A stretch of DNA of 64,000 bases from a phage. Under the pieces are notes generated by a model. That model had not been told where the DNA came from, made no database searches, and was given only the letters and a program-made list of their open reading frames with translations. This document shows, one piece after another, positions 1-64,000 of the stretch. A program made the translations under genes and the position numbers. How positions within the stretch are numbered: position 1 is the first letter of the stretch; each line of letters opens with the position of its first letter. The DNA lies in the sequence record PZ386963.1, one strand, 5' to 3'.

Positions 1-216
1 AGTAACTATTCAGCTATTCGTGATTTACAGTCTGACATGAGATTGATTCAGCTAGGGATGGAGAACCAGAAAGTTCAGTTAGAGAATGTTAAGGGTGAAA
101 ACGCAAAACTTACCAAAACTCTTGATAAATTCTCTGACAGTGTAAATAATCTGGCTCAATCAGTATCAGCCTTGCAAGCTATTACTGAAAAGAACACAAA
201 GAATACTGAAAAATAA
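1..216 (+). CDS. 3' end of a CDS entering from upstream (72 codons, coiled-coil-like, stop TAA at 214-216)
   Basis: Frame-1 open from window edge to TAA; followed by hairpin terminator. Confidence 0.3.
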   Translation, partial: SNYSAIRDLQSDMRLIQLGMENQKVQLENVKGENAKLTKTLDKFSDSVNNLAQSVSALQAITEKNTKNTEK

Positions 217-223
217 AATTTTA

Positions 224-250
224 AGGCTCCTTTTTACGGGAGCCTTTTTT
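224..250. terminator. Bidirectional rho-independent terminator between convergent genes
   Basis: Stem GGCTCC/GGAGCC with T-run downstream and A-run upstream. Confidence 0.6.
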
Positions 251-254
251 GTTT

Positions 255-1154
255 CTACTTACCTACTGACAAAGGTGCTTCAATCTTTCCTGCATGTTGG
301 TAATTGTAAATGCCACCAATAAAATCACTTGCAGTGAGATGTTTTAAGTCACTTAAAGTGTTAAGTGGGATACCAATCTCAAAAGTTGGTGCATGGAACT
401 CTTCATTGTTCATCAGTTCATAAACCTGCTTCATATGATTCTGATAAATCTGAGTATCTCCAAAGACACCTATCAAGTACCGTGGAGTGTATCCAGTCAT
501 CTTACAAAGAACTTCCAGAATAAAACCATAAGATGCAATATTAAACGGGAGTCCTAAAAAGGTGTCTACTGAACGCTGATACCATTGTAAGTCAACTTCA
601 CCCTCGTTAGTGATATAAATCTGAAACAGAACATGACAAGGTGCTAAAGCCATCGAGTTGGATGCAATATCTGCTGCATTCCAAGCATTAACAAGCATGT
701 AGCGGTCTGTAATATCACCCTTCATCTTCGTTACTAAGGTCTCTAACTGGTCTACAACACAACCATTATGACCTTCAAAGTTTCTCCACTGAACCCCGTA
801 GATTCTCCCACCTGCGTCATCTAACCAGTCTTGTTCAGAAGAATAATTAGAGCTTAACCAGCGTTTAAAATCATCTGACCAGATAGTCCAGCGTTCTCCA
901 TCATTTTCATCCCAAGTGCGGTAACGGAGTTCACCCAGTTTATTCTCACCATTCAGGAACCATAAAGCTTCCCCAATAACTTGCCGTGTAAACACCTGTT
1001 TAGATGTTAAGAGCGGGAAACCAGTTCGCATATCAAAACGAAACTGAGGTGGAGCAAATGCAGAGATAACATCTCCAGTTCGTGTAGTACGCAGTTCACC
1101 AACGGATAAAACATGGTTCAGGATATTTTTGTAACTTGAATCTGCTTGTGACAT
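255..1154 (-). CDS. thyA: Thymidylate synthase (ThyA family)
   Basis: Motifs RTGTG-like, LAPCH, DLQWYQRSVDTFLGLPFNIASY typical of ThyA; 299 aa. Confidence 0.9.
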   Translation of the reverse strand: MSQADSSYKNILNHVLSVGELRTTRTGDVISAFAPPQFRFDMRTGFPLLTSKQVFTRQVIGEALWFLNGENKLGELRYRTWDENDGERWTIWSDDFKRWLSSNYSSEQDWLDDAGGRIYGVQWRNFEGHNGCVVDQLETLVTKMKGDITDRYMLVNAWNAADIASNSMALAPCHVLFQIYITNEGEVDLQWYQRSVDTFLGLPFNIASYGFILEVLCKMTGYTPRYLIGVFGDTQIYQNHMKQVYELMNNEEFHAPTFEIGIPLNTLSDLKHLTASDFIGGIYNYQHAGKIEAPLSVGK

Positions 1155-1155
1155 A

Positions 1156-1701
1156 TCAAAAGTGTCCTTTTACTTGTGGAACATAAATTTCAAAGGTTGC
1201 TTTACCATCTACTGATGGTTTTGACTGAATCTTAGCGAAAATTTGACGGTCATGCAACTTATCAAAGAAATTCTCAAAAGGTAGATGCACAGTTGCCTCT
1301 TCAGTCACTTCATGAAAAACTGTATGGAGCACTACATCAGCATACGGTAAAGCACTGACAAGAATACCTACACCACCAATTACATAAACATCTTCTTCAA
1401 TATTACTATCAAGATACTTTAAAAATGCTCCAAAAGAATCTTGATGAGCCTTAGCAAACATAACATCATCTTTGGTGAAGTCCATACCATAATAAGGCAC
1501 AGAATTTGTTAAGATGAGGTTTGTACGTTCTGGTAAAGGTTTACTGCCCAGAGTCTTAAAAGTCTCGTTACCCATAACTACTAAGTTGTCTTTAGTAAGT
1601 CTCTTAAACTCTTGCATATCCTGTTTATGTCGAGGCCACGGCATACCAGTTGGAGTACCAAACTCCCCATTTTCACCACTTGCAAAGATTAATTTAATCA
1701 T
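1156..1701 (-). CDS. Dihydrofolate reductase
   Basis: N-terminus MIKLIFA...GMPW, VVMGxxTFxxLG, PLPxRxNxILT motifs; 181 aa; adjacent to thyA. Confidence 0.8.
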   Translation of the reverse strand: MIKLIFASGENGEFGTPTGMPWPRHKQDMQEFKRLTKDNLVVMGNETFKTLGSKPLPERTNLILTNSVPYYGMDFTKDDVMFAKAHQDSFGAFLKYLDSNIEEDVYVIGGVGILVSALPYADVVLHTVFHEVTEEATVHLPFENFFDKLHDRQIFAKIQSKPSVDGKATFEIYVPQVKGHF

Positions 1702-1958
1702 TTTGTAAACCCTTTCTTAATGAACCAGTTGATAACATTCTTCACAACTTTACTACGATGGTGGATAAAATGTGGAGATGGTTGGTATGAACCATAAGCC
1801 CAGAAAGCGATAATTTCATTACACCCTGTGCATCGGGTACTTTCTTCAGCAATATGACCGTTGACTATTTCACTTACCTCACCTTGTAAGTCTGTACACC
1901 CACAATGTGGACATCGGATAGGTGTTCCATCAGACTCATAGCAGTGTTCAATTTTCAT
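1698..1958 (-). CDS. Hypothetical Cys-rich (zinc-ribbon-like) protein
   Basis: CPHCGC...CTGCNE pairs of CxxC. Confidence 0.4.
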   Translation of the reverse strand: MKIEHCYESDGTPIRCPHCGCTDLQGEVSEIVNGHIAEESTRCTGCNEIIAFWAYGSYQPSPHFIHHRSKVVKNVINWFIKKGFTK

Positions 1959-2474
1959 TTATTTAACCTCAAAAACTGGCTCAAGAACCAATATAAAGTC
2001 TACACAGTCATCTTCTTCATCCAGAATACCATCAAAGTTCTTAGGAACGAAGTCGAAGAGGCTCATAACAAAACAGTCAGAAGTGACCCTGATAGTACCT
2101 CCAATGTTCTCTACAGTCAACACTGTACGACTTTCTTTTACCTCCCTCAGAAGATTACTCACAAAGTCATCTAAGAAGTACTTCATCAGTGACTTAAAAC
2201 CTTTAGGGTAATCTGTACCAGAGTATGTTTCAATCTGAGGCACAAGCTTAACATTTATACTAGTCTTTGTTAAGAACGTGTTAGAGAACATACTATCAGG
2301 TAGCTTACAAACAGTCTTTCCAGTACCTTCATGTTCAATCTCAACAAAACCAGCTTCATCGCCACATGTAACTATTTTAAAAGATGCTTCATTCTCATAC
2401 TGTGAAGCCATAAACTTTTTAAGCATCTCTTTAAGGAAGTCTGCATGAGTATCTTGTAAGTAGATATCAATCAT
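1959..2474 (-). CDS. Hypothetical protein
   Basis: 171-aa ORF in tight minus-strand operon. Confidence 0.4.
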   Translation of the reverse strand: MIDIYLQDTHADFLKEMLKKFMASQYENEASFKIVTCGDEAGFVEIEHEGTGKTVCKLPDSMFSNTFLTKTSINVKLVPQIETYSGTDYPKGFKSLMKYFLDDFVSNLLREVKESRTVLTVENIGGTIRVTSDCFVMSLFDFVPKNFDGILDEEDDCVDFILVLEPVFEVK

Positions 2475-2487
2475 AGTTAATCACCTA

Positions 2488-2847
2488 TTATGGGAACAGA
2501 CACTTGATGTCATCGTTTTTAAAAACAAAACTTGTGTAGTTGTGACCATCAACATCCAGCCAAACAGCCTGAACATCTACACCATCAAGATTGTGGTAAA
2601 GCTCTTTGATGAAGTGGTCTTTCACAATCTGACTACTAGTTGTTTCCAACTTAATGTTCGAGATTGCTGAACCTACAGCCATATAACCCATGACACGTTT
2701 CTTCTCAGTATGCTTAATTTTACCATCTTTGTAAGCCATAATGAGATTGGAAAGAATCTTCACACCATAATACTTCTCAAGGTGAGTAGGTACGCCATAA
2801 AAACCTAATGCGAAGTTTTCAAAGTGGATAATGTTTTCACGTTTCAT
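2488..2847 (-). CDS. Hypothetical protein
   Basis: 119-aa ORF. Confidence 0.4.
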   Translation of the reverse strand: MKRENIIHFENFALGFYGVPTHLEKYYGVKILSNLIMAYKDGKIKHTEKKRVMGYMAVGSAISNIKLETTSSQIVKDHFIKELYHNLDGVDVQAVWLDVDGHNYTSFVFKNDDIKCLFP

Positions 2848-2848
2848 A

Positions 2849-3178
2849 TTAATCTGCCAACCTTAAATTGAGATTAACACCAAATTTTTCACACACTCCC
2901 AACATATACTCAAGGGAAACATTCCCAGTGAGGTGGATTATGTTGGATACACGAGCCTGAGAGATACCACAAATTTTAGCAACTTGTTCTTGAGAAAGAC
3001 CTCTGGATTTAATCTCTCTCTTAAAACGATGTGCAACGAAGTCCCTCATTTCGTCTACATCCATTGGACAAATATAACTCTCCATTTCAGCCTCTCTATC
3101 AGCCTCCCAATCATCTTGTGGAGCATAAGGGTCAAAAGCTTCATTCATCTTTCTTCTTCCGTTTGCGTGAAGTGTCAA
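2849..3178 (-). CDS. Helix-turn-helix DNA-binding protein
   Basis: LSQEQVAKICGISQARVSNIIH resembles XRE-type HTH. Confidence 0.45.
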   Translation of the reverse strand: MTLHANGRRKMNEAFDPYAPQDDWEADREAEMESYICPMDVDEMRDFVAHRFKREIKSRGLSQEQVAKICGISQARVSNIIHLTGNVSLEYMLGVCEKFGVNLNLRLAD

Positions 3179-3353
3179 TCAATGAATCTATGTTTGTAGC
3201 CCTAACCTTTTCACGTTCATCGTTAAGATAATCATCAAGAGCCTTTTCAATCTGTGAATCATCTTGACAGATAACTGTAAAGACTGTAAAGCCGTCTGTA
3301 TCGTCAATTATCTTACCATAACCGCTTCTGGGATGTAACTTTTTAAGAGCCAT
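3141..3353 (-). CDS. Hypothetical protein
   Basis: 70-aa ORF overlapping neighbour. Confidence 0.3.
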   Translation of the reverse strand: MALKKLHPRSGYGKIIDDTDGFTVFTVICQDDSQIEKALDDYLNDEREKVRATNIDSLIDTSRKRKKKDE

Positions 3354-3354
3354 A

Positions 3355-3738
3355 TCAAATACCTGTGCAGCTTCTGTTTTCTAAGAAATACTCAACACCA
3401 TACATAGCTTTTTGCATCAAATCTTCTTTAAACTGGATACGATGGTTGAGCATAGCCTGCACATCAATATCATCATGGTGCTTCTCTTTAATATTTGCAG
3501 ATTGCAGGAAATACTCTGCAAGAACACGATACTGGTAGTCAGTCACCTTATCGGTCATCTCTGTCAAAGACTCTTCAGAGATGGGTTTAAGTAACTCACC
3601 ATTAGCTAGAGCAACACCTTTTACAATCTGGCAAGTGTCTTCTGGAACACCTGATAAGTCCACATTTGGAAGTTCTGTTGCATTGACTGGTAAGTTCATT
3701 GCCATAACCATTGCAGCAGCTAATAAAATCTTTTTCAT
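3355..3738 (-). CDS. Secreted/periplasmic protein (signal peptide)
   Basis: N-terminus MKKILLAAAMVMAMNLPVNA looks like Sec signal peptide. Confidence 0.45.
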   Translation of the reverse strand: MKKILLAAAMVMAMNLPVNATELPNVDLSGVPEDTCQIVKGVALANGELLKPISEESLTEMTDKVTDYQYRVLAEYFLQSANIKEKHHDDIDVQAMLNHRIQFKEDLMQKAMYGVEYFLENRSCTGI

Positions 3739-3839
3739 AATGACCTCAAAGTTATATTAAATTTTGTATTACATTGAGTATAAAAATAAGCTATAACACC
3801 TGACTTGTCAACAGATTTTATAGCTTATTTGGCAGATTT

Positions 3840-4090
3840 TTTATAAGGCTACTGCCATCCTTCCATACCTTACCTTACCACACCTAACCATACCTAACCA
3901 AACTACACCATACAATACCTTGTTAAAAGACCCTCTTTAAAGACCTTTTAAAAAGGTGAGTCTCATTTTAATGTAGCTGAGACTAACTACCCTCACCAAA
4001 CCAGACCCAACCCAGCCCAGCCATACCAGACCATACCAAACCCAACCGAACCGAACCCTACCGAACATCACTTAAAAACCCTCTTAGAAG
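3840..4090. repeat. Strand-biased C/A-rich low-complexity repeat region (G/T-rich on the transcribed minus strand)
   Basis: Repeated CCTAACC, CCATACC, CCAGCCC, CCGAACC units; no ORF. Confidence 0.6.
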
Positions 4091-4158
4091 ACTCTTAAGT
4101 GATGCTGGTGAGTACCCGTTGGTTTATGCTGCTCAGTATACTCACCAAATTTTCTATG

Positions 4159-4347
4159 TCAACAACTTTCTAATAAAGTTTTATGAAGATTTTGCTTAAC
4201 GACCCGCCTAACATGCCTATGTTCTTTCTTAATAAAGAGTGACCTCTTCTTGATAGAGCGCCTATTCTTGTAAGTGTTGCTAGGATACTTATCATGAACC
4301 GGACAACAACTCCCCGGTTTTACAAACTTGATAATCTCTCTTTTCAC
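4159..4347 (-). CDS. Small basic hypothetical protein
   Basis: 62 aa, K/R-rich. Confidence 0.3.
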   Translation of the reverse strand: MKREIIKFVKPGSCCPVHDKYPSNTYKNRRSIKKRSLFIKKEHRHVRRVVKQNLHKTLLESC

Positions 4348-5447
4348 TATTCATAATCCCTAATAACGAGACCAACAGGGAACTGTAAAGAACCCTTACG
4401 AGTCATCTTCTGGAACTGAACCGTTAAAGGCTTCCCGATAAACTCTTCAGGGTGTTCAGCAAGATACTGTTTCTTCTCGTGTGTAGTTTTCCATGAGACA
4501 TCTACAAAGACGTTAGGAAGAGTCTCTACAACGAACTTGCCATGACCACGTTTATCGGTCTTTACACCAGTCACTTTAAACTCTTCAGTGTGCATCTTCT
4601 TGTGCTTAATCAAGAAGTATGAACGGTGACAACACTCATAGAAGGAGTCTTCAGAGATTGAACGGTACATTGCACCTTCAAACTTAGCTTCAACCCACTT
4701 ATCATGAGCTTCATCAAACTCTTCCCAAGAATTTACACGGATAGTTTGTACAGGAACCACTCTACAGGTATCCCCAAGCTCAACAATAGGTGAACTATCA
4801 ATAACTTCACGACGCTCAGGCCAAGATTTTGAATTGTCACAGATATCATACCAGTAGAATTTAAGAAGGTGACGGTCTGGATTGTCAGCATTCTTAATCA
4901 TGGATACAATATCTTCTAAGTCCCAACCATGAGCATAAATCTCTCCATCAAAGTCTTCAACTTGTGGATGTAATTTAAGCAACAAAAGCAAATCTGGAAT
5001 TAGTTCTGCTGGAACGTTGTAAACAGTATTCTCACGAGAATAAGCCGTGAAGCTAACTGAATCATCATCTCTTGAAATTCTACAACGGACACCATCAAGT
5101 TTTGGTTGAGCATCAGCAGGGAACTTCAGATACTTTGCATGGCTAACCTTTGCAGCATCATGAGCAAGCTGTACACCTACCTTCTCAGTATTCTGTGCAG
5201 ACTCTTTTGTGTAAGCATAACCTTTGCGGTCAACTTGTTTCTTGTACTTAGCAGAAACTTCAAAGAGAGCTTGCTGTTCAGCGTTACGCTCATTCTTTTT
5301 ACCGATGTTTTTAGGCTCTGCTGTGTACTCTTCAAACATCATCTTGCCATTTTCTTTACCATAGGTTGTAATAACTTTGTCACCTACAGCAACACATGAC
5401 CAGACGTTGAAAGAGCCATCTTTATTTTGTTTGTACAGTATTGTCAT
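4347..5447 (-). CDS. ATP-dependent DNA ligase
   Basis: KLDGVRC adenylation motif (KxDG), 366 aa, T7-ligase-like size; RBS GAGGA upstream. Confidence 0.8.
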   Translation of the reverse strand: MTILYKQNKDGSFNVWSCVAVGDKVITTYGKENGKMMFEEYTAEPKNIGKKNERNAEQQALFEVSAKYKKQVDRKGYAYTKESAQNTEKVGVQLAHDAAKVSHAKYLKFPADAQPKLDGVRCRISRDDDSVSFTAYSRENTVYNVPAELIPDLLLLLKLHPQVEDFDGEIYAHGWDLEDIVSMIKNADNPDRHLLKFYWYDICDNSKSWPERREVIDSSPIVELGDTCRVVPVQTIRVNSWEEFDEAHDKWVEAKFEGAMYRSISEDSFYECCHRSYFLIKHKKMHTEEFKVTGVKTDKRGHGKFVVETLPNVFVDVSWKTTHEKKQYLAEHPEEFIGKPLTVQFQKMTRKGSLQFPVGLVIRDYE

Positions 5448-5448
5448 T

Positions 5449-5640
5449 TTATTCCTCTGAGTGATACCAAGTATTGCAAGCGTTACATGCGTAAAGCTCT
5501 AAGTCATTTTTATCCGGTTTATGAAAGCAGTTTGCTCCGCAGTGACAACGGAATGGCTTTCCACCAACTGTCAGGGTGAATGATTGAACCTTCCCATCAG
5601 GAGTTCGTACAGCATTTTTATGCTTGTCTTCTTTGTTCAT
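5449..5640 (-). CDS. Small zinc-ribbon protein
   Basis: CHCGANC...CNACN cysteine pairs. Confidence 0.4.
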   Translation of the reverse strand: MNKEDKHKNAVRTPDGKVQSFTLTVGGKPFRCHCGANCFHKPDKNDLELYACNACNTWYHSEE

Positions 5641-5843
5641 TTTCTCTTACCACCAATCTCTACGTCGATAACTTGAACATCACCAGCAACATCAAACTTA
5701 TGAATGATGCTTTCCACAGTGTAAGTCCAACCCTCGATTCTAACCAACTCACCTTCTCGTGGGACGATTGGATTACGTTGAGCTACCGTTGTAGTGGAGT
5801 GAACAACATCATAACGGTAGATATAGTTTACTAAGACTTGCAT
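5637..5843 (-). CDS. Hypothetical protein
   Basis: 68-aa ORF. Confidence 0.35.
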   Translation of the reverse strand: MQVLVNYIYRYDVVHSTTTVAQRNPIVPREGELVRIEGWTYTVESIIHKFDVAGDVQVIDVEIGGKRK

Positions 5844-5852
5844 AGTTTCCCC

Positions 5853-6086
5853 TTAAAGATGTAAGTCAACATTAATACGTTCACCCTTAAGGACTCCTGT
5901 ACGGTCTCTTGCAATCTTACCGTCAACGATAAGGATATGCGCAGCCCTTAAAGCCTCACGATTAAAACCTTTTAAGAACTTACTAGGCATCACTACAATG
6001 GACATCTCCTGAATCAACTCTGGAGTATAGCAATTGTCGTGAAGTTGCTGAATAACGTCTGCAAGTGTCATTTTTGATGTCTCCAA
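5853..6086 (-). CDS. Hypothetical protein
   Basis: 77-aa ORF. Confidence 0.35.
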   Translation of the reverse strand: METSKMTLADVIQQLHDNCYTPELIQEMSIVVMPSKFLKGFNREALRAAHILIVDGKIARDRTGVLKGERINVDLHL

Positions 6087-6277
6087 TACTCAATGTCAAT
6101 AAGTTCTTGTGCAATGCTTTTCAGATTACCTTTCAAGAAAACCTTCTCAGAACCTGAAAGAGATGAATTGTCAATTAACCTGTTCATTCTCTCAAACAAC
6201 TTCTGCTTACGGTTCTTGATAGTTTCCTTTGAAGCACCTTTCATCATCGCTGCATGGGTTCTTCCACGGTGGCTCAT
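6068..6277 (-). CDS. Hypothetical protein
   Basis: 69-aa ORF. Confidence 0.3.
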   Translation of the reverse strand: MSHRGRTHAAMMKGASKETIKNRKQKLFERMNRLIDNSSLSGSEKVFLKGNLKSIAQELIDIEYWRHQK

Positions 6278-6328
6278 AAGCCCTCCTATACAAGATATAG
6301 TATAAGGTACTCTTCCCTGAGCACCTTG

Positions 6329-6856
6329 TCAACTTAGTTTTGCAAACTCTCCGTGGAGTTTTATAGCAGCTTCACAGTAAGCTTTATGGGCTTCTTCTGG
6401 TGTGTCATAGTAGCCTAATGACATCTTTTTACCTTTATAGCTTATTTGTGCAACCCACCTACCAGACTTCTTCTTCAGGCTTACACCCTTATAGCCTGAC
6501 TTATTGGTGGATAGTTTGCTTTTATTCCAAGCACTTTGGTAGTCATCTGCTTCTCTTAAGTTTGCAATCCTGTTATCAAGGGAGTCCCCATTAATATGGT
6601 CAATAACACCTTTCGGTAACCTACCATACACATACAGCCATGCGAGTCTGTGCGCTTTATGTGCTTTCTTGTCAAAATAGATAGTAATCTGTTTATGACC
6701 AGTTGAGTCAATCTGGATGCTCCCCGCTACCTGTCCTGCGTACTGAGTATTAAAAACTTTAACAGCCTTTGAGTCGCCCTCTCTACGAAGCCAAGTAAAG
6801 ACCCCTGTTTCGGGGTCATAGTGTAGTAGTTCCTTTAAACGTTCTTGTGTAATCAT
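6329..6856 (-). CDS. HNH homing endonuclease with AP2-type DNA-binding domain
   Basis: DHINGDSLDNRIANLR HNH motif plus YKGVS...RWVAQI...YDTPEEAHKAY AP2-like segment; likely start at internal MITQ. Confidence 0.7.
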   Translation of the reverse strand: MITQERLKELLHYDPETGVFTWLRREGDSKAVKVFNTQYAGQVAGSIQIDSTGHKQITIYFDKKAHKAHRLAWLYVYGRLPKGVIDHINGDSLDNRIANLREADDYQSAWNKSKLSTNKSGYKGVSLKKKSGRWVAQISYKGKKMSLGYYDTPEEAHKAYCEAAIKLHGEFAKLS

Positions 6857-6866
6857 TTTGTCACCA

Positions 6867-9566
6867 TTAATGCACTTCCAACCACGACTTACCAACCTTA
6901 CCAGTACCAGTTACCAGTGTTTCACTCTTTAGCCCTAAGTTCTTAGAGGCTTGTCCGTAATACCAATCAGTGACAGCCTTCACCTCTGCCGTCATACTTT
7001 CTGGACATTCCCAACTTGTCTCGTCGTGATAGGAGCACAATAAACGAGCACCTATGGCTGGTTTACGACCGTTCAACTTCATCAAACCTTCGTCAATCAT
7101 ACGACGGCAAGCAAGGTTAATTGCCTCGTTCTGAATCTGACTTTCCGAACCCATGAGCAAATAATTCAATAACTTATGTGGAGATTTACACCACAACCAA
7201 GCTCCAGCAACCTTTACAAAACCCCCTTTAGAGATTGCAGCAGTCTTACCAAACACCTCTTCAAGTGCCTTTTTAGTTGCTTTGTAGTCAGCTTCCAAGT
7301 CATCTAACAGCTTCTTAATTTTAGGCAAACGAATAAAGTAAGTCTGTTTAGTCAGCGCACCTTCCTGAGTAGTTGCAGCTTTAATCGTCTTAGCAAACTT
7401 CTCATCACCTGCACCGAACAGCAGTGCATAGATACCATTCTTAGCTTTCTTACGACCTTTGCTAATCTCATGGAGAAGATTCTCATCCTGAGTAGCTCGA
7501 CAAGTCAAGATGTCCTGCTCATCGTTCAAACTAAAGTAGATACTGTTCAGTGTATGCGCATCAGTCCCTGAATAGACAACGTACAGGTCATTCTCAGAGT
7601 CATAGCGAAGGTACTTATCAATCTCTGGGTTGAGGTACTCATCAAAGTGTTTGCAGTAATAGCGTCCATCTTCTTGACGAATGAACTCAATCTCTTCTTT
7701 ACCTTGCGTTACCGCTTTGGTGAAGTCTTTGTCACCCATAAAGTTACAAAGAAGAACTAGCTGGGCTGAGTTCATATCGACAGAGACAACGTTAGTACCT
7801 TCCTCACAAATCCACACTGCCCTCATCGGTTCTCCATAGACAGCAGCACCAGATGGTACGTTTACAATACCATATTGTGTCATACGTCCAGTTGAAGTAC
7901 CAAACACCATTGCACCAGCACTAAGGCGACCATCAGGACGAATCTGGTTCAACCAACCTTTTTCATCATCCTTTGAGTTCTCAATAGTTCTGCGTCGGTG
8001 CATCAAAGTATAGTACTTAGCAATCTTCTGTCCAAGTTCACCTTCAATCGTATCATAAGATGATTCAGTAAGTTTTGGTGAAGTACGGATTAAGCAAGGC
8101 TCAAGCAAGTCTGTGTATTTCTTCACAGACCAGTTATGCTCAATGTACTGTACACCTTCATGCTCAACATAGCTCAAACCACACCGCTCAACCATTTCCT
8201 GCCACTTAGGATGCTTTGTAATCATCTTTTTATTGTCTTTGAAACGACAAACTTTGACAGGGCGACCATCTGAGTCTTTCTTGTAGTTCCAGTCATCTGG
8301 AATCCAACCAACTGATTTCAAGTAGTCTTTAACAACTGCTACCTGAGTCATACGAGAAACTTCAAACTCAATTGGCGTATATGGTGCATCAATCAAACCT
8401 GTGTAGCGACTCGACTCAAGCTCAAAGTGGTTAACAACGTGACTGTTATAGTACTTCACAGTTTTAACTGTTTTTACTGGCTTCCAGTCTTTGCATTTCT
8501 TACCAATCTTTGCGTTCAACTCATTGCAAATTGCACGAGCATCCTTCATTGCTACAAACCCTTCCTTGTATTCTTCACCAGTTACAGTGTTGGTTGGTGT
8601 ATAGCAATTCCTTTTTTCAATGTTAAAAATCTTTGTAGTTGGCTTACCAAATGGCTTGATTTCATATGTTTGCATCTCACCATTACGTACCTGCTGACGA
8701 TACTTTGTCTTAGGGTACTTGGTAATTCTTTTCAGTCCATCTGCATGACCAAATGTTTCAACATACTCATTCCAAGCTTTTGCAAACTCTTCTCCAGTGA
8801 CTTTACCTTTGGTCTTAATAGTTGGAGGAAGATGTGGTTCAACCTCTGAAGCAAGCTCATTAGTCAATTTGTCAAGTTCCTTCACATGGAACTCCATAAG
8901 CTCTTTATCAGCTTTCCAGCCATTAATAGCTTGTTGACTCATCCAGAAAGATGTCTCTTTAGCTCGCATGTAAGTCTCATAAGTGTCTATACCACACTTC
9001 TTAAGCTTGAGATACTCGTTATCAAGTGCCCGTTTAGTTTTGGCGTTAATACGGATATCTTCTACAACACGAGTGAAGATTTCTGCATTCCACACACCCC
9101 AATGTTCAATCTCTGGTTTACGGACACCAACACGAGCACCCCATGCAGCCAAACCATGAGCACCTTTATAACCCTTTGGAGTTGGTCTATCCATCCACTG
9201 AACACGAGACTGGATAAGAGAATCCTGAAAGAAATTACTCCACGGCTTACATTTTGGATTATCAAAGTTCCATAAATCAGGTGCAATGTGATTGAAAACC
9301 CACCAGTCATAGCCGAGACCATTATGGATGCAAAGACGTTTTGCCTTTAACGCAAATTCAACACCTTCACGTAAGCCGCCCTTGATGTACTTGGTATACT
9401 TGTGACCGAGGATAGGCTCATCTGTAAAGACCCATACAGGAGGCTCTTCATCATCAGATTTATAGTCTGCAAAAGCCATTACGTGAACTTTAGTGAACTC
9501 AAGGAGTAAACCATCAGTCTCTGTATCACCAACTAAATGTAAGTTTTTAAAATCTACGTTTTCCAT
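6867..9566 (-). CDS. DNA polymerase, family A, with 3'-5' exonuclease domain
   Basis: DTETDGL exo motif, family-A palm motifs; start placed at second ATG (MENVDF) behind GAGGGAG RBS. Confidence 0.9.
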   Translation of the reverse strand: MENVDFKNLHLVGDTETDGLLLEFTKVHVMAFADYKSDDEEPPVWVFTDEPILGHKYTKYIKGGLREGVEFALKAKRLCIHNGLGYDWWVFNHIAPDLWNFDNPKCKPWSNFFQDSLIQSRVQWMDRPTPKGYKGAHGLAAWGARVGVRKPEIEHWGVWNAEIFTRVVEDIRINAKTKRALDNEYLKLKKCGIDTYETYMRAKETSFWMSQQAINGWKADKELMEFHVKELDKLTNELASEVEPHLPPTIKTKGKVTGEEFAKAWNEYVETFGHADGLKRITKYPKTKYRQQVRNGEMQTYEIKPFGKPTTKIFNIEKRNCYTPTNTVTGEEYKEGFVAMKDARAICNELNAKIGKKCKDWKPVKTVKTVKYYNSHVVNHFELESSRYTGLIDAPYTPIEFEVSRMTQVAVVKDYLKSVGWIPDDWNYKKDSDGRPVKVCRFKDNKKMITKHPKWQEMVERCGLSYVEHEGVQYIEHNWSVKKYTDLLEPCLIRTSPKLTESSYDTIEGELGQKIAKYYTLMHRRRTIENSKDDEKGWLNQIRPDGRLSAGAMVFGTSTGRMTQYGIVNVPSGAAVYGEPMRAVWICEEGTNVVSVDMNSAQLVLLCNFMGDKDFTKAVTQGKEEIEFIRQEDGRYYCKHFDEYLNPEIDKYLRYDSENDLYVVYSGTDAHTLNSIYFSLNDEQDILTCRATQDENLLHEISKGRKKAKNGIYALLFGAGDEKFAKTIKAATTQEGALTKQTYFIRLPKIKKLLDDLEADYKATKKALEEVFGKTAAISKGGFVKVAGAWLWCKSPHKLLNYLLMGSESQIQNEAINLACRRMIDEGLMKLNGRKPAIGARLLCSYHDETSWECPESMTAEVKAVTDWYYGQASKNLGLKSETLVTGTGKVGKSWLEVH

Positions 9567-9823
9567 TTTTACTCCCTCTAAAATCATTAACCTCATACAT
9601 TACTGCAAAAAATTATAAAAAGCAAGTTGACAATGCACTTGACAAGGTGTTAATCTTTGCGAAGTGGGTTTTTACTTAAAAGGTTACTTAACAGTTTAAC
9701 TATACAGATACTTTAAAACTCTTAAAAGATTATTTAATAGCTTTTAAAAAGCTTTAAAGTATAACGTATAGAATACGTTAAGATAAAAGATTAAAACTTA
9801 ATAGTTACTTAAAAGAGGCTTAC

Positions 9824-10246
9824 ATGCAGAAAATGTTTGTTCACCCAGACATAGCTGACTTTGTTAGAGCTTTGCAGAAGTTGGAAGAACTTGACATTGC
9901 TGCTCAACGGGAATATGCTCACCATCACAGGAGAATGGTTGATATACAACATGAAATAGAGTTATCTGAAAACTATGAAGATGACTTAAAATGCTCTGTG
10001 TTTGAGCATATGAAAGATGTTGCTACAGCGAGACGTAAAGCTAAAGACACAGTTGCTTTACTAGATTCTCTTAAAAAGAGGTTGCAAAGTGGTACAGACC
10101 TGTGTAATCTAGCGTCACTGATTAACGATGTTGAAACTTCTTGGGATAGGCACTATTATCCACGTTCTGAAAAGACACTTGACTTTTCTTCATCCGAAAA
10201 CTTAAAATGTTCTAGAAAGAAGCTTAACCAACTGAGAGAGAAATAA
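9824..10246 (+). CDS. Hypothetical protein
   Basis: 140-aa ORF, first gene of plus-strand block. Confidence 0.4.
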   Translation: MQKMFVHPDIADFVRALQKLEELDIAAQREYAHHHRRMVDIQHEIELSENYEDDLKCSVFEHMKDVATARRKAKDTVALLDSLKKRLQSGTDLCNLASLINDVETSWDRHYYPRSEKTLDFSSSENLKCSRKKLNQLREK

Positions 10247-10247
10247 T

Positions 10248-11048
10248 ATGAATATCGATGTAGAAAAGATGCTTGAAGAAAAAGGTATTGACGAAGCGTT
10301 CTTAATCAATGCCGTAGAAAGCATGGCTATGATTCTTCGTGGCAACAACTACACAGAACAGTTTATGCCTGCAAGTTATAACTTGCCTGAAGACAAGTCT
10401 GATAACGGTGCTTTTGCAGAACAGGTCAACATGATGCTTTGCGACAAAACACTCGCTTTAGCATCTATCGTTGTAGGTGTTGATGCTCTTGCAGAGTTCA
10501 TTTTTTATGAGATGCAGAAAAATGACTATATTGCCATGACCACTGAAGAAAAAGACTTGCTACTACTCGCAGGTAATGATGAACTAATTGACCTGTTAAT
10601 TTCATCAACAAGTGCTGTTATGGCTGCTCTTGAGAAGCGTATGGAAGAGAAACTTTCACGATATGAAAAACTTGATTGGGGCGTAGAAGAACTAAACCCA
10701 CGAATCAAGGAGATTATCCAGCAAACTAAAGAGTCTTTGGAAGAAGCTGTTGAAAATGACTCTGTAGCTGATATAGAACCACTTCAGGTGAAAGTTGCAC
10801 TGATGATTCCAGCTATCTCTACGATGATGAATATCGTTGCACTAATCCAGCTTTCACAGATGATGGGTGTGAGTATTGAGTTCATTGAGGAGATGACTGG
10901 CGGTGTTAGTATGCAAGCAATCAATGATGTTTTGGTGAACATTGGTGCTTCAATCATTGAAGAGAAACTACGCATTAACTTCGGTGATGATTTTGTGAAG
11001 CAACTCTCAGCTATGGCTGAAAAAGAGTCTGCTGAGCAACTGCACTAA
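10248..11048 (+). CDS. Hypothetical protein
   Basis: 266-aa ORF. Confidence 0.4.
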   Translation: MNIDVEKMLEEKGIDEAFLINAVESMAMILRGNNYTEQFMPASYNLPEDKSDNGAFAEQVNMMLCDKTLALASIVVGVDALAEFIFYEMQKNDYIAMTTEEKDLLLLAGNDELIDLLISSTSAVMAALEKRMEEKLSRYEKLDWGVEELNPRIKEIIQQTKESLEEAVENDSVADIEPLQVKVALMIPAISTMMNIVALIQLSQMMGVSIEFIEEMTGGVSMQAINDVLVNIGASIIEEKLRINFGDDFVKQLSAMAEKESAEQLH

Positions 11049-11109
11049 ATCTTTATAAATCTTACAAGCCTCCTTAGTTGGGGGCTTTTTAGTAATTAAG
11101 GGAGATAAA

Positions 11110-11853
11110 ATGAGTAATATTATCGCATTTACTGGAAAGGCACGTTCTGGAAAAGACACCTCATGTTCTATTGTGAAGAACATCTTAGAGGATGAGTACG
11201 GCTACAATGTTGCAGTAATGGCCTATGCAGACAACCTTAAGCTATCTGCATCAAAGATATTTGACCTGACTTGGAATGACCTGTATGGTGAAACTAAAGA
11301 GATTCCACAGGTTTTTGACTTATCATATCCTGAACTGATGTCAAAAGTTACAGAAGCTATGGAGTTTACCTTCAGAGATGAAGGTTACCATATGGACTTC
11401 AAGCTTATGTCAGAGTTAACCGGACGATTGATTATGGAGCTTAAGAAGGTCGCTAAACCAACTCTATTGACACGTCTGGGATTTAGCAAGAAGTATAAAT
11501 TCTCATCAAGACAAATTCAACAGATTTGGGGTACTGAAGTTATCCGTAAAGTTATGGGTGACAAATTCTGGGCTAAAGACCTTGAAAAAAGAATGGTTAG
11601 ATTCTATGAAATGTGCTCACTTAGAAATCAATATGGTTTTGTCTTAATCAGTGATTTAAGATTTGACTCTGAAGCTGAATGGCTGAGTAGATTTGCACAC
11701 CAAACTATTGAAGTAAAAAGAGACAATGTGGACAAAGTTTCATCACATGTTTCAGAAAATGGGATTTCTACAAAATATGAGCGTGACATTATTCATAATA
11801 ATGGTACTCTTGCAGACCTTGAGAACAAGCTAAGAGCCATCATTAAAGTTTAA
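11110..11853 (+). CDS. dnk: Deoxynucleoside monophosphate kinase
   Basis: N-terminal P-loop IIAFTGKARSGKDT as in T4/T5 dNMP kinases. Confidence 0.7.
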   Translation: MSNIIAFTGKARSGKDTSCSIVKNILEDEYGYNVAVMAYADNLKLSASKIFDLTWNDLYGETKEIPQVFDLSYPELMSKVTEAMEFTFRDEGYHMDFKLMSELTGRLIMELKKVAKPTLLTRLGFSKKYKFSSRQIQQIWGTEVIRKVMGDKFWAKDLEKRMVRFYEMCSLRNQYGFVLISDLRFDSEAEWLSRFAHQTIEVKRDNVDKVSSHVSENGISTKYERDIIHNNGTLADLENKLRAIIKV

Positions 11854-11861
11854 AAGAGAGA

Positions 11862-12062
11862 ATGAAGATGAGAGTAAAAGACAATTTTAAAGTTATTGAC
11901 CACCGTTTAGTGGAACTCTCATCTCTTTCCAATGAGGTAATGATTGAACGTCTTAAGAGAGTTGAATCACGAAGGAAAGAGATTGCAGATGAAATTCATG
12001 AACTGGACAAGATTGAAAATGGATTAAAAGCAGAACTACAACGAAGAGGTGCTAATGTCTAA
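11862..12062 (+). CDS. Hypothetical coiled-coil protein
   Basis: 66-aa ORF. Confidence 0.35.
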   Translation: MKMRVKDNFKVIDHRLVELSSLSNEVMIERLKRVESRRKEIADEIHELDKIENGLKAELQRRGANV

Positions 12063-14040
12063 AGGTCGTAAATTGAAAGAGGCTGGTCAGTTTATTGGTC
12101 ATTGTGCATGTCCACGTTGTGGTTCATCAGATGCTGGTTCAATCTATCATCATGACGATGATTCTTATTCGATGACTTGCTTTAGCTGTAACAAAGGTTT
12201 CCCAGAGTGGGATTTTGATAAAGGACAAATCGTGAGCACTTATTCTACTGGTTCAGACAATAAAAACCGTACTTTCCGTGGAATGGATTTAGTCGATGTA
12301 AAAGAAAACCTTGAAGCAATGGACTTGAAAGACAGGAAGATTCCTGCAAAAGTTCTTGAGCGTTTGGGTATTAAGGTTGACATTGACAGTGATGGTGAAA
12401 TTGATGCGCATTTCTATCCAACTTACAAACGTAATGAAGATGGTAAGCTAGAGCACGTCGGTTACCGTGTACGTCATCGTTATCCAGAAGACCATCCAAA
12501 AGAACACCTACGAGGTAAGCTAAAAGACTTTTCAGGTGGTGTTGGAGACATTAAAGGTGAACTGGCAATGTTCGGTTCATGGATTGCTCCAGAAGGTGGT
12601 AACCGTCTATTCATCTGGGAAGGTGAGATGGAATGTGCGACAGCAATTTATATGACTTCTCTTGCGATTAAGGACAAGTCTCGTCGTAAGAATTACTGTC
12701 ACGTATCTGTTCCATCAGGTGCAAACATTAAGTCTATCAAAGACAACTATCAGTACATTACATCATTTGATGAGATTTACTTGTGCTTTGATAACGATGA
12801 AGCAGGTGCTAAAGCTACCAAAGAGGCTGCTGGCATTCTCCCTATCGAGAAGGTTCGTTTATTCCAGTATCCAGAAGGCGTAAAAGACCTTAACGAATGG
12901 TGGACAAAGTTCTATAAAGAGAAAGATACAGTTCTGGAAGGATTTAAGCAGCGTATCTACAATGCACCTCGTTACTGTCCTGCTGGTATCAAGAACTTCG
13001 CAGATGGTTTTGAGGCAATGAAGAATCGTGGTCAGATTCCATTGATTCCTTTCCCAGAATCATTCGGAGATTTGAACAGACTGACTTATGGTGGTTATGG
13101 ACTAGGTGAGATTACAACTCTGGCAGCACCATCTTCAGTGGGTAAATCAGCATACACTCGTGAAATGATTTACACAGCTTGGAAAGAAACCGATTACAAT
13201 ATTGGTGTAATTCCTGTAGAAGATACCTATGAAGAGTTGATGGAGATGCTCTGTGCAATCCACCTGAGCAAGCAGATTTCTGAGATTCCTTATGACGAAC
13301 GTGATTGGGATGAATTGAAGGGAGCGCACGCAGAACTATCTAAAGGTCGTCGTATCCACATCGTAGACCATCAAGGGGCAATTGACCAAGATAACTTACT
13401 GGAGTTTGTTGACTATCTTGTTAATAGCTTAGACTGTAAGATTATTATTCTTGACCCTATTACGTTGGCTCTGTCACGTTCAGATACGGATGAAGAGGAA
13501 GTTTTGTCTGAGCTATTGCGTCGTTGCAAACGCTACCAGTATGCACAAGTGAACGTCTGTCACGTTCGTAAGAGTGCAGGTGGTCAGAAGGCTAACTCTG
13601 AAGGTGGGGATATCTCTGAAGAGGATATTAAAGGCTCTGGTGCGTATTTCCAGATTTCTATGAACAACATTCTGTTAATGCGTAACAAGGTTGACCCAGA
13701 CCCTGTTAAGAAAAACTTGACAAAAATCAAGCTAACTAAATGTCGTCGTCACGGTAAGTCAACGGGTATTGCTGGTCATACTTGGTACAATCCAGATACA
13801 GGACGCCTCATCAAAGCATCTGGTTGCGGAGTTGACATTGATGGTGCAGCAGAAAATATTCGCCAACAGTTTGGTATTGGTGAAGCTGAAGACCATTACG
13901 ATGACTCTTTGCCACATTATGAGGATGAAGTGTTTGACCGTGAGACTGGTGAAGTCTATACTGAAGAGCAGCGCCAAAGCTCAACGATTCCACCTGTATT
14001 AAGTGAGGATGCAGATGACTGCCCATTCGAAACTGAGTGA
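12055..14040 (+). CDS. Bifunctional DNA primase-helicase (T7 gp4-like)
   Basis: N-terminal zinc finger CPRCGS...CFSCNKG, TOPRIM-like DNDEAG, Walker A GLGEITTLAAPSSVGKS; ATG start at 12055. Confidence 0.85.
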   Translation: MSKGRKLKEAGQFIGHCACPRCGSSDAGSIYHHDDDSYSMTCFSCNKGFPEWDFDKGQIVSTYSTGSDNKNRTFRGMDLVDVKENLEAMDLKDRKIPAKVLERLGIKVDIDSDGEIDAHFYPTYKRNEDGKLEHVGYRVRHRYPEDHPKEHLRGKLKDFSGGVGDIKGELAMFGSWIAPEGGNRLFIWEGEMECATAIYMTSLAIKDKSRRKNYCHVSVPSGANIKSIKDNYQYITSFDEIYLCFDNDEAGAKATKEAAGILPIEKVRLFQYPEGVKDLNEWWTKFYKEKDTVLEGFKQRIYNAPRYCPAGIKNFADGFEAMKNRGQIPLIPFPESFGDLNRLTYGGYGLGEITTLAAPSSVGKSAYTREMIYTAWKETDYNIGVIPVEDTYEELMEMLCAIHLSKQISEIPYDERDWDELKGAHAELSKGRRIHIVDHQGAIDQDNLLEFVDYLVNSLDCKIIILDPITLALSRSDTDEEEVLSELLRRCKRYQYAQVNVCHVRKSAGGQKANSEGGDISEEDIKGSGAYFQISMNNILLMRNKVDPDPVKKNLTKIKLTKCRRHGKSTGIAGHTWYNPDTGRLIKASGCGVDIDGAAENIRQQFGIGEAEDHYDDSLPHYEDEVFDRETGEVYTEEQRQSSTIPPVLSEDADDCPFETE

Positions 14041-14292
14041 TAGTTATAAAAGAGAGGGGTTCACACCCTTCTTTGAAGAAAAAAGTTTAAATAAATTTCA
14101 GGAAGAGTGTTTGACAAAGATTGATAGGTTCTATAGAATGCTCCTTATGAAATGCGATGGGGAAGTTGAGATAAAAGAAGATTTCCACCAAAGCATGATT
14201 ACAGTCATCATTGCGCTGCCTCAGCATAATATTAGCTGGCTGTTTATAATTAAAGAAAATGTGTTTGAATATCAAGTATATCGGAGAATATC

Positions 14293-14442
14293 ATGAAACA
14301 CTCTAAAGCATTTGAAAAAGTTTTTGGGGATTCCTTAAAAGCCACTGCTGGAAAACCAGCAAAATACTATGAAGAGAAACGTGTAAGAACTGGAAAAACT
14401 GCACGTAAAGCAGCTTCTAAAGATAAGCACAACTTCCAGTAA
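14293..14442 (+). CDS. Small basic hypothetical protein (49 aa, below ORF-track cutoff)
   Basis: ATG at 14293, stop TAA 14440-14442. Confidence 0.25.
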   Translation: MKHSKAFEKVFGDSLKATAGKPAKYYEEKRVRTGKTARKAASKDKHNFQ

Positions 14443-14514
14443 TTAGTATTTGACAATAGAGTATCAACAAATTAGAATTGGTACTCTTCATAAATTGAGA
14501 TAGAGGTTTAAATA

Positions 14515-15372
14515 ATGTCTAAAGTTGTTAAAATGAAAGCTCCGGTAGAGAAGTACAACGGTACTGAACGTCAAACTCTGCGTTACCTGCTGAAAGATGT
14601 CTGGTTTTATTACCTGAACACTTCACCACGTCCGGGGAAAGGTAAGTCTATTGATAAAAAATTCCCAGGAAAAGATTGTAACTACAGCGTATCAATTCTG
14701 GCAGAGGACGGTAACAAACTGTTTAAAGAGTTTACTAAGTCTAAGAAAAATCCAGAAGGCTGGGATAAAGTTACTACTGAAGCAGTTGATGCAGATGACT
14801 TCGAAGAGAAGTTTGGTTGTAAACCACCTTTTGAAGCAGATACTTACTACATCTTGAAAGTAAGTCGTGCAGCAGCTTATAAAGATGGTGCTGTATGGAC
14901 AGCTAAACAGTCATTCCCTGTAATGCTGATTGAAGAAGTAAATGGTAAGCGTGTAGCTGTTAAGCAGCCGATGAAGAAAATCAAAGCTCAAGCATCTGAT
15001 AAACATGAAGATGACAAGAACTATGACGTAATTCATCCAGATATCGCAGTTGGTAACGGTTCTTTTGGTAGTGTGATTCTTTCTACTCACTTCTACACTT
15101 TTGAGAACAATGTTCTGACAAAACCTATTCAGGAACAGTTTATCATTGATACTCTTGTACCTTACACTGGTGGCAACGGTGCTAACGGTGAGCCTGAACT
15201 GGATGAAGATGAACTGGCTATGCTTGGTCTTGATGGTGTTGAAGATAACGGTGAAATCACTGAAGAAGACGCAACAGACCATAAATCTTCGAATGCTTCT
15301 GATGATGGTGATGATGAAGATTTGCCAGACCCAGATGACGAAGAAGATGAAGACTTCGATACAGAAGACTAA
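14515..15372 (+). CDS. Putative ssDNA-binding protein with acidic C-terminal tail
   Basis: C-terminus DDGDDEDLPDPDDEEDEDFDTED; sits between primase-helicase and flap endonuclease. Confidence 0.4.
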   Translation: MSKVVKMKAPVEKYNGTERQTLRYLLKDVWFYYLNTSPRPGKGKSIDKKFPGKDCNYSVSILAEDGNKLFKEFTKSKKNPEGWDKVTTEAVDADDFEEKFGCKPPFEADTYYILKVSRAAAYKDGAVWTAKQSFPVMLIEEVNGKRVAVKQPMKKIKAQASDKHEDDKNYDVIHPDIAVGNGSFGSVILSTHFYTFENNVLTKPIQEQFIIDTLVPYTGGNGANGEPELDEDELAMLGLDGVEDNGEITEEDATDHKSSNASDDGDDEDLPDPDDEEDEDFDTED

Positions 15373-15434
15373 TCTCTAAAAGTTACTTTAAAGCCCTGTA
15401 CTTAGTATGGGGCTTTTTCATATGGAGAGCCATA

Positions 15435-16475
15435 ATGGAGAAGTACACATTAACAAAACTTCCCGATTCAGTTACACATGTTTTTATTGACTCTGACAGC
15501 ATTGCCTATAAAGGTGCTTGTGTAGTTGAGAAAGCAAAATATAAATATGTCAATAAACTCACAGCAGAAGAATCTGATTCGTTTGATAATGCAAAAGATG
15601 CTGCAAGATGGTTAGCAGACCAGAGAATCCTTGTGGAAGAGCTTGGTCTGACATTTGATGAAGATGAATGGGAAAGACAGACTTGGAAAGAAGCTAAGAG
15701 TGAAAAAGAAGCTATCATGGCTACTCAACAGGTGCTTCAGGAATGGCTTAAGGTTGTTGGTAAAAAAAGAACTTGGGTAGGTTATTTAACAGAGAAAGGT
15801 GTGCATAAACATAAAGACGTTAAAGGTCTTGAGCACCAATATCAAGGCAACCGTAAAGATGCTGTCACACCAACACACCTAGTTGCTTGTCGTGAGTATC
15901 TTCTGTCAAGACCAGAGTTCAAACTCTTAAAGGGTGGCTTCGAAGCTGATTCAATCGTAATTGCTAAAGCTGAAAAGATGGGTAAGAAAGCCGCTCTTAT
16001 GAGTATTGACAAAGACCTTCGACAAGCTGAAGGGACTTATTGTATTGATATGACTTATGAAAAATCACCACTAATTTTTATTGCTGACAATAATGTTGGT
16101 GATATCTGGGATTGTCCTATCAAATCAAAACCAAAAGCTGCAAAAACAGTTGGTGTAGGTTTTAAATTCTTGTGTTATCAGGCTGTTGCTGGAGATAATG
16201 CAGACAACTACTTCGGCCTTAAGGGTGCTGGTAAAGTAGCTGTGATGAATGCTTTAGATGGTAAAGAGACCTATAAAGAGTGTCTTGACGCTATCTATGA
16301 ACTCTATGCTAAAAAAGACTCTTATACCTATGTGTCATGGGATGGACAGACTGTTACAAAGACACCGTTAGAGTTAATGGAACAGCATTTCTGGATAGCA
16401 TATCAAGAGAGAAATCCAAAAGATAATTTCTCTTTCAAGAAATATAATTGGGAGCCGTGTATGAATGAAGATTAA
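15435..16475 (+). CDS. 5'-3' exonuclease / flap endonuclease (FEN family)
   Basis: VFIDSDSIAY, GFEADSIVIA and GxxGxGxK H3TH-like motifs. Confidence 0.7.
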   Translation: MEKYTLTKLPDSVTHVFIDSDSIAYKGACVVEKAKYKYVNKLTAEESDSFDNAKDAARWLADQRILVEELGLTFDEDEWERQTWKEAKSEKEAIMATQQVLQEWLKVVGKKRTWVGYLTEKGVHKHKDVKGLEHQYQGNRKDAVTPTHLVACREYLLSRPEFKLLKGGFEADSIVIAKAEKMGKKAALMSIDKDLRQAEGTYCIDMTYEKSPLIFIADNNVGDIWDCPIKSKPKAAKTVGVGFKFLCYQAVAGDNADNYFGLKGAGKVAVMNALDGKETYKECLDAIYELYAKKDSYTYVSWDGQTVTKTPLELMEQHFWIAYQERNPKDNFSFKKYNWEPCMNED

Positions 16476-16962
16476 AGGATTTGGCAATTGTCCCACCTAC
16501 GGTCATTGGGTATCTTTATGTGGGGAAGTTGACCCCACTAAACATTTTGGCTTTGTCTATTTAGTACACTGTAAGAAGACTGGACAATATTATATCGGAA
16601 AGAAACAGCTTAACAGTGTGACCAAAAGAAAAGTTGCTGGGAAGACTCGGAAGAAGGTAGTCACTAAGGAAAGTGATTGGATGACTTACGAGACTTCTTC
16701 TGAGTATATTAAAAAAGATATTGAGAGCTTTGGAAAAGAATTTTTTGACTTTTACATTATCCAAACCTACTACACAAAAGGTGGCCTAGTTTATGGTGAA
16801 GCAAACCTTCAACATAAGTTCGATGTAATGACAAAAAGGATTGACTCGAAGCTCAGACTCTTCTACAATGCCAATATTGCAGCAATTAAGTTTATTACTA
16901 AAGAAACTTATGAAGATGCTGAAAAAAGAATCCATAAGGTAATGAAAGCAAATTGTGCTTGA
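16465..16962 (+). CDS. Hypothetical protein
   Basis: 165-aa ORF. Confidence 0.4.
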   Translation: MKIKGFGNCPTYGHWVSLCGEVDPTKHFGFVYLVHCKKTGQYYIGKKQLNSVTKRKVAGKTRKKVVTKESDWMTYETSSEYIKKDIESFGKEFFDFYIIQTYYTKGGLVYGEANLQHKFDVMTKRIDSKLRLFYNANIAAIKFITKETYEDAEKRIHKVMKANCA

Positions 16963-16983
16963 TAACTATTGAGAGAGAATAAA

Positions 16984-17232
16984 ATGTTTAACAAAAGTAA
17001 AGCTGTAAGTCATGTAGCAAAAGTTGACAGCAAGATTGAAGAACTTGAGCGCATTCTTGCAAATGCTAAAGAGTCAATCATTAAAGAAGTTGAAGCTGTT
17101 GAATCTCAAATGCAGCACCTGATGCTTAAACGTCAAGAGCTACGTGAGCACCTAGAATATATTGAAACACGAGAGCTAAAGGTTAACAAATATTTTAAGG
17201 AGTCCGAATGTTTAACTCAAGAGAATCAGTAA
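16984..17232 (+). CDS. Hypothetical coiled-coil protein
   Basis: ATG at 16984 behind GAGAGAG RBS. Confidence 0.35.
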   Translation: MFNKSKAVSHVAKVDSKIEELERILANAKESIIKEVEAVESQMQHLMLKRQELREHLEYIETRELKVNKYFKESECLTQENQ

Positions 17233-17963
17233 AAAACTGGAACCTTCGTTGTGGGAACACTCAAAAGCAACCTTACAGCAATGAGTATTGGGAATCTTTA
17301 AAATCTCAATCTCTGTGTATGCTTGAAGAAGCAAAAGAGCTTGTAAAAGCAATTGAAGAGAAAGACCCCATTGAGACACTGGATGCTCAGGCAGATTTGC
17401 AATATGTTCTTGATGGCTTGATTTATCTGTCACAACATGACCATAACGGTGCTATGAAAGCTGTTTGCCATAATAATGACCTGAAGTACACAGATGACTA
17501 TGAAGAAGCTTTAAAACGTCTTGCAGACATTGAAAAGCGTACTGGTCAAGAGTGTATTATCAGAATGTCAGTAGTTGATGGTAAAGAGTGGTATGCGATT
17601 GTTCGTGCAGCCGATGGGAAGATTATGAAGCAATCAAATATCCCTAAAGTACAGCTTGGTGAATACATTGTAGAACTTGAAAGCCAAGAACTTTTTGTGG
17701 TAGTATCTGAGACATGCGTTATCTGCAAAGGTATTGTAGGTAGCTTAAAGGATTTGGGTGTAGATGGTTTTGTAGAAGTTAATCCAATTACCTCTAAAGC
17801 AGATAAAGATTTCTGTAAAGAGAACGGACTATGGATTGCAGATATTGTCTACTATGATGGTGAGCAGTTCCATGTAACCTCATACCCGAAACTGAATTAT
17901 GATGCTAATAACCTGAAGTGCTGGTTAAAAGGGGTTGGTTATAATGGCTTCACAGAACATTAA
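17208..17963 (+). CDS. Hypothetical protein
   Basis: 251-aa ORF. Confidence 0.4.
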   Translation: MFNSRESVKNWNLRCGNTQKQPYSNEYWESLKSQSLCMLEEAKELVKAIEEKDPIETLDAQADLQYVLDGLIYLSQHDHNGAMKAVCHNNDLKYTDDYEEALKRLADIEKRTGQECIIRMSVVDGKEWYAIVRAADGKIMKQSNIPKVQLGEYIVELESQELFVVVSETCVICKGIVGSLKDLGVDGFVEVNPITSKADKDFCKENGLWIADIVYYDGEQFHVTSYPKLNYDANNLKCWLKGVGYNGFTEH

Positions 17964-18267
17964 TAAAGAGGGTGTGGCTCAGAAGAGCCACTTCTCAAAC
18001 TACAATATTTCTATGACGGTGTTTATGAATGACCCGTTACTTGAAAAGTATGGTGAGACTCCAGATACACTTCTGGATAATGAACAAGTTTTAAAAGCAG
18101 TCCTGTACAAATATGGGATTGATATTGAGAAAGAGTATTCCTTTGAAATCTGCCAACACAGGAACACTTTCGGTAAAGTTGTGATGGCTCCACTCTTTAT
18201 GGGTGTAGAAAGGACTGACTATGGTTGGTTGTATCTAAAAAGAAACTTGGAGAAATACCGTGTCTAA
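17935..18267 (+). CDS. Hypothetical protein
   Basis: 110-aa ORF. Confidence 0.35.
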   Translation: MVIMASQNINKEGVAQKSHFSNYNISMTVFMNDPLLEKYGETPDTLLDNEQVLKAVLYKYGIDIEKEYSFEICQHRNTFGKVVMAPLFMGVERTDYGWLYLKRNLEKYRV

Positions 18268-18595
18268 AGCAAAAAAGCTATCTTATGATGACATCATCTC
18301 AGGTGCTAAGTTAGGTGTTGACAGTATCGGACAAGATATCAAGCACGGAGACACAGTTATGTACTGTGATGACCGAAGAGGCAGAAGTGCAATCTTGTTT
18401 GGAAGAATTGTTTGCAAGATGAGAGGTAATTACGTTGTTGCAGACATGGATGTGAACGTTACACAAAAACTTGAAACAATTATGGATGCTAGCGCACCAT
18501 CATGGTTCCTAAATTGTATGCACACTTCTTCAGTCACAAAAGTAAGTGATAAGTTTTACGATATGTGGCAGAATGAGCAAATTTTCAAGATTTAA
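18260..18595 (+). CDS. Hypothetical protein (probable GTG start)
   Basis: 111-aa ORF, GGAGAAA RBS upstream. Confidence 0.35.
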   Translation: MSKAKKLSYDDIISGAKLGVDSIGQDIKHGDTVMYCDDRRGRSAILFGRIVCKMRGNYVVADMDVNVTQKLETIMDASAPSWFLNCMHTSSVTKVSDKFYDMWQNEQIFKI

Positions 18596-18600
18596 ACTAT

Positions 18601-18626
18601 GGAGCCTCTTCGGAGGCTCTTTTCAT
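18601..18626 (+). terminator. Rho-independent terminator
   Basis: GGAGCCTC-TTCG-GAGGCTC hairpin followed by T-run. Confidence 0.6.
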
Positions 18627-18641
18627 CTGTAGGATTCAAAA

Positions 18642-20876
18642 ATGATTAAGACAATTAAAAAATCAAACGGTACAGTAGTAAGCTTTGACCCAGAAAGACT
18701 GAACAAGTGGGCATCATGGGCAGATAAGCGTGGAATTATCTGGTCAGAAGTCACTATGGAAGCTATGAAACGTGTCTATGAAGGATGCACTACAAAAGAG
18801 ATGCACCAAGCCATGATTGATGTTTGTGTTGATAAACAAACTCAAGAGTACTCAGACATGGCTGGACGGCTACTTTTGGGTATTATCTACAAAGAAGCCT
18901 TTGGAGGCTTTACTAAGGTTCCTACACTGATTACCTTCGTTAAAAATATGGAGAGAGCAGGACTTTGGGAGAAGATGGACTATTCACAGGAAGAGCTTGA
19001 ATACCTGCAAGGTTACATCGTACACTCAAAAGATATCTCTTACGGTTATGCAGTCTTGAAACAGTTCAGAGACAAGTACGGTATCCGTGATATTAAAACT
19101 GGAAGACTTTTTGAGTCACCACAGTTTATGTTTATGGGTATGGCTATGAAAGCCTTTGAGAAGCAACCAAAGCACCGTAGACTGCAAGATGTTATCAAGC
19201 TGTACACTTACCTGTCTGACCTGAAGATTAATGCTCCTACACCTTATTTAAACGGTTTAAGAGCCACCAAGTCAGGCTATGCGTCATGCTGTTTGATTAA
19301 GGCAAATGATACTGCTGAGTCTCTCGGTATTGCTGCAAAGGTTGCTTATGATATGACCACAAAGCAAGCTGGTATTGGTATGCTGATGGAGACTCGCACT
19401 ATTGGTGATGGTATCCGTCAAAATACGATTGAGCACATGGGTAAACTACCTTATTACAAGCTTGTACGTTCATCTGTAGAGGCAAACAAACAGAAGAGCC
19501 GTGGTGGTTCAGCTAATAACTTTTACACTGCTCTAGACCCGCAGATTGAAGATTTACTGCGTTTGAAGCACCCTACAACGGTTCCTTCTAAACGTATTAA
19601 TGAGATGGACTACTCATTCGGCACAAACGATTATTTCTGGCAGTGTGTTCAGTATGACACAGATTGGTTGCTATTCTCTTACAAAGATGCACCAAAACTC
19701 TATGACATGTTCTACACAGCATCTGCTGATGAGTTTGCTATGGCAGTTGGTCACGCAGTACATTCAGGGGTTAAGCACAGACGAGTCAAGGCTCGTGAAA
19801 TTGCTAAGCTGTTTATTCAGCAGCGTTATGCTACAGGTCGTGTGTATCCATTCTTCACTAACAATGCAAACACACATACACCATTTAAAGAGCCTTTGAA
19901 GATGTCAAATCTTTGTATGGAAATTGTGTTGCCAGTGTATGGTTTTGAGAAAGAGACAGACCTTTACAGAGACGATGCTGTGAAAGAGGATGGTGAGGTG
20001 GCTCTTTGCTTCCTAGCTAGTTTGGTTGCAGGGAGAATTTCAGAAGATGAATACGCTGACGTTGCTTATTATGCTCTTGCAATGGTTGACTCCGTTATTG
20101 ACCTTATGGATTATCCGTATCCGTCGATGCGTAACCATGTTCAGAAGCGTCGTTCTGTTGGGATTGGCCTTACAAATGTGGCTCATTACCTTGCGAAGAA
20201 CTACGTGAACTACTCTTCACGAGCAGGTAAAACGAAACTTCATGAACTTGCAGAGATGCACTCTTACTATCTGCATGAAGCTTCTCTGAGACTTGCTAAA
20301 GAGCGTGGCGTTCCAGAGTACATGAAGTTCACTAAGTATCCTGAAGGCTGGGTTCCCCCAAAGACAGCTAACAAGAAGATTGATGAAAAGCATGATGCAA
20401 AACTACGGTATGATTGGGATGACTTAGCACAACGTATCAAAGAAAATGGTGGAATCCGAAACTCTGTATTAGAAGCTTACATGCCTAATGAGAGTTCCTC
20501 ACTAGCAACTAATACGACAAATGGCTTGTACCCAATTCGTGACTTTATTTTAACTAAAAAGTCTGCAACTGGTAACGTACTGTTTATTGTTCCAGATTAC
20601 GAAGAGTTGAAGTATGTCTATGAGATTGCTTGGGATATTGACACCTTTGATATGATTGATTGTTATGCAATTGTTCAAAAGTTCACTGGTCAAGCTATCT
20701 CTTCAGACTTCTATGTTGACTATGCAAAGTCTAAGAAGGTATCATTGGCTCAAGCTCTGAAGTACATGATTTATGCCAACTCGGTAGGTATGAAAACAAT
20801 GTACTACCTTAACAGTCGCATTGGTGTAGGTAAATCTGCACTGCAAGATGCTTATTGCGAGGGTTGTGGTGTTTAG
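18642..20876 (+). CDS. nrdA: Ribonucleotide reductase class I large subunit
   Basis: 744 aa, N-terminal ATP-cone, conserved catalytic-core motifs. Confidence 0.9.
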   Translation: MIKTIKKSNGTVVSFDPERLNKWASWADKRGIIWSEVTMEAMKRVYEGCTTKEMHQAMIDVCVDKQTQEYSDMAGRLLLGIIYKEAFGGFTKVPTLITFVKNMERAGLWEKMDYSQEELEYLQGYIVHSKDISYGYAVLKQFRDKYGIRDIKTGRLFESPQFMFMGMAMKAFEKQPKHRRLQDVIKLYTYLSDLKINAPTPYLNGLRATKSGYASCCLIKANDTAESLGIAAKVAYDMTTKQAGIGMLMETRTIGDGIRQNTIEHMGKLPYYKLVRSSVEANKQKSRGGSANNFYTALDPQIEDLLRLKHPTTVPSKRINEMDYSFGTNDYFWQCVQYDTDWLLFSYKDAPKLYDMFYTASADEFAMAVGHAVHSGVKHRRVKAREIAKLFIQQRYATGRVYPFFTNNANTHTPFKEPLKMSNLCMEIVLPVYGFEKETDLYRDDAVKEDGEVALCFLASLVAGRISEDEYADVAYYALAMVDSVIDLMDYPYPSMRNHVQKRRSVGIGLTNVAHYLAKNYVNYSSRAGKTKLHELAEMHSYYLHEASLRLAKERGVPEYMKFTKYPEGWVPPKTANKKIDEKHDAKLRYDWDDLAQRIKENGGIRNSVLEAYMPNESSSLATNTTNGLYPIRDFILTKKSATGNVLFIVPDYEELKYVYEIAWDIDTFDMIDCYAIVQKFTGQAISSDFYVDYAKSKKVSLAQALKYMIYANSVGMKTMYYLNSRIGVGKSALQDAYCEGCGV

Positions 20877-20931
20877 TTTTAACAACTATGAGGGTCGTAA
20901 AAGACCCTCTAAAAATAACTTTGGAGAGACC

Positions 20932-21189
20932 ATGAAAGATTTAATAGAAAAACATGAGCGACCTATATACTTGCTCCACAAGCCTCGGAAAACGATGTAC
21001 TATGTGAGTAGCACAGACATGATGATAAAACAAAATGATGACTCATGGGTTGCTGGTATCTCTTACATCTCTACAGCAGATGGTAAAATCTATGCAAGAC
21101 CTTATGAGATGTTTAACAAAGAAAATTGGGAAGTTTTAGACAGAAAACAAGCCTTAGAAATGATAAAGAAAGGAGAAATCACGCTATGA
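20932..21189 (+). CDS. Hypothetical protein between nrdA and nrdB
   Basis: ATG at 20932 after hairpin 20890-20910; stop overlaps nrdB start (ATGA). Confidence 0.35.
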   Translation: MKDLIEKHERPIYLLHKPRKTMYYVSSTDMMIKQNDDSWVAGISYISTADGKIYARPYEMFNKENWEVLDRKQALEMIKKGEITL

Positions 21190-22259
21190 TTAACCAGCAC
21201 CCAATCTTTTTAGGTGGTGAGAGAAAAACTTTTGACTCACTTAACAAGCACTACCCAAAAATCTTTGAACTTTATAAACAACAAAAAGCACAAGACTGGT
21301 CAGAAGATGAGTTCCCTTTTGAACAATCACGTCTTGATTTTGAGAGTGTCCCAGCATCAATGTCAGGTGTAATGCTTGAGATTCTTAAGTGGCAATGGGA
21401 AGCAGACACTCAAGTTGCTAAGAGTTTGGCATTTGCCTTTGCACCCTTTATCTCTGACGACATCTATGCAACTGCAATTATGAAGCAGTCTGAGATTGAA
21501 AACCTACATGCTCTTACTTACTCAGAGATTGTAAGACAATGTATTAAAAACCCTGAAACAATCTTAGACGAGATTAACCAGAATGTTGCTGTGCAAGACC
21601 GATTAAAAACGGTGAATCGTGTTCTTGAAGAATTACTGGATGAAGGTATAAACTATCGACTGAGTTATGTGCGTGACTCACTTCTGGACAAAGACCCTTT
21701 ACACTTCCATAAAGTGATTCTGAAAGGTCTATTTGCAGTGACTGCACTGGAAGGTATATCTTTTATGGCATCCTTTGCATGTACTTTTGCACTTGATGCT
21801 CAAGATAAATTTCAGGGTATTGCTCAAGCTGTGCAGAAGATTATGCTTGATGAAATCCTTCACACTAAAATTGATATTGAAGTTTTAAAAGAAACTTTAA
21901 GGGATGATGAGTGGCAGAAAGCTTTTCAACAAATTCTTCCAGAGATTAAAGTAATCTTAGATGAAGTAGTTGAAAGTGAAGAGAAATGGTCGTATTATAT
22001 CTTCTCCGAAGGACGTGCTGTAGTTGGCTTAAATACAAAGCTTCTTCATGAGTGGGTTTATTATAATGCTGCCCCACTGTATGATATGTTTGGCATTCCC
22101 AGAGATTTTGTAGCTCCTAAAGAACCACCTTTGAAGTACATGATTAAGAAGATGGAAATTGATAAAGAGCAGAATGCTAATCAGGAGCAACAGAACGGTG
22201 CGTACCTATTGAATACTGTTGTAGACGATTTGAATAGTGGATTTTTAGAGGTTCCTTAA
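21186..22259 (+). CDS. nrdB: Ribonucleotide reductase class I small subunit
   Basis: Ferritin-like di-iron protein; start at MINQHP behind AGGAGA RBS. Confidence 0.85.
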   Translation: MINQHPIFLGGERKTFDSLNKHYPKIFELYKQQKAQDWSEDEFPFEQSRLDFESVPASMSGVMLEILKWQWEADTQVAKSLAFAFAPFISDDIYATAIMKQSEIENLHALTYSEIVRQCIKNPETILDEINQNVAVQDRLKTVNRVLEELLDEGINYRLSYVRDSLLDKDPLHFHKVILKGLFAVTALEGISFMASFACTFALDAQDKFQGIAQAVQKIMLDEILHTKIDIEVLKETLRDDEWQKAFQQILPEIKVILDEVVESEEKWSYYIFSEGRAVVGLNTKLLHEWVYYNAAPLYDMFGIPRDFVAPKEPPLKYMIKKMEIDKEQNANQEQQNGAYLLNTVVDDLNSGFLEVP

Positions 22260-22501
22260 TGACTTATGTAATTTACTCCAAAACTGGATGCCCTCAGTGT
22301 GAGACTGCAAAGAATTTCGCAAAAGTTCGTGGTATTGACCATGTTGTGAGAATGTTAGGGCAGGACTATGAACTATCAGACCTGATGGATATTGCACAGA
22401 TGCCAGTTCGTCAGATGCCATTCATCATGAAAACTGATGGACAAAACCTAAAACCTGTTGGGACGCTACAGAATTTTATGGCAGAGGTGAATAATGCTTA
22501 A
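22259..22501 (+). CDS. Glutaredoxin/NrdH-like redoxin
   Basis: 80 aa, CPQC active-site motif near N-terminus. Confidence 0.6.
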   Translation: MTYVIYSKTGCPQCETAKNFAKVRGIDHVVRMLGQDYELSDLMDIAQMPVRQMPFIMKTDGQNLKPVGTLQNFMAEVNNA

Positions 22502-22700
22502 ACGCATTTGGGAAGGTTTGGTTGTTGATGCACCAGCTATTGTGATTGGTATGCTTATTGTTAACCTATTTACTGACTTTGAACAAGGTTCATTGTTTGG
22601 AGCCATGTTACTATGGGTTATCTTCGAGATATTAGAGATACAGTTAGGTATCACTGAAAAACTAAGAGAACTCTTTTCGAAGTTTTCTAAAAAGATTTAA
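22494..22700 (+). CDS. Small membrane protein
   Basis: 68 aa, hydrophobic core. Confidence 0.3.
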   Translation: MLKRIWEGLVVDAPAIVIGMLIVNLFTDFEQGSLFGAMLLWVIFEILEIQLGITEKLRELFSKFSKKI

Positions 22701-22748
22701 AATGAAAGGGTCTCTTCGGAGACCTTTTTAGCATGTAAAGGGGCAATA

Positions 22749-24893
22749 ATGAACAAAGTACAGATTATTAAAAAGAATGGCTCACTCGAAGAACCTGATA
22801 TCAAAAAAGTTTTAGCAGCAGTCACAAAGTCAGCTAATAGGGTTGGGTATAAAGAACTTCCACCAGATGTTACCCAAGCTCTTGAGTCAGCATTTATGAG
22901 GATTCTGGTAAAATCCACTAAGCAGAATAATTTACTCATTTCAGTAAATGATATTCACAGTATTGTTGAGGGTGCTTTGGCAGAAGTCAATCACGAGATT
23001 TATGAGTCTTACTCAACATATAGAAATTACCGTAAAGAAGTTGCTCAAAATTGGGATGAACTCTACCAGAAGACCAAAGATACACTCTTCTTAGGTGACA
23101 GAGAGAATGCTAACTTTGACAGCAGTTTAATTTCTACAAAAGGCTCAATTATTCGTGGTTACCTGACTAAAGAAATCTTTAAGCAGTACCATTTAACACC
23201 AGAGGAACTTGAAGCCATTGAAAAAGGGTTTATCTATATCCATGATTTAAGAGACCTGATTTTTGGTGGTATCAACTGTTGCCTGTTTGACATTGGTAAA
23301 GTGCTGAAAGGTGGCTTTGAAATGTCTGGCATTGAATACTGTGAACCAAAGTCTGTACTGTCAGCCTTACAGGTTATTGGTGATGTAGTTCTTTCAGCAA
23401 CTGCACAGCAATTTGGTGGCTTTACTTTAGCAGAGATTGATAAGGTACTTGTACCGTATGCTAAGAAGTCTCTATGTTACCATGCTGAAAAAGCAACAGC
23501 TTATGGTATTCCTAAAGAACATTACCACAACTATGTCATGGAGCAGCTACAGATTGAATTAACTCAAGGTTTTCAGTCTCTTGAAATGAAGCTCAATACT
23601 GTGCCTTGTAGCCGTGGTGATTTTGCATTCACAACTTTGACATTCGGGTTACTTGACTCAGATATGTCTAATGAAGATAACCGACTGCAATACATGATTG
23701 CGAGCACTCTCCTAGATGTTCGTATGAATGGACAAGGTAAGAGTAAGAAGCCTGTTGTATTCCCTAAACTGGTTTATATTTATGACCAGAAGAGACACAA
23801 TGAGAATATCTGTCAAGGCCACCTGTACAGTAAAGCTATTGAGTGTTGCTCTAAAGCTATGTATCCAGATTTCTTAAGTGTATCTGGACATGGTGCTGTA
23901 GCAGAGGCTTTTGAGCGTTCTGGTAAGGTAATTTCACCGATGGGTTGCAGAGCCTTCTTATCTCCATATTTTAACGAGAATGGGGAAGAGTTCTACGTTG
24001 GTCGTGCTAACATTGGTGCTGTATCTTTGAACTTACCAATGATTTACCAGTATTCTAAAGAGAATGGCTTAGATTTCTGGAAAGAGCTTGATAAGTACCT
24101 AGAAATGATTCGCAGCTTCCACAAGAAACGTTACGAAATGATTGCTAATATGCCAGCAAGTTCTAACCCTCTTGCATTCACACAAGGTGGTCTGTACAAA
24201 GGGAATAAGAAACCTACTGACAAGGTTGGCTGGGATATTGTGAAGTCCTTCACAGCTTCTTTTGGGGTTACTGCGCTTGATGAGTTATCTGTTCTTGCTG
24301 AAGGTAAACGACTTCATGAAGTTGGAAGCTGTAGTTTTGCATATGATGTTCTGGAATATATCAACATGAAGACTGAAGAGTTTAAAAATGAAGATGGATT
24401 CTTATATGCAGTCTATGGCACTCCAGCAGAATCACTTTGTGGAACTCAGCTAAAACAGTTCAGAGATATGTTTGGCGTTATCAAAGGCGTTTCTGACAAG
24501 GAATACTTTACAAACAGTTTCCATATGAATGTTGCAGCAGACATTACACCATTTGAGAAGCAGGACTTAGAAGAACCCTTCTTCCATATCTGTAGAGGCG
24601 GCAGAATCCAGTATGTAAGAGTGGCTAATCCAGAAAACTTATCAGCACTTAAGAGTTGTATTACAAGAGGGATGTTGAAAGGTTTCTATCAGGGACTTAA
24701 CTTTGACTTAGCAATCTGTGAACATTGTGGTAACAGACCAAAGGCTGATGTTGAAGAATGTGAGGTTTGCCATTCACATGATATCTCTGTGATTAACAGG
24801 GTATGTGGGTATCTCGGATGGACTAAGATTAAAGGTGAATCCCGAATGAATGATGCAAAAATCGCTGAGATTCGTGACAGGATTTCTATGTAA
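22749..24893 (+). CDS. nrdD: Anaerobic ribonucleotide reductase (class III)
   Basis: 714 aa, C-terminal glycyl-radical motif RVCGYLG, Cys-rich zinc site before it. Confidence 0.9.
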   Translation: MNKVQIIKKNGSLEEPDIKKVLAAVTKSANRVGYKELPPDVTQALESAFMRILVKSTKQNNLLISVNDIHSIVEGALAEVNHEIYESYSTYRNYRKEVAQNWDELYQKTKDTLFLGDRENANFDSSLISTKGSIIRGYLTKEIFKQYHLTPEELEAIEKGFIYIHDLRDLIFGGINCCLFDIGKVLKGGFEMSGIEYCEPKSVLSALQVIGDVVLSATAQQFGGFTLAEIDKVLVPYAKKSLCYHAEKATAYGIPKEHYHNYVMEQLQIELTQGFQSLEMKLNTVPCSRGDFAFTTLTFGLLDSDMSNEDNRLQYMIASTLLDVRMNGQGKSKKPVVFPKLVYIYDQKRHNENICQGHLYSKAIECCSKAMYPDFLSVSGHGAVAEAFERSGKVISPMGCRAFLSPYFNENGEEFYVGRANIGAVSLNLPMIYQYSKENGLDFWKELDKYLEMIRSFHKKRYEMIANMPASSNPLAFTQGGLYKGNKKPTDKVGWDIVKSFTASFGVTALDELSVLAEGKRLHEVGSCSFAYDVLEYINMKTEEFKNEDGFLYAVYGTPAESLCGTQLKQFRDMFGVIKGVSDKEYFTNSFHMNVAADITPFEKQDLEEPFFHICRGGRIQYVRVANPENLSALKSCITRGMLKGFYQGLNFDLAICEHCGNRPKADVEECEVCHSHDISVINRVCGYLGWTKIKGESRMNDAKIAEIRDRISM

Positions 24894-24955
24894 AACTTGA
24901 CAAGGTGATGTGGGTCTTGATAGGCTTACATCACCTTTTTATTTGGAGTTACACT

Positions 24956-25291
24956 ATGGACTTGTGGCTTTATGTAGCAGTTTGTGGGATTGTATGTCTG
25001 ATAATCTTATTTATTCTTGGAGTAATGCGATTTAGAGACATCATACAGTCAGATTTTTTGCCTGAGTTTGCCATGATAGTTGGGGTTATTACCCTTTGTG
25101 TCTTGGCAGTGTTCTATTCATACAAAACTGTGATATGGATGGAGGCAAACAATTGTGTAAAAACTCATCAGCATCGTGAGGTTACTCATTTTGTGAGTGT
25201 ACTTAGTGGTAGCACCACTATACTTGTCCCACAAACTTCTGTAGAGTATCTTTACACATGTGATAATGGTAAAACTATATGGTGGAATTAA
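24956..25291 (+). CDS. Membrane protein
   Basis: Two hydrophobic helices; start at MDLW. Confidence 0.35.
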   Translation: MDLWLYVAVCGIVCLIILFILGVMRFRDIIQSDFLPEFAMIVGVITLCVLAVFYSYKTVIWMEANNCVKTHQHREVTHFVSVLSGSTTILVPQTSVEYLYTCDNGKTIWWN

Positions 25292-25293
25292 CA

Positions 25294-25494
25294 ATGACAA
25301 CACTCTTAAAAGTATTGATACCCATACTACATATAGCAGTCTTCTTCTTTGGTGTTAGTGTTATGGTATGGGGATTTTCAGACCCACAATGGAGTTTCTC
25401 ATATCATGGTCAGATGGACTTATGGTCATGCTTCAAACCATTTTTAGGGTTAGCTATAGCATTCAGTGCATTACCAACTAAGGTGAAATTATGA
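25294..25494 (+). CDS. Small membrane protein
   Basis: 66 aa, hydrophobic. Confidence 0.3.
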   Translation: MTTLLKVLIPILHIAVFFFGVSVMVWGFSDPQWSFSYHGQMDLWSCFKPFLGLAIAFSALPTKVKL

Positions 25495-25886
25495 TTAAGT
25501 TGAGCCAAAAACAGTTAGAGTGGATTAAAGATTATGCCTCAGAGTGTGGCTCTTGCGAAAAGAATCACGTAAGATACTCAACATTCCACACGGTCTTCAC
25601 ATTGTATATTGGTGACAATGTTCTAAGTGATTCTGTAGAAGATAGTGTAGCATTACCTAATGAATTACTTGATAAACTAGCTGTAGTCTCTGGAACTTGG
25701 TCTGAAGAAGATGGTCACAAACTATCTGACGATGTTGTCTTCTACACCCTTGAAAACATCATGAATCCAGAGTACATTATGCTAATGACTTGCGCACAAG
25801 ATTGTGTACCATTACAAAACTTTATTAAAGAGCACTGTGAAGAGTTTATTACTAAACAGGTTCCTTGTCAGGTGGTGTTTGAATGA
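25491..25886 (+). CDS. Hypothetical protein
   Basis: 131-aa ORF. Confidence 0.35.
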   Translation: MIKLSQKQLEWIKDYASECGSCEKNHVRYSTFHTVFTLYIGDNVLSDSVEDSVALPNELLDKLAVVSGTWSEEDGHKLSDDVVFYTLENIMNPEYIMLMTCAQDCVPLQNFIKEHCEEFITKQVPCQVVFE

Positions 25887-26182
25887 GTAAAACAATTCGA
25901 AGAAAAGGTTTAAAGAACGTTCATGGGCTTTATGAGTGGAGAAATGAGGTACGTAACAGAGAAAACGCTTCAGATGTCTACTTCCATTCTGATATGATGT
26001 CCAGAAAAGGTGGCTCTTATGACTTTACAAGCCAACCTTGTAGAGAGATTAAGAAGGCTACTAAACGTCTTACAAGAACACAAATAAGGCAGCTTTCTAA
26101 GACATCTTTCTTAGATGAAGACTTTGACATTGATAGTAAGTCCCCAAAGAAAGCTGCTAAGAATACTTATATGTATTGGTGA
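25883..26182 (+). CDS. Hypothetical basic protein
   Basis: 99-aa ORF. Confidence 0.35.
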   Translation: MSKTIRRKGLKNVHGLYEWRNEVRNRENASDVYFHSDMMSRKGGSYDFTSQPCREIKKATKRLTRTQIRQLSKTSFLDEDFDIDSKSPKKAAKNTYMYW

Positions 26183-26191
26183 GGTAACTAG

Positions 26192-26677
26192 ATGAATTAC
26201 ATGGAGATTAGACCATTTGACACAGCTAATGGTGAAGGGGTTCGTGTAAGCCTCTTCGTAGCTGGTTGTAAGCATCACTGTGAAGGCTGCTTTAACAGGG
26301 AGTCTTGGAAGTTTAATGCTGGTAAAGTGTTCACTTATGCAAACCTATATGGAATCATCCAGTTAATGGGTGATGATGCTGTCAGTGGGTTGTCAATACT
26401 TGGTGGAGAACCTCTGGATGATAGAAATATTCAAGAGGTTACCGACATATGCAAACGTGTTAAAACTATTTATCCAGAGAAGTCTATATGGCTTTGGACA
26501 GGTTTTCAACTACACGAAAAAATTCACCTAGATGTAATGAAATATGTTGACGTGGTGATTGATGGTAAGTATGATTCATCTAAACCAACAGTTAAACCAT
26601 ATCGTGGTTCTGATAACCAAAACCTCTGGAGAAAAGAGTATGGATGGCAAGGCGATTGTCAATGGCGAGCAGAGTGA
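26192..26677 (+). CDS. nrdG: Anaerobic RNR activating enzyme (radical SAM)
   Basis: CKHHCEGC (CxxxCxxC) near N-terminus; 161 aa. Confidence 0.8.
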   Translation: MNYMEIRPFDTANGEGVRVSLFVAGCKHHCEGCFNRESWKFNAGKVFTYANLYGIIQLMGDDAVSGLSILGGEPLDDRNIQEVTDICKRVKTIYPEKSIWLWTGFQLHEKIHLDVMKYVDVVIDGKYDSSKPTVKPYRGSDNQNLWRKEYGWQGDCQWRAE

Positions 26678-26915
26678 TTATTCTGGCAAATGGACTTACG
26701 ACATCAACAAGTTAGATGCTTGGATGATTTATACGAGAGAAAAATTTGGTGCAAGTTCATTATGTGCTCTTGCAACGATGGTGAAGAACGTTACCTTTGA
26801 CATTCATGACTCAGATAAGTTTGGAGACTTCTACAGGATTCAAAACATCAGAGAAGGTATGACTCCAATTGGTATCACTGAAGAAGAACTTCATAAGTTC
26901 TGTATTAAACTTTAA
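26640..26915 (+). CDS. Hypothetical protein
   Basis: Start at MDGK overlapping nrdG end. Confidence 0.3.
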   Translation: MDGKAIVNGEQSDYSGKWTYDINKLDAWMIYTREKFGASSLCALATMVKNVTFDIHDSDKFGDFYRIQNIREGMTPIGITEEELHKFCIKL

Positions 26916-26930
26916 TGAGAGAGACTAAAA

Positions 26931-27197
26931 ATGGGAATTTTAGGTAATATGAAAGCTGGATTCTTGAAAGCACTGGCAAAAGCAGCAGCAATTGTTTCTA
27001 TGACTGGAAAGCAGGTCGGTGTAGATGCTTCAGCGGTTGCACAGATTCTTACAAGCCAAATTGAACAGCAGCCTTACATCTATGTAGGACGTGGTAAAGG
27101 TGGTAAGAAACAAGCCCACAGCCAGTCTGGTGCAGCAGCTATTAAACGAGCAGCTAAGAAAGCTCGTAACCGTAAACGTAACAAGAAGGCTAAATAA
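26931..27197 (+). CDS. Hypothetical protein with highly basic C-terminus
   Basis: AAKKARNRKRNKKAK tail. Confidence 0.35.
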   Translation: MGILGNMKAGFLKALAKAAAIVSMTGKQVGVDASAVAQILTSQIEQQPYIYVGRGKGGKKQAHSQSGAAAIKRAAKKARNRKRNKKAK

Positions 27198-27199
27198 CC

Positions 27200-27520
27200 A
27201 TGAGCAAAGTTTATAACACTCGCAAATTACAGATTTTCGTACTGTGCCAGTTTATGGCTAAAGAATATAACTTCTACTATTGTGGTACAGGTTTTATCAG
27301 CGATGATGATGGCTCATACCTCCCATTCAAAGAAGCTGTAAAGCTCTTTAATGAAGAGGAAAGCTCTAAGAAAGATATTGAAAAGGTTAAGCTAACCTAC
27401 AGCAAGAAAGATAAGAAGATTATCTGCCTAGATAACTTTGTAAAAGTTACTGGAGAAGCAAAAGAGTTTATGGATGAGAGTGAGATTTCATTCACAAGCA
27501 TCTTGAAAGTAGCTCAGTAA
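27200..27520 (+). CDS. Hypothetical protein
   Basis: 106-aa ORF. Confidence 0.35.
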   Translation: MSKVYNTRKLQIFVLCQFMAKEYNFYYCGTGFISDDDGSYLPFKEAVKLFNEEESSKKDIEKVKLTYSKKDKKIICLDNFVKVTGEAKEFMDESEISFTSILKVAQ

Positions 27521-27526
27521 ACAGAT

Positions 27527-27560
27527 ACTATAAGGGAACTGTAAAGGTTCCCTTTTTTAT
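27527..27560 (+). terminator. Rho-independent terminator
   Basis: GGGAAC...GTTCCC hairpin plus TTTTTT. Confidence 0.6.
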
Positions 27561-27572
27561 TTTGGAGATAAA

Positions 27573-28088
27573 ATGTATCTGTCAAACCTGAAACGTTCGG
27601 CTGCAATGTCAGTTCTAAGACTCAGCTTTGAGGAACGTCAAGAGTTCATTGACTCCCACCAATACGACCCTTCTAACTCGAATCACATGGTTCTTTGGAA
27701 TCGTGATAACTTCCGTGAAAGAGCACTTGTCCGTTATTACCCACACTACACAATAGATAACCTGTATGAATGGTGCGTTGTGAAGAACACTATTGCAACA
27801 CTGAACAATCTTTGCAGGTATACAGGTAAGCAAGCATTTACATTAGGCCACCACAAACCTGTTACAAAGGGTGGTGAGCATCACTGCGCAAACTGGTTTA
27901 TCCAGACTAAACTTGATAACCAGAAGCAAGGGGATAATCTTCTAAGCACACCTAAGATGACCTATGAAGAGCAAGAGAAATATATCAAAAATAATATGCC
28001 AGATGTGCTTGACAACAACTATACAGATTTGGCAATATCTCTCCTGTTGAAGTTCGAGACAGTTTATAGGGCAACTTACAATGGCTAA
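27573..28088 (+). CDS. Hypothetical protein with HNH-like His/Cys motif
   Basis: CRYTG...GHHKPVTKGGEHHCANW resembles HNH core (weak). Confidence 0.3.
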   Translation: MYLSNLKRSAAMSVLRLSFEERQEFIDSHQYDPSNSNHMVLWNRDNFRERALVRYYPHYTIDNLYEWCVVKNTIATLNNLCRYTGKQAFTLGHHKPVTKGGEHHCANWFIQTKLDNQKQGDNLLSTPKMTYEEQEKYIKNNMPDVLDNNYTDLAISLLLKFETVYRATYNG

Positions 28089-28359
28089 AGAGAAGTGGGA
28101 GATTTTACCATTAGTCAGTGAAGGTGGTAATGGTTGTGAAATGTACATGATACGTGGTCATGTTCCAGAACCAATTGCACTTGAGATGGTAAACAACTTT
28201 ACAGATGGTTCTTACAAAGACTTAGGAGAGCCAACTATAAAGCAGCAATGGGTAAAGCCTGTACCAGACAGCACAGGTAACTGTAGTGTACTTTATCACG
28301 TTGTAGACCCTGCAAAATGCAAATCTGCAATGGCAGTAACAAACGTAACTTTTGATTGA
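28081..28359 (+). CDS. Hypothetical protein
   Basis: 92-aa ORF. Confidence 0.35.
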   Translation: MAKEKWEILPLVSEGGNGCEMYMIRGHVPEPIALEMVNNFTDGSYKDLGEPTIKQQWVKPVPDSTGNCSVLYHVVDPAKCKSAMAVTNVTFD

Positions 28360-28370
28360 GAGAGAAAACT

Positions 28371-29252
28371 ATGAAAACTGTTATTGAAGCCGTCGTCACC
28401 GCACAAGAGAAATTCTTCCACACAGAAAAATTTAATATCATTCAATTCCCATCTGGAGAAATTGGTGGAAACTTCTCTGAAGATTTTGTTAAGTTTACTG
28501 AGCGTAATGCTGGTAAGATTGACAATGTTATACTTACTGTACAGGGATATGACAAAGATACACTGTTTGCATTAGCTTTGGCTAAGGATGCCGTTGACAG
28601 TCTTGTTCCCCAGAAATCAGCGATGAAAACCGTTGTTTTCGGGTTCTTACCAAATGCTCGATATGACCGCCACATGTTCAAAGGTGATGCAGCAGCACTG
28701 AAAGTCTTTGCCAACCTAGTTAATGCAATGGGCTTTGATGCAGTATGTGCTCTTGACCCTCACAGCAATGTTGCAGAAAACTTATTTAAGTGCTTTCAGA
28801 GCATGAAGCAAAAAGATGTGGCAGTACACTTTGCAAGTGACCCACGCATTGATTTCTTGGTAGCCCCAGATGCAGGTGCAGCTAAGAAGACTGAAGATGC
28901 CGCTAAAGAGGTGGATAAACCATATATCACAATGGCTAAGGTGCGAAACCTTAAGACTGGAGAAATCACTGGTATGCGAATCCTTGACGATGTTGATTTG
29001 ACCGATAAAACTGTCATGATTCTTGATGATATCTGTGATGGTGGTCGAACATTCGTAGAGGCAGCTAAACACCTACGTGAAGCAGGTGCAAAACGTGTGG
29101 AACTCTATGTAACTCATGGTATTTTCTCTAAAGGTGTTGAAAACTTACTTGACAATGGTATTGACCATATCTACACTACAAACACTTTAGGTGAAGCTAA
29201 AGACCGTGGCTTAACACATTACGGCCAAGTTACTGTAGCAACCATTGATTGA
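28371..29252 (+). CDS. Ribose-phosphate pyrophosphokinase (Prs)-like protein; candidate ADP-ribose pyrophosphate synthetase (Adps)
   Basis: PRPP-synthetase-type phosphoribosyl-binding loop VMILDDICDGGRTFVEAA; 293 aa. Confidence 0.7.
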   Translation: MKTVIEAVVTAQEKFFHTEKFNIIQFPSGEIGGNFSEDFVKFTERNAGKIDNVILTVQGYDKDTLFALALAKDAVDSLVPQKSAMKTVVFGFLPNARYDRHMFKGDAAALKVFANLVNAMGFDAVCALDPHSNVAENLFKCFQSMKQKDVAVHFASDPRIDFLVAPDAGAAKKTEDAAKEVDKPYITMAKVRNLKTGEITGMRILDDVDLTDKTVMILDDICDGGRTFVEAAKHLREAGAKRVELYVTHGIFSKGVENLLDNGIDHIYTTNTLGEAKDRGLTHYGQVTVATID

Positions 29253-29297
29253 AACTTTATAGGGGCTTGAAAGCCCCATTTTGAGAGAGATTAAAAG

Positions 29298-31079
29298 ATG
29301 ACTAAATCACTTTATGCAGTACCAGCAGGTTTAAACGCAGATGCTTACAAATCTGGTCATGTTTACCAGTATCCTAGTGCAACAGAGTACTTGATGTTCA
29401 ACCTGACACCACGTAGCGACAAATGGTTTAACAGCCCTTTAGCAATTGATGGTGTAGTGGCTTTTGGTATTCAACGTTTTGTTAAAGATTACTTGATAGA
29501 CCACTGGAACGCCACTTTCTTTGAACGTGATAAAAAAGAAGCAATTGACGAAATCTTAGAAGTCATGAATGGTGTTCTGGGTAAAGATACTATCGGTCGA
29601 GAGCATTGGGAAGCACTTCACGACTTAGGTTATCTGCCAGTTGAAGTATACGCTGTAGAAGAAGGCACAGTTGTCCCGATGCGTGTCCCAATGATTGTCT
29701 TCCAGAACACTGTTTCAGGTTTCCATTGGGTAGCAGGTTATCTGGAAGATGCTTTCTCTGCTGAGATTTGGAAGGCTTGCACCATTGCAACTATCGCATT
29801 GCACTACAAACGTATCTGTAAGAAGTGGGCTGACCTTACTTGCGACAACGACTTACATTTACCTTATCAGTGCCATGACTTTGCTATGCGTGGTATGTCC
29901 GGCTTTACTGATGACGCATTTAACGCTGTAGGCCACTTAACCAGCTTTAAAGGAACTGATAGCTTCCCTGCTGTATACACGGCTAAACGCATCTATGGAC
30001 AGTCTTACCCAATCTGTGATATTGGTAGCTCTGTACCAGCCACTGAACACTCTGTAATGTGTGCAAACATTGCTTGGGGAGGTGGTAATGAACTGATTGA
30101 AGAAGAAAGACGCTTTAAAGGTGAGTTACAAACCTTCCGTCGTTTCTTAACAGAAACTTACCCAACTGGTATTGCAAGTATTGTTTCAGATACTTATAAC
30201 TTCTGGAGAACTGTGTCAGAAATCTTACCAGCACTCCGTAAAGAAATTATGGAACGTGATGGCAAACTGGTAATTCGTCCTGACTCTGGAGACCCTGTAC
30301 ATATTGTCACAGGTTATAAAGCAATCCACTTAGAGTGTGCTAAGAAGGCTTATTATGAGCACCTAAGCAAGCTGGAAGCCAGTGACACAATGTTGAATGC
30401 TGTTCTGAACATGAAGCTTGAAAACATCAGCTATGGTATTGCTGGATGGCTACTGTCAGAAGGCTACGAAATGGTTGTTGACAGAGAAGACTTTGAAGCT
30501 GCTGATACAGTGATGTTGAAAAATGCTTATATGGTTGGTTCTGCAAACGTTGTAACACGCCCTGTAGCTGAGATTGATGGAGCTATTAAGACACTGTACA
30601 ACATCTTTGGGGGAACTATTAACTCTAAAGGGTTTAAGGTACTGGATGAGCACATCGGCCTTATCTATGGTGACTCTATCACGCTGGAACGTGCAAACGA
30701 AATCCTGAAGCGTCTGTATGAAATGGGTTTTGCAAGCTCTAACGTAGTGTTTGGTGTAGGTTCTTACACTTACCAGTACATGACTCGTGACACCTTTGCA
30801 TTTGCTGTCAAAGCAACTCTTGCAAGCATTGGTGGTAAAGAGATTATGCTTGCAAAAGACCCTAAAACAGATAGTGGTGTTAAGAAATCTGCCTTTGGTG
30901 GTGTAGCACCTATGTGGGATGGGGATAAGCTGAAAGCTGTAGATGGCTATGGATTCCAGAGTTTTGCAGATGCACTTGACCACCCAGCTTGTGCTTTACG
31001 TTTAGTCTTTAGCGACTCTGAGCAGTTCGGTTACACAACTCTTGGTGATATTCGAAATAATATTGACAAGCAGCTTTAA
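29298..31079 (+). CDS. Nicotinamide phosphoribosyltransferase (Nampt/NadV)-like protein; candidate Namat
   Basis: 593 aa; family assignment from overall Nampt-like sequence character, no single diagnostic motif picked out; immediately downstream of Prs-like gene. Confidence 0.65.
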   Translation: MTKSLYAVPAGLNADAYKSGHVYQYPSATEYLMFNLTPRSDKWFNSPLAIDGVVAFGIQRFVKDYLIDHWNATFFERDKKEAIDEILEVMNGVLGKDTIGREHWEALHDLGYLPVEVYAVEEGTVVPMRVPMIVFQNTVSGFHWVAGYLEDAFSAEIWKACTIATIALHYKRICKKWADLTCDNDLHLPYQCHDFAMRGMSGFTDDAFNAVGHLTSFKGTDSFPAVYTAKRIYGQSYPICDIGSSVPATEHSVMCANIAWGGGNELIEEERRFKGELQTFRRFLTETYPTGIASIVSDTYNFWRTVSEILPALRKEIMERDGKLVIRPDSGDPVHIVTGYKAIHLECAKKAYYEHLSKLEASDTMLNAVLNMKLENISYGIAGWLLSEGYEMVVDREDFEAADTVMLKNAYMVGSANVVTRPVAEIDGAIKTLYNIFGGTINSKGFKVLDEHIGLIYGDSITLERANEILKRLYEMGFASSNVVFGVGSYTYQYMTRDTFAFAVKATLASIGGKEIMLAKDPKTDSGVKKSAFGGVAPMWDGDKLKAVDGYGFQSFADALDHPACALRLVFSDSEQFGYTTLGDIRNNIDKQL

Positions 31080-31089
31080 AAGTATATGA

Positions 31090-31118
31090 TAAGAGGCTCC
31101 TACGGGAGCCTTTTTAAT
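31090..31118 (+). terminator. Rho-independent terminator
   Basis: GGCTCC-TACG-GGAGCC hairpin plus T-run. Confidence 0.6.
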
Positions 31119-31132
31119 TTCTGGAGAAAGAT

Positions 31133-31468
31133 ATGAAAATCAAAGAGATGAACATTAACGTTGTCCTAGAAGAACGTTGGGAAAACATTAAGAAACCTGA
31201 AGATGGTAAAAAGTTCCTTAACAAAATTTTAGTAGCAGCTAAAGAAGAACTGACTGGCAAGATTGCAGCAGCAATCACAATAAAAGTCTGTGTAAAAGGT
31301 CTTCCACAACATCACCAATTTGCACTTGACGAGTTTAAAGAAAGCTTCTACAATCCAAACAAACAGATACTTGAAAGTAACTTTGCAGTGTCTACAAGTA
31401 TCGTCCATGACAGAAGCTTTATCCTTTACAAAAACATGAGAGGTGAGTCATGCAAGCATATTGGATAG
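31133..31468 (+). CDS. Hypothetical protein
   Basis: 111-aa ORF. Confidence 0.35.
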   Translation: MKIKEMNINVVLEERWENIKKPEDGKKFLNKILVAAKEELTGKIAAAITIKVCVKGLPQHHQFALDEFKESFYNPNKQILESNFAVSTSIVHDRSFILYKNMRGESCKHIG

Positions 31469-31626
31469 AAATTTTACTGTCACTTGGTAGTGTAGCAGTA
31501 TTTGTTTACCTTCTTTGCAAGTACTATGCAGAGCACAAGAAGTGTGACTACTGTAACGGAGAAGGGTACACAAGAGCAGGCTGTTGCCCTATGTGTGGTG
31601 GTTCTGGTAAAATGTTTAATAAGTAA
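31450..31626 (+). CDS. Small membrane-anchored zinc-ribbon protein (58 aa, below ORF-track cutoff)
   Basis: Hydrophobic N-terminus then CDYCNGEG...CCPMCGGSG. Confidence 0.3.
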   Translation: MQAYWIEILLSLGSVAVFVYLLCKYYAEHKKCDYCNGEGYTRAGCCPMCGGSGKMFNK

Positions 31627-31654
31627 TTTAACAGTAAACTAAGAGGAAAGTATT

Positions 31655-34021
31655 ATGCGCATGGTAAATGACCACGCAGAAGTGATTAAGAGTTCAACTT
31701 CTTTGGAGACATCTCAAGCACAGATTACAATGACACCTGAAATGTTCAGCCTTCTGAGTTCTGGTGTATACACATTCAAAGAAAGGGCAGTGATTCGTGA
31801 ACTGTCATGTAATGCAGTAGATGCTCAGAAAGAAGCTGGAAAAGAGAACATCCCATTCCATGTGCATTTACCTACTCGATTTGAGCCTTACTTTGAAGTC
31901 CGTGACTTTGGAACTGGTTTAACCCATGACAAAGTAATGAGTTTGTACCTGAACTACGGGGCTTCTACGAAGAATGACTCTAATGATTACATTGGTGCAA
32001 TGGGTATCGGCTCAAAATCACCATTTGCAATTGCTCAGTCATTCACAGTGTCTAGCTATGTTGATGGTGTTGTTAATAAGTACTCTGTTTACCTTGAGAA
32101 TGGTATCCCTCAAGTAACTAAGCTTACTACTAACCCAACAAATGAACCTAATGGCTTAGCTGTACGTGTGGCAGTTGCTGACCACCGTATTTCAAAGTTC
32201 TTTGAAGAGGCTGGTCACGTATACTCATACTTTGCTGTAAAACCAGAAAGTAACATTGTATATGATGATGTGTTAGCAGATATGAACGTCATTGCTCGTG
32301 AAGAAGGTGTTTATGATGCCATGATTCATAAGCAAAGCTGGCGTTCTAGTGGTAACAGGACAGAGTTTAATGTGGTGATGGGTAATATTGCCTATCCAGT
32401 GAACATGGAAGCATTACTTGGTGATGATTTCTTCAAAGTCTTGCCAGAGTTTTTCCGTAGGAGCGTAGACCTTGTAAACATTTACATGCCTATTGGTTCA
32501 GTCGCTATTGCAGCTTCTCGTGAAGCATTGCAGATGAATGATACGACAAAAAATGTTATCATTGAGGCTACTAAAAAGATAACTGAAGCAATTACAAAGG
32601 ATGTTATCAAGAAAGTTAATAGCCAACCTACACTCATGGATGCTGCACAGGCTTATGCAGAGTTACGTTTGAACTCACGAGAAATGTTTAATGCTGTGTG
32701 TCCAAAGCTAGAGTGGGGAGGTGTTAAGCTTGATTCTCTGGAAGAAGAATTGCTAAACATTCGTCGTGGGATTATCTACGCAGAAGACGGCTCAGTCATT
32801 TATGAACGTGACGGTAAAGGTAATATCAAGGTTGATAGGAACGGGAACAATATCCCTAAAGTGGATTATCTTTATAATCCAGTTGCTTATGTCAAGTTCA
32901 ACTCTTTAGAGAGTAAGATTCGTGCAACAGCACTTTCCTACACTCAAGAGGCAAGTATGTTCAATATCTTTGGTGCAATGCGTAAAAGCCAAATTGAACA
33001 GTTTTTGTTCGTGATAAATGACCGTCGTAATAAAAATGGCACTGAGAAGACTGTAGGCCGCAATCAGATTCTGCGTGGTGCATGTCGAGATTACGCCAAT
33101 GAGTCAAATCTGTTTCACAGATACAATGGTATTGTGTTTGTATTCTCGACTGAAAAAGAGTTAGATGATTTAATCAACCTGCATAAACTTGATAAAAGTT
33201 TGTTAAAGATTGTGAAAATGTCTGATAAGGAGCACCATTACCAGCGTAAAGAATCTGTCAGGGGTGTTGTAAAACTCTGGAAAGCAGTTCCGGCAGAAGG
33301 TGTAGCCTCCTACAAAGAGGTGTCAGAAGACTTAGACACAATTGAAGAACCTCAGCTTTACATTAAGGCAGTTGGTGACACAGTTGATGGCGAATGTTTT
33401 TGCTCATCTCCAGAAGATGTAGCTAAGTCAGTTGCTAATGTTATAGGGAAGACAGTCTATGTTTTCCGAAAAGCAAATTGGAAAAAGATACCAGAAGACT
33501 GGATTGAAGTAGATGAGAAGCTTTTGAACGACAGCTTAACTGATGTTCATTGGATTAATCATAACAGGTATATGACACGCATCTACATGAATGGTGTTCT
33601 TGACCTTACAAGCAGTTGGATTATTGCCAGAAACTTTACATTCAATAACAGGAAGATTTCTCGTGGCTATTGCTATTCACGAGATACTAGCAAAACTATC
33701 TTCCTAGAAGGTAATGAAGAGGCTGTAGAGGCTATGTTCGGTAAAATCCAGTATGTTGCTGCACCGTTTGCATACACTTACACTATTAGTAGATTGCAAA
33801 CTTTGAAAGAATGCCTTGACAATGATACAAAACTGTACAAGAAAATTAAGAAAGCTGGTGACCGCATGGTCATTAAGGTGACAAACTACCTTTCAAAAAG
33901 AAAACAAGAGAACTTCTTGCTTTCTCATTTAGATTGGAATAAAGTGTCACCCATCGAAGTGAGTAAGTTCTTAGGCTTTGATGTGAAGTGTGTTCCAGAA
34001 GGGACTACAATTTACGATTAA
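31655..34021 (+). CDS. rIIA: rIIA-like protein with N-terminal GHKL (Hsp90/histidine-kinase-type) ATPase domain
   Basis: IRELSCNAVDA, DFGTGLTHD, IGAMGIGSKS match GHKL N, G1, G2 boxes; 788 aa followed by rIIB-sized gene. Confidence 0.6.
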   Translation: MRMVNDHAEVIKSSTSLETSQAQITMTPEMFSLLSSGVYTFKERAVIRELSCNAVDAQKEAGKENIPFHVHLPTRFEPYFEVRDFGTGLTHDKVMSLYLNYGASTKNDSNDYIGAMGIGSKSPFAIAQSFTVSSYVDGVVNKYSVYLENGIPQVTKLTTNPTNEPNGLAVRVAVADHRISKFFEEAGHVYSYFAVKPESNIVYDDVLADMNVIAREEGVYDAMIHKQSWRSSGNRTEFNVVMGNIAYPVNMEALLGDDFFKVLPEFFRRSVDLVNIYMPIGSVAIAASREALQMNDTTKNVIIEATKKITEAITKDVIKKVNSQPTLMDAAQAYAELRLNSREMFNAVCPKLEWGGVKLDSLEEELLNIRRGIIYAEDGSVIYERDGKGNIKVDRNGNNIPKVDYLYNPVAYVKFNSLESKIRATALSYTQEASMFNIFGAMRKSQIEQFLFVINDRRNKNGTEKTVGRNQILRGACRDYANESNLFHRYNGIVFVFSTEKELDDLINLHKLDKSLLKIVKMSDKEHHYQRKESVRGVVKLWKAVPAEGVASYKEVSEDLDTIEEPQLYIKAVGDTVDGECFCSSPEDVAKSVANVIGKTVYVFRKANWKKIPEDWIEVDEKLLNDSLTDVHWINHNRYMTRIYMNGVLDLTSSWIIARNFTFNNRKISRGYCYSRDTSKTIFLEGNEEAVEAMFGKIQYVAAPFAYTYTISRLQTLKECLDNDTKLYKKIKKAGDRMVIKVTNYLSKRKQENFLLSHLDWNKVSPIEVSKFLGFDVKCVPEGTTIYD

Positions 34022-34100
34022 AGTGTTTGACAAGGGGCTTCAAAGCCCCTTAGAATAGCCTTACAAAATGGTTTATTAACTAACAAGAGAGAGTAATAAG

Positions 34101-35231
34101 ATGACTACTAAAACTAAAGCACAGATTGACGCAGAAATTTACAAACTGGTTAAAGAAGGTAAGCTGACTAAAACAGCTATTGCACAGAAATTTAATACTT
34201 CAACCCGTTCAGTTGGTCGTGCTGTAGAGCGTCATGAAGCAACCTTAAAAGGTAATAAGAAGGCGACTTCTACACCAGCTACGAAGACTTTGAAACAAGT
34301 TGCTAAGACTTTGAAACAAGTTGCTAAGACTTTTAAAAAGAAATCTGGCAAACAAGTTGAAAAGGTCGTTAAAGATGCTGTACAGAAAGCTCCAGTAAAT
34401 AAACTGCATGAAGCTATGCAGAAAGATGACAAAATTGAGTACATGATTACTGGTGACTCTGTAATTATGACTTACGGTTCAGAGTCTGAAATTGTTGAAT
34501 CTACTCATCCGAACTATCAAGAGATTGTAGTTCATGTTGTGAAAGGTGAGTTCAAGAAAGCCTTTGAACTGATGAACATTCGTAAGTCTATCGAAAACTT
34601 CACTCAGGGTGCTATCACAATCAAAGGTGACAAGTTATTCTACGGTGCTGTTGAGATGCGCTCTACTCTGGTTGACCGTATTCTTCACATGATGAAGACT
34701 GGAGATAAAGGTTTTGAACGCCTTGTGATGTTCTTCGAAAAACTGATGGAAAACCCATCTAAAGACTCTGTAGAACAACTTTGGGGCTTTGTATCTCACC
34801 TTGATGTTGAAATTGATGAAGAAGGCTACATCATTGGTTGGAAGAAAGTCTCTACTCGTGAAGGTAAGCTGGTTGACTCCCACACCTACAGAGTACCTAA
34901 TGATTTGGGTAACATTGTAGAGATGCCACGTTGGATGGTTGATAATAACCGTAACGTAACTTGCTCTCAAGGTCTTCATGTTGGTGCTTGGGATTATGTT
35001 CGTTGCTTCTCAGGTGATACAATCCTGAAGGTTCGTGTCCATCCACGAGATGTTGTATCTGTTCCAACTGATTACAATGATATGAAGATGCGCTCGTCTC
35101 GTTATGAAGTTGCAGCAATCGTTGATAGTCAACGTAAAGTGCTGAAAGCATGGGATGGCAAGACTGACGCTTTACATGTCATCGTCGGTACTGCTGGAGA
35201 ACTTATCTCCCAACGTAAACGTGAAATCTAA
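34101..35231 (+). CDS. rIIB: rIIB-like protein (by position and size)
   Basis: 376 aa directly after rIIA-like gene; contains in-frame 21-bp tandem duplication (KTLKQVA x2). Confidence 0.4.
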   Translation: MTTKTKAQIDAEIYKLVKEGKLTKTAIAQKFNTSTRSVGRAVERHEATLKGNKKATSTPATKTLKQVAKTLKQVAKTFKKKSGKQVEKVVKDAVQKAPVNKLHEAMQKDDKIEYMITGDSVIMTYGSESEIVESTHPNYQEIVVHVVKGEFKKAFELMNIRKSIENFTQGAITIKGDKLFYGAVEMRSTLVDRILHMMKTGDKGFERLVMFFEKLMENPSKDSVEQLWGFVSHLDVEIDEEGYIIGWKKVSTREGKLVDSHTYRVPNDLGNIVEMPRWMVDNNRNVTCSQGLHVGAWDYVRCFSGDTILKVRVHPRDVVSVPTDYNDMKMRSSRYEVAAIVDSQRKVLKAWDGKTDALHVIVGTAGELISQRKREI

Positions 35232-35237
35232 TAAGTA

Positions 35238-35270
35238 ATTTCTTAAAAGGCTGCTTCGGCGGCCTTTTTT
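35238..35270 (+). terminator. Rho-independent terminator
   Basis: GGCTGC-TTCG-GCGGCC hairpin plus TTTTTT. Confidence 0.6.
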
Positions 35271-35331
35271 ATTTGTATTTTGTGCAGAGTGCTGTATAAT
35301 TGTTGTCACGATAAACTAAACAGGAGAACCA

Positions 35332-35880
35332 ATGAAGAAATTGATTCTAGGTTTGTGCTTAATGTTTACAGCACACTTATCTTATGCAGTTGACTGCCCA
35401 GAGCTATCAATTAGCCAAAAAGTAAACATGTTAAAAGCTTACCAGTATGGTGAGAATAACATGGGTAAAGGTTGGGGTATCACTCTAGCTGCTATAGCCT
35501 TACAAGAGTCAGAGTTAGGTCTGAAGGTAGAGAATAAAAAGACACATGATTATGGTATTTTCCAGAATCACTTGAAGACTGTTGTAAAGCGTAACAAAAT
35601 TAGCCCTAATGTGGCTAAAAAGAAACTCTTAAAAGACTTTGACTATGCTGCGAAGGAAACACACAAAGAACTTGAGTTTTGGACAAAGGTGCATGGTCAG
35701 CCAAAGTCAAAGAAGACTTTACAAAAAGTTTTAGCATCATATAATGCTGGGTATTCGTACAGAATCCCTAAAGCTAAGAAATATTCTCAAGATGTCTATA
35801 ACAATATGAAAGTAATCGCTCAATGTGAATTTGCAACAAACATTTCTAAGGTAAACCATGAAAAAATTAAGAAAGTCTGA
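35332..35880 (+). CDS. Secreted lytic transglycosylase (SLT-domain) protein
   Basis: Signal peptide MKKLILGLCLMFTAHLSYA; AIALQESELG and SYNAGYS motifs. Confidence 0.55.
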   Translation: MKKLILGLCLMFTAHLSYAVDCPELSISQKVNMLKAYQYGENNMGKGWGITLAAIALQESELGLKVENKKTHDYGIFQNHLKTVVKRNKISPNVAKKKLLKDFDYAAKETHKELEFWTKVHGQPKSKKTLQKVLASYNAGYSYRIPKAKKYSQDVYNNMKVIAQCEFATNISKVNHEKIKKV

Positions 35881-36553
35881 TGAAGTATTGTGCCATGCTT
35901 ATGACTTGCACCCTCATGAGTTAGGTCTTGATTCCTGTGTATGGACTCCAGAACAGTGCAGGGATTTTGAAGACACCGCAAGAGAAGTTGTATGTTCACT
36001 TGAAGAGTTCCACACATCAGAACCAATTGTGAACGTTGTGGACAAAAAGACTGGACAAGCTATAGGTGTAAGTCGTGATAGCTTAGTCATAGTCAATAAA
36101 GACCTTGTAGAAAAAGGGAATCTCATCTTAGCAGATATTGATGGTGTTCTTACAAATTTTAATCACGAAGATTGTTCAACGGAATTGACTGACGGTTCAT
36201 TCTCGCAGTATACCAATCTTCTTGATTCTGTAAGAGCAAAGCCGACGTATGTTTTCAATATCATTGATGCAATTGCTAATCATGCTGCTGTTGGACTCTT
36301 GACAGCGAGAGGCGAATCTCAGAGAATACCTACTGAGATGTTTTTAAGGCATAACACAGAGCATGACTACATGCTTTTTATGCGTGGTTTTGGGACTAAC
36401 TCTATAAGTGCAGAAAGTTTGAAAGTGAGGATGATTCAGTCTTGCATTCTGCCTTACTTTAATATAGTATGTTTTATAGAAGACACAGAGAAGAATGTGC
36501 AGAAGGTGAACAGAATCCTTCCACACATCAAAACCATGTTAGTTAAACATTGA
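35858..36553 (+). CDS. HAD-superfamily phosphatase-like protein (possible 5'-deoxynucleotidase)
   Basis: DIDGVLTNF resembles HAD motif I DxDG; start uncertain. Confidence 0.35.
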   Translation: MKKLRKSDEVLCHAYDLHPHELGLDSCVWTPEQCRDFEDTAREVVCSLEEFHTSEPIVNVVDKKTGQAIGVSRDSLVIVNKDLVEKGNLILADIDGVLTNFNHEDCSTELTDGSFSQYTNLLDSVRAKPTYVFNIIDAIANHAAVGLLTARGESQRIPTEMFLRHNTEHDYMLFMRGFGTNSISAESLKVRMIQSCILPYFNIVCFIEDTEKNVQKVNRILPHIKTMLVKH

Positions 36554-36563
36554 GAGAAAACTT

Positions 36564-37028
36564 ATGAACAATATCATTACGGTAGCACTGGACGTTACGG
36601 CAAACAAATCTGAAGTAGTTCGTAACATTATCAAGAGTAACTTTGAGGGTAAAATCTTCCGTGCTGTCAATGTAAAAGCAGACGGTAACATCCGAGAGTA
36701 TCGTGCTCTTTTGAATGTTAAGAAACACGTAAAGGGTTCTGGCTCAACGACAGCACACAAAGAAAACCTGATGACTATCTATGATATGGGTATGGCTTCA
36801 GAATTAGGTGCTGAAGGTATCGTTAAAGAAGGTGCTCCGTATCGCTCTTTCAATCTGGAAACTGCTCTTATGCTTTCCTTTACAAGTGGTTCTAAAACAA
36901 CTACTTATCTCTTTACTGATGCTGCAACGGTATCTGCTATCAAGGATAGCACTGTCAAAGCTGGGGTAGCTGCTGCTGCAAAAGCTTCTTCGATGGCTGC
37001 AAATGTCCTTGCTAAAGTCCTCGGTTAA
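36564..37028 (+). CDS. Hypothetical protein
   Basis: 154-aa ORF followed by terminator. Confidence 0.4.
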   Translation: MNNIITVALDVTANKSEVVRNIIKSNFEGKIFRAVNVKADGNIREYRALLNVKKHVKGSGSTTAHKENLMTIYDMGMASELGAEGIVKEGAPYRSFNLETALMLSFTSGSKTTTYLFTDAATVSAIKDSTVKAGVAAAAKASSMAANVLAKVLG

Positions 37029-37039
37029 GGTTAAGATAC

Positions 37040-37068
37040 AGGCTCCTTCGGGAGCCTTTTTCATTTTA
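37040..37068 (+). terminator. Rho-independent terminator
   Basis: GGCTCC-TTCG-GGAGCC hairpin plus T-run. Confidence 0.6.
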
Positions 37069-37080
37069 GGAGATTGTTAA

Positions 37081-37428
37081 ATGACATTTAAAGAGTTCTG
37101 TCAAGCTACTTTCATAATTGTTTTCTTAGTTGGTGCAGGTGTCTGGGGAGGATACTCTTACAGAGACTATCAAGTTGCTGAAACTGAGCTAAACAATCAA
37201 AAGCTCATAAGTGTTGCTAAAGATGCTTATCAGGAAGGATTAGTCACACTGAGCACCAATTACAAAAATGATTTGAAAGATGTACTTGCTAAGAATAAGC
37301 ATACAAAAGAGGTACTAACATATGAAAAAACTAAGCCAGAGTTTTATAATGTTTGTGTTACTGATAACTATGTCAGGGTGTTCAACGAACAAAGTGAACA
37401 GTACATTCAAAAACTCCCAAGTAAGTGA
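37081..37428 (+). CDS. Membrane-anchored hypothetical protein
   Basis: N-terminal hydrophobic helix. Confidence 0.35.
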   Translation: MTFKEFCQATFIIVFLVGAGVWGGYSYRDYQVAETELNNQKLISVAKDAYQEGLVTLSTNYKNDLKDVLAKNKHTKEVLTYEKTKPEFYNVCVTDNYVRVFNEQSEQYIQKLPSK

Positions 37429-37591
37429 GAGCGATAAGTACACTCAAGAAGAGTCACGGTATATCATCAAAGGTAACACAGGCAGTGATGTAGCAGCAGC
37501 CCTTGAGTTCTATCGTGACGGCTTTTACCAGTGTACAATCAAAGCTAATAACCTTATTGACATGATTTTATTAGGGAATAAGCAGCAATGA
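37322..37591 (+). CDS. Putative lipoprotein
   Basis: Signal peptide with lipobox-like LITMSGC; overlaps previous ORF in another frame. Confidence 0.4.
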   Translation: MKKLSQSFIMFVLLITMSGCSTNKVNSTFKNSQVSESDKYTQEESRYIIKGNTGSDVAAALEFYRDGFYQCTIKANNLIDMILLGNKQQ

Positions 37592-37857
37592 CAGAGAATC
37601 AAGATACTTTCTATGTAGAAGGTTACTTACTGTTACCACGACCAAAAGAAACTTATATGCGAATTGATTTCTCACCAACCATCATGGATAATGTGATGTG
37701 CCATATCTTTATGCAAGGTGTCACAGCACAACTTAAGCATGTTGGCAAAGAGTGCAAAATAAAGGTTGACACTCATCCAGAAATCAAAGAGAATCACTAC
37801 ACATGGTTCTTACCAGACTCTAAAGAAATCTTAGCAGTTCTTAAAACGAGGAAATGA
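37588..37857 (+). CDS. Hypothetical protein
   Basis: 89-aa ORF. Confidence 0.35.
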   Translation: MTENQDTFYVEGYLLLPRPKETYMRIDFSPTIMDNVMCHIFMQGVTAQLKHVGKECKIKVDTHPEIKENHYTWFLPDSKEILAVLKTRK

Positions 37858-38168
37858 TTATGCAATTCCAGCCAACAAATCGTGGATTTTCTTATGCAGA
37901 ATTTAAAGATGCTAAAGGGGAAATTTGTACTTTACAAGAGAGTTCATCATACGAACCATGTATCTGGTTAGGTGCTAAAGAGGTCTCTGTTCAGTACCTA
38001 GATAATGGCTGGAAAACACTTGATATCCCAGCATTAGTGGGCAAAGATTTTGTAGGTAACCAAAGAATGAAGCTCAATCAAGAACAGGTAAAAGAGTTGT
38101 TGCCGTACCTCCAATACTTTGCTGAAAATGGTGAATTACCAACAGAGGAACTTACAAATGCAGATTAA
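37854..38168 (+). CDS. Hypothetical protein
   Basis: 104-aa ORF. Confidence 0.35.
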   Translation: MIMQFQPTNRGFSYAEFKDAKGEICTLQESSSYEPCIWLGAKEVSVQYLDNGWKTLDIPALVGKDFVGNQRMKLNQEQVKELLPYLQYFAENGELPTEELTNAD

Positions 38169-38484
38169 TGGAAGAGACTTTGTAGCCGTTTACTACGAGA
38201 AAGGCAAAGAGGTTGGTGTAGCACAAGTAACTTATGGCAATGGTAAGTGGCTATATGGGACAATCGCAGTAGTAGGAACAAGAAGTGATACAAAAACTTT
38301 TAAAGATTGTGTTGACCTTCTTGAAGAATCCATCCAGAATCATTGGTGTCTGATATGGATGACTGATAACGAAGTGATGGAGCGTTTCAAAAAGATTGAT
38401 ATCAACATTGACAGTATTGAGCATGTTGATTTATATGAGCTAACTGAGAAGGTAAACTATGAAAGTAATACTAGCCAGAGATAA
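38159..38484 (+). CDS. Hypothetical protein
   Basis: Start at MQING behind AGAGGA RBS. Confidence 0.35.
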
Positions 38485-38686
38485 AAAGACACGAAAACTT
38501 ATCAGGTCAGCAGTGTTCATTGGACGAAATGAGGTCATCCCATTTACAGCAAATGATGTGATAGCTTACAGGAAGAACTTAGTATTCACTGACTGCTTAC
38601 GTGGCTTCATCTCTGAACCATTGGAAGACTTTAAAAGTCGTTGTGGTAAAGGTATCATCATTCAAGAGGCAATTATTCATGGCTGA
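38459..38686 (+). CDS. Hypothetical protein
   Basis: 75-aa ORF. Confidence 0.3.
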   Translation: MKVILARDKKTRKLIRSAVFIGRNEVIPFTANDVIAYRKNLVFTDCLRGFISEPLEDFKSRCGKGIIIQEAIIHG

Positions 38687-38879
38687 CTTCTGTAAAGACT
38701 GTTCTATCGAAATGTTCGGACGTGATACAGGTGACTTAAAAGGTCTTATCACTGAAGATGACTTTAAAGCTGGTTATGCAATGCCAGTAATCTGTGAAGG
38801 TTGTGGGTGCATCTGGGTAGACCATGAGGGGCAACGTGTAAAACCTTCAGAAGATAAAGAATCTTGGGAGAGATGTTAA
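38679..38879 (+). CDS. Small Cys-rich protein
   Basis: CKDCS...CEGCGC; start at MADF. Confidence 0.3.
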   Translation: MADFCKDCSIEMFGRDTGDLKGLITEDDFKAGYAMPVICEGCGCIWVDHEGQRVKPSEDKESWERC

Positions 38880-39665
38880 ATGGGTATTGTAAAAATCATC
38901 AATGGTGATATCTTTGCTGCATTTGATAAAGGTAAGTTTGACATCATTGGTCATGGTTGTAACTGTATGAACCTAATGGGTGCAGGTATCGCTGATAAGA
39001 TTTCTAAACTTTACCCAAAAGCATATGAGACCGATACAGAAGTTTATCTATATGCAGGTGGTATAGGCCACAAACCCTGTGAAAATTTACTGGGTAATTT
39101 CTCCGTAGCACGTTTAAAACAAGGTCGTATAGCTAACCTTTACACTCAGCTTAAGACTGGTAAAGATGCACGATACAGTGCTTTAGAGTCATCTTTGAAA
39201 CAGCTTAACAGATACTGTGAAGTTAACCAGTTGAAGAAGGTTGGTCTACCTATGATTGGTGCAGGTATCGGTGGACTTGACCCTCAAGCTGTCACAGTTA
39301 TCATCAATCAGGTGATGAAGGGTGTAGATGTTTATCTGTATGTCTATGAAGGAGAGATGTACCACAAGTTACGCTCAGGTTGGAAGAACTACTGTGAACC
39401 AGAATACTTTGCAGGTGTAGCAGTGTTCACAGATAACGCAGTTACCCTCTTCAGACGAAGAAAAGGTAAGATACATCAAAGTAACCCTCCGGTTGAAAAG
39501 ATGTCTCTAAGTAATGCTCTAGTTACCCACCTGTCGAAGAGCAATCACAGAATTGCTGTAACATTTGGTAGTGATGCAGAAGCTTATATCTATGCAAGAA
39601 CTGATGAGGATATCGAGGCAATCTTCTCTTCACCAGAAGTTACCTTCTTAGACGCAAAGAACTAA
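38880..39665 (+). CDS. Macrodomain protein, TARG1/OARD1-like (ADP-ribose binding/hydrolase)
   Basis: INGDIF...IIGHGCNCMNLMGAGIA matches the glycine-rich MGAGIA loop of TARG1-type macrodomains. Confidence 0.55.
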   Translation: MGIVKIINGDIFAAFDKGKFDIIGHGCNCMNLMGAGIADKISKLYPKAYETDTEVYLYAGGIGHKPCENLLGNFSVARLKQGRIANLYTQLKTGKDARYSALESSLKQLNRYCEVNQLKKVGLPMIGAGIGGLDPQAVTVIINQVMKGVDVYLYVYEGEMYHKLRSGWKNYCEPEYFAGVAVFTDNAVTLFRRRKGKIHQSNPPVEKMSLSNALVTHLSKSNHRIAVTFGSDAEAYIYARTDEDIEAIFSSPEVTFLDAKN

Positions 39666-39716
39666 GAAACTTCGTAGTATATTCACAATAGACTAAGCCT
39701 TTCTTATCTGGTAAAT

Positions 39717-39925
39717 TTTTCAGGTAAGGAGGGCTTTTTCATTTCAGATTTGTGCAGGTAAAGTTCTGTAGAGAAATCTATAGAGAAAATTTTGAACTCC
39801 AAAGAGAAAATTCATTTTCAAACTGTGCAGGTAATCTCCAAAGAGCTTTTTCATTTTCAAAACGTGCAGACCCCGCTCAGGTCGGGCAAGAAAAATCATT
39901 TTAGAATTGTGCAGGTAGGTGGGTG
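39717..39925. repeat. Four to five degenerate direct repeats (~TTTTTCATTTTCARAnTGTGCAGGTA) in ORF-free spacer
   Basis: Copies near 39735, 39807, 39845, 39891. Confidence 0.55.
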
Positions 39926-40092
39926 TAGGTGGGGCTGTCGCCATTTCTCACAAGGCTACCACATCTGAAAATAAAAGTCAACAGAAAAATTTGTAGCGGA
40001 TTGAAAAATAATTCTTGATTGTAGTTCTGTTTTGTGTTAGTCGTGCGCGCCCGTTTCATTCCATTTTTGCAAAAATATTTTTAAAATTCCTA

Positions 40093-40121
40093 TTGACTCT
40101 TTGAGTATGGTTATCTAATAT
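40093..40121 (+). promoter_or_regulatory. Sigma70-like promoter heading the small-gene array
   Basis: TTGACT - 17 bp - TAATAT. Confidence 0.5.
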
Positions 40122-40171
40122 TTGCATCAGACGGGCAATCAAGCCCACTTCCTAAACTGGAGAATCTAAAA

Positions 40172-40378
40172 ATGCTTTACAGTCGTGAATTGATGGTTAC
40201 AACTAACGTTAACACAAAGGTAAAACGTTTTTACATGCAAATTTGTGGCGTATGGTCTAGAATATCAGAGGCTGACTATTGCAACTATGTAGAAACAGCT
40301 ATAAACTCTAATTGCTACCTTACAAGAAATACTAAGAATTTTACAAGGCAAACAGCGATTTGCTATTACGATAAATAA
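40172..40378 (+). CDS. Cassette gene 1, hypothetical
   Basis: 68 aa; leader CTAAACTGGAGAATCTAAAAATG. Confidence 0.4.
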   Translation: MLYSRELMVTTNVNTKVKRFYMQICGVWSRISEADYCNYVETAINSNCYLTRNTKNFTRQTAICYYDK

Positions 40379-40380
40379 AA

Positions 40381-40465
40381 GTACTTTACATGGGGCTTAA
40401 AAGTCTGTAAAGTAAGCCCCAGATAAAGAGCTTTACCAACAACCTTAAACTAGGAGAATCTGAAA
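40381..40465 (+). promoter_or_regulatory. Cassette head type A: promoter-like TTTACA/TAAAGT + GGGGCTTA/TAAGCCCC stem-loop + conserved leader/RBS
   Basis: Stem-loop and AGATAAAGAGCTTTACC...TAAACTAGGAGA leader conserved across copies. Confidence 0.55.
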
Positions 40466-40846
40466 ATGGCATATCGCGCACCTAAATTCATCAACAAAGA
40501 CAACTTTCGCAACGCACTGGAGAAGTCACTTGATGAGGATTTTAAAGGCAATGTTATTGTTGTCCACGCATTCAATTTTAAGTATGATATTAACGGGAAC
40601 AGAATCAACCATTACACGGCAACAATGTTAGATGGCACACTTTCAAGTGAAAAAGCCATTATCAATGCACTTGCAGGACGTGGGAAAAACCTGATAAGAT
40701 GCGATAAGAGACGTTATCAAGGTGGCGCATATGGTTACGATGATGCTATCTATCATCTTGAGAATATGGGCTATCTAGTAGAAAAAGCGGGAGCGCCCCA
40801 AATTATTGGTAGTGATGGCTATGTAACAATTTTCAAAATTAACTAA
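40466..40846 (+). CDS. Cassette gene 2, hypothetical
   Basis: 126 aa. Confidence 0.45.
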   Translation: MAYRAPKFINKDNFRNALEKSLDEDFKGNVIVVHAFNFKYDINGNRINHYTATMLDGTLSSEKAIINALAGRGKNLIRCDKRRYQGGAYGYDDAIYHLENMGYLVEKAGAPQIIGSDGYVTIFKIN

Positions 40847-40850
40847 TAAA

Positions 40851-40934
40851 GTACTTTACAAGGGGCTTAGTAGTTGATACCTTAAGCCCCAGATAAAGAG
40901 CTTTACCACTAAATCCTAAATTGGAGATTCTAAA
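40851..40934 (+). promoter_or_regulatory. Cassette head type A
   Basis: Same stem-loop/leader as 40381. Confidence 0.55.
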
Positions 40935-41225
40935 ATGGCTATTATCAAAAACGTTGTAATTACTGCAAAAACTCGCGATGACGCTCGTGTTATGGCTAAA
41001 AAGTTATGCGGAAAAGTAGTTGACAACGGAAAACAATCTGCTGTAAGATGGGGCGTAAAGGTTGATAAACATTTAACCTTGAAACGCAGTTCAAATAACC
41101 TTTTTAAAGGTGTGGAAACACTCGGTAAAACAAACGTATACACTAAAAAATCATATATCAAACGCGTAGCCTTAACCTCCCCCATTCGAACAATCAGAGG
41201 CTATGCAAAACTGAAAATTAACTGA
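40935..41225 (+). CDS. Cassette gene 3, hypothetical basic protein
   Basis: 96 aa. Confidence 0.45.
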   Translation: MAIIKNVVITAKTRDDARVMAKKLCGKVVDNGKQSAVRWGVKVDKHLTLKRSSNNLFKGVETLGKTNVYTKKSYIKRVALTSPIRTIRGYAKLKIN

Positions 41226-41229
41226 TAAA

Positions 41230-41314
41230 GTACTTTACAGGGGGCTTAAAAGTTGATATCTTAAGCCCCAGATAAAGAGCTTTACCACTAAATCCTTAAA
41301 CTAGGAGATTCAAA
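41230..41314 (+). promoter_or_regulatory. Cassette head type A
   Basis: Same stem-loop/leader. Confidence 0.55.
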
Positions 41315-41827
41315 ATGAAAACTGTAGACGCTACTTTTGAAGTTGTAAAAGAAAAATTCACTATTATTTATGAAGCGGTAAATTGCTACGAAGCAAGCCA
41401 TAATCTTGATAATTGGAAGTTTACAGATGACCATCAAGGCGGCGTGACTGTTAAAAACCCTAACTGTCAGCGTAACGATTTTAAATATGCAATCCCTTTA
41501 AATTATAGCCTTAAACAGCTTTCTAGTGACTATGCAAAACAAGGCCGGGAAAATCCATCAAAAGAGGCTTACATCAGCTTACAGGAAGAACTAGAAAGAG
41601 ATTTAGAGGCTTCAGAATACAACCTTGCCGCGAAAGTTGTCGATGCAAATGGTCAAACAATTTTAGACAGTTTTTATATTGGTTACGCTTTCGATTGGTG
41701 CTATAGTGACGGTGATGATTTAGAGGATAGACTAAAAGAAGAGGTGAGCAATTCAGACGCAGAGACTGAAGTATTAGAACGTTTGGAATCATTAAAAGAT
41801 GCAGTGATGAATATCTTTAAAAACTAA
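41315..41827 (+). CDS. Cassette gene 4, hypothetical acidic protein
   Basis: 170 aa. Confidence 0.45.
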   Translation: MKTVDATFEVVKEKFTIIYEAVNCYEASHNLDNWKFTDDHQGGVTVKNPNCQRNDFKYAIPLNYSLKQLSSDYAKQGRENPSKEAYISLQEELERDLEASEYNLAAKVVDANGQTILDSFYIGYAFDWCYSDGDDLEDRLKEEVSNSDAETEVLERLESLKDAVMNIFKN

Positions 41828-41834
41828 ATAGATT

Positions 41835-41916
41835 TCTTTACACGGGGTTATCAAGCTGATAAGATAGCCCCAGATAAAGAGATTTACCACTAAATCCTTA
41901 AACTAGGAGATTCAAA
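41835..41916 (+). promoter_or_regulatory. Cassette head type A (variant stem)
   Basis: GGGGTTATC...GATAGCCCC stem-loop plus conserved leader. Confidence 0.5.
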
Positions 41917-42213
41917 ATGAAATTATCAAATAAAGTTAGGGAAAACCTTAGCAAATTACTCAATAAAATTGATTTTATCGAGACATCAAGAAATAGTCAT
42001 GATGTTATGGAATGGTTACACGGCAAAATAAAAGGCCGTCGTGTGGTGATTTGCTTATGGAATAGTTGCAGGGAGTATAAAAAACCTGTATTACAAGTTA
42101 ATATATACGATAATACTTTTAAAAGCCCTGTAAAGTCTAAAAGCGATTTATTAGAAGCCTATGAGATAACTGTAAGTGGCAAAGTATCACGTAAAGAGGA
42201 ATCACCATGCTAA
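41917..42213 (+). CDS. Cassette gene 5, hypothetical
   Basis: 98 aa. Confidence 0.45.
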   Translation: MKLSNKVRENLSKLLNKIDFIETSRNSHDVMEWLHGKIKGRRVVICLWNSCREYKKPVLQVNIYDNTFKSPVKSKSDLLEAYEITVSGKVSRKEESPC

Positions 42214-42539
42214 TGACTGGCATCACTGCAATTATAGCCATTTTCGCGCTCTATAAGGCATATAAAGCCTATAATTTAGCAGATAAGGCAATCACACAGC
42301 AGGTTAGCAATAACCTCGTAATGAGCTTTCTAGAGCGTTTAAGTGATGAGCAAATAAAGCGGCTAGAGATGAGCTTCAGATATAAAGCGAAAACCTATCA
42401 GATAAGTGACATCTTCAAAGATGATTTTCAGTTAGTTGATGATTATAATTCTCTGATAAATGCTTTAAATATCAGTGACTTAAAAGACTACTACGCTGTA
42501 ATTGTTCAAGAATTGAGCAAACGAAAACAAAGTGTTTGA
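42207..42539 (+). CDS. Cassette gene 6, membrane-anchored hypothetical (no own cassette head; overlaps gene 5)
   Basis: 110 aa, hydrophobic N-terminus. Confidence 0.4.
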   Translation: MLMTGITAIIAIFALYKAYKAYNLADKAITQQVSNNLVMSFLERLSDEQIKRLEMSFRYKAKTYQISDIFKDDFQLVDDYNSLINALNISDLKDYYAVIVQELSKRKQSV

Positions 42540-42629
42540 CACTGATTTTTAGATAGATTAAATTACACATCAACGGGGAGGGAATGACCTTCCCCACTAA
42601 ATAAAGTCCTTAAACTAGGAGATTCTAAA
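42536..42629 (+). promoter_or_regulatory. Cassette head type B: TTGACA-17-TAAATT promoter + GGGGAGGGAATGACCTTCCCC stem-loop + conserved leader
   Basis: Canonical -35/-10 spacing; stem-loop at transcript 5' end. Confidence 0.6.
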
Positions 42630-42902
42630 ATGTATACTACTAACAACGGTCGTACTTTAAATGTCACTCTACGTCACTATGTAGATGGTGTAATGTGCTT
42701 TGAGGATTTACGGGCTGAACAACACATCTTAGATTGGCAAGTAGCAGGACTCCAAAAAACTGCTACCGGATACGGTAAAAAGATTCCAACCAGTTGGAAA
42801 GTACACTACGAAGGGCGTTTGCGTAGAATTTATCAAGATGTTTGTAGCAATAGCGCATCGAGTTACATCATGGTAAAAGGTAAAAAGCTGCATTTAGTGT
42901 AA
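42630..42902 (+). CDS. Cassette gene 7, hypothetical
   Basis: 90 aa. Confidence 0.45.
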   Translation: MYTTNNGRTLNVTLRHYVDGVMCFEDLRAEQHILDWQVAGLQKTATGYGKKIPTSWKVHYEGRLRRIYQDVCSNSASSYIMVKGKKLHLV

Positions 42903-42988
42903 AGTACTTTACAAGGGGCTTATAGTTCGATAAAGTAAGCCCCAGATAAAGAGCTTTACCCCTAAATCCTAAATTGGAGAACTTAAAA
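42903..42988 (+). promoter_or_regulatory. Cassette head type A
   Basis: Same stem-loop/leader. Confidence 0.55.
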
Positions 42989-43393
42989 ATGGCTATTAAT
43001 AACCGTGAGTTATCAATCTTAAAAGCACGTTTGACCGTTAACCGGATTAATGTTATCACGTCATCAGCGCCTGATGAGACATTGCACAACATTATCGGGA
43101 AGATTCAAAGCGTTATCTTAGACGTTGAAAACGTAAAAAAATCATTGGCTGACGTTGCAGCAGGTATCACGCTAGACGGCGCACAATATGAAATGTCCGA
43201 CATGTTAGGCAAATCAAAGGTAATGAATAAAGAATTAGACTTGAAAATGTTTCGATTTGCTGTCAAAGTGTGGCTATCTGTCGAGTATGACGCTAATTTT
43301 GCAATCGCTGATTTCTTTGCCACTTGGTTACAACGTAATTTGACAAATCACGATTTTCGTGATGTCTGTGATGCAATTTATGCAGAACTCTAA
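42989..43393 (+). CDS. Cassette gene 8, hypothetical
   Basis: Start at MAINN behind GGAGA RBS. Confidence 0.45.
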   Translation: MAINNRELSILKARLTVNRINVITSSAPDETLHNIIGKIQSVILDVENVKKSLADVAAGITLDGAQYEMSDMLGKSKVMNKELDLKMFRFAVKVWLSVEYDANFAIADFFATWLQRNLTNHDFRDVCDAIYAEL

Positions 43394-43402
43394 AAAATTT
43401 TG

Positions 43403-43497
43403 TTGACACTGGTTTTTAGATAGATTAAATTACACATCAACGGGGAGGGAATGACCTTCCCCACTAAATAAAGTCCTTAAACTAGGAGATTCTAAAA
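43403..43497 (+). promoter_or_regulatory. Cassette head type B
   Basis: Near-identical to 42536-42629. Confidence 0.6.
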
Positions 43498-43701
43498 ATG
43501 GCTATTATCAACGGCTTACACATTGAAACAACTCACATCAAAGATATTAAAGTTGGTGATGTAGTCCTTTCCCACGGCGTAGAGAAAACTGTCACTGCAA
43601 AGGATATCAAAGAGGATTCTTTCATGGGTAGGACTCTCTTCGGTGATTCTTATTGCTTAGGGTATCTTGCAGTTTTAAAAGTTGTCAAAAATAACAAATA
43701 A
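43498..43701 (+). CDS. Cassette gene 9, hypothetical
   Basis: 67 aa. Confidence 0.4.
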   Translation: MAIINGLHIETTHIKDIKVGDVVLSHGVEKTVTAKDIKEDSFMGRTLFGDSYCLGYLAVLKVVKNNK

Positions 43702-43787
43702 AGTACTTTACAAGGGGCTTAAAAGTTGTTACCTTAAGCCCCAGATAAAGAGCTTTACCACTAAATCCTAAACTGGAGATTCAAAAA
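43702..43787 (+). promoter_or_regulatory. Cassette head type A
   Basis: Same stem-loop/leader. Confidence 0.55.
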
Positions 43788-44333
43788 ATGAAATGCTTTC
43801 ACGGTACTACTCAAGAAAACTTTATCAACCTGATTAATAATGGTGATAAGCCATCAGGTGCATGGAATTGTTCGGATATGGATGGCAATTTTTACGTATA
43901 CCCAGAAAATAAAATCTATGGTGACGATGAGGAAGAGATAGTATCCGAAGGTATTCAACAGGCGTTAGGAAATGCCACTATCACGGCAGCTTTCCAGATG
44001 AAAACCCAAAACATTGTTATCTTGGAACTTGATATTCCAGAGGATGAATTAAATGATGATTATTCTTGTGATAATATGTCTGGCGTAGCAAGTTTTACAG
44101 AATACTTCGATTTAAATTGGATTAAAAAGGTTTACGTAACCGAGTTTAATGCGATGTTTTCGCCTTTTTGTCTTCCTTCATTGGATAACCCAAATTTAAA
44201 CTATCTTGATGAGTCTCTGGAGCTTCTTGCTAAAAGCGTTCAACAGTCGGACAGTATTCAGGTTTTTTGTGACATCATGGATACACTGGCAGGAAACATC
44301 GCAGAAGAGGATTTAAAGAGCTTTTTTTTTTAA
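43788..44333 (+). CDS. Cassette gene 10, hypothetical acidic protein
   Basis: 181 aa. Confidence 0.45.
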   Translation: MKCFHGTTQENFINLINNGDKPSGAWNCSDMDGNFYVYPENKIYGDDEEEIVSEGIQQALGNATITAAFQMKTQNIVILELDIPEDELNDDYSCDNMSGVASFTEYFDLNWIKKVYVTEFNAMFSPFCLPSLDNPNLNYLDESLELLAKSVQQSDSIQVFCDIMDTLAGNIAEEDLKSFFF

Positions 44334-44399
44334 AAACCTATGCAATCACCTTATAAACACTAATCAGCCCCTTGTAGGGGCTTTTAGAGGGCTTAAATC

Positions 44400-44633
44400 A
44401 TGCTAACAACCGTTTATCTCATCCTCTCAATTTGTAATGGCCATTCATGTGACTTTAAAGGGCTTGAAGAGTTTACAGGAAGTAAAGAAAATGCCATTCA
44501 GGTGTGCCAGATAGCAAGGCAAGACTATCCCGCCAGTGATGACATTCAATGTTACTTTAAGACAGAAGATAACGACGGAATCTACTTCGATAGTGTTGAT
44601 GGTCAATATGAAATTATCATTGAAAAAGACTAG
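44400..44633 (+). CDS. Cassette gene 11, small hypothetical protein
   Basis: 77 aa; preceded by a different hairpin CCCCTTGTAGGGGC. Confidence 0.4.
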   Translation: MLTTVYLILSICNGHSCDFKGLEEFTGSKENAIQVCQIARQDYPASDDIQCYFKTEDNDGIYFDSVDGQYEIIIEKD

Positions 44634-44724
44634 ACAAGCCTGATAAAAGTCTGTAAATTGTCAATCAACGGGGAGGGAATGACCTTCCCCACTGAATAAA
44701 GTCCTTAAACTAGGAGATTCTAAA
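44631..44724 (+). promoter_or_regulatory. Cassette head type B
   Basis: TAGACA-17-TAAATT, GGGGAGGGAATGACCTTCCCC stem-loop, conserved leader. Confidence 0.55.
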
Positions 44725-45066
44725 ATGGCTTATGTAACCGTAATTACCGATAAAGCTGGCGCATCTTGGTCAACTCAGGTTAGTGATAAGATGACACCTA
44801 TGCAGTGCCTAAAATACTTTGAACAGTGGAACAAAGGTGAGGATACAAGCCCCTTTCAAGTGATGCAAATTATCCATATAGACAATGAAGGGAAGAAAAC
44901 AACTCTGAATAGTGAGTACTACGCAAGCCGTTTTGAAACGAGAAGTAAAGCAATGAAGCTCTTACGTGAGGCCGGATATGGTCACATTGCCGCGATAATC
45001 TGGGATGACCTTCTAAAAAGTCAGCGTATCAGCTATGTAAAACCTGAAAAAATATTCATCAGTTAA
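44725..45066 (+). CDS. Cassette gene 12, hypothetical
   Basis: 113 aa. Confidence 0.45.
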   Translation: MAYVTVITDKAGASWSTQVSDKMTPMQCLKYFEQWNKGEDTSPFQVMQIIHIDNEGKKTTLNSEYYASRFETRSKAMKLLREAGYGHIAAIIWDDLLKSQRISYVKPEKIFIS

Positions 45067-45196
45067 TCAATAACTTACAAAAAACTTTTAAAAAAGTGTT
45101 GACAATACCCCTTGACATTGGTAACTTTGTTCGAGGGGGTTTATCTAAAAGGGATTCACTTAAAAGATTCTTTATAGATAAGCTTAAAAAATTGCT

Positions 45197-45285
45197 TGCA
45201 ATCAGCTATCAAAACAAGTAAATTAATAATCAACGGGAGGGATGACCTCCCCACTAAATAAAATCCTTAAACTAGGAGAGTCAAA
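45197..45285 (+). promoter_or_regulatory. Cassette head type B (variant)
   Basis: TTGCAA-17-TAAATT, GGGAGGGATGACCTCCCC stem-loop, conserved leader. Confidence 0.5.
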
Positions 45286-45816
45286 ATGAACAAGTTTAAA
45301 GCTATCAACTACATTCGTTCAAATGCTGTAATGTCTAAGCCTGTTAAAGACACATATGAGTTCCGTTGTAATGGGGTACACTTTGCAACCATCACCAAAT
45401 CAGAAAACGGGGCTTATTATATCCATCGTCGTAATGTTGCAACCGTTGCAGTCTCTCACTTTATGCAAGCTGTAGCGGAATTATTACCGTTATTCTTAGA
45501 GATTTACTTAGATGAGTGTAAAAACGTTCGTAACCACGTTAAAAACCTTTTAAACGGTTATAAAATGGCTTATGAACGTTCTATCAAGTCCTTAAACAAG
45601 TTTTATAAAGCCCCTGTAAATACTGTTTCAATGGCTTACAGTGTAAGCGGTGAGTTGGTTAGCCTCTTCGAAGTGGAAGAAATCGAACTCTATGACTCAC
45701 GTCCTAGCGGTTACTCTAAGACACTGGGAGAAGGCTTAACGTTCAATATCAAGAACTTAGAAAAAACTTTAAAAGATATTGAAAAAGATATTGACGAAAC
45801 AATCAAAAGTCTGTAA
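45286..45816 (+). CDS. Cassette gene 13, hypothetical
   Basis: 176 aa. Confidence 0.45.
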   Translation: MNKFKAINYIRSNAVMSKPVKDTYEFRCNGVHFATITKSENGAYYIHRRNVATVAVSHFMQAVAELLPLFLEIYLDECKNVRNHVKNLLNGYKMAYERSIKSLNKFYKAPVNTVSMAYSVSGELVSLFEVEEIELYDSRPSGYSKTLGEGLTFNIKNLEKTLKDIEKDIDETIKSL

Positions 45817-45895
45817 ATTGTCAATCAACGGGGAGGGAATGACCTTCCCCACTAAATAAAACCCTTAATCAACTTCCTAAACTGGAGATTCTAAA
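45791..45895 (+). promoter_or_regulatory. Cassette head type B
   Basis: TTGACG-17-TAAATT inside 3' end of upstream gene; stem-loop plus leader. Confidence 0.55.
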
Positions 45896-46144
45896 ATGGC
45901 TACTATCCGCGCAACTGTTAACGAATTTGGCTTCTACTCTCTGGACGTTAAATTTGACCTTGTAGGTACTGATAACGCCTTTGAAATGGTGAAAGGCCTT
46001 ATCAGTCAGACCATCAGTGACTACAACCCCTCCGATGAATTCTGGGAGGAAACAAAACAGGAAGTTCTTACGCATGGTCACACTTATCACTATTGGGGAG
46101 AAAAAATCGTCTCCCTGTACTACGACAAAGAAGGCACTAACTAA
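45896..46144 (+). CDS. Cassette gene 14, hypothetical
   Basis: 82 aa; followed by hairpin GGGGCTAAATAGCCCC. Confidence 0.45.
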   Translation: MATIRATVNEFGFYSLDVKFDLVGTDNAFEMVKGLISQTISDYNPSDEFWEETKQEVLTHGHTYHYWGEKIVSLYYDKEGTN

Positions 46145-46229
46145 ACGCCGCAACGGGGCTAAATAGCCCCAGATACCTTTACAGCCCCTTAAATGGGGCT
46201 TTTTTACGTCTATCGAATCCTTATACAAC

Positions 46230-47800
46230 CCCTTTCCTTCTCCTTTCTAGAATCTTATCAGACCTTAAAAGCAATAACTCTATAGTCTACTCTATAGCCT
46301 TTTATCAAATCAGTTTAAATATAAGCCCATAACCCGAAAGGGAAGGGCAACCACTAAAACGCTCTATAACGCCCTATAACAGCCTTATCAACCTAACTTA
46401 AGGTATTGCATTACCTCACCCTTAAAAGCCCTTTATAGAGCTTCTTAGAGCCTTAAAAGAATCTTATAAGTGTGTAAGCTTTATCATCTCGTTAGTATTC
46501 TTGTGAACTACTATAAAGGACTTGTTAGTGTCTTAAAAGTATGTTATAGGGGCTGTTAAGTTACTTTGAAGTAGCTTAAAAGTTACGTAAAAGAGGCTAT
46601 GAAGTTACGTAAATGCTAGCCCCCTTAACATTTTCTTAACAATTTCTTAACAAACCCTACATAGTTATGCTTGTTAGCCCCTTGTTAAATCTCTGTTAAG
46701 ACCACGTAAAAGCTTTGTAAGAGTCTTTGGCATAGCCTTAAAAGCTCCTGTAAAGCCATATAAAGAGCTATCTGTACAGTTGGGGTGTAACTACTAGGAA
46801 GAGACTTAAAAGAGCCTATACAGAGCTATAGAGAGCTTTTAAAAGGTATGTTTAAGGAATCACTAAGAAAGGAAAGGGAACGATAAGAAAGAAGAGTTGT
46901 GTTTGTAAACAACCACTGTGACCATGTTAATAGCTTGTTAAAAAGATTAAACACTTGTTAGGAACTTGTTAATTATCTTAACAAAATAACTCTTAAAAAT
47001 TAACTTGTTAGCTCTTGTTAGTCATCTGTTAAGCCTCTGTAAAGACTATTCAGCACTTGTTAGGAAACTGTTACACCCTTGTTAGTTCTGTTAAGAAACT
47101 GTTAAGACCTTTGAAGAGTTGTTAATAAGATGTGAGAACTGTTAAGAGATTGTTAAGGATATTTTAAAATTTTGCAAAGTACTTGTAAGGGAGCTGTTAA
47201 GGGCTACCAAGCAGATATACATCCTAGACAGATATTTTTCAGTTCCTTCAAAGACCCTAAAAAATGACTTGACAGTCCTATTTTATAAAAATTTTAAAAT
47301 TCTGAATAATTACCTATACAGTCTTTTAAAAATACAGGTAGAAACAGGCTTATAAGATACCTTGTTAGTACCGTGTTAGACCTTGTGAGATAAGGTCTGT
47401 AAAGATATTCCTGTTAAGTTTGTTAAAACAGTCTATATAGAGGCTTAGTAATACCTAGTGAACACCTATAGAGGTGTATCATAGCTGACATAGAGATTAA
47501 GAGGTGTATAGGAGCTTCTAAGAGGGTGTAGAGGGATGGTTAAGGTAATTGTATAGGTTGTTAAGAAGGCTTGTTAGAAGAGTGTTTAGAAGGCTTGTTA
47601 GAGGGCTAGTTAGAAGGGTTATACAGAGGGGCTATTAAGACCACTAGATAGATACTAAGATACTATATAGTACTATATAACTATATAGAGAGTAAGATTA
47701 AGAAGATTGTTAAGAAGGATAGATATTTTGTTCACATATGATGGTGACCCAGAGGTTGGGACAACCGATAAAATTTTATAAAAATTAAAAAGCCCCCAAT
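46230..47800. repeat. About 1.6 kb ORF-free region saturated with short degenerate repeats (CTTGTTAG / CTGTTAAG / CTTAAAAG / CTGTAAAG families, both orientations)
   Basis: Dozens of 7-9-mer copies; no ORF of 60 aa or more on either strand; sits between convergent gene blocks. Confidence 0.7.
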
Positions 47801-47821
47801 TAAGGAGGCTCTTAAGATATT

Positions 47822-48427
47822 TTAAATCAGATTTTCTAAAACTGCTTTTAGTGATGACTTAGTTGTCTGATAAAAATGAGTGAATCCATTGTTGTTATCA
47901 AATATCTGCATCATGATATCATCTCCCTTGATTGGATACACTCGGATATCATAGTGAAACCCATTAAAGACAGCAGAACCATTACAGAATACACTAAAAT
48001 CACTTGCTGAGATATACTCTTCATGACCTGTGATTTTTATACAGACACCTTTACTCGGTCTCTTAGGGTTGATATCTTCCATCACAGACATACTCTGCCC
48101 ACCAAGAGATACCATCGTGACCACTTTACGGTTCTTCTGTTTAAAGTACATTTTAACTTTCTGTAAAGTGTCTTCATAGAACGGATAAGACTTCTCTACA
48201 AAGATTCCTTCCAATGGCTCTTTACCATTTTCAACTTCTCTGTTATGCCGTACTGCAAAGATAATTTGTTCGAACCAGTCAAGATTTTCTTCGGAGAGTG
48301 CTTCTCGAATATCACTCCAGTCAAGGACTAGGTAGTTACCTTCAACTTCTTTTAAGTTATCTTTTTCCATAGCTATCACACCATTATCGTAAGACTTGGT
48401 AATCTGGTACTGCAAACTTGTTGTCAT
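47822..48427 (-). CDS. Hypothetical protein
   Basis: 201-aa ORF (start may be internal Met). Confidence 0.4.
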   Translation of the reverse strand: MTTSLQYQITKSYDNGVIAMEKDNLKEVEGNYLVLDWSDIREALSEENLDWFEQIIFAVRHNREVENGKEPLEGIFVEKSYPFYEDTLQKVKMYFKQKNRKVVTMVSLGGQSMSVMEDINPKRPSKGVCIKITGHEEYISASDFSVFCNGSAVFNGFHYDIRVYPIKGDDIMMQIFDNNNGFTHFYQTTKSSLKAVLENLI

Positions 48428-48848
48428 TGTTTTTAATGAGGTCTTCTTCTGTCACTAAGAATGTAAGACCACACAAGTGCGTATAGCAGCTATCATACTC
48501 AAATATTTTAAGTAAGTATTTACCATCATGATAGACAGACTCTACTACACCTTTTGCAACAATCTTTCCAGTCTTGAAGTCTTTAAGACGGTATACATTA
48601 CCAACTTTAGGGACTGTTTTCACTTCAGGCTCTTTTAGTTTCTCACCAGCTTCTACATCACCTAGCAAGTTAGAACTTTCAAACGCTACATATTGCATAT
48701 AAGCTTCTGAGCATTCCCAGATAAAACAGTGTACAAGAACCTTAGCAGCATGTCTTGAGCAATTCAGCTTATCACAAATCTCTTTGTACATGTCATCTTT
48801 AGTTGAGTTGTCAAGCATTGCTTTTTGAACGACTTCTTTAATTTTCAT
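48384..48848 (-). CDS. Hypothetical protein
   Basis: 154-aa ORF. Confidence 0.4.
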   Translation of the reverse strand: MKIKEVVQKAMLDNSTKDDMYKEICDKLNCSRHAAKVLVHCFIWECSEAYMQYVAFESSNLLGDVEAGEKLKEPEVKTVPKVGNVYRLKDFKTGKIVAKGVVESVYHDGKYLLKIFEYDSCYTHLCGLTFLVTEEDLIKNNDNKFAVPDYQVLR

Positions 48849-49260
48849 AAGCTCTCCGAATAACCCTATTAAGCATCTCTAAAGTCAGCTTTCCAGATTC
48901 TAAATGTGGCATAACAAGCTTTAAAGCTTTTTCAACATCATGCACAACATCTATTATACCTTCTACATAGGCTTCCACAAGGATATCTTTTACACCAATA
49001 TAGTTTTCATTGATGAGGATTTGCATATCAAAATCTTTTGGATTCCGGTTTAATTTACCTCTCCAATACCCATCTACATTAAAAGATATGACTTCACGCT
49101 CATGAAAGTCTACACCATCTGCACTAAATGGGTTAAGTATTGTGCATTGGATTGGATATTCTACACCAGTGGTGTCAACATCAAAGACCTTCACAGAAGT
49201 GAGTGGTTTCTTTGTTTTAGAGCAGTAAACTGTCAGTCTTTTACCAATAAGCTCTTTCAT
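48838..49260 (-). CDS. Hypothetical protein
   Basis: 140-aa ORF. Confidence 0.4.
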   Translation of the reverse strand: MKELIGKRLTVYCSKTKKPLTSVKVFDVDTTGVEYPIQCTILNPFSADGVDFHEREVISFNVDGYWRGKLNRNPKDFDMQILINENYIGVKDILVEAYVEGIIDVVHDVEKALKLVMPHLESGKLTLEMLNRVIRRAYEN

Positions 49261-49313
49261 TTCGCTACCTTCTAAGTTTCTACAAAGGGGCTATCAAGTA
49301 ACCCCTCAAACTA

Positions 49314-49538
49314 TTACTCAGACTTTTCAGTCTTCTTATCGGATTTCTTGCTAGTCTTCTTCTCAGCTTTCTGTTCAGGCTCCTTCTCAGGAGTTGCCTT
49401 GATAACCATATCAAGAAGCTCTGATAAGTCACTCTTCAGCAAAGTAACAGGCTGCTCGTTGTAGAAGTTTTTGTCAAGATAAACTTTAAACTCTTCTATA
49501 GAAGGAAATCCAAAAATTGGTACAGGTGTCTTAATCAT
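49314..49538 (-). CDS. Hypothetical protein with Lys-rich C-terminus
   Basis: 74 aa. Confidence 0.35.
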   Translation of the reverse strand: MIKTPVPIFGFPSIEEFKVYLDKNFYNEQPVTLLKSDLSELLDMVIKATPEKEPEQKAEKKTSKKSDKKTEKSE

Positions 49539-49614
49539 TACTTAGTCTCTCCATAGGCATCTTTTAAGATTGCCTTGTTAATCATTTCAGCGATTGCAAA
49601 ACGAACACATACAG

Positions 49615-50148
49615 CTATAATTGTAGGTTGCATTCTTTACTTACCTCTTCAAGTTTAACCTCAGAGTCCTTAAGTCGTTTCTTATGAACTCTGAATCTTA
49701 TTAGTGAGATGATAATACCAGCTAAAGGAACAGCATACAAGTACCAGATATCGTGTATCTTTGTAGTAATCTGTGTAATTGTCAAATCTTGAGCTATGCA
49801 GCTAATTGCTGATACTGCCAGTAGCATTGCTAAGAAGAACGCAAGTACCATAACAATACTTAGGCAACCTCTGGCATGGTGTTCATGCTTAATACACTTA
49901 TTCTTTTCGTCAACAACTCTGTTGTAGTCATTTGCAAAGTCTCTGTAGAAAGCTTTCAGGTATTCTTGAGTGTAGCCTTCAAAGCAACCTGTACCATACC
50001 AATAATCACCACCGAAATGTGCTATGATACCAGTCTCTCCATTTGGTTTCGTCACTCTTAAAGAAGTGTGATGGCGAGTATCCTGAAAATCTATCTTGTA
50101 TCTTTCTTCGTAAATCATTTTCCAACCCCTCTCAATCGTTTGTTCCAC
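49615..50148 (-). CDS. Membrane protein
   Basis: Predicted TM helices in C-terminal half. Confidence 0.4.
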   Translation of the reverse strand: MEQTIERGWKMIYEERYKIDFQDTRHHTSLRVTKPNGETGIIAHFGGDYWYGTGCFEGYTQEYLKAFYRDFANDYNRVVDEKNKCIKHEHHARGCLSIVMVLAFFLAMLLAVSAISCIAQDLTITQITTKIHDIWYLYAVPLAGIIISLIRFRVHKKRLKDSEVKLEEVSKECNLQL

Positions 50149-50333
50149 TCAAGGTCAACAAGTCTTTGCAGGACTTTCCCTCTAGGTGTTACACCTTTTA
50201 AATCTGCATCATAGCAACGGTAAAAGTCACCTTCAGCGTGTTTACCATAGCATTTTATGATATTCTGGCTTCTGCGATACTGCTCTAATAGGGACAGTTT
50301 GTAGTAATCTTCAACTGTAGTTAACTTTTTCAT
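50115..50333 (-). CDS. Hypothetical protein
   Basis: 72 aa. Confidence 0.3.
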   Translation of the reverse strand: MKKLTTVEDYYKLSLLEQYRRSQNIIKCYGKHAEGDFYRCYDADLKGVTPRGKVLQRLVDLEWNKRLRGVGK

Positions 50334-50875
50334 TCTTTCACCATAGCATTTCTGAACTGGCGTTGTGTTTCTCTTGTAATTTCGTTTGGAGTAAACCCTG
50401 CTTTTAGCATATCTCTGAAAAGAGCTTCTAAGTGGTTCCTCTCAATGATGTAAATGGCATTCTGAATAGCTGTTTTACGCTCCTTCAAGTCACTGCTAAT
50501 CTCTTCACACTTACTGGTAAGCTCTGTATCAACTCTCTTAAAGGGTGGTATAATATGTGTATGACCACCTTTAGCAGCATCCATGAAAAATTTAAAAGAT
50601 TCTTCAGAGTCCTTTAGAGCAATCCCTATAAAGTTTTTGTAAGCACCTGTGAAAGATAAGGAATCAATCTCAGCAGTTGAGTATACAGTCCCTGCACACA
50701 GTCTTGCAGAAGTACTAAATGTGTGGTTTGGTGTTGTGTCAAAGTCTAAGTTCTTCAGTGGTCGAAAATAAACTGTACCATTGTGTGAGACATATGTCAC
50801 AACAGCCTCCACACTCTTTGAAGGATTCTGTTTAACATACAAAATAATTTTATCGTGTTCTTTCACTTTAGCCAT
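50330..50875 (-). CDS. Hypothetical protein
   Basis: 181 aa. Confidence 0.4.
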   Translation of the reverse strand: MAKVKEHDKIILYVKQNPSKSVEAVVTYVSHNGTVYFRPLKNLDFDTTPNHTFSTSARLCAGTVYSTAEIDSLSFTGAYKNFIGIALKDSEESFKFFMDAAKGGHTHIIPPFKRVDTELTSKCEEISSDLKERKTAIQNAIYIIERNHLEALFRDMLKAGFTPNEITRETQRQFRNAMVKE

Positions 50876-50947
50876 ATCTATTCTCCAGAAACTAAAAAGG
50901 GAACTACCTCTCGATAGCTCCCATCATAATCAATATTGTATACTTGG

Positions 50948-51529
50948 TCAAGAGTATTTTTTAGGCAGTAATGCACTGCGCTTGTTACTCTCTTCACTCA
51001 ACAGTGCAATGAAATCATCACTTTTACCTTTCCACGGGCTGAATGAAGGGATATGTTCACGGATAGCCTCAATAACCGTCTTAAGTGCTGTGTTCTTCAT
51101 CCACCAATCAGAATCTGCTGATGCTACCACGTAGTATCCACCGTCATCAGTTAAAATTGGCTCTGAAATACATGGTGAAATCAAAGTGGTGATGATTGAA
51201 CCGTTGTTCATGTAGTATGTACGCTTCATAACCTTTTCAAGAAGCTTGTGAAGGTCACCAAACAGTGTTACAAGTTCTTTGTGGTCGATGTCTTTTTCGA
51301 GATTTGCTCGGTACTTCAATAGTGCAGCATCAACCTCTCTGTCATTAAACTTGAAGTACTGAACTTCATCAACAAGGCAAACACTGATGTTGTTAACATT
51401 CATAGTCAGCTTGCAAACTTTTGCAGGAGAGTTGATGCTTGGTTGAAAAAGTGCTACACACCCTTCAATATTTCCAAAGTGTTGTACAAGTGTTACTTGT
51501 GGAATGATATCCTGTTGCTCTTCGGACAT
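50948..51529 (-). CDS. Hypothetical protein
   Basis: 193 aa. Confidence 0.4.
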   Translation of the reverse strand: MSEEQQDIIPQVTLVQHFGNIEGCVALFQPSINSPAKVCKLTMNVNNISVCLVDEVQYFKFNDREVDAALLKYRANLEKDIDHKELVTLFGDLHKLLEKVMKRTYYMNNGSIITTLISPCISEPILTDDGGYYVVASADSDWWMKNTALKTVIEAIREHIPSFSPWKGKSDDFIALLSEESNKRSALLPKKYS

Positions 51530-51873
51530 TACAGTTTCCTCATTAAATACTTTTTAAGTTGTGTGTTAGGTTTCTCAAAAACTTCTATAGAAGATATCTT
51601 GACAGCTTCACCACGCATACCTGTATGTTTGAATATGTAATACTCTAACATTCCTATGTACTTTGCTGGTAAGTCATATTTGACATACACCGCCACAGAA
51701 TCTTCAAATTCAACAACCTTTGTACCATCTTTATAGTTAAACTCTTTAGGATGGTTGTAGTTGTCTATGTCGTACATTAAAAAGAGTCTTTTACGTTGTA
51801 AGTCAAGCTTATTTGTTAAAGACTCTTTGATATCTGAGAAGTTTTTGTAAACTGTGACATGGAGCTTACTCAT
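51529..51873 (-). CDS. Hypothetical protein
   Basis: 114 aa. Confidence 0.4.
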   Translation of the reverse strand: MSKLHVTVYKNFSDIKESLTNKLDLQRKRLFLMYDIDNYNHPKEFNYKDGTKVVEFEDSVAVYVKYDLPAKYIGMLEYYIFKHTGMRGEAVKISSIEVFEKPNTQLKKYLMRKL

Positions 51874-52159
51874 CGTTAAACTCTCTGACGAAGAAATAGT
51901 TGACTTTGTTATTACCTACCATAAGGTCAAAGCAGGTATTCTCAAAAGGTTTGTTGTAGGCATCATAAGAAGTATATGAGTCAGCTACTTGTTTAGTATT
52001 GAGCTTTTTACTTGATGGGTTTAAGAGGCCACCATACAGCTTCTTGATAGCCTCTTCTACAACAGACCAGATAATTTCGTCAGTAATTTCTTCGTACAGG
52101 TCAAGTTCACGCTCTAGTGAGAAGTCACAAATAGGGAAAACAACCTGTACTTTACTCAT
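51866..52159 (-). CDS. Hypothetical protein
   Basis: 97 aa. Confidence 0.35.
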   Translation of the reverse strand: MSKVQVVFPICDFSLERELDLYEEITDEIIWSVVEEAIKKLYGGLLNPSSKKLNTKQVADSYTSYDAYNKPFENTCFDLMVGNNKVNYFFVREFNDE

Positions 52160-52548
52160 TAACGAATAACCTGTGAGACTTGAATTGCTTCAGTTACTGA
52201 CAAGTCACCTACTTTCTCTTCTTTGATAAAAGTGAAGGTGAGTTCAACAGGTTCTTGCTCTTCTTGCTCAACTGGAATACCGTTAAGCTCATCACGGATT
52301 GATTGAGTTGTCCAATCTTCCCCACCATCTGGATAATGGATTGCATAAAGTGGGAACTCCATGTCATACCAACCAAATACAGGGCAGCCATCTGCATCAT
52401 CTCGCACTCTGCGAAGGGTGCTACCTGAGTCTGTAAAACGAAGACTAATATTACCGTTACACTCAAAAATTATTGCATCAGCGAGACCGATATCTTCTCG
52501 ACCATCATGAGCAAAAGTGTCAACTTTTACTTGAATCTCTTTATTCAT
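52159..52548 (-). CDS. Hypothetical protein
   Basis: 129 aa. Confidence 0.4.
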   Translation of the reverse strand: MNKEIQVKVDTFAHDGREDIGLADAIIFECNGNISLRFTDSGSTLRRVRDDADGCPVFGWYDMEFPLYAIHYPDGGEDWTTQSIRDELNGIPVEQEEQEPVELTFTFIKEEKVGDLSVTEAIQVSQVIR

Positions 52549-52939
52549 AAAAACCTCTCTCTGCTTGTTCGATTTTTGCTCTTAAAGTTTCGCAATGCTG
52601 TAAATGGTAGTTAGCTTCTTGTTCATGTGTTGCTAACTGCCTTTCCAGAACAGTTTTATAGTAACCTGCAAGTTGCTCTTTTGTCAATGGGTGCTCTGAA
52701 ATAATATCAAGTCCACTTTCACCAAGAGGGCTGAATTGTCCATGTTCGTTGACATTGTAAGTCTCAAACTTGAACAGGCCATTGTTCACAGACTCAATAG
52801 GTGACAGTTCAACAAGTTCTACAGTAAACCGTGTATACACCCTGTCGCCTCTTGAAACCACATTGTTTCCGACAATGCGTACAAGCGAGCCATTACGAGT
52901 GTACTTAAAAGTTCCAAAGTCACTAGCCCAAAGTTTCAT
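52541..52939 (-). CDS. Hypothetical protein
   Basis: 132 aa. Confidence 0.4.
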   Translation of the reverse strand: MKLWASDFGTFKYTRNGSLVRIVGNNVVSRGDRVYTRFTVELVELSPIESVNNGLFKFETYNVNEHGQFSPLGESGLDIISEHPLTKEQLAGYYKTVLERQLATHEQEANYHLQHCETLRAKIEQAERGFYE

Positions 52940-52952
52940 AGTTTTCTCCTTA

Positions 52953-52980
52953 GAAAATAAAAAAGGCTCCCGAAGGAGCC
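52953..52980 (-). terminator. Rho-independent terminator downstream of lysozyme gene
   Basis: GGCTCC-TTCG-GGAGCC hairpin with T-run on minus strand. Confidence 0.55.
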
Positions 52981-52990
52981 TATGAAGATA

Positions 52991-53455
52991 TTACTTTGGA
53001 TATAGATTGTCAAGATAAATGGCAGCTTCCATTCTACGTCTGTTTTTCAGGCCGTTTGAAGTGACCTTCTTACCTTTGACTGTAACCTTGTTCCACCACT
53101 GCATAGCTTCTGCACAACCTACCTTATTACCAGCATTGTGACGCTTGATAAATGTAGAGTCCTGCATGGCTGTGATGCCAATGTTGTATGTTTCACTTAC
53201 AAGTGCATCAAACTCGTTCTGAGAAGTTGGAACCTTGATGGCTTTGTTAACTGCTGCAACGAACTTTTCAACATCTGCGAGAAGGTACTGTTCAGCTTGT
53301 TCAGCGGTAATCTTCATACCCATCTTAACAGGCTTACCAGCAATGCGGATTGTCCCATACCCAATTGTTGGGATTCCAGCAGAATCTTCGTAAGCCTCTA
53401 GCTTAAGACCTTCAAAGAACTTAATAGCTTCTAAACCTTTTCTTGAGAGTTGCAT
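52991..53455 (-). CDS. Endolysin, T4-type lysozyme (glycoside hydrolase family 24)
   Basis: FEGLKLEAYEDSAGIPTIGYG aligns with the T4 lysozyme Glu/Asp/Thr catalytic region. Confidence 0.75.
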   Translation of the reverse strand: MQLSRKGLEAIKFFEGLKLEAYEDSAGIPTIGYGTIRIAGKPVKMGMKITAEQAEQYLLADVEKFVAAVNKAIKVPTSQNEFDALVSETYNIGITAMQDSTFIKRHNAGNKVGCAEAMQWWNKVTVKGKKVTSNGLKNRRRMEAAIYLDNLYPK

Positions 53456-54588
53456 TATGCCTCCCCTGCTGGGTTAACAGTAACTGTTGCTGCATTAGAT
53501 GTTACAGAGCCACCTGCACCAGTAACTACACAGGTGTAGCTTCCTGCATCAGCAGCGGTTGCACCTTCTTTGGTGTAAGTTGCAGTAGTTGCATCGAGGA
53601 TGTCTTCCTCACCTTTCTTCCACTGGTAGCCTGTTGCACCTGTTGCCACAACATCCAGCGTTAAGGTATCACCTTCATTGATTTCTTGATTGGTTGGCTG
53701 TTGAGTAATTACTGGAAGTGCGTTCACAGTTACTACAGCAGCATTAGATGTCACTGCACCACCTGCACCTGTTACAACGCAAGTGTATGAACCTGCATCT
53801 GCTGGCAGAGCACCAGACTTGCTATAGGTGGCATCTGTAGCCGAAGGAATGTCAGAGCCATCTTTCTTCCACTGATAACCTGTTGCACCTGTTGCAGCCA
53901 CTTCCAAGTTGATGTTTCCACCCTCATTGATGGTCTGGTTAGAAGGTTGCTGTGTAATCACAGGCAGTGCGTTGACAGTAACTGTTGCCGCATCTGAGGT
54001 AACACTTGTCCCAGCCTCTCCAGATACAACACAAGTGTATGAACCTGCATCAGAAGGTAATACAGACTGTTTTGTGTAGGTTGCAGATGTGGCACTAGTG
54101 ATATCCTCACCACCCTTTTTCCACTGATATCCAGTGGCATTCGTTGCAACAACGCTTAGGGTAAGCGTACCACCTTCATTTACTGTTTGATTGGTTGGCT
54201 GCTGAGTGATTGCTGGCGGCTTGATAGCATCCTTCAACTTAGCATTCAACATTGAGAATGGTTTAACTCTTGCCAGCCATTCACAATAAATTGTATCAAC
54301 GTCTTTACCATTGATAATTGCATATTGTAAGTCCATGAAGAAGTCAGAAGTTCTCATTTGAGCACCGATGCTGTAAAGCAACTCATCACTAAATGGAACT
54401 TTGTAGTCTGGTTTGTAGTCAAACTCCTCAACTTCTGCAATATCAGCTTCAGGCCAATATGAGCTATAGGTGAGTGGTAAAATAGCCTCTTGATATGTTC
54501 TAAAATCATATCTCTTACCAGCCTTTACATTTGCAATGAAGCCCTTCACAAACTCTTTGAAGTCTGGGTAAGTCTTTGCTTTAATCAT
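53455..54588 (-). CDS. Protein with N-terminal domain paralogous to 54585-54956 product plus three tandem Ig-like repeats
   Basis: ~85-aa unit ITQQP(S/T)NQT(I/V)NEGG...GYQWKK...GSYTCVV...TV(N) repeated three times. Confidence 0.5.
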   Translation of the reverse strand: MIKAKTYPDFKEFVKGFIANVKAGKRYDFRTYQEAILPLTYSSYWPEADIAEVEEFDYKPDYKVPFSDELLYSIGAQMRTSDFFMDLQYAIINGKDVDTIYCEWLARVKPFSMLNAKLKDAIKPPAITQQPTNQTVNEGGTLTLSVVATNATGYQWKKGGEDITSATSATYTKQSVLPSDAGSYTCVVSGEAGTSVTSDAATVTVNALPVITQQPSNQTINEGGNINLEVAATGATGYQWKKDGSDIPSATDATYSKSGALPADAGSYTCVVTGAGGAVTSNAAVVTVNALPVITQQPTNQEINEGDTLTLDVVATGATGYQWKKGEEDILDATTATYTKEGATAADAGSYTCVVTGAGGSVTSNAATVTVNPAGEA

Positions 54589-54956
54589 TTCTTTTTAGCC
54601 TCTAAATGTGCGTTTAGTCTAAAATAACCTTTGTGATGCGGAGATACATCACCAACAACAATACCTTTAACCTTATAACCTTTACCAATTACATACTGGA
54701 TATCCATAAGGAATCTTCCAAGACCAACAATATGGAACATTGGATATAATAGATTCTCAGAATCTGGAATATTGATTTCAGGTTTGTAGGTACGCTGTTC
54801 GCTTGTTGGTGTAATATCTTCTTCAGGCCACTTACTGAGTCTCCATGTCAAAGGTGTTGGGATAACATCATTAAGGTTGTACCTTTCACCATTTTGCACG
54901 GAATTGATATAGGATTGTAGGAAGCAATAAAAGTCTTTTGCACTCTTAGCTTTCAT
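54585..54956 (-). CDS. Hypothetical protein, paralogue of N-terminal domain of 53455-54588 product
   Basis: Shared MxKAKxxxDF...YINxVxxGxRY and FLMDIQY(V/A)I motifs. Confidence 0.45.
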   Translation of the reverse strand: MKAKSAKDFYCFLQSYINSVQNGERYNLNDVIPTPLTWRLSKWPEEDITPTSEQRTYKPEINIPDSENLLYPMFHIVGLGRFLMDIQYVIGKGYKVKGIVVGDVSPHHKGYFRLNAHLEAKKK

Positions 54957-55003
54957 TAAATATCCTTATAAATAGTTAAAGGGGCATCAGCCCCTATTCA
55001 CAC

Positions 55004-55594
55004 TTAAGCTTTGGTCTTAAGTAGGTTCTTAAGTTTTTTAAGATTCATACTCTCATCAAACTTAAAACCAAATCCATTGACATAATCAATGAACTCGGAT
55101 TTCTTACTAAGTGACAATGCGTAACTCATATCAAAGTTCTTACTTGTTTCTGCGTCTGGACTAGAGTTCACATCAAATGAAATTTCTGTAGGCTCTTGCT
55201 TACTTTTTCTCATATTATCAACCAACAAACATGTATAGTTTGCTGGATAGAAGTTTACACTACCATCAACGTAGCTGTACTTATTATTATGGATAAGGTT
55301 GGAAAATACCTTAAGAAATGTTTCTGAGTCGTGGCAAACAAGTTTGAATTGGCTGCTCTCTCCAAGCGCAACTAATGAGTACGGACTTTCACTATCAAAG
55401 TCATAATTTGGATTCGATGCCGTCACTGTTACACGCATCAAGTTATTAGCAATAGTCTTCTGTTTAAAAGAATTTTGAACATAGTGAAGACCTCTATCAC
55501 ACTGATTGACTAGCTCTTTAAGTAGGTCATTTGCATATGGTGAATTAATTGATACAGAGCCATCACTATTGTAATTAAAACTTACTGTTAACAT
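55004..55594 (-). CDS. Hypothetical protein
   Basis: 196 aa. Confidence 0.4.
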   Translation of the reverse strand: MLTVSFNYNSDGSVSINSPYANDLLKELVNQCDRGLHYVQNSFKQKTIANNLMRVTVTASNPNYDFDSESPYSLVALGESSQFKLVCHDSETFLKVFSNLIHNNKYSYVDGSVNFYPANYTCLLVDNMRKSKQEPTEISFDVNSSPDAETSKNFDMSYALSLSKKSEFIDYVNGFGFKFDESMNLKKLKNLLKTKA

Positions 55595-55821
55595 TTTTCA
55601 GTTCTCCTGCGATTTATAATTTTGCTGCAATAGAGAAACGAAGTAAACTCACTGGAAGAAACCATTAAGTGTTGTTCACTAGATTGAGCCATTGCCCTGA
55701 AATACATTCCAGTCAAAGCATCATAGTGACTATTCTTTCCAATTGAGGTTATATAGCCATGACTCTTTGCAGTTTGATATAAATCTATAATATCTGCGAT
55801 TTCTAATTGGGAACTACACAT
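55588..55821 (-). CDS. Hypothetical protein
   Basis: 77 aa. Confidence 0.3.
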   Translation of the reverse strand: MCSSQLEIADIIDLYQTAKSHGYITSIGKNSHYDALTGMYFRAMAQSSEQHLMVSSSEFTSFLYCSKIINRRRTEKC

Positions 55822-56213
55822 AGATAATCCTCTTGTCTTCTGTAATTTTGAAAGAACAGGTACAGACCAATTTCAGAGGATGAATAGTAGAGTAACTCTA
55901 CCCTTTTTGATTCCTTACAGTGATTGGTATTTTTACCTTTCTTCGGGTTGTTTGATTTTCTCATTAAGTCTCCTTTGTAGAACAAGGCAGACCTACAGCT
56001 TTAAGTAAGATGGTACAGTAATCCATACAACAAGTCAAGAACTATTGCAAGTTAAAAAAGTTGTTGACAAAGTACTTGACAAGGTGTAGGCTTATAAATA
56101 CTTAGAAGATAACTTAAAAGGTTCCTCTAAAAAGGCTATTTAAACAGATATCTTTCTGGATATCTATCTTTTATCTTAAAAGCCTTTTAAGAGGTCTTAT
56201 AAGAGGCATACCA

Positions 56214-56585
56214 ATGAAAAACAGAACAAACAAAGGCCAGTTTAAAAAAGGCCAGTCTGGAAACCCATCTGGAAGACCGAAAGGCTCACGTAACAAAAGT
56301 TCTCTCGTAAAAGCTCAACTGACCATTGATAATTCTGCTGAGTTTGCTGCAAAGTTGTTTGAAGCAATTGTTACAAGGGATGCTGCTAAGCTTGCAGAGT
56401 TCGGGTTAAACACAGACGACGTAACCATCAAGAGCATGATTGAGGTCGGTAAAACTATCATGACTCACTCAGCAGGTGAGATGAAAGCCATTGCAGCAGA
56501 CACTAAGAAGACTCCTGATAACGGTGGTCAGTCTCAGACAGATAACAAACCAACGTTCTCTGCTGTAGCGACTCTCAAAAAATAA
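56214..56585 (+). CDS. Hypothetical protein with N-terminal GQSGNPSGRPKG motif
   Basis: Basic Gly/Pro-rich N-terminal signature recalled as recurring at phage protein N-termini. Confidence 0.4.
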   Translation: MKNRTNKGQFKKGQSGNPSGRPKGSRNKSSLVKAQLTIDNSAEFAAKLFEAIVTRDAAKLAEFGLNTDDVTIKSMIEVGKTIMTHSAGEMKAIAADTKKTPDNGGQSQTDNKPTFSAVATLKK

Positions 56586-56666
56586 TTTTAAAAGGTGTTG
56601 ACAGACTCTACAAAGTTGCTCTAAAGTCTGTCACATCAAACAACAAATGAGAGAAGAGAGTAAAAT

Positions 56667-58082
56667 ATGAGCGAATTATTTAAACATGCGCACCTTCATG
56701 CAGGTCGAACTGAAAATGGTGCTGTAAACCATACTTCATCAATGTCTGCTCTTGTAGACTTTTACAAAGCTGCTGGTTCAAGCCGTAGCAACGTAGAAAT
56801 CTTACCAGACCTGTTCTATAAAGCTTTGCGTGAGGATGTTGATGTTGCAGTTCGTATTTTACTGCATATGCGAGATGTACGAGAAGGTATGGGTGAGCGT
56901 AAAGCCTTCAGAACTGTTTTGCTTCAAGCAATTGAAGATAAAGTTTTAGAGCCTACACAGGTTCTTCGCATTATGGATAAGATTGCAGAACTTGGTCGTT
57001 TTGATGACTTCAAAATCTTCGCAGGTACTCGTTTCGAGACAGATGCCTTCAAACATTTAGAAGCAGCATTACTAGACCCTGCAACAGCAGGTTTGGCAGC
57101 CAAGTGGTTACCACGAGTCAAACCACGTCACAAACAGTTTGTAAAACGTTTCTGCAAGTTTGCCAACTTGAGTGAGAAAGAGTACCGCACACTGTTGTCT
57201 GCACTATCTGATACAGTTGAGCAAAAAATCTCTGCTAATGAGTTTGGTAAGATTGATTACAGTAAGATTCCTTCACTTGCTGCTGCACGTTACCAAAAGC
57301 TGTTTAACCGCAAAGATGGAGAACGCTACAAAGCTTACATCGAGTCTTTATCAAAGGGTGAGACTAAGATTAATGCTGGTGCTGTTTACCCATACGATGT
57401 GATTAAGTCTGTTAAGTATGGTAATGCAGATGTTGCTAATGAGCAATGGAAAGCACTACCAAACTGGATGGCAGAGGGTGAAAACATTCTATGTATGTCT
57501 GATGTTTCATGTTCAATGTCTTGGGTGAATTTTGGCTCCATTACTGCTCTGGATATTGGTGTATCACTTGCATTGTATGTAGCAGAACGCAATACAGGTT
57601 GCTTTAAAAATGAGTTGATGGTTTATTCAACAAACCCTCACTTCATCGAACTGAGTGGTGATTTACGAAATCGCCATCGTCAGGTGATGCGACACGTTGA
57701 ATATGGTTCAACTAACTTACAAGCAGCTTTTGACCGTATTCTTGAGACAGGTAAAAGAAACAACTTGACTCAGAAAGATATGCCAAGTAAGCTTATCATC
57801 TTCTCCGATATGGAGTTCAATCAGGTTGATGGAGCTAACGGTCGTACAAACTTTGAAGCAATTCAGAGTAAGTACAAAAAAGCTGGATATGAGATGCCAC
57901 AACTGGTATTCTGGTACTTAGCAAACCGTAATGGTACTTGCGAAGTATCTGTTAAGGATAACGGTGTAGCAATGGTATCTGGTTTCTCCCCAGCCACTTT
58001 AAAAGCTCTGCTTGGTGGTGAGAAGTTTGACCCAATCAGCGTAATGCTCAAAGCAGTAATGATTGACCGTTATATCTGGTAA
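56667..58082 (+). CDS. vWA-domain protein with N-terminal helical domain (TROVE/Ro60-like or DUF2828-like architecture)
   Basis: MIDAS-like DVSCSMS (DxSxS) with downstream conserved Thr/Asp positions; 471 aa; directly upstream of tRNA cluster. Confidence 0.5.
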   Translation: MSELFKHAHLHAGRTENGAVNHTSSMSALVDFYKAAGSSRSNVEILPDLFYKALREDVDVAVRILLHMRDVREGMGERKAFRTVLLQAIEDKVLEPTQVLRIMDKIAELGRFDDFKIFAGTRFETDAFKHLEAALLDPATAGLAAKWLPRVKPRHKQFVKRFCKFANLSEKEYRTLLSALSDTVEQKISANEFGKIDYSKIPSLAAARYQKLFNRKDGERYKAYIESLSKGETKINAGAVYPYDVIKSVKYGNADVANEQWKALPNWMAEGENILCMSDVSCSMSWVNFGSITALDIGVSLALYVAERNTGCFKNELMVYSTNPHFIELSGDLRNRHRQVMRHVEYGSTNLQAAFDRILETGKRNNLTQKDMPSKLIIFSDMEFNQVDGANGRTNFEAIQSKYKKAGYEMPQLVFWYLANRNGTCEVSVKDNGVAMVSGFSPATLKALLGGEKFDPISVMLKAVMIDRYIW

Positions 58083-58101
58083 AAAAGTTTTAAAAAGGGT
58101 A

Positions 58102-58130
58102 TTGACAATATGTTTGATACCCTTTAATAT
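58102..58130 (+). promoter_or_regulatory. Sigma70-like promoter flanked by an 8-bp perfect inverted repeat
   Basis: TTGACA-17-TAATAT; AAGGGTAT...ATACCCTT straddles the -35 and spacer. Confidence 0.5.
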
Positions 58131-58192
58131 GTTCTACATAGAAACGAAACGAGAGCTTTTCTAAGATACTGAAAAATATTTTAAAAAAGTTC

Positions 58193-58222
58193 TTGACAAC
58201 CACTAAAAAATAATGTTAAAGT
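58193..58222 (+). promoter_or_regulatory. Sigma70-like promoter ~27 nt upstream of first tRNA
   Basis: TTGACA-18-TAAAGT. Confidence 0.45.
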
Positions 58223-58248
58223 GGTTACATAGAGTTTGAAAAGTTTAT

Positions 58249-58325
58249 CTCTGTTTAGCTCAGCTTGGTAGAGCGTTCCGTTTGGGGCGGTAAGGCCGGA
58301 GGTTCAAGTCCTCCAACAGAGACCA
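58249..58325 (+). tRNA. tRNA-Pro (anticodon TGG), CCA encoded
   Basis: Cloverleaf by eye: acceptor CTCTGTT/AACAGAG, D-arm GCTC/GAGC, loop TTTGGGG, T-loop TTCAAGT. Confidence 0.7.
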
Positions 58326-58332
58326 AATTAAT

Positions 58333-58410
58333 GTTCCAGTAGACAAAATGGTAAAGTCACCACTCTTTCAAAGTGGATATCTGAGGGTTCAAATCCCTTC
58401 TGGAACGCCA
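58333..58410 (+). tRNA. tRNA-Glu (anticodon TTC), CCA encoded
   Basis: Acceptor GTTCCAG/CTGGAAC, anticodon stem CCACT/AGTGG, loop CTTTCAA. Confidence 0.65.
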
Positions 58411-58416
58411 GTTTTG

Positions 58417-58492
58417 ACAGAAGACCAATTACAGCAAACTTAATCTTATTCATCTGAAGGTAAATCGGACAAAGAAGAGATTTGGTCTGGTC
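58417..58492 (+). ncRNA. Conserved inter-tRNA hairpin element, copy 1 (candidate small RNA or processing signal)
   Basis: ACAGAAGACCAATTACAGCAA at 5' end pairs with TTGGTCTGG at 3' end. Confidence 0.35.
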
Positions 58493-58502
58493 ATTAAGAA
58501 TT

Positions 58503-58578
58503 GCGGGTATAGAGAAAGGGCGTCTCACATGTCTCATTAGCATGGTATCGGCAGGTTCGACTCCTGCACCCGCCTCCA
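58503..58578 (+). tRNA. tRNA-Met/Ile2 (anticodon CAT) with unpaired position 1-72
   Basis: D-stem GAGA/TCTC, anticodon stem CATGT/GCATG, loop CTCATTA, T-arm GCAGG/CCTGC. Confidence 0.55.
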
Positions 58579-58583
58579 AATTT

Positions 58584-58650
58584 ACAGAAGACCGTTTACA
58601 GCAATATTTATTAAATTTTTAGCGGAAAAATTGAAAGATACGGTCTGGTA
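58584..58650 (+). ncRNA. Conserved inter-tRNA hairpin element, copy 2
   Basis: ACAGAAGACCGTTTACAGCAA ... ACGGTCTGG. Confidence 0.35.
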
Positions 58651-58661
58651 ATACTAAACAT

Positions 58662-58738
58662 GGTTAGGAAGCACATAAGGTATGTGCGGTCGCCTGTTAA
58701 GCGAATGGCACAGGGTTCGAATCCCTGACTAACCGCCA
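58662..58738 (+). tRNA. tRNA-Asn (anticodon GTT)
   Basis: D-stem GCAC/GTGC, loop CTGTTAA, T-arm CAGGG/CCCTG, 3' end ACTAACC-G-CCA. Confidence 0.65.
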
Positions 58739-58807
58739 AATTTAGGAGAGAAGCGATTGCTCACCGATTTGTAAGGTGCAAGTCCTTAGCCTGAATAGAA
58801 ATTAAAT

Positions 58808-58895
58808 GTGTCGTTATCCCGTAGATGGTAGCGGTGGGGACTGTAAATCCCTTGTCATTGAGACTCGGTAGGTTCGACTCCTACACGGCACACCA
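58808..58895 (+). tRNA. tRNA-Tyr (anticodon GTA), long variable arm
   Basis: Acceptor GTGTCGT/ACGGCAC, loop CTGTAAA, 15-nt variable arm, T-loop TTCGACT. Confidence 0.65.
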
Positions 58896-58900
58896 ATAAA

Positions 58901-58978
58901 GGTTATGTAGTTTAATTTGGTTAAAATACTCCCCTGTCACGGGAGATGATGAGGGTTCAAATCCCTTCGTAACCGCCA
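58901..58978 (+). tRNA. tRNA-Asp (anticodon GTC)
   Basis: Acceptor GGTTATG/CGTAACC, anticodon stem CTCCC/GGGAG, loop CTGTCAC. Confidence 0.65.
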
Positions 58979-59038
58979 ATTTTGAGAGGGCTATTTAGCC
59001 CCTCCCTTAAAGAGTTCTTACGAGTATTCTTTAAAGGA

Positions 59039-59113
59039 GCAGAAGACCAAATACAGCAAGTTACTTAAAATTTCAAGCCAATTTAATTTTGAAAAATTTA
59101 AAACTTGGTCTGG
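59039..59113 (+). ncRNA. Conserved inter-tRNA hairpin element, copy 3
   Basis: CAGAAGACCAAATACAGCAA ... TTGGTCTGG. Confidence 0.35.
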
Positions 59114-59125
59114 CTCAACAAATTT

Positions 59126-59258
59126 ACAGAAGACCGTTTACAGCAAAACTTAAACAATCTATTTCTCGGTAAAGAAAAGGTGAAGGTTCGATTCCTTCAC
59201 TCGGCAGATGTCGAGTTGGTGTAATGGTAGCACTTAAGATGATAAACAACGTTCTGGT
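59126..59258 (+). ncRNA. Conserved element copy 4 containing tRNA-like T-arm and D-arm fragments
   Basis: ACAGAAGACCGTTTACAGCAA ... GAAGGTTCGATTCCTTC ... GTTGGTGTAATGGTAGCAC ... AACGTTCTGG. Confidence 0.3.
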
Positions 59259-59402
59259 AATTATCTTTGTAGATAAGTTATTAAGCTTACCTGTGAGTAT
59301 GCGACCACAAAGGGTGAAAGGGTAAATTCTAGATTTAAACCCAAAAAGGCACATCGCTACAGACCTTAAGCAAGTCTGGGTAGCTTATCTACAAAGATAA
59401 TT
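59257..59402 (+). ncRNA. Candidate structured RNA closed by a 17-bp long-range inverted repeat
   Basis: TTATCTTTGTAGATAAG (59261-59277) is the exact reverse complement of CTTATCTACAAAGATAA (59386-59402), enclosing ~108 nt. Confidence 0.35.
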
Positions 59403-59406
59403 TAAT

Positions 59407-59482
59407 GGAAGTGTAGCAGAATGGTGATGCGGCAGACTTTTAATCTGACAGGCGATGGGTTCGAATCCCTCCACTTCTACCA
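59407..59482 (+). tRNA. tRNA-Lys (anticodon TTT), weak T-stem
   Basis: Acceptor GGAAGTG/CACTTCT, loop CTTTTAA, T-loop TTCGAAT; two T-stem mismatches. Confidence 0.55.
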
Positions 59483-59486
59483 AAAT

Positions 59487-59563
59487 GGTTCAGTCGCAGA
59501 TAAGGTAATGCAAGGGTCTCATAAGCCCTATGAATGTGGGTTCGAATCCCATCTGAACCTCCA
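59487..59563 (+). tRNA. tRNA-Met/Ile2 (anticodon CAT)
   Basis: Acceptor GGTTCAG/CTGAACC, anticodon stem AGGGT/GCCCT, loop CTCATAA. Confidence 0.65.
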
Positions 59564-59565
59564 AT

Positions 59566-59640
59566 TGTGGGTTAGCATAAATGGTAATGCAAACGGCTGA
59601 TAACCGTTAGAAGAGGGTTCGATACCCTCACCTACAACCA
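59566..59640 (+). tRNA. tRNA-Ile (anticodon GAT)
   Basis: Acceptor TGTGGGT/ACCTACA, anticodon stem AACGG/CCGTT, loop CTGATAA. Confidence 0.6.
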
Positions 59641-59655
59641 ATTTCAATAAAGTTG

Positions 59656-59684
59656 TTGACATTGAAATGTGACTACTTTATAGT
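59656..59684 (+). promoter_or_regulatory. Sigma70-like promoter inside the tRNA cluster
   Basis: TTGACA-17-TATAGT; flanked by ATTTCAA/TTGAAAT inverted repeat. Confidence 0.5.
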
Positions 59685-59977
59685 AACTAAAATACTTCAT
59701 AATATGTATAATTCAAACACCAATACATGAGCGTTAGACGTAACACAATGTGGGGAAATTTGTTGTACATATTCTGAATAGTTTTCGTTGCGTAGCGTCT
59801 ATTTTGCAAATTTAAAATAAATGCAAACGACAATGTTTTTCTGGCAGTAGCTTGATAGGCTAAACACCAGTGAGGTCTTCCAATCCCTCATCAAAGAATT
59901 TGGCGTACTCGCCCACGGTATGATTAATAAGGTGGGCATCTTTAAGGGCTTTCTAAGAGAGTCTTTAAAGATAATTA

Positions 59978-60059
59978 CGGGGCGTATCTCAGCGGTCTTC
60001 TAAACCGCCGTTAACCGAGTAAGTGGAGTATGCGGGTTCGAGTCCTGCCGCCTCGACCA
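59978..60059 (+). tRNA. Atypical tRNA-like gene (possible Arg, anticodon TCT); D-arm not resolvable
   Basis: Acceptor CGGGGCG/CGCCTCG, stem-loop GCGGT-CTTCTAA-ACCGC, T-arm GCGGG/CCTGC, CCA encoded. Confidence 0.4.
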
Positions 60060-60202
60060 ATTTAGTTAGCAGATTACTTAGACGACCTAAGCGGGTCTTC
60101 CTGTAGGGAGGTGGTCTGTATCTCATGTTTTCCAGAACATGTAAATAATCTGAGAAGGGGCTTTACAGTGTTGAGATAATACGGTAAGCTTCGAATTATA
60201 GT

Positions 60203-60285
60203 ATGGGACGATGTTAAGACTCTAAGGCATGAGCAACGGCCTCCAAAACCGTTTCAAAGGGGTTCAACTCCTCCGTCCCATGCCA
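60203..60285 (+). tRNA. Atypical tRNA-like gene with Trp anticodon arm (CCA); ~7 extra nt between acceptor and D-arm
   Basis: Perfect acceptor ATGGGAC/GTCCCAT, D-arm CTC/GAG, loop CTCCAAA, T-loop TTCAACT. Confidence 0.45.
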
Positions 60286-60298
60286 AAGTCTTATTATG

Positions 60299-60388
60299 GG
60301 TAGGTAGCGGCTAATGGTAGCCAAACTGTCTTGAAAACAGTTGCCACTGTAGAGATACGGTGAGGGTTCGACTCCTTTACTTACCGCC
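60299..60388 (+). tRNA. tRNA-Ser (anticodon TGA), long variable arm
   Basis: Acceptor GGTAGGT/ACTTACC, anticodon stem ACTGT/ACAGT, loop CTTGAAA, 20-nt variable arm. Confidence 0.65.
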
Positions 60389-60543
60389 TAATAAGATTTT
60401 AAAGCCAAGCTTCATTCGGATGTTGCTTTGGTATCCCTCGTGTATTGTCGTACACACTGATAAAGCACCTAGTAGGTGTCACGGAGAAGAGATAATATCA
60501 AGCTCTCCAAAGGTTCTAGTCACCGGATTAAACAAGACTATGC

Positions 60544-60566
60544 AAAGACCTTTTTAGGTCTTTTTA
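60544..60566 (+). terminator. Rho-independent terminator-like hairpin within tRNA cluster
   Basis: AGACC-TTTTTA-GGTCT followed by TTTTT. Confidence 0.5.
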
Positions 60567-60644
60567 GAGGGCTTCTAAGGTTATTACAGCTTGTTGTGGA
60601 ACCTTGTTGCTTAGGTTCTTAGAAGTTCTCTAAAAAGATTTAAT

Positions 60645-60722
60645 GGGAGATTGATGGTAATTGGTAAACCTACCATCCTTAGAAGTTGGTGTTTGAGGGT
60701 TCGAATCCCTTGTCTCCTACCA
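60645..60722 (+). tRNA. Atypical tRNA (possibly Leu, anticodon TAG; short variable arm)
   Basis: Acceptor GGGAGAT/GTCTCCT with wobble ends, loop CTTAGAA, T-arm GAGGG/CCCTT; D-arm irregular. Confidence 0.45.
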
Positions 60723-60729
60723 AATTAAT

Positions 60730-60805
60730 GCAGGTGTAGCAAAATGGTTATGCGGCTGACTCTTAATCAGTAAGACGACGGGTTCAATTCCCTCCACCTG
60801 TACCA
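60730..60805 (+). tRNA. tRNA-Lys (anticodon CTT)
   Basis: Acceptor GCAGGTG/CACCTGT, D-stem GCA/TGC, anticodon stem GCTGA/TCAGT, loop CTCTTAA. Confidence 0.6.
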
Positions 60806-60811
60806 GACATT

Positions 60812-60887
60812 GGGGTCATAGTTTATATGGTTAAAATTCGAGTTTTGCAAACTTGGGAACTGAGTTCAATTCTCAGTGACTCCACCA
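60812..60887 (+). tRNA. tRNA-Ala (anticodon TGC)
   Basis: Acceptor GGGGTCA/TGACTCC with G3:U70 pair, loop TTTGCAA, T-arm CTGAG/CTCAG. Confidence 0.7.
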
Positions 60888-60893
60888 ATTAGT

Positions 60894-60968
60894 GCATCCA
60901 TAGTTTAAACGGGAAAATTACAGTCTTCCAAACTGAGGTTGAGGGTTCGATTCCCTCTGGATGCTCCA
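60894..60968 (+). tRNA. tRNA-Gly (anticodon TCC)
   Basis: Acceptor GCATCCA/TGGATGC, loop CTTCCAA, T-arm GAGGG/CCCTC. Confidence 0.65.
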
Positions 60969-60974
60969 AACAAT

Positions 60975-61051
60975 GCTGCTTTCGTATAATTGGCTATTAC
61001 ACATCCCTTGTAAGGATGGAGATGCGGGTTCAAGTCCTGTGAGCAGCACCA
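60975..61051 (+). tRNA. tRNA-Thr (anticodon TGT)
   Basis: Acceptor GCTGCTT/GAGCAGC, anticodon stem CATCC/GGATG, loop CTTGTAA. Confidence 0.65.
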
Positions 61052-61146
61052 ATTCAGAGGTCAAGTGAAAGACCGCTGGTGTCAACTGAAGACCGTAACA
61101 AATTCCACGGAGTTGAGTTAGCGGCACAACTTCAGACCTCTTTCAC
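61052..61146 (+). ncRNA. Inter-tRNA spacer with long-range inverted repeat (candidate structured RNA)
   Basis: AGAGGTC (61056-61062) pairs with GACCTCT (61134-61140). Confidence 0.3.
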
Positions 61147-61221
61147 ACTCGCTTAGTTTATATGGTAAAACATCACCCTTACAAGATGAAGAAAAAGGTT
61201 CAAGTCCTTTAGTGAGTACCA
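61147..61221 (+). tRNA. tRNA-Val (anticodon TAC)
   Basis: Acceptor ACTCGCT/AGTGAGT, D-stem GTTT/AAAC, loop CTTACAA, T-arm AAAGG/CCTTT. Confidence 0.6.
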
Positions 61222-61222
61222 T

Positions 61223-61300
61223 GTTCCAGTATCCCAATTGGCAGAGGATGCAAGCTCAAACCTTGTATTAGTGACGGTTCGAATCCGTCTTGGAACACCA
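61223..61300 (+). tRNA. tRNA with anticodon CAA (Leu) but short variable arm
   Basis: Acceptor GTTCCAG/TTGGAAC, anticodon stem GCAAG/CTTGT, loop CTCAAAC, T-arm GACGG/CCGTC. Confidence 0.5.
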
Positions 61301-61305
61301 ATTTT

Positions 61306-61381
61306 GCAGGATTAGTTCAAATGGATAGAGCAACAGTCTACGAAACTGTTAATAGGGGTTCGAATCCCTTATCCTGCGCCA
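61306..61381 (+). tRNA. tRNA-Arg (anticodon ACG)
   Basis: Acceptor GCAGGAT/ATCCTGC, D-arm GTTC/GAGC, anticodon stem ACAGT/ACTGT, loop CTACGAA. Confidence 0.7.
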
Positions 61382-61399
61382 GATAAGCAAGAGGAATTT

Positions 61400-61642
61400 A
61401 TGCAAACATTAACCGTCGTTGAACATGAAAATTCCAATAGTATTGAGTTTGTAAGGGTTCCCACTATAGATACCCACATTTTCTTAAAAGTCGGATGGGA
61501 ATGCGACCCAATAAAAGTAGAAAGATTTATTGGTCATTGCTTTGGTGGAAGACAACTTAAAAGTATCAATTTTGAGACAATGTTACCAGAAAGCTCAGAA
61601 ACAAATAATAATGCTTACCTCCTTACGAGGGTTAGACAATGA
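61400..61642 (+). CDS. Hypothetical protein embedded in tRNA cluster
   Basis: 80 aa behind AAGAGGA RBS. Confidence 0.45.
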   Translation: MQTLTVVEHENSNSIEFVRVPTIDTHIFLKVGWECDPIKVERFIGHCFGGRQLKSINFETMLPESSETNNNAYLLTRVRQ

Positions 61643-62196
61643 GATACTTAAAATATGCTTCATGGATTTTCTTAGCTTTACTAGACCCAATTGCAGCAAT
61701 CCTAGCAGTTATCTTAGCACCTTTCGTAGTTCCATTCTACAGTGAGAAGAAAGGGCATCTACCTTTTGGATTCAGATGGATGGAGACCTATGACAACCCA
61801 ATTGATGGTGATGAAGGTCACGTTAAAAGATGGGCTAAGGTTAGAAAGATTGGTAAGCTGGGTGTCTACATGCAGAGAGTCGGATGGCTCTGGAGAAACA
61901 AAGCTTATAACTTCTCTTACCATGTATTAGGAAGAGATGTAAAAGATGTTACTAAGTGGAAAGGTAATATCAACGTAAGTTCTGACCCTGAAGATAATCA
62001 GACAGGTTATCTCCTAATGTGGAACAACAATGCTTGGGGATTATTCGCTTTTATTCCGTCAATTAAAGTCTTTGGTAAACAGTTTTACTGGAGAATCTAT
62101 GTTGGATGGAAACTAAAAAGTGTTGTCCCAGAAGAAAGAGCATTCTCAAGGGAAAGAGTTATGTTGGCATTCTTTATTCATCCACTGAGAAAGTAA
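61639..62196 (+). CDS. Membrane-anchored hypothetical protein embedded in tRNA cluster
   Basis: 185 aa, hydrophobic N-terminal ~30 aa, Trp-rich; ATGA overlap with previous gene. Confidence 0.45.
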   Translation: MRYLKYASWIFLALLDPIAAILAVILAPFVVPFYSEKKGHLPFGFRWMETYDNPIDGDEGHVKRWAKVRKIGKLGVYMQRVGWLWRNKAYNFSYHVLGRDVKDVTKWKGNINVSSDPEDNQTGYLLMWNNNAWGLFAFIPSIKVFGKQFYWRIYVGWKLKSVVPEERAFSRERVMLAFFIHPLRK

Positions 62197-62204
62197 AGAT
62201 TTAA

Positions 62205-62280
62205 AGGGGATTAGTTTACAAGGTTAAAACCTCGGTCTTTGAAATCGAAGAAGTTGGTTCAATTCCAACATCCCCCGCCA
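62205..62280 (+). tRNA. tRNA-Gln (anticodon TTG), position 1-72 unpaired
   Basis: D-stem GTTT/AAAC, anticodon stem TCGGT/ATCGA, loop CTTTGAA, T-arm GTTGG/CCAAC. Confidence 0.6.
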
Positions 62281-62282
62281 AT

Positions 62283-62361
62283 GCTCCATTACTCCAATTG
62301 GCAGAGAGGCCAGACTTAAAATCTGTGTTATGTATCGGTTCGAATCCGATATGGAGTACCA
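62283..62361 (+). tRNA. tRNA with anticodon TAA (Leu), short variable arm
   Basis: Acceptor GCTCCAT/ATGGAGT, loop CTTAAAA, T-arm ATCGG/CCGAT. Confidence 0.5.
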
Positions 62362-62366
62362 AATTT

Positions 62367-62442
62367 AGCGGTATAGCATAACTGGCAATGCAGCAGTCTC
62401 TGAAGCTGTCCTATTAAGGTTCAAATCCTTATGCCGCTGCCA
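62367..62442 (+). tRNA. tRNA-Gln (anticodon CTG)
   Basis: Acceptor AGCGGTA/TGCCGCT, D-arm GCAT/ATGC, loop CTCTGAA, T-arm TAAGG/CCTTA. Confidence 0.6.
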
Positions 62443-62473
62443 CTTCTAAGGGTTCTTACGAGAGTCCTTAAAT

Positions 62474-62549
62474 GTGGCCTTATCATAAATGGTAATGACC
62501 CATGCTGTGAACATGGTCTATACGGGTTCAAATCCCGTAGGTCACCCCA
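62474..62549 (+). tRNA. tRNA-His (anticodon GTG), discriminator C
   Basis: Acceptor GTGGCCT/AGGTCAC, D-arm TCAT/ATGA, anticodon stem CCATG/CATGG, loop CTGTGAA. Confidence 0.7.
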
Positions 62550-62554
62550 ATTTA

Positions 62555-62631
62555 TAGTCCAAGTAGCTTATATGGTTAAAGCGCGTGTCTGAAAAACATG
62601 AGAAGAGGGTTCAAATCCCACTGGACTACCA
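62555..62631 (+). tRNA. tRNA-Phe (anticodon GAA), irregular acceptor-to-D-arm spacing
   Basis: Acceptor TAGTCCA/TGGACTA, D-stem GCTT/AAGC, loop CTGAAAA, T-loop TTCAAAT. Confidence 0.55.
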
Positions 62632-62647
62632 ATTTCAAAGGTGCTTA

Positions 62648-63382
62648 ATGAAAGAGATGACAGAACAAGGTAAGGAGATTTTTAATCTCTTAAAAACCGG
62701 TAAAGGGTTTTCTAACCCACTTATTACTGGTGCAGCAGTTCTCGGTGGAACCGTAGCTGCCTCTACATCACTTGTAAGCTCTATTAGCTCTGTAACAGAC
62801 CCTACAATGAAGGAGAAGCTTGTTGCTGCTGGACTTACAACAGTCCTTCTAAACAGCTTTACAACAAGCCTGACAAGCACTACAGCAACTACTAAGACCC
62901 TAACAGACTATGGTCAAAAGTCTATTGATGAGTTTTCATCACGTATGCAGGTAGCAAAGGGGTACTCCAATGTTATGGGTGCAGCAGGAGAACAAGTTGG
63001 TTGTACACCATTCAGTGGTATTATGGGTGTTGCTACAGAGTACGGTCAGCAAGCTATTGGCATGATTAACAGCACACTAGACAGTGTTAACGGTGTGTTA
63101 AGTGATTTACAAGACGCTATTGATGAGGGTCTTGATACTGTTTCTGATTTAGCTAATCAGGCTGTTAGTAAGATTAATGAAGGTATCTCAAAGATTACAG
63201 CTTATGCAGATGAAGTTGTGCAGATGATTGAAGAAGAAGCTGCCCTTATTGCAGAGTACCTTAAAACGAATATCAATGGGTTCTTAGCAGGTATCTTACC
63301 AGACTGGTTTGATGATGCTTGTAAAACTGGTGTAATTGACACCATTGCAACACCAGAAATGAAGAGCGCATTACAGAAATAA
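62648..63382 (+). CDS. Ser/Thr-rich hypothetical protein embedded in tRNA cluster
   Basis: ATG at 62648 just after tRNA-Phe; 244 aa with low-complexity S/T segment. Confidence 0.45.
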   Translation: MKEMTEQGKEIFNLLKTGKGFSNPLITGAAVLGGTVAASTSLVSSISSVTDPTMKEKLVAAGLTTVLLNSFTTSLTSTTATTKTLTDYGQKSIDEFSSRMQVAKGYSNVMGAAGEQVGCTPFSGIMGVATEYGQQAIGMINSTLDSVNGVLSDLQDAIDEGLDTVSDLANQAVSKINEGISKITAYADEVVQMIEEEAALIAEYLKTNINGFLAGILPDWFDDACKTGVIDTIATPEMKSALQK

Positions 63383-63383
63383 T

Positions 63384-63476
63384 GGAAGATTAACCCTAAA
63401 AGGTAAGGGAGCAGTTTGCTAAACTGCCAGTAGCTGAGAAATCGGTGTACCAGTTCAAGTCTGGTATCTTCCTCCA
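63384..63476 (+). tRNA. tRNA-Ser (anticodon GCT), long variable arm
   Basis: Acceptor GGAAGAT/ATCTTCC, anticodon stem GCAGT/ACTGC, loop TTGCTAA, T-arm ACCAG/CTGGT. Confidence 0.65.
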
Positions 63477-63480
63477 ATCT

Positions 63481-63556
63481 GAATCCGTGACAGAAATGGA
63501 TATGTGCCTGTCTGCAAAACAGGTTTATAAGGGTTCGAGTCCCTTCGGATTCTCCA
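63481..63556 (+). tRNA. tRNA-Cys (anticodon GCA)
   Basis: Acceptor GAATCCG/CGGATTC, anticodon stem CCTGT/ACAGG, loop CTGCAAA, T-arm AAGGG/CCCTT. Confidence 0.65.
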
Positions 63557-63594
63557 AGTTATTTTACTCTCTCTCAATTAAAATAATAATAATG

Positions 63595-63655
63595 CCCTGC
63601 TATAAGTATTCTTCCTTTCGCTACCGAAGAGTATTTTTAGACAGGGCTTTTTTAC
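63595..63655 (+). terminator. Terminator-like compound hairpin ending the tRNA cluster
   Basis: GCCCTG ... CAGGGC followed by TTTTTT. Confidence 0.4.
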
Positions 63656-63778
63656 AGAGTTATACTTTATAGGAAGACTTATACAGTATGTCTCTGACGT
63701 ACATTGTGGTTTCTCCTTGACGGTCTCTGTGCCGTCTTTTTTAAGGGGAAACAAGATTTATTATTTGGAGAAAACATA

Positions 63779-63979
63779 ATGAGCGAGAACGTTTATAAAG
63801 AACTTTATGAAGCTAACAAGAAGTTAGAGTTTATGCAGAATACTATCATGGCAATTGCAGATAGATTATCTGTAGCAACAGGTATTGATATTAAAGAAGC
63901 ATCTATGGATGCACTTCTTGATGCTGTTGATGTAAAGTTCGAAGTTAAGAAAGAAGAGACTGCTACAGACTCTGAATAA
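63779..63979 (+). CDS. Hypothetical protein
   Basis: Start at MSENVYKE behind GGAG RBS; preceded by GACGG...CCGTC-TTTTTT hairpin. Confidence 0.4.
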   Translation: MSENVYKELYEANKKLEFMQNTIMAIADRLSVATGIDIKEASMDALLDAVDVKFEVKKEETATDSE

Positions 63980-64000
63980 TTCTATTTGCGGAGGCGCTTA

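Follow-up and report, generated by a model that had tools for sequence, protein, structure and literature searches.

The open reading frame (ORF) at positions 6329-6856, on the minus strand of the phage DNA studied here, probably encodes a free-standing homing endonuclease that belongs to the widespread HNH-AP2 family of phages and homes via the 3' end of the adjoining DNA polymerase (pol) gene. For the window, i.e., the whole 64,000-nt stretch of DNA that was analyzed (record PZ386963.1), a first-pass annotation made from the sequence alone had already interpreted this ORF as a homing endonuclease gene, and the comparisons of sequences and predicted structures reported below support that interpretation. 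The gene is an ordinary, already annotated member of the HNH-AP2 family, with nothing new in kind. Relatives were detected by tblastn in 2,740 of 50,697 phage records (about 5%), a protein search returned at least 7,908 homologues, and the family was reportedly first noted in phages including Felix O1 itself.

In mixed infections, free-standing homing endonucleases located by essential replication genes skew inheritance and contribute to the mosaic structure of phage genomes, which is relevant to therapeutic or biocontrol cocktails that contain several Felix O1-like phages. The modest added value of the present analysis is a population picture that comprises the occupancy of the site, at least four to five interchangeable alleles, a candidate target region at 6867-7176, and a candidate link between the downstream HNH gene and pol introns without an endonuclease of their own in relatives. 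The allele series, the common 3' tail of the alleles, a serine variant at a catalytic position and the intron association are useful leads and, at the same time, variations on known themes.

Gene and genomic neighborhood

The phage represented by the window is a member of Felixounavirus (Felix O1-like, Ounavirinae), and the region is 96-97% identical to several genomes. The HNH ORF, denoted allele type A below, starts with ATG at 6856 and ends with a TGA stop codon at 6329-6331, encoding 175 amino acids (aa) on the minus strand, which the first-pass annotation had left unstated. Upstream on the same strand lies the family-A DNA polymerase gene (6867-9596; 909 aa, uninterrupted; PF00476, and phrog_17 at E = 5e-113), which is presumably the target or the cargo of the nuclease. 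The abutment of the HNH gene on the 3' end of pol, part of the original description, is borne out, the pol stop codon (TAA, 6867-6869) being separated from the HNH ATG by a spacer of 10 nt (6857-6866, minus strand) that contains a Shine-Dalgarno-like GGTGA at 6861-6865. A longer, TTG-initiated reading of the ORF (from 6895, 188 aa), which overlaps pol, is less likely.

A promoter and terminator scan placed no such site between pol and the HNH gene; its hits were not more numerous than those in shuffled controls, and it gave no support for a promoter of the HNH gene's own. Because no such signals were found between the two genes, their co-transcription is the simplest reading, and translation of the HNH gene would probably be coupled to that of pol. 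Within the HNH ORF, about 40 nt past its start, a GC-rich hairpin with a run rich in T behind it (GACCCCGAAACAGGGGTC TTTACTTGG; 6800-6817, minus strand) spans the codons of the DPETGVF motif and could be either a chance or a regulatory structure.

Near-identical HNH genes (95-97% at the nucleotide level) are present in GenBank, in dozens of closely similar genomes, under labels such as 'HNH homing endonuclease' or 'putative homing endonuclease', and tblastn revealed no HNH paralogues elsewhere within the 64-kb window. A function as a terminase-associated HNH protein (packaging helper) was considered and rejected: the gene is located between pol and small early genes and is missing in about half of the relatives.

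Among the small genes on the other side, the one just 3' of the HNH gene encodes a 69-aa protein of unknown function (6068-6277; phrog_5180) and is itself optional, being missing from RPN213 and O157 typing phage 11. Some relatives carry a 72-aa ORF (MTLSEIEVQLQCAGYSQKEIE...) that resembles a paralogue of the 77-aa ORF of the window (5853-6086) and has no match in Pfam. This ORF lies directly 3' of pol in the HNH-less phages UAB_69 (L003 3407-3625) and Sf19 (L013 3807-4025), and 3' of the HNH gene in fKMPT1 (L014 4013-4231).

Domain architecture and catalytic residues

The claim that this ORF encodes a free-standing HNH-AP2 protein is confirmed by profile searches. Pfam identified HNH_3 (PF13392) at aa 67-103 (E = 1.1e-15, 57.4 bits against a gathering cut-off of 24.8) and AP2 (PF00847) at aa 120-169 (E = 5.2e-14, 52.7 bits against a cut-off of 33.3), and the protein matched phrog_99, 'HNH endonuclease', at E = 1.4e-74. 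The beta-beta-alpha-Me nuclease core of the HNH_3 type, delineated by Pfam and by a profile of five alleles, thus maps to 6548-6658, and the AP2 DNA-binding domain, delineated by Pfam and by structure matches, to 6350-6499, both on the minus strand.

Searches of the PDB with the single HNH sequence returned AP2 structures only, the AP2 part matching WRI1, ERF96, AtERF1 and TEM1; I-HmuI (PDB 1U3E) was found only with the five-allele profile, at E = 3e-8 over residues 32-116. The AlphaFold2 model of the protein, built from 75 homologues, has a pLDDT of 95.3. Its best PDB match in Foldseek is 1U3E, I-HmuI, with a probability of 1.00 and coverage of the N-terminal two-thirds, and the best matches of the C-terminal third are plant AP2 domains, on which the AP2 part superposes at about 1.0-1.2 A over about 50 residues. 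The N-terminal half of the protein is accordingly predicted to act as an I-HmuI-like beta-beta-alpha-Me nuclease, and the C-terminal third would provide sequence-specific DNA binding.

Most of the catalytic site is in place. Residues D86 and H87 (codons at 6596-6601, minus strand), which correspond to D74 and H75 of I-HmuI, are each conserved in 120 of 120 homologues; N95, N99 (119/120), R101 and N111 (120/120; codon at 6524-6526, minus strand) are invariant or nearly so. The exception is the metal-ligand Asn or His that is expected at the end of the motif (N96 in I-HmuI). The aligned residue in the window protein is Ser108 (codon at 6533-6535, minus strand), with N111 following three residues on. 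This position holds Asn in 111 of the 120 homologues and Ser in nine, which are the closest clade of the window protein (62-95% identity) and one distant homologue (P0087). In I-HmuI, N96 is listed as catalytic together with D74 and H75 (PMC12724721). Since the canonical catalytic position is occupied by Ser, activity cannot be assumed, and the Ser108 enzyme could be weakened or inactive.

An HNH protein that is catalytically impaired or dead and is kept as a sequence-specific DNA-binding protein, with the polymorphism of the site being a relic of past mobility, is one explanation of these observations, which we consider unlikely. Such a protein might protect the pol allele of its own genome against rival homing endonucleases, or it might act as a repressor, and phage AP2 proteins that act purely as DNA-binding repressors have been documented (CasPRs, bioRxiv 10.64898/2026.02.23.707548). 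Selection bears on both readings. Between alleles of types A and A2 (see below), dN/dS is 0.15 for the gene as a whole, with lower values in the HNH core (0.08) and in AP2 (0.07). The nuclease core is under strong purifying selection; this is what one would observe for a protein that is used for something, catalytic or not, but a core constrained to the same degree as AP2 would be unexpected had catalysis been lost. Against loss of function, too, D86, H87, N95, N99, R101 and N111 are all intact, and the Ser clade is deep, while its site is still polymorphic in occupancy and the pol tract described below is still linked to it. Furthermore, metal binding could still be supported by the hydroxyl group of Ser108 or by N111, which is invariant and lies at a distance of one turn of the helix. 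Because the HNH core is still so strongly constrained, nuclease activity is likely to be retained, perhaps in an altered form, with Ser108 as the main uncertainty. Literature searches returned no biochemical or genetic data on the HNH proteins of Felixounavirus.

Occupancy of the pol junction

The insertion polymorphism that had been predicted for the junction downstream of pol was found: among the relatives, the site is occupied by the same gene, empty, or occupied by another allele. In a sample of 49 Ounavirinae genomes, drawn in even steps through all records that matched the junction region, about 25 carry an HNH gene at the pol junction, and the others have either an empty site or the 72-aa ORF. 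The comparison of this junction in related phages, suggested as a check in the first-pass annotation, thus shows that the gene does not occupy the identical position in all of them, the occupancy being about 50-60%. About 58 records hold the type A allele family at full length.

The boundaries of the insertion are clean. Alignment with the HNH-less relatives C600M2 and UAB_69 delimits an inserted block of 534 nt (6333-6866, minus strand). The empty site consists of the pol stop codon, 6 nt and the sequence TTGACAAGGTGCT, the right junction at which the common downstream flank starts, which is conserved in the window at 6320-6332 (minus strand). In C600M2, BPS15Q2 and O157 typing phage 11, this landmark follows the pol stop after 6 nt; in the window, the distance is 534 nt, and the HNH stop codon overlaps a TTGACA hexamer at the right junction. 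The cassette comprises a single ORF and encodes no integrase or transposase. Searches for direct or inverted terminal repeats and for target-site duplications around 6333-6866 yielded only short chance matches. Because the boundaries are exact and are accompanied by neither terminal repeats nor target-site duplications, the pattern at the junction agrees better with a homing endonuclease gene than with a transposon.

A diverged tract at the 3' end of pol

Immediately adjoining the cassette, the final 310 nt of pol (6867-7176, minus strand) form a tract that is diverged from HNH-less phages and linked to the HNH allele. Compared with C600M2, 16.5% of the positions in the tract are mismatched, and only 4.9% in the remaining 2,420 nt of pol; compared with O157 typing phage 11, the mismatch is 16.1% in the tract and 3.7% in the rest of the gene; the maximum-likelihood change point is at 7176 (Fisher p = 5e-12 for C600M2 and 3e-15 for O157 typing phage 11). 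For UAB_69, the corresponding values are 13.2% and 2.9%, with a change point at 7146. No diverged tract was detected against VpaE1_ev78, which has the same HNH allele. The tract includes pol motif C (YHDE, 7020-7031), and only four of its 103 codons differ in the encoded amino acid, the many nucleotide differences being mostly synonymous.

Phages with other HNH alleles have their own linked pol 3' haplotypes with other upstream ends (about 7107 for ekra). The haplotypes follow the allele type, and no fixed difference in the tract separates all HNH-bearing from all HNH-less genomes. One pol 3' haplotype is common to phages with allele A and allele C, the proteins of which are only 52% identical; therefore, the tract is not a simple mark of allele-specific immunity. 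Overall, the tract looks like the co-conversion signature expected of nick- or break-induced repair from a diverged donor, and the HNH target is likely to lie within roughly 300 nt of the pol stop (6867-7176) in HNH-less alleles.

Ordinary recombination with a distant relative could in principle generate such a tract without any nuclease. More generally, the HNH gene might be a passive passenger, with its presence or absence, its alleles and the linked tract all resulting from ordinary recombination among co-infecting Felix O1-like phages. The mosaic structure of the entire region between the pol and ligase genes, with optional small ORFs at 5853-6277 and an identity of 74-100% in the C-terminal part of pol, is compatible with this explanation. 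The divergence is, however, concentrated in the tract adjoining the cassette and disappears in the comparison with a phage that has the same allele; the identical site is occupied by five different members of one nuclease family; and the nuclease is maintained by purifying selection. The layout also matches that of experimentally proven free-standing homing endonuclease genes such as MobE (PMC2790892). Taken together, these observations make a purely passive gene improbable.

Allele series and a common 3' tail

Detailed inspection of 26 genomes, out of roughly 260 known for Felixounavirus, for HNH allele, pol haplotype and intron state revealed at least four further HNH-AP2 genes at exactly the position of the type A gene of the window. 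These are type A2 (REP8, ph2-2 and others; 86% aa identity to type A), type B (ekra and LNA1; 56%), type C (ASO1A and SPT-1; 52%) and type D (skuden and fKMPT1; 51%). Types A, B, C and D are 41-56% identical to one another, and all allele types consist of HNH_3 and AP2 in Pfam. Thus, different nuclease genes of the same architecture have replaced one another at a single site.

The divergence of the alleles ends abruptly near the 3' end of the gene. The last 22-23 residues of the protein are common to all allele types; in the window, this tail (6332-6400, minus strand) encodes aa 153-175 (PEEAHKAYCEAAIKLHGEFAKLS), and its nucleotide sequence is near-identical in four or five alleles. When the nucleotide sequences of 11 HNH-bearing genomes are aligned, divergent sequence gives way abruptly to near-identical sequence at the tail boundary, and dS between types A and A2 is 0.14 in the tail compared with 0.78-0.95 in the gene body. 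The tail probably belongs to the common flank, serving as a shared downstream recombination arm for allele replacement, and would itself be kept homogeneous by recombination.

Some copies of the gene appear to be decaying. In RPN213 (L015 3862-4353) and D1-2 (L017 905-1396), the A2 gene is N-terminally truncated or disrupted, leaving a 163-aa ORF whose start lies within the conserved DPETGVFTW motif.

A group I intron in pol of relatives

In REP8, pol is annotated as two coding sequences (CDSs), and a group I intron was detected between them (Rfam RF00028, 61.7 bits, E = 2.5e-14; L001 2171-2454). The intron is inserted in pol motif B (IYAL|LFGAGDE), 555 nt upstream of the pol stop; it is preceded by U and ends in G, and its excision restores the pol protein sequence of the window. 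It is present in at least 97 related phage records, in two forms: a 268-nt form that lacks an ORF and a form of about 803 nt that contains an Endonuclease_7-type (EndoVII-type) ORF. The intron-encoded proteins of JH2, EC6 and FSL SP-010 have been noted earlier (PMC6083498). Many GenBank records label the two pol exons as separate 'DNA polymerase' CDSs. Two records, MG065664.1 and MG065668.1, deposited as 'Campylobacter phage A132/A126', are about 89% identical to the Felixounavirus region, including the HNH gene and the pol intron, and their assignment to a Campylobacter host looks doubtful.

In the window, exon junction mapping from the relatives places the intron insertion site between 7423 and 7424 (minus strand), in pol motif B, where it is unoccupied; phages that lack both the HNH gene and the intron, C600M2 for instance, have exactly the same sequence there. 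An Rfam search of the window yielded no group I intron or other RNA family besides 24 tRNA hits, which form a cluster on the plus strand (58249-63553).

The state of the intron correlates with that of the HNH site. In the 26-genome panel, all nine genomes with the ORF-less intron carry a downstream HNH-AP2 gene (types A2, B and D; REP8, LNA1 and fKMPT1 included), compared with one of the seven genomes with the ORF-containing intron (Fisher p = 9e-4 for these two classes, with kinship ignored) and six of the 10 with an intron-less pol. This association fits, and suggests, either endonuclease turnover or trans/collaborative homing. The latter has been described for T4 MobE (PMC2790892), for the T3/T7 group and for the cyanophage endonuclease F-CphI (PMC10448857, PMC6083498).

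Applied to the window gene, collaborative homing would imply that the HNH protein cuts the intron insertion site in motif B of an intron-less pol and thereby carries an endonuclease-less intron along. The intron of the relatives, its ORF-less form found together with the HNH gene, and the HNH_3 protein encoded by gene 5.3 of T3, which likewise begins 10 nt past pol, all favor this possibility. The window, however, has a pol without an intron; with an insertion site that is the same as in HNH-less phages, the enzyme would cut its own genome; and the diverged tract, with its end at about 7176, does not reach the insertion site at 7423/7424, leaving a gap of roughly 250 nt. We therefore rejected cutting at the intron insertion site as the main model for the window HNH protein and consider collaborative homing by this allele very improbable.

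For the group as a whole, a broader interpretation can be offered tentatively. In Felix O1-like phages, the end of the pol gene may act as a landing pad with several alleles, on which at least five HNH-AP2 nucleases of different specificity would replace one another, with the pol 3' end and the invariant 70-nt tail as recombination arms; these nucleases may, in addition, have taken on the mobilization of the pol group I intron. If so, these phages would present a natural series of endonuclease turnover and of trans/collaborative homing, endonuclease-less introns occurring only alongside a downstream HNH gene would be explained, and the clade of the window would represent a variant that works with Ser instead of the canonical metal-binding Asn.

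Proposed course of homing

Under the preferred interpretation of the window gene as an active homing endonuclease gene, its product would, in a mixed infection, nick or cut the 3' part of pol in a relative that lacks the HNH gene or carries another allele. A strand-specific nick, as made by I-HmuI or MobE, is the default expectation, because the enzyme is expected to be monomeric and to have only one active site. In the recombinational repair that follows, with the HNH-bearing genome as template, the 534-bp cassette would be copied, and as much as about 310 nt from the 3' end of the donor pol would be copied with it. At the opposite end of the cassette, the exchange would be resolved in the common downstream flank or, if the recipient carries another allele, within the conserved 3' tail of the HNH gene. 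Differences in the tract, numerous and mostly synonymous, would protect the pol of the donor itself. From this course of events, we infer preferential inheritance of the cassette and of the linked pol segment.

Comparison with known homing endonucleases

The closest structural counterpart of the nuclease part is I-HmuI, from the DNA polymerase intron of Bacillus phage SPO1 (1U3E), which shares both nuclease family and fold with the window protein and, like it, is associated with a phage DNA polymerase gene. I-HmuI is said to have been characterized by Shen et al. in 2004 as a monomeric strand-specific nickase. The two enzymes differ in that I-HmuI is intron-encoded, with a helical C-terminal DNA-binding part, whereas the window HNH protein is free-standing and has AP2, and in that the metal ligand N96 of I-HmuI is replaced by Ser108. 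Genes for I-HmuI-like HNH proteins in Skunavirus lead to marker exclusion (PMC12724721).

In domain order, an N-terminal HNH followed by a C-terminal AP2, the window protein agrees with the HNH-AP2 family, termed 'IPA-HNH' by Barth et al. (2023) and a recognized family of homing endonuclease genes (Magnani et al. 2004, as cited in PMC10448857). Of the IPA-HNH genes, 29% are located next to DNA polymerase genes, and different homing endonuclease genes turn over at one location (PMC10448857). The IPA-HNH domains of ICP1 are too divergent to be recognized by Pfam HNH_3, whereas the window protein is a canonical HNH_3 match.

With respect to location, a close parallel is gene 5.3 of phage T3, which encodes an HNH_3 protein (E = 4.6e-19) and starts 10 nt past the stop codon of a family-A pol (L026 2658-2669), exactly as the HNH gene does in the window. 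Similarly to Felixounavirus, the phage group of T3 includes relatives with a group I intron in pol, with I-TslI as an intronic relative of the gene 5.3 protein. The T3 protein is only 101 aa long and lacks AP2, compared with 175 aa and AP2 in the window protein, and the similarity between the two is marginal (BLASTP E = 0.005 over 28 aa). Bonocora and Shub are said to have found in 2009 that the T3 enzyme cuts where the intron is inserted; for the window allele, such a target is unlikely. According to citations in two later papers, gene 5.3 encodes a functional free-standing homing endonuclease (PMC10448857, PMC6083498).

Finally, MobE of phage T4 is, like the window protein, a free-standing HNH endonuclease inserted between conserved genes, in this case nrdA and nrdB, and makes a strand-specific, recombinogenic nick in nrdB of phages that lack it; flanking markers are co-converted, and a nearby intron with a defunct endonuclease is mobilized (PMC2790892). 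The DNA-binding region and the target gene of MobE differ from those of the window HNH protein. In terms of mechanism, MobE is the best model available, for the window gene itself as well as for the way in which introns are distributed among its relatives.

Follow-up and report, generated by a model that had tools for sequence, protein, structure and literature searches.

A Felixounavirus adps–namat locus matching the NARP1 counter-defence operon of phage Bas63

The NARP1 system (Adps plus Namat) was discovered in the gp79/gp80 operon of Escherichia phage JohannRWettstein (Bas63) (Osterman et al., bioRxiv 10.1101/2024.02.11.579819). In that study, loss of the operon made the phage more sensitive to SIR2-HerA, with plating around 20-fold worse, and NAD+ depletion was milder when the operon was present. 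The effect against SIR2-HerA was still seen in a host lacking both pncC and nadR, and ADP-ribose pyrophosphate (ADPR-PP, m/z 720.010) was seen in infected cells only with wild-type Bas63 together with the defence system. Bas63 Adps itself purified poorly, so the in vitro activities come from homologues (32–33% identical for Adps and about 38% for Namat).

Conversion of ADP-ribose and ATP to ADPR-PP, and then with nicotinamide to NAD+, has been obtained in vitro for homologues from SPbetaL1, ICP1, DyoEdafos and Paenibacillus foliorum. The SPbetaL1 system has been biochemically reconstituted (PMC12774641). In the canonical Prs assay (ribose-5-phosphate plus ATP, Fig. [quoted passage not shown] Adps of Vibrio phage ICP1 has been resolved in apo, substrate-bound and product-bound structures (PMC13586617), and mutation of a lysine on a β-hairpin (K162 in SPbetaL1, K185 in ICP1) abolishes Adps activity. 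In the proposed mechanism, NADase defences of the host (SIR2-HerA/Nezha, DSR1, DSR2, type I Thoeris, SEFIR, Kongming and similar systems) split NAD+ into ADP-ribose and nicotinamide, and Adps would move the β,γ-pyrophosphate of ATP to the distal ribose of ADP-ribose. Namat would then exchange the pyrophosphate of ADPR-PP for nicotinamide to give NAD+ directly, so that neither an NMN intermediate nor an adenylyltransferase would be needed.

Here we describe a two-gene locus in a 64,000-nucleotide stretch of phage DNA (the window) that belongs to a Felixounavirus genome and whose 64 kb align collinearly with Bas63. The locus is almost certainly the NARP1 counter-defence operon of a Felixounavirus (Table 1), an assignment that draws on direct observations: identity to a characterised operon, diagnostic residues, operon architecture and the lack of alternative-pathway genes. 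The initial annotation had described a PRPP-synthetase-family gene followed by a 593-residue Nampt-family gene and a terminator, and open reading frames, profile matches and hairpin energy place all three where it had put them. Its NARP1 reading is right because both genes are nearly identical to those of the discovery operon, with 289 of 293 residues (98.6%) shared between Adps and Bas63 gp79 (bas63_0079, adps) and 585 of 593 (98.6%) between Namat and gp80 (bas63_0080, namat). With this 99% identity and the adenine clamp of Namat, the locus is a copy of the already characterised founding example of NARP1 and no longer a candidate. Strong purifying selection acts on both genes in the comparison with Bas63, with dN/dS of about 0.04 (0.037 for adps and 0.041 for namat), and the exact Namat sequence has no identical entry in the public protein collection.

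Table 1. Features of the adps–namat locus and its flanks, in window coordinates
Feature	Position	Strand	Description
Upstream terminator-like hairpin	27532-27554	+	9-bp stem followed by a T-run
171-aa ORF	27573-28088	+	HNH-like motif, phrog_3500; inside the terminator-bounded adps–namat unit
92-aa ORF	28081-28359	+	phrog_4726; overlaps the end of the 171-aa ORF, directly upstream of adps
adps	28371-29252	+	293-aa PRPP-synthetase-family (PRPS-like) ORF; ADP-ribose pyrophosphate synthetase
Adps catalytic Lys190	28938-28940	+	Aligns with SPbetaL1 K162 and ICP1 K185; invariant column in Adps alignments
Adps distal-ribose Asp pair and PP loop	29025-29054	+	DDICDGGRTF; DDICDG start of the PP loop conserved
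Intercistronic stem-loop	29262-29277	+	GGGGCU-UGAA-AGCCCC then AUUUUG, between adps and namat
namat	29298-31079	+	593-aa Nampt-family ORF; nicotinamide ADP-ribose transferase
Namat SCL loop	29412-29441	+	RSDKWFNSPL; K42-W43
Namat catalytic His251	30048-30050	+	
Namat second insertion	30069-30113	+	15 aa
Namat R327	30276-30278	+	
Namat insertion subdomain	30327-30578	+	84 aa (residues 344–427); absent from the crystallised SPbetaL1 enzyme
Namat SCH motif	30759-30791	+	GSYTYQYMTRD, residues 488–498; selectivity clamp
Intrinsic terminator	31091-31114	+	10-bp GC-rich stem then T-run; closes the adps–namat unit

Adps matches PF00156/PF14572 and phrog_619 (E = 6e-99). The only ribose-phosphate pyrophosphokinase model whose cutoff it passes is the broad subfamily model TIGR01251 ribP_PPkin (137 bits, cutoff 113). 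Against the Prs equivalog models it scores 48–113 bits where the cutoffs are 296–536 (113 against 296, for example), a profile comparison of the kind the initial annotation had proposed. The protein is also only 27–28% identical to host (E. coli) Prs and shorter at the C terminus, and by sequence it belongs to the phage Adps clade, not with cellular Prs. In an alignment with ICP1 Adps at about 32% identity, mapped on isolate VMJ710 (isolate 2019_Mat_E has a truncated adps ORF), 12 of 20 contact residues are identical and 8 differ from this crystallised homologue. Residues kept in the same alignment are F16, R97, H131, D167, K190, I199, D219, D220, I221, C222, D223, G224 and F228; PP-loop positions 225–227 and the lid residue F223 of ICP1 differ, and the differing PP-loop contacts are made in ICP1 Adps through backbone amides.

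Namat matches PF04095, PF18127 and phrog_448 (E = 2e-201). Its AF2 model has a pLDDT of 93.4, and its best sequence and fold matches in the PDB are the SPbetaL1 Namat structures 9W5W and 9W5X (431 bits; TM 0.95 on target length), above every Nampt. The catalytic core, which comprises a nicotinamide-stacking Phe/Tyr, an Asp, the catalytic His and a ribose-binding Arg, is kept (D15, Y17, F195, R198, D221, A248, H251, R327 and D329), and 16 of the 20 NAD-contact residues of the SPbetaL1 crystal structure are identical, including F195, D221, H251 and R327, leaving 4 that differ. Two elements define the adenine clamp. The SCH signature reads GSX-φ-X-φ-X-φ-TRD, in which positions 3 and 7 are aromatic, and the Namat motif fits it, aromatics included; in the SCL loop, the adenine-stacking residue is either Arg at position 3 or a Lys/Tyr followed by the stacking residue, and the K-W arrangement found here is the one published for Bas63 Namat. 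The SCH motif is absent from two true-Nampt controls, the Xanthomonas (Xcc) enzyme 7yqo (GGALLQKVDRD) and Haemophilus ducreyi NadV (HdNadV) 9ke8 (GAQTYQRNTRD).

The two genes lie on the same strand, separated by a 45-nt spacer, with one terminator downstream of the pair; in a published analysis, a Namat gene adjoins 97% of the genes of the Adps clade. The ATG of adps is preceded by GAGAGA, and a longer reading frame with a TTG start opens at 28356. The downstream terminator (ΔG −16.6 kcal/mol, z −3.2; 0 of 200 shuffles equally stable) has the same sequence in Bas63. It is abutted by a σ70-like promoter match (11/12, 31063–31090) that probably serves the genes downstream. The spacer stem-loop is similarly distinct from its shuffles (ΔG −12.6 for the 51-nt spacer stretch, z −3.5; 0 of 200 equally stable), and its sequence is the same in Bas63 despite differing flanking bases; its possible roles are partial attenuation, or the processing or stability of the transcript. 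The upstream hairpin is the probable 5′ limit of the transcription unit, and its ΔG of −12.4 and z of −1.8 make it less well supported than the downstream terminator. Citrobacter phage Mijalis has a terminator annotated at the equivalent position, and a weak σ70-like site (9/12) lies just before the hairpin, at 27503–27531.

Two small ORFs upstream of adps were considered as NARP1 accessories and rejected. The distant Erwinia phage Coenus has a counterpart of the 171-aa ORF in the equivalent place, with 52% identity. The homologue in Phapecoctavirus nieznany and phi92, however, neighbours a UvrD helicase and Nrd genes and is not close to any adps–namat pair, and the Bas63 deletion that abolished counter-defence left the homologue intact. 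The position of the 171-aa ORF thus reflects inherited synteny, and the ORF has no part in the NARP1 mechanism. The 92-aa ORF is not conserved by sequence: an ORF of equal size in Coenus shows no detectable similarity to it.

The initial annotation had seen no NMN adenylyltransferase gene in the window, and this stands. Probes with E. coli NadD and NadR (tblastn and phmmer, all 349 segments between stop codons that reach 50 aa or more) reached a best E of 0.34, a signature-motif scan of the window returned 0 matches, and the annotation of the collinear Bas63 genome lists no such enzyme. Nor did a Pfam scan (E up to 1) find a Macro or RyR (PF02026) domain in the 8 flanking ORFs, and no other ADPR-handling domain was seen in them; about 23 kb of the genome lies outside the window, and the Bas63 annotation contains no Macro, RyR or NMNAT domain protein. 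These searches bear on whether the locus might instead be NARP2, NARP3 or an extended NARP1, all of which are phage NAD+-restoring systems, some sharing Nampt- or Prs-family components. NARP2 pairs Nampt with an NMN adenylyltransferase in one phage, and the window has no such enzyme; NARP3 consists of a PnuC-like transporter and a bifunctional NadR-like enzyme (PMC13464706), and the NadR probe of the window was negative. The extended forms add a Macro-domain ADPR-1″-phosphate phosphatase, Adpp (NARP1-AP), or a RyR-domain glycosidase (RyDEP), and the 8 flanking ORFs encode neither, while the 45-nt spacer is too short for a third gene between adps and namat. Because no NMNAT, NadR-like, Macro or RyR-domain gene was found, the locus is read as plain two-gene NARP1, and a different or extended NARP system is the least probable of the alternatives, with next to no weight. 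No Nmnat was found within 6–7 kb of the Nampt loci of Aeromonas phage CC2 and Citrobacter phage Miller.

Two further alternatives retain the same two genes and change what they would do. Classical salvage, which the initial annotation had kept beside NARP1, would have a true PRPP synthetase and a true Nampt produce NMN, which host NadR or PncC/NadD would turn into NAD+. It agrees with the labels in all database records, with the matches above cutoff to TIGR01251 (137 against 113) and to the NCBIfam model NF006629 ‘nicotinate phosphoribosyltransferase’ (468 bits against 405), and with the in vitro formation of NMN from PRPP by Namat homologues if no ADPR-PP is supplied. That pathway is ruled out because the Bas63 operon sensitises the phage on deletion, yields ADPR-PP and works without host PncC and NadR, which refutes it for the orthologue and leaves it extremely unlikely for the phage here. 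The inactivity of SPbetaL1 Adps in the Prs assay, the exclusive formation of NAD+ when both donors are supplied and the low similarity of Adps to Prs argue in the same direction; the window holds neither an equivalog-level Prs nor a clamp-less Nampt.

A mixed role fares slightly better and is still very unlikely: NARP1 would be the main function and, in hosts without an NADase, Namat would draw on host PRPP to supply more NMN and NAD+ for phage metabolism. Because Namat homologues keep PRPP-dependent NMN synthesis in vitro, as measured for SPbetaL1, a minor contribution to salvage is conceivable, and the operon does lie in a nucleotide-metabolism block, directly downstream of NrdA, NrdB, NrdD and NrdG. 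However, the preference for NAD+ formation with both donors present speaks against it, as does the appearance of ADPR-PP only with a defence system. NARP1 is not reported to raise NAD+ in general; by contrast, NARP2 does so regardless of defence.

For the NARP1 operon described here, enzyme activity and phenotype would be expected to follow those of 99%-identical Bas63 in vivo and of the SPbetaL1, ICP1, DyoEdafos and Paenibacillus homologues in vitro. By this analogy, the phage is predicted to resist defences that yield ADP-ribose and nicotinamide (SIR2-HerA, DSR1/2, type I Thoeris, SEFIR and Kongming) and, because it has no Adpp phosphatase, to remain sensitive to aRES-type defence, which yields ADPR-1″-phosphate. 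NARP1 has been described and characterised before, and the locus adds no new biology; its practical value lies in annotation. Homologues still labelled ‘ribose-phosphate pyrophosphokinase’ and ‘nicotinamide/nicotinate phosphoribosyltransferase’ occur in around 260 records of Felixounavirus type and in about 2,000 from phages overall, and the misannotation of Namat is routine because NF006629 passes its cutoff. Such loci can be relabelled as NARP1 quickly and reliably by three marks: the clamp motif in Namat, an Adps next to it and no NMNAT.

Compared with characterised relatives, Namat has the Nampt fold and catalytic core of NARP2 (KVP40 Nampt plus Nmnat) and of classical bacterial and eukaryotic Nampt/NadV enzymes, but it has the clamp that Xcc Nampt and HdNadV lack, and the window has no counterpart of the Nmnat partner of NARP2. 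ICP1 Adps has a PRPS-like fold in common with Adps here: K185 corresponds to K190, and conservation extends to F18, R87, H121, D161, D212, D213 and the PP-loop ICDG. At 32% identity, PP-loop residues 218–220 are AAS in ICP1 and GRT here, the lid residue F223 corresponds to E230, and F92 aligns to M102 with F103 adjacent. SPbetaL1 is alike in its two-gene adps–namat operon, its catalytic Lys and Arg, its SCH motif and the overall Namat fold. Its Adps is only 32–33% identical, with a PP loop of SSFGGT instead of CDGGRT, and its Namat uses R in the SCL instead of K-W and is without the 15-aa and 84-aa insertions. The larger insertion is a confidently folded subdomain in the predicted structure with no recognisable relative, and it is the sole feature of the locus without discussion in the NARP1 literature examined. 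Bas63 is the closest, with the genus, gene order, spacer hairpin and terminator in common; in both phages the operon lies between the NrdG block and rIIA. The two operons are set apart by 4 substitutions in Adps and 8 in Namat, none of the 12 on a known contact residue; Bas63 Adps has Ser where A189 adjoins the catalytic K190 here, and only Bas63 carries an extra 345-bp ORF (bas63_0081) directly after the terminator.

The adps and namat genes lie 45 nt apart on the plus strand, with the positions, the lengths and the PRPP-synthetase and Nampt family assignments that the initial annotation had given them (table below). The adps product matches PF00156 and PF14572 (phosphoribosyltransferase and PRPP-synthetase domains), TIGR01251 (137 bits; cutoff 113) and phrog_619 (E = 6e-99), and the namat product matches PF04095, PF18127, NF006629 (468 bits) and phrog_448 (E = 2e-201). 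A longer adps reading frame, with a TTG start, opens at 28356. The terminator proposed after the second gene is also present; none of 200 shuffles was as stable, and its sequence is the same in Escherichia phage JohannRWettstein (Bas63, MZ501086). This terminator and an upstream terminator-like hairpin bracket four ORFs (171-aa HNH-like, 92-aa, adps and namat), and terminators are annotated with the same bracketing in Citrobacter phage Mijalis. The 45-nt spacer holds a stem-loop (folding z = −3.5) that is unchanged in Bas63 while the spacer bases around it differ, and that could act as an attenuator or stability element. Sigma-70-like promoter matches directly abut both bracketing hairpins (27503-27531, 9/12; 31063-31090, 11/12), an arrangement in which each hairpin would close one transcript and sit at the 5′ end of the next.

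Features of the adps–namat transcription unit, in window coordinates
Feature	Position	Strand	Details
Upstream terminator-like hairpin	27532-27554		
171-aa ORF	27573-28088		HNH-like motif GHHKPVTKGGEHHCANWFIQTKLDNQKQGD; phrog_3500
adps ORF	28371-29252	+	293 aa; ATG start, GAGAGA just 5′
Spacer stem-loop	29262-29277		Between adps and namat; GGGGCU-UGAA-AGCCCC then AUUUUG
namat ORF	29298-31079	+	593 aa
Downstream terminator	31091-31114		10-bp GC-rich hairpin and T-run; dG −16.6 kcal/mol, z −3.2

NARP1, in which Adps makes ADPR-pyrophosphate (ADPR-PP) and Namat joins it to nicotinamide to rebuild NAD+, was discovered as Bas63 genes 79-80 (Osterman et al., bioRxiv 10.1101/2024.02.11.579819). Gapless identity to the Bas63 proteins (289/293 to gp79, 585/593 to gp80), the Namat clamp motif and Adps K190 support the NARP1 interpretation first suggested for the window. 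None of the 12 substitutions falls on a listed contact residue; one, Adps A189 (S in Bas63), adjoins K190. Both genes are under strong purifying selection, with dN/dS of 0.037 for adps (32 differing positions, 28 changed codons synonymous) and 0.041 for namat (58 and 50). Bas63 is collinear with the whole 64-kb window, from its position 23478 past the record end to position 222, and in both phages the pair is flanked by anaerobic ribonucleotide reductase genes on one side and rIIA/rIIB on the other. The region 28000-31500 matches 259 phage records by megablast (best 97.7% identity), nearly all Felixounavirus with Escherichia, Salmonella or Shigella hosts.

Namat enzymes combine a conserved Nampt-like core with an adenine ‘selectivity clamp’, which pairs a variable loop, giving a stacking residue, with the helix motif GSX-phi-X-phi-X-phi-TRD, in which positions 3 and 7 are aromatic (PMC12774641). 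The window motif is GSYTYQYMTRD (aa 488-498), whereas the negative controls read GGALLQKVDRD (Xanthomonas Nampt, 7yqo) and GAQTYQRNTRD (Haemophilus ducreyi NadV, 9ke8) at this position. A HMMER alignment was used to map the 20 SPbetaL1 Namat residues that contact NAD, and 16 were identical. Of the other four, R40 corresponds to K42, which W43 follows as PMC12774641 gives for Bas63, F392 to Y490, which keeps the aromatic character, S190 to A196 and A362 to S460. The catalytic histidine is H251. Namat structures are the best PDB sequence matches (431 bits, versus 353 for HdNadV, 181 for Xcc Nampt and ~143 for human NAMPT) and the best fold match (TM 0.95 on target length) of an AlphaFold2 model built with 47 homologues (pLDDT 93.4, pTM 0.91). 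Chromosomal homologues of 496 aa in Klebsiella, Cronobacter, Kosakonia, Phytobacter and Erwinia (proteins P0081, P0087, P0097, P0132 and others; 46-48% identical), annotated as nicotinate phosphoribosyltransferase, carry the Namat-type clamp GSFTYQYNTRD or GSYTYQYNTRD, which appears to agree with a published report of bacterial NARP1.

In Adps, K190 aligns with the catalytic lysine (K162 in SPbetaL1, K185 in ICP1-type). The DDICDG segment is conserved, as are the acceptor-site residues F16, R97, H131, D167, D219 and D220; of the 20 positions listed for ICP1 Adps, 12 carry the identical residue by sequence alignment. The PP loop reads CDGGRT, compared with CDGAAS in ICP1, SSFGGT in SPbetaL1 and IDTGGT in E. 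coli Prs. Host Prs is 27-28% identical, and window Adps ends ~20 residues earlier, which fits the reported loss of C-terminal regulatory helices. In ICP1 isolate 2019_Mat_E (L010), the adps frame (1537-2235) ends ahead of the PP loop and namat (2639-3958) is annotated as starting ~60 codons late, unlike the intact pair of ICP1-like VMJ710 (L011); either a natural loss of NARP1 or a frameshift from sequencing could explain this.

The initial annotation had left standing classical salvage, in which PRPP and nicotinamide would yield NMN for a host adenylyltransferase. SPbetaL1 Namat can make NMN from PRPP alone, but makes only NAD+ when both donors are offered. Loss of both pncC and nadR from the host does not stop wild-type Bas63 from overcoming defence, and ADPR-PP and its cyclic-phosphate breakdown product are seen only with both the Bas63 operon and the defence system; classical salvage is thus not how this orthologous operon works. 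The reactions were run in vitro with SPbetaL1 homologues because Bas63 Adps purified poorly: Adps converts ADPR and ATP to ADPR-PP but yields nothing in the canonical Prs assay (ribose-5-phosphate and ATP; Fig. 2D legend), and Namat converts ADPR-PP and nicotinamide to NAD+. K162A in Adps and R306G in Namat each kill the pathway. Subsequent studies bore out these activities with ICP1 Adps and with the DyoEdafos and Paenibacillus pairs. Deletion of the stretch between codon 28 of gene 79 and codon 302 of gene 80 lowered Bas63 plating ~20-fold on SIR2-HerA hosts and made NAD+ loss severer (10.1101/2024.02.11.579819).

Sister pathways need further genes: an NMN adenylyltransferase for NARP2, and a NadR-like enzyme with a PnuC-like transporter for NARP3. 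As initially noted, no NMN adenylyltransferase gene is evident in the window; probing with E. coli NadD and NadR gave no match (best E 0.34; tblastn or phmmer --max, 349 stop-to-stop segments), a signature-motif scan gave 0 matches, and a Prs probe recovered only adps. Extended forms of NARP1 also encode, within or next to the operon, either Adpp, a phosphatase with a Macro domain, or RyDEP, a glycosidase with a RyR domain. Because neither domain was found in the eight flanking ORFs at E up to 1, and the spacer has no room for a third gene, the window system is the plain two-gene form; its phage should stay vulnerable to aRES-type defence, whose product is ADPR-1''-phosphate.

The small upstream ORFs were considered as accessories and rejected. 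The 171-aa ORF, found in 429 phage records and always in nucleotide-metabolism neighbourhoods, lies 5′ of adps in Ounavirinae and beside a UvrD helicase in Phapecoctavirus and phi92, adjoining Nrd genes as well in Phapecoctavirus nieznany and phi92; it is intact in the loss-of-function Bas63 mutant (Osterman et al.). In Erwinia phage Coenus it occupies the same position at 52% identity, above Namat (46%) and Adps (40%), and the 92-aa sequence is not conserved. We conclude that these ORFs reflect inherited synteny, not functional partnership.

Bas63 nrdD is annotated as a two-piece join around a segment (47827-48569) carrying the putative homing endonuclease bas63_0068; window nrdD (~23946) lacks these ~740 bp and appears uninterrupted. 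A 345-bp ORF just 3′ of the Bas63 namat terminator (bas63_0081, 55508-55852) is absent from the window (~31127-31135). In the relatives LinBro, ekra and Mijalis, HNH homing endonuclease genes occur within or next to the operon, and one in Mijalis separates adps from namat. Small mobile insertions appear to be concentrated at this locus. Elsewhere, ~100-bp repeats at 40835-43800, between small early-region ORFs, each match several positions in Bas63 64.7-69.7 kb at 87-95% identity and are probably repeated promoter/terminator cassettes.

The locus is of value for annotation, since these genes continue to be named Prs and Nampt or NAPRTase in public records and NCBIfam. The NARP1 system of the window is already known, and the locus is in effect another isolate of the operon that defined it.

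What the first reader, a model, noticed from the sequence alone, without database searches (positions are those of the whole stretch)
38880..39665. TARG1-like macrodomain protein: candidate ADP-ribosylation reversal factor
The N-terminal ~150 aa carries GDIF...IIGHGCNCMNLMGAGIA, matching the glycine-rich diphosphate-binding loop of TARG1/OARD1/DarG-type macrodomains; the remaining ~110 aa have no recognisable features. Macrodomains of this class remove ADP-ribose from proteins or from DNA. DarG, for example, reverses DarT thymidine ADP-ribosylation. A phage-encoded copy is a plausible counter to ADP-ribosylating defence (DarTG-type) or a processor of ADP-ribose-derived signals, and it sits 8 kb from the NAD+ module.
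Basis: partly seen in the sequence, partly recalled or inferred. Interest (0 to 1): 0.65.

Follow-up and report, generated by a model that had tools for sequence, protein, structure and literature searches.

The report
Felix O1-type phage AdfM-like macrodomain protein
This is a real gene of a Felix O1-like phage encoding an ADP-ribose-removing macrodomain closely related to phage proteins recently shown to defeat the bacterial DarTG2 DNA-ADP-ribosylating defence, fused to a small tail domain of unknown role; it is a well-supported but largely expected member of a known family.

Summary
The ORF (38880..39665 +, 261 aa) and the quoted motifs are real. The window is a Felixounavirus, and about 258 deposited relatives carry the full-length gene, annotated as phosphatase or macro domain protein.

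Residues 1-156 are a macrodomain: Pfam Macro is above its cutoff, and the AF2 model (pLDDT 86) matches TARG1 best (TM 0.83-0.85), then DarG.

It is 34% identical (E=5e-24) to T4 Tk.4. T4 Tk.4 and PhiKZ gp104 were both recently named AdfM. Tk.4 is genetically required against DarTG2, and gp104 removes thymidine-linked ADP-ribose from DNA. All three fall in PHROG 335.

The TARG1/DarG catalytic Lys is replaced by an invariant Gln (Q90, NLYTQ). This aligns with Gln85 of SCO6735, a proven Lys-independent thymidine-ADPr DNA hydrolase in which Q85A is inactive.

Residues ~170-261 form a confidently folded, purifying-selected but fast-evolving beta-rich domain. It has no detectable relative outside Ounavirinae-like phages, and its function is unknown.

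The NAD+ salvage genes do lie 7.8 kb upstream, but rII and lysis genes separate them from this gene.

This is a new member of a known kind, and interest is moderate.

The parts
38880..39665 (+). Complete gene, 261 aa plus stop: macrodomain fused to an orphan C-terminal domain
   Evidence: ORF list; 99.6% identical to 'putative phosphatase' of phage ekra and present full-length in 258 phage records; AF2 model pLDDT 86.1, pTM 0.86.
38880..39347 (+). Macrodomain, aa 1-156 (ALC1-like/TARG1-DarG-SCO6735 class)
   Evidence: Pfam Macro above the gathering score; PDB profile search TARG1 E=3.7e-11, DarG 3.6e-9; Foldseek TARG1 TM 0.83-0.85, DarG 0.76-0.82; 34% identity, E=5e-24 to T4 Tk.4.
38952..38993 (+). 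Loop 1, H25-G-C-N28-C-M-N-L-M-G-A-G-I-A38. The Gly-rich ADP-ribose/phosphate-binding loop. N28 aligns with DarG N22 and PhiKZ AdfM N23
   Evidence: H25, G26, N28, C29, N31, M33-G36 and A38 are invariant in 19 two-domain homologs. BLASTP aligns N28 with PhiKZ N23, whose N23A mutant was used as the inactive control. Aligns with TARG1 AHCISEDCRMGAGIA.
39135..39149 (+). N86-L-Y-T-Q90 motif. Q90 occupies the position of TARG1 K84, DarG K80 and SCO6735 Q85
   Evidence: Invariant in all 33 macrodomain-containing homologs recovered (NLFTQ in one). MAFFT places ANLYTQ, SCO6735 ANMIGQ and TARG1 YLITK in one column. SCO6735 Q85A is inactive (PMC9411070).
39249..39281 (+). Loop 2, P124-M-I-G-A-G-I-G-G-L-D134 (diphosphate-binding loop). 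TARG1 D125 aligns with G131
   Evidence: P124, G127-I130 and G132-D134 are invariant in A1. Alignment to TARG1 MPRIGCGLDRLQ.
39348..39386 (+). Linker with helix (aa 157-169; helix 158-167)
   Evidence: DSSP on the AF2 model.
39387..39662 (+). Orphan C-terminal domain, aa 170-261. Six beta strands plus a short C-terminal helix. Conserved P174, G179 and Y236
38866..38872 (+). Shine-Dalgarno-like GGGAGAG, 7 nt before the ATG
   Evidence: Read directly from the sequence.
38679..38879 (+). Upstream 66-aa ORF with two CxxC pairs (zinc-ribbon-like). Its stop abuts the macro ATG, so translational coupling is possible
   Evidence: Sequence. Annotated as a conserved phage protein in ekra. No Pfam hit. 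A different CxxC...CxxC ORF sits at the same position in distant locus L003 but not in L004.
39695..39746 (+). Terminator-like hairpin plus T-tract, 30 nt after the stop codon. Likely end of the transcription unit
   Evidence: Consensus scan: 17-pair stem, 6 GC pairs. Conserved in ekra, phiST56 and partly in Michonne.

Best explanation
The gene encodes an AdfM-type anti-defence enzyme. Its N-terminal macrodomain binds the ADP-ribose moiety through loop 1 (HGCNCMNLMGAGIA) and loop 2 (PMIGAGIGGLD). It then hydrolyses the N-glycosidic bond between ADP-ribose and thymine on single-stranded phage DNA. That mark is written by DarT2-type toxins of DarTG2 defence systems and blocks phage DNA replication and packaging. 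Catalysis is predicted to be Lys-independent. Q90, with N28, would position the distal ribose and an activated water, as proposed for SCO6735, and no TARG1-type Lys-ribose intermediate would form. The C-terminal ~90-aa domain is a lineage-specific accessory module of unknown role. Shown here: gene, fold, class, motif conservation, homology to validated AdfMs, and selection on both domains. Inferred: substrate, catalytic mechanism, biological target, and any role of the C-terminal domain.
For: Fold and class: macrodomain fold with TARG1 and DarG as the nearest solved structures.
Family hits: the only hits in the PADLOC and NCBIfam libraries are DarG models (E=5.6e-13 and 1.5e-12).
Homology to T4 Tk.4: 34% identity, E=5e-24, with shared HGCNC, MGxG[IV]A, NLYTQ and IGAGIG motifs. 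Clean deletion of tk.4 sensitises T4 to DarTG2.
PHROG: the window protein, Tk.4 and PhiKZ gp104/AdfM share PHROG 335. gp104 removes T-ADPr from oligonucleotides and lowers ADP-ribosylation of phage DNA in vivo.
Active site: Q90 is invariant and aligns with SCO6735 Gln85. SCO6735 cleaves thymidine-linked ADPr on ssDNA, rescues DarT toxicity and is killed by Q85A. N28 aligns with the DarG N22/PhiKZ N23 active-site Asn.
Conservation: the gene is carried full-length by all 258 records that match the surrounding 3 kb. It stays in the same syntenic slot in relatives at 33-36% identity, and the macrodomain has dN/dS of 0.02-0.25.
Target availability: the window shows no avoidance of the TNTC DarT2 target motif (2440 sites, z=+1.0 against Markov-1), so the DNA is targetable.
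No cognate writer: no phage-encoded ADP-ribosyltransferase or NADAR is annotated in a complete Felixounavirus genome, which points to a host-made modification as the substrate.
Against: No experiment exists on this protein or on any Ounavirinae homolog; literature searches for Felixounavirus or Bas63 with DarTG found nothing usable. The T4 Tk.4 evidence is genetic only, from a preprint, and its hydrolase activity is assumed by the authors. Similarity to the biochemically validated PhiKZ AdfM is weak (23% identity, pairwise E=2e-4), and that protein keeps the catalytic Lys (K78). SCO6735 K34, which is important for its DNA activity, corresponds to A35 here. The HxCNC motif is shared with yeast Poa1p, an ADP-ribose-1''-phosphate phosphatase. 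One Tk.4-like relative is fused to a cREC cyclic-phosphate-processing domain. Both observations are compatible with small-molecule substrates. TARG1-like macrodomains are promiscuous, acting on protein Glu/Asp-ADPr, T-ADPr DNA and U-ADPr RNA.
Confidence: 0.6

Rival explanations
1. The enzyme is a soluble ADP-ribose-derivative hydrolase. It would clear small molecules such as ADP-ribose-1''-phosphate (Poa1p-like 'phosphatase'), O-acetyl-ADP-ribose, or ADPr-based immune signals and toxins (Thoeris gcADPR or His-ADPR, ADPr-cyclic phosphate). It might act together with the phage NAD+ salvage genes.
For: The HxCNC...GxG[IV]A loop is shared with yeast Poa1p (6LFU; profile E=6e-5 over the first 60 residues; alignment), which is the origin of the 'phosphatase' annotation. 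A Tk.4-like relative (P0026) is fused to a cREC_REC cyclic-phosphate-processing domain. [quoted passage not shown] Nampt and a PRPP-synthetase-like gene lie 7.8-10.5 kb upstream in a conserved arrangement.
Against: The closest experimentally characterised homolog, T4 Tk.4, has a specific DarTG2 phenotype. The Poa1p match covers only the N-terminal third for the window protein, while TARG1, DarG and SCO6735/BT1257 align over the whole domain. The NAD+ genes are separated from the macro gene by rII and lysis genes, and T4 tk.4 is not next to NAD+ genes. No direct evidence for any small-molecule substrate was found.
Confidence: 0.2
2. The enzyme reverses ADP-ribosylation of RNA or protein and not of DNA. 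Candidate substrates are uracil-linked ADPr on RNA or Glu/Asp-linked ADPr on host or phage proteins written by host toxins.
For: TARG1-like macrodomains, including bacterial homologs, efficiently reverse U-ADPr on RNA (PMC13036486). SCO6735 and TARG1 also act on protein substrates. The class is promiscuous.
Against: No cognate writer is known in the relevant hosts for U-ADPr. No phage-encoded ART is annotated in a complete Felixounavirus genome that would need reversal. The only phage phenotypes known for this family concern DarT2 and DNA. This rival is not exclusive of the best explanation.
Confidence: 0.12
3. The protein is a non-catalytic ADP-ribose binder or toxin inhibitor. It would neutralise a defence by sequestering an ADPr-containing ligand or by binding the toxin directly, possibly through the C-terminal domain, without hydrolysis.
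For: The canonical TARG1/DarG Lys and the TARG1 Asp are both absent (Q90, G131). Catalytically dead SCO6735, DarG and TARG1 still inhibit DarT by interaction. DarG2 antitoxins carry a second, DarT-binding domain, and this protein also carries a second domain.
Confidence: 0.06

Closest known systems
T4 Tk.4 = AdfM (anti-DarT factor macrodomain), preprint 10.1101/2025.11.20.689424
   Same: Same PHROG (335). 34% identity over the whole macrodomain (E=5e-24). Identical signature motifs: HGCNC, MGxG[IV]A, NLYTQ (Gln at the TARG1-Lys position) and IGAGIG. Encoded by a virulent myovirus of Enterobacteria.
   Different: Tk.4 is a stand-alone 155-aa macrodomain, whereas the window protein has an extra ~100-aa C-terminal domain. 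The genomic neighbourhoods are unrelated (vs/tk cluster against the rII/lysis/small-ORF cluster). Only Tk.4 has a demonstrated DarTG2 phenotype.
PhiKZ gp104 = chimallivirus AdfM (PMC13309987)
   Same: Phage macrodomain in PHROG 335. DarG-like fold. The active-site Asn is conserved (N23 aligns with N28). It is a single orphan antitoxin-like enzyme with no toxin partner.
   Different: Only 23% identity. gp104 retains the DarG-type catalytic Lys (K78), scores 133-138 bits on DarG models against 47 bits here, is imported into the phage nucleus, and has no C-terminal domain.
Streptomyces coelicolor SCO6735 (PDB 5E3B) and Bacteroides BT1257 (2AFC/2FG1)
   Same: ALC1-like macrodomains with Gln at the TARG1-K84/DarG-K80 position (ANMIGQ against ANLYTQ), the H-x-C-N motif and the PRIGxGxxG loop. 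SCO6735 is a proven T-ADPr ssDNA hydrolase and DarT antagonist that works without a catalytic Lys.
   Different: These are cellular proteins. They have a longer mobile loop after the Gln carrying K89 and K93. SCO6735 K34 corresponds to A35 here. About 24-25% identity, and no C-terminal domain.
Human TARG1/OARD1 and bacterial DarG macrodomains
   Same: Nearest solved structures (TM 0.83-0.85 and 0.76-0.82). Same loop architecture. Both remove thymidine-linked ADPr from ssDNA.
   Different: TARG1 K84/D125 and DarG K80 are not conserved (Q90, G131). DarG has a DarT-binding C-terminal domain and an adjacent darT gene, and neither is present here.
Yeast Poa1p (ADP-ribose-1''-phosphate phosphatase, PDB 6LFU)
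   Same: Shares the I-H-x-C-N-C...G-x-G-I-A loop 1 signature. This is the source of the 'phosphatase' database annotation.
   Different: For the window family, similarity is confined to the first ~60 residues. Poa1p acts on a small molecule in tRNA-splicing by-product metabolism.

Membership tests
Macrodomain superfamily (Pfam PF01661) | Sequence match above the curated gathering score | tested here: met
   32.4 bits against a cutoff of 22, aa 25-141, profile positions 2-117 of 118.
Macrodomain superfamily (Pfam PF01661) | Three-layer alpha/beta/alpha macro fold | tested here: met
   AF2 model pLDDT 86, pTM 0.86. 236 PDB macrodomain chains match at Foldseek E<=1e-3, top TM 0.85.
Macrodomain superfamily (Pfam PF01661) | Binds ADP-ribose | not testable with these tools
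   Both ADPr-binding loops are intact and invariant. Binding itself needs ITC, a thermal-shift assay or a co-crystal.
ALC1-like class (TARG1 / DarG / SCO6735 / Poa1p) | Nearest relatives by sequence profile and by structure are members of this class, not MacroD-, PARG- or macroH2A-type | tested here: met
   Profile against PDB: TARG1 3.7e-11, DarG 3.6e-9 and 1.5e-7, Poa1p 6e-5. Foldseek ranks 1-7 are TARG1 and DarG. Tk.4 best hits are BT1257, Poa1p and SCO6735.
TARG1-type hydrolase | Catalytic dyad Lys84 / Asp125 | tested here: not met
   K84 aligns with Q90 and D125 with G131. It is therefore not a TARG1-mechanism enzyme.
DarG antitoxin (NCBIfam NF048014, PADLOC PDLC02990) | Catalytic Lys80 (T. 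aquaticus numbering) | tested here: not met
   The equivalent residue is Q90. The N22 equivalent is present as N28.
DarG antitoxin (NCBIfam NF048014, PADLOC PDLC02990) | Full-length match including the C-terminal DarT-binding domain, above the equivalog cutoff | tested here: not met
   47.5 bits against a cutoff of 250. Only profile positions 4-154 of 338 (NCBIfam) and 18-146 of 329 (PADLOC) are matched.
DarG antitoxin (NCBIfam NF048014, PADLOC PDLC02990) | Adjacent darT toxin gene | tested here: not met
   Neighbours are small ORFs without Pfam hits. No ART is annotated in the complete genome of a 94%-identical relative.
SCO6735-type (Gln) DNA ADP-ribosylhydrolase | Gln at the TARG1-K84 position, preceded by A-N-hydrophobic-hydrophobic-small | tested here: met
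   ANLYTQ90 is in register with SCO6735 ANMIGQ85 and BT1257 ANMIGQ. It is invariant in 33 homologs. Q85A is inactive in SCO6735.
SCO6735-type (Gln) DNA ADP-ribosylhydrolase | DNA-positioning lysines K34 and K89 and the extended mobile loop | tested here: inconclusive
   K34 corresponds to A35. The loop after Q90 is 5 residues shorter. The window has K92 and K95 in an LKTGK stretch resembling SCO6735 MKTGSK, but T4 Tk.4 lacks these lysines.
Phage AdfM (anti-DarT factor, macrodomain) | Homology to a validated AdfM | tested here: met
   T4 Tk.4: 34% identity, E=5e-24. PhiKZ gp104: 23% identity, E=2e-4. All three are in PHROG 335.
Phage AdfM (anti-DarT factor, macrodomain) | Protects the phage from DarTG2 and neutralises DarT2 toxicity | not testable with these tools
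   Needs plaque assays of a deletion mutant and toxin-rescue assays. No published data for Ounavirinae were found.
Phage AdfM (anti-DarT factor, macrodomain) | Hydrolyses thymidine-linked ADP-ribose on ssDNA | not testable with these tools
   Needs a gel-shift or AMP-Glo assay on TNT(ADPr)C oligonucleotides.
Poa1p-like ADP-ribose-1''-phosphate phosphatase | H-x-C-N-C ... G-x-G-I-A loop 1 signature and full-domain similarity | tested here: inconclusive
   The signature is shared, but the window-family profile matches Poa1p only over residues 1-60. Phosphatase activity is not testable here.

The most novel reading that the evidence does not exclude
The orphan C-terminal domain is a second, independently evolved anti-toxin module. 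It could be a DarT-binding or inhibiting domain, or a DNA or replisome-targeting domain. In that case Ounavirinae phages would have convergently rebuilt the two-pronged DarG architecture (hydrolase plus toxin binder) from an unrelated fold. Its rapid divergence, and its replacement by an unrelated tail in Kolesnikvirus, would then reflect an arms race with diverse DarT toxins.
Probability: 0.15. Interest if true: 0.6.

Novelty: new member of a known kind. Interest (0 to 1): 0.35.

Why it matters
If confirmed, it extends the newly defined AdfM anti-DarTG2 counter-defence from T4-like and jumbo phages to the Felix O1 group. These are widely used Salmonella and E. coli typing, biocontrol and therapy phages, so the result would help predict their host range on DarTG-positive strains. 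It would also show that the large Tk.4-like clade of phage macrodomains (about 2,800 phage records with a match) uses the Gln-type, Lys-independent active site so far characterised only in SCO6735. The fast-evolving orphan C-terminal domain is a small, tractable candidate for a new specificity or toxin-binding module.

Tried and rejected
- **Missing Lys means inactive (rejected).** The catalytic Lys is absent, but Q90 aligns with the essential Gln85 of the active DNA hydrolase SCO6735.
- **C-terminal domain against Pfam.** Only a non-significant PH-domain hint, E=0.19.
- **C-terminal domain against BFVD.** Only its own family, phage SUSP2.
- **C-terminal domain profile against 1.84e9 proteins.** It found only the same fusion family, two fragments, and spurious repeat, beta-propeller or retroelement proteins.
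- **Rosetta-stone idea.** The idea was that the C-terminal domain equals a separate T4 neighbour gene. hhalign against Tk.3, Tk.2 and Vs gave probability <=0.14.
- **Homology with the phiEa104 tail.** Comparison with the C-terminal extension of Erwinia phage phiEa104 gp016 gave hhalign probability 0.07.
- **AFDB50 fold search.** The library was unavailable.
- **Nucleic-acid-binding charge signature in the C-terminal domain.** pI ranges from 4.6 to 9.5 across homologs, so there is no consistent signal.
- **Literature.** Searches for Felixounavirus or Bas63 with DarTG found no usable data. LeRoux 2022 is not held. The CmdTAC paper has nothing on phage macrodomains.
- **Rfam on the downstream intergenic region.** Nothing significant.
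- **Repeat pattern.** A first pattern was mis-registered and found nothing. It was corrected.
- **TNTC motif avoidance as an alternative escape route.** Not observed.

Full report
**Observation**

It contains G9-DIF and IIGHGCNCMNLMGAGIA (aa 22-38). A GGGAGAG Shine-Dalgarno-like element sits 7 nt upstream, and the stop of the preceding small ORF abuts the start codon (TGT TAA ATG).

The window is a Felixounavirus (Felix O1-like myovirus). The 3-kb neighbourhood is 90-95% identical to about 200 E. coli, Salmonella and Shigella phages. The protein is 99.6% identical to the 'putative phosphatase' of phage ekra. All 258 records that match the DNA carry the full-length protein. They annotate it variously as phosphatase, macro domain protein, O-acetyl-ADP-ribose deacetylase or hypothetical protein.

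**The N-terminal half is a macrodomain of the TARG1/DarG class**

- Pfam Macro scores 32.4 bits against a cutoff of 22.
- PHROG 335 ('phosphatase') matches at E=1.2e-112.
- A profile of 19 two-domain homologs hits human TARG1 best in the PDB (E=3.7e-11), then the M. tuberculosis and T. aquaticus DarG macrodomains, TTHA0132 and yeast Poa1p.
- An AlphaFold2 model built on that alignment is confident (pLDDT 86.1, pTM 0.86).
- Its best Foldseek matches are TARG1 (TM 0.81-0.85 on the target) and DarG (0.76-0.82), ahead of viral MacroD-type domains.
- The only hits in the PADLOC and NCBIfam libraries are DarG models. Both are restricted to the macro part of the profile, and the NCBIfam hit lies far below its equivalog cutoff.

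**Relation to experimentally characterised phage proteins**

The macrodomain is 34% identical (E=5e-24) to T4 Tk.4. It shares all of that protein's signature motifs.

A 2025 preprint (HIDEN-SEQ) found tk.4 as the single T4 gene conditionally required on a DarTG2 host. The authors confirmed this with a clean knockout and renamed the gene adfM.

Independently, PhiKZ gp104 was named AdfM. It was shown to remove thymidine-linked ADP-ribose from oligonucleotides, to neutralise DarT2 toxicity and to protect chimalliviruses from DarTG2. Its putative active-site residues are N23 and K78.

The window protein, Tk.4 and gp104 all fall in PHROG 335. I found no published work linking Felix O1-like phages to DarTG.

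**Active site**

The residue aligned with the catalytic Lys of TARG1 (K84), DarG (K80) and PhiKZ AdfM (K78) is an invariant Gln, Q90, in the motif NLYTQ. TARG1 D125 aligns with G131.

The Gln is present in all 33 macrodomain-containing homologs recovered, including T4 Tk.4. This initially looked like evidence against hydrolase activity.

However, SCO6735 from S. coelicolor (PDB 5E3B) has Gln85 at exactly this position. It efficiently cleaves thymidine-linked ADP-ribose from ssDNA, rescues DarT toxicity and is inactivated by Q85A. A water-mediated, Lys-independent mechanism was proposed for it (PMC9411070).

I recovered the SCO6735 and BT1257 sequences from PDB alignments. MAFFT then places window IANLYTQ, Tk.4 CFNLYTQ, SCO6735 VANMIGQ, BT1257 VANMIGQ and TARG1 IYYLITK in one column. 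The paper's K89 and K93 numbering confirms the register.

BT1257 and SCO6735 are also among the best PDB sequence hits of a T4-type Tk.4. N28 aligns with the DarG N22/PhiKZ N23 Asn. The phage clade is thus best described as a Gln-type (SCO6735-like) ALC1-class macrodomain.

Three caveats remain:
- SCO6735 K34, which is important for its DNA activity, corresponds to A35 here.
- The post-Gln loop is shorter than in SCO6735.
- The HxCNC motif is also that of Poa1p, an ADP-ribose-1''-phosphate phosphatase.

**The C-terminal half**

Residues ~157-261 are not a disordered tail. The model shows a linker helix (158-167) followed by six beta strands and a short helix, with pLDDT mostly 80-90.

The architecture is conserved in homologs down to 33% identity. 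These sit in the same syntenic slot (rIIA, rIIB, lysin, HAD/PNK-like gene, small ORFs, then macro) on metagenomic Ounavirinae-like contigs.

The domain is under purifying selection, but more weakly than the macrodomain. Pairwise dN/dS against phiST56 and Michonne is 0.29 and 0.35, compared with 0.04 and 0.25 for the macrodomain. It diverges about twice as fast in identity: 57% against 81%, falling to ~20% against ~45%.

It has no detectable relative:
- no Pfam hit;
- only its own family in BFVD;
- only the same fusion family in a profile search of 1.84 billion representatives, plus fragments and spurious repeat proteins.

It does not match the DarG C-terminal region, T4 neighbours of tk.4, or the equally long C-terminal extension of the Kolesnikvirus phiEa104 ortholog. 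Its function is unknown. Its pI is not conserved.

**Context**

A PRPP-synthetase-like gene (28356..29252) and Nampt (29298..31079) are confirmed. They are separated from the macro gene by rIIA, rIIB, lysin, a HAD/PNK-like gene, spanins and small ORFs. T4 tk.4 has no such neighbours.

I therefore give the proximity little weight. No ART, NADAR or DarT is annotated in a complete relative, which points to a host-made modification as the substrate.

The window shows no depletion of the TNTC DarT2 target motif: 2440 sites, z=+1.0. A terminator-like hairpin follows the gene.

**Mechanism and rivals**

The best-supported reading (confidence ~0.6) is an AdfM-type enzyme. It would remove DarT2-installed ADP-ribose from thymidines on single-stranded phage DNA using a Gln/Asn/water active site.

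The rivals are:
- a soluble ADPr-derivative hydrolase (Poa1p-like motif; a relative fused to cREC; the argument of PMC9503650), confidence ~0.2;
- RNA or protein de-ADP-ribosylation (class promiscuity), confidence ~0.12;
- a non-catalytic binder or toxin inhibitor, confidence ~0.06.

These are partly non-exclusive.

**Novelty**

The family, fold and likely function are known, and the gene is annotated in hundreds of genomes. What is new is modest:
- assignment of the Felix O1 group to the AdfM/Tk.4 clade;
- recognition that this clade has the SCO6735-type Gln active site;
- an orphan, fast-evolving C-terminal domain restricted to Ounavirinae-like phages.

I classify it as a new member of a known kind, with interest 0.35.

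Noticed in passing
window 39739-39914 (array), within intergenic 39666-40171: There are four direct repeats of a ~28-34-nt box with core TCATTT-N6-YGTGCAG(GTA), spaced 73, 39 and 45 nt, just downstream of the macro gene's terminator-like hairpin. The core pattern gives 5 hits in the window within one mismatch (the four array copies exactly, plus one more at 35269) against 0.22 expected. The array is conserved almost base-for-base in Mooglevirus Michonne, whose flanking coding sequence is only ~65% identical at protein level. It may be a regulator-binding array, a promoter set or iterons. Rfam finds nothing.
   Followed up: partly
window 40093-40122 and 40159-40174 / 40453-40468: A conserved AT-rich stretch and a TTGACT...TAATAT promoter-like site follow the repeat array. 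Two downstream small genes (40172 and 40466) share a near-identical ribosome-binding context, GGAGAATCTrAAAATG.
   Followed up: no
window 38679-38879: A 66-aa ORF with two CxxC pairs (zinc-ribbon-like) ends exactly at the macro gene's ATG. A non-homologous 63-aa CxxC...CxxC ORF occupies the same position in distant syntenic locus L003 (7810-8001), but locus L004 has none. It may be a coupled partner or a coincidence.
   Followed up: partly
L009 1498-2280 (Erwinia phage phiEa104 gp016): The Kolesnikvirus ortholog is also 260 aa, but its C-terminal ~105 aa show no detectable homology to the Felixounavirus C-terminal domain. Its loop 1 reads IAQGCNC (Gln in place of His25), and Pfam Macro does not reach E<=0.001. 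This suggests that the tail is a swappable or very rapidly evolving module.
   Followed up: partly
protein P0026 (339 aa, metagenomic): A Tk.4-like macrodomain with NLYTQ is fused to a cREC_REC 'cyclic-phosphate processing receiver' domain (PF20274). This is another accessory-domain fusion in the clade, and it hints at small-molecule ADPr substrates in some members.
   Followed up: no
window 16465-16962; relatives L001 168-488 and 2228-2719: Homing endonucleases are scattered through the region. A SegE-like GIY-YIG gene lies in the window (Pfam E=9e-28). HNH genes in phage ekra interrupt the PRPP-synthetase/Nampt pair, so gene content between close relatives differs by mobile-endonuclease insertions.
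   Followed up: no
window 35858-36553: A 231-aa protein is annotated 'polynucleotide kinase' in relatives. Its counterparts in the distant loci match HAD_PNKP only weakly or faintly, and the window protein has no Pfam hit at E<=0.01. It may be a 3'-phosphatase-only enzyme. It lies 2.3 kb upstream of the macro gene in a conserved arrangement.
   Followed up: no
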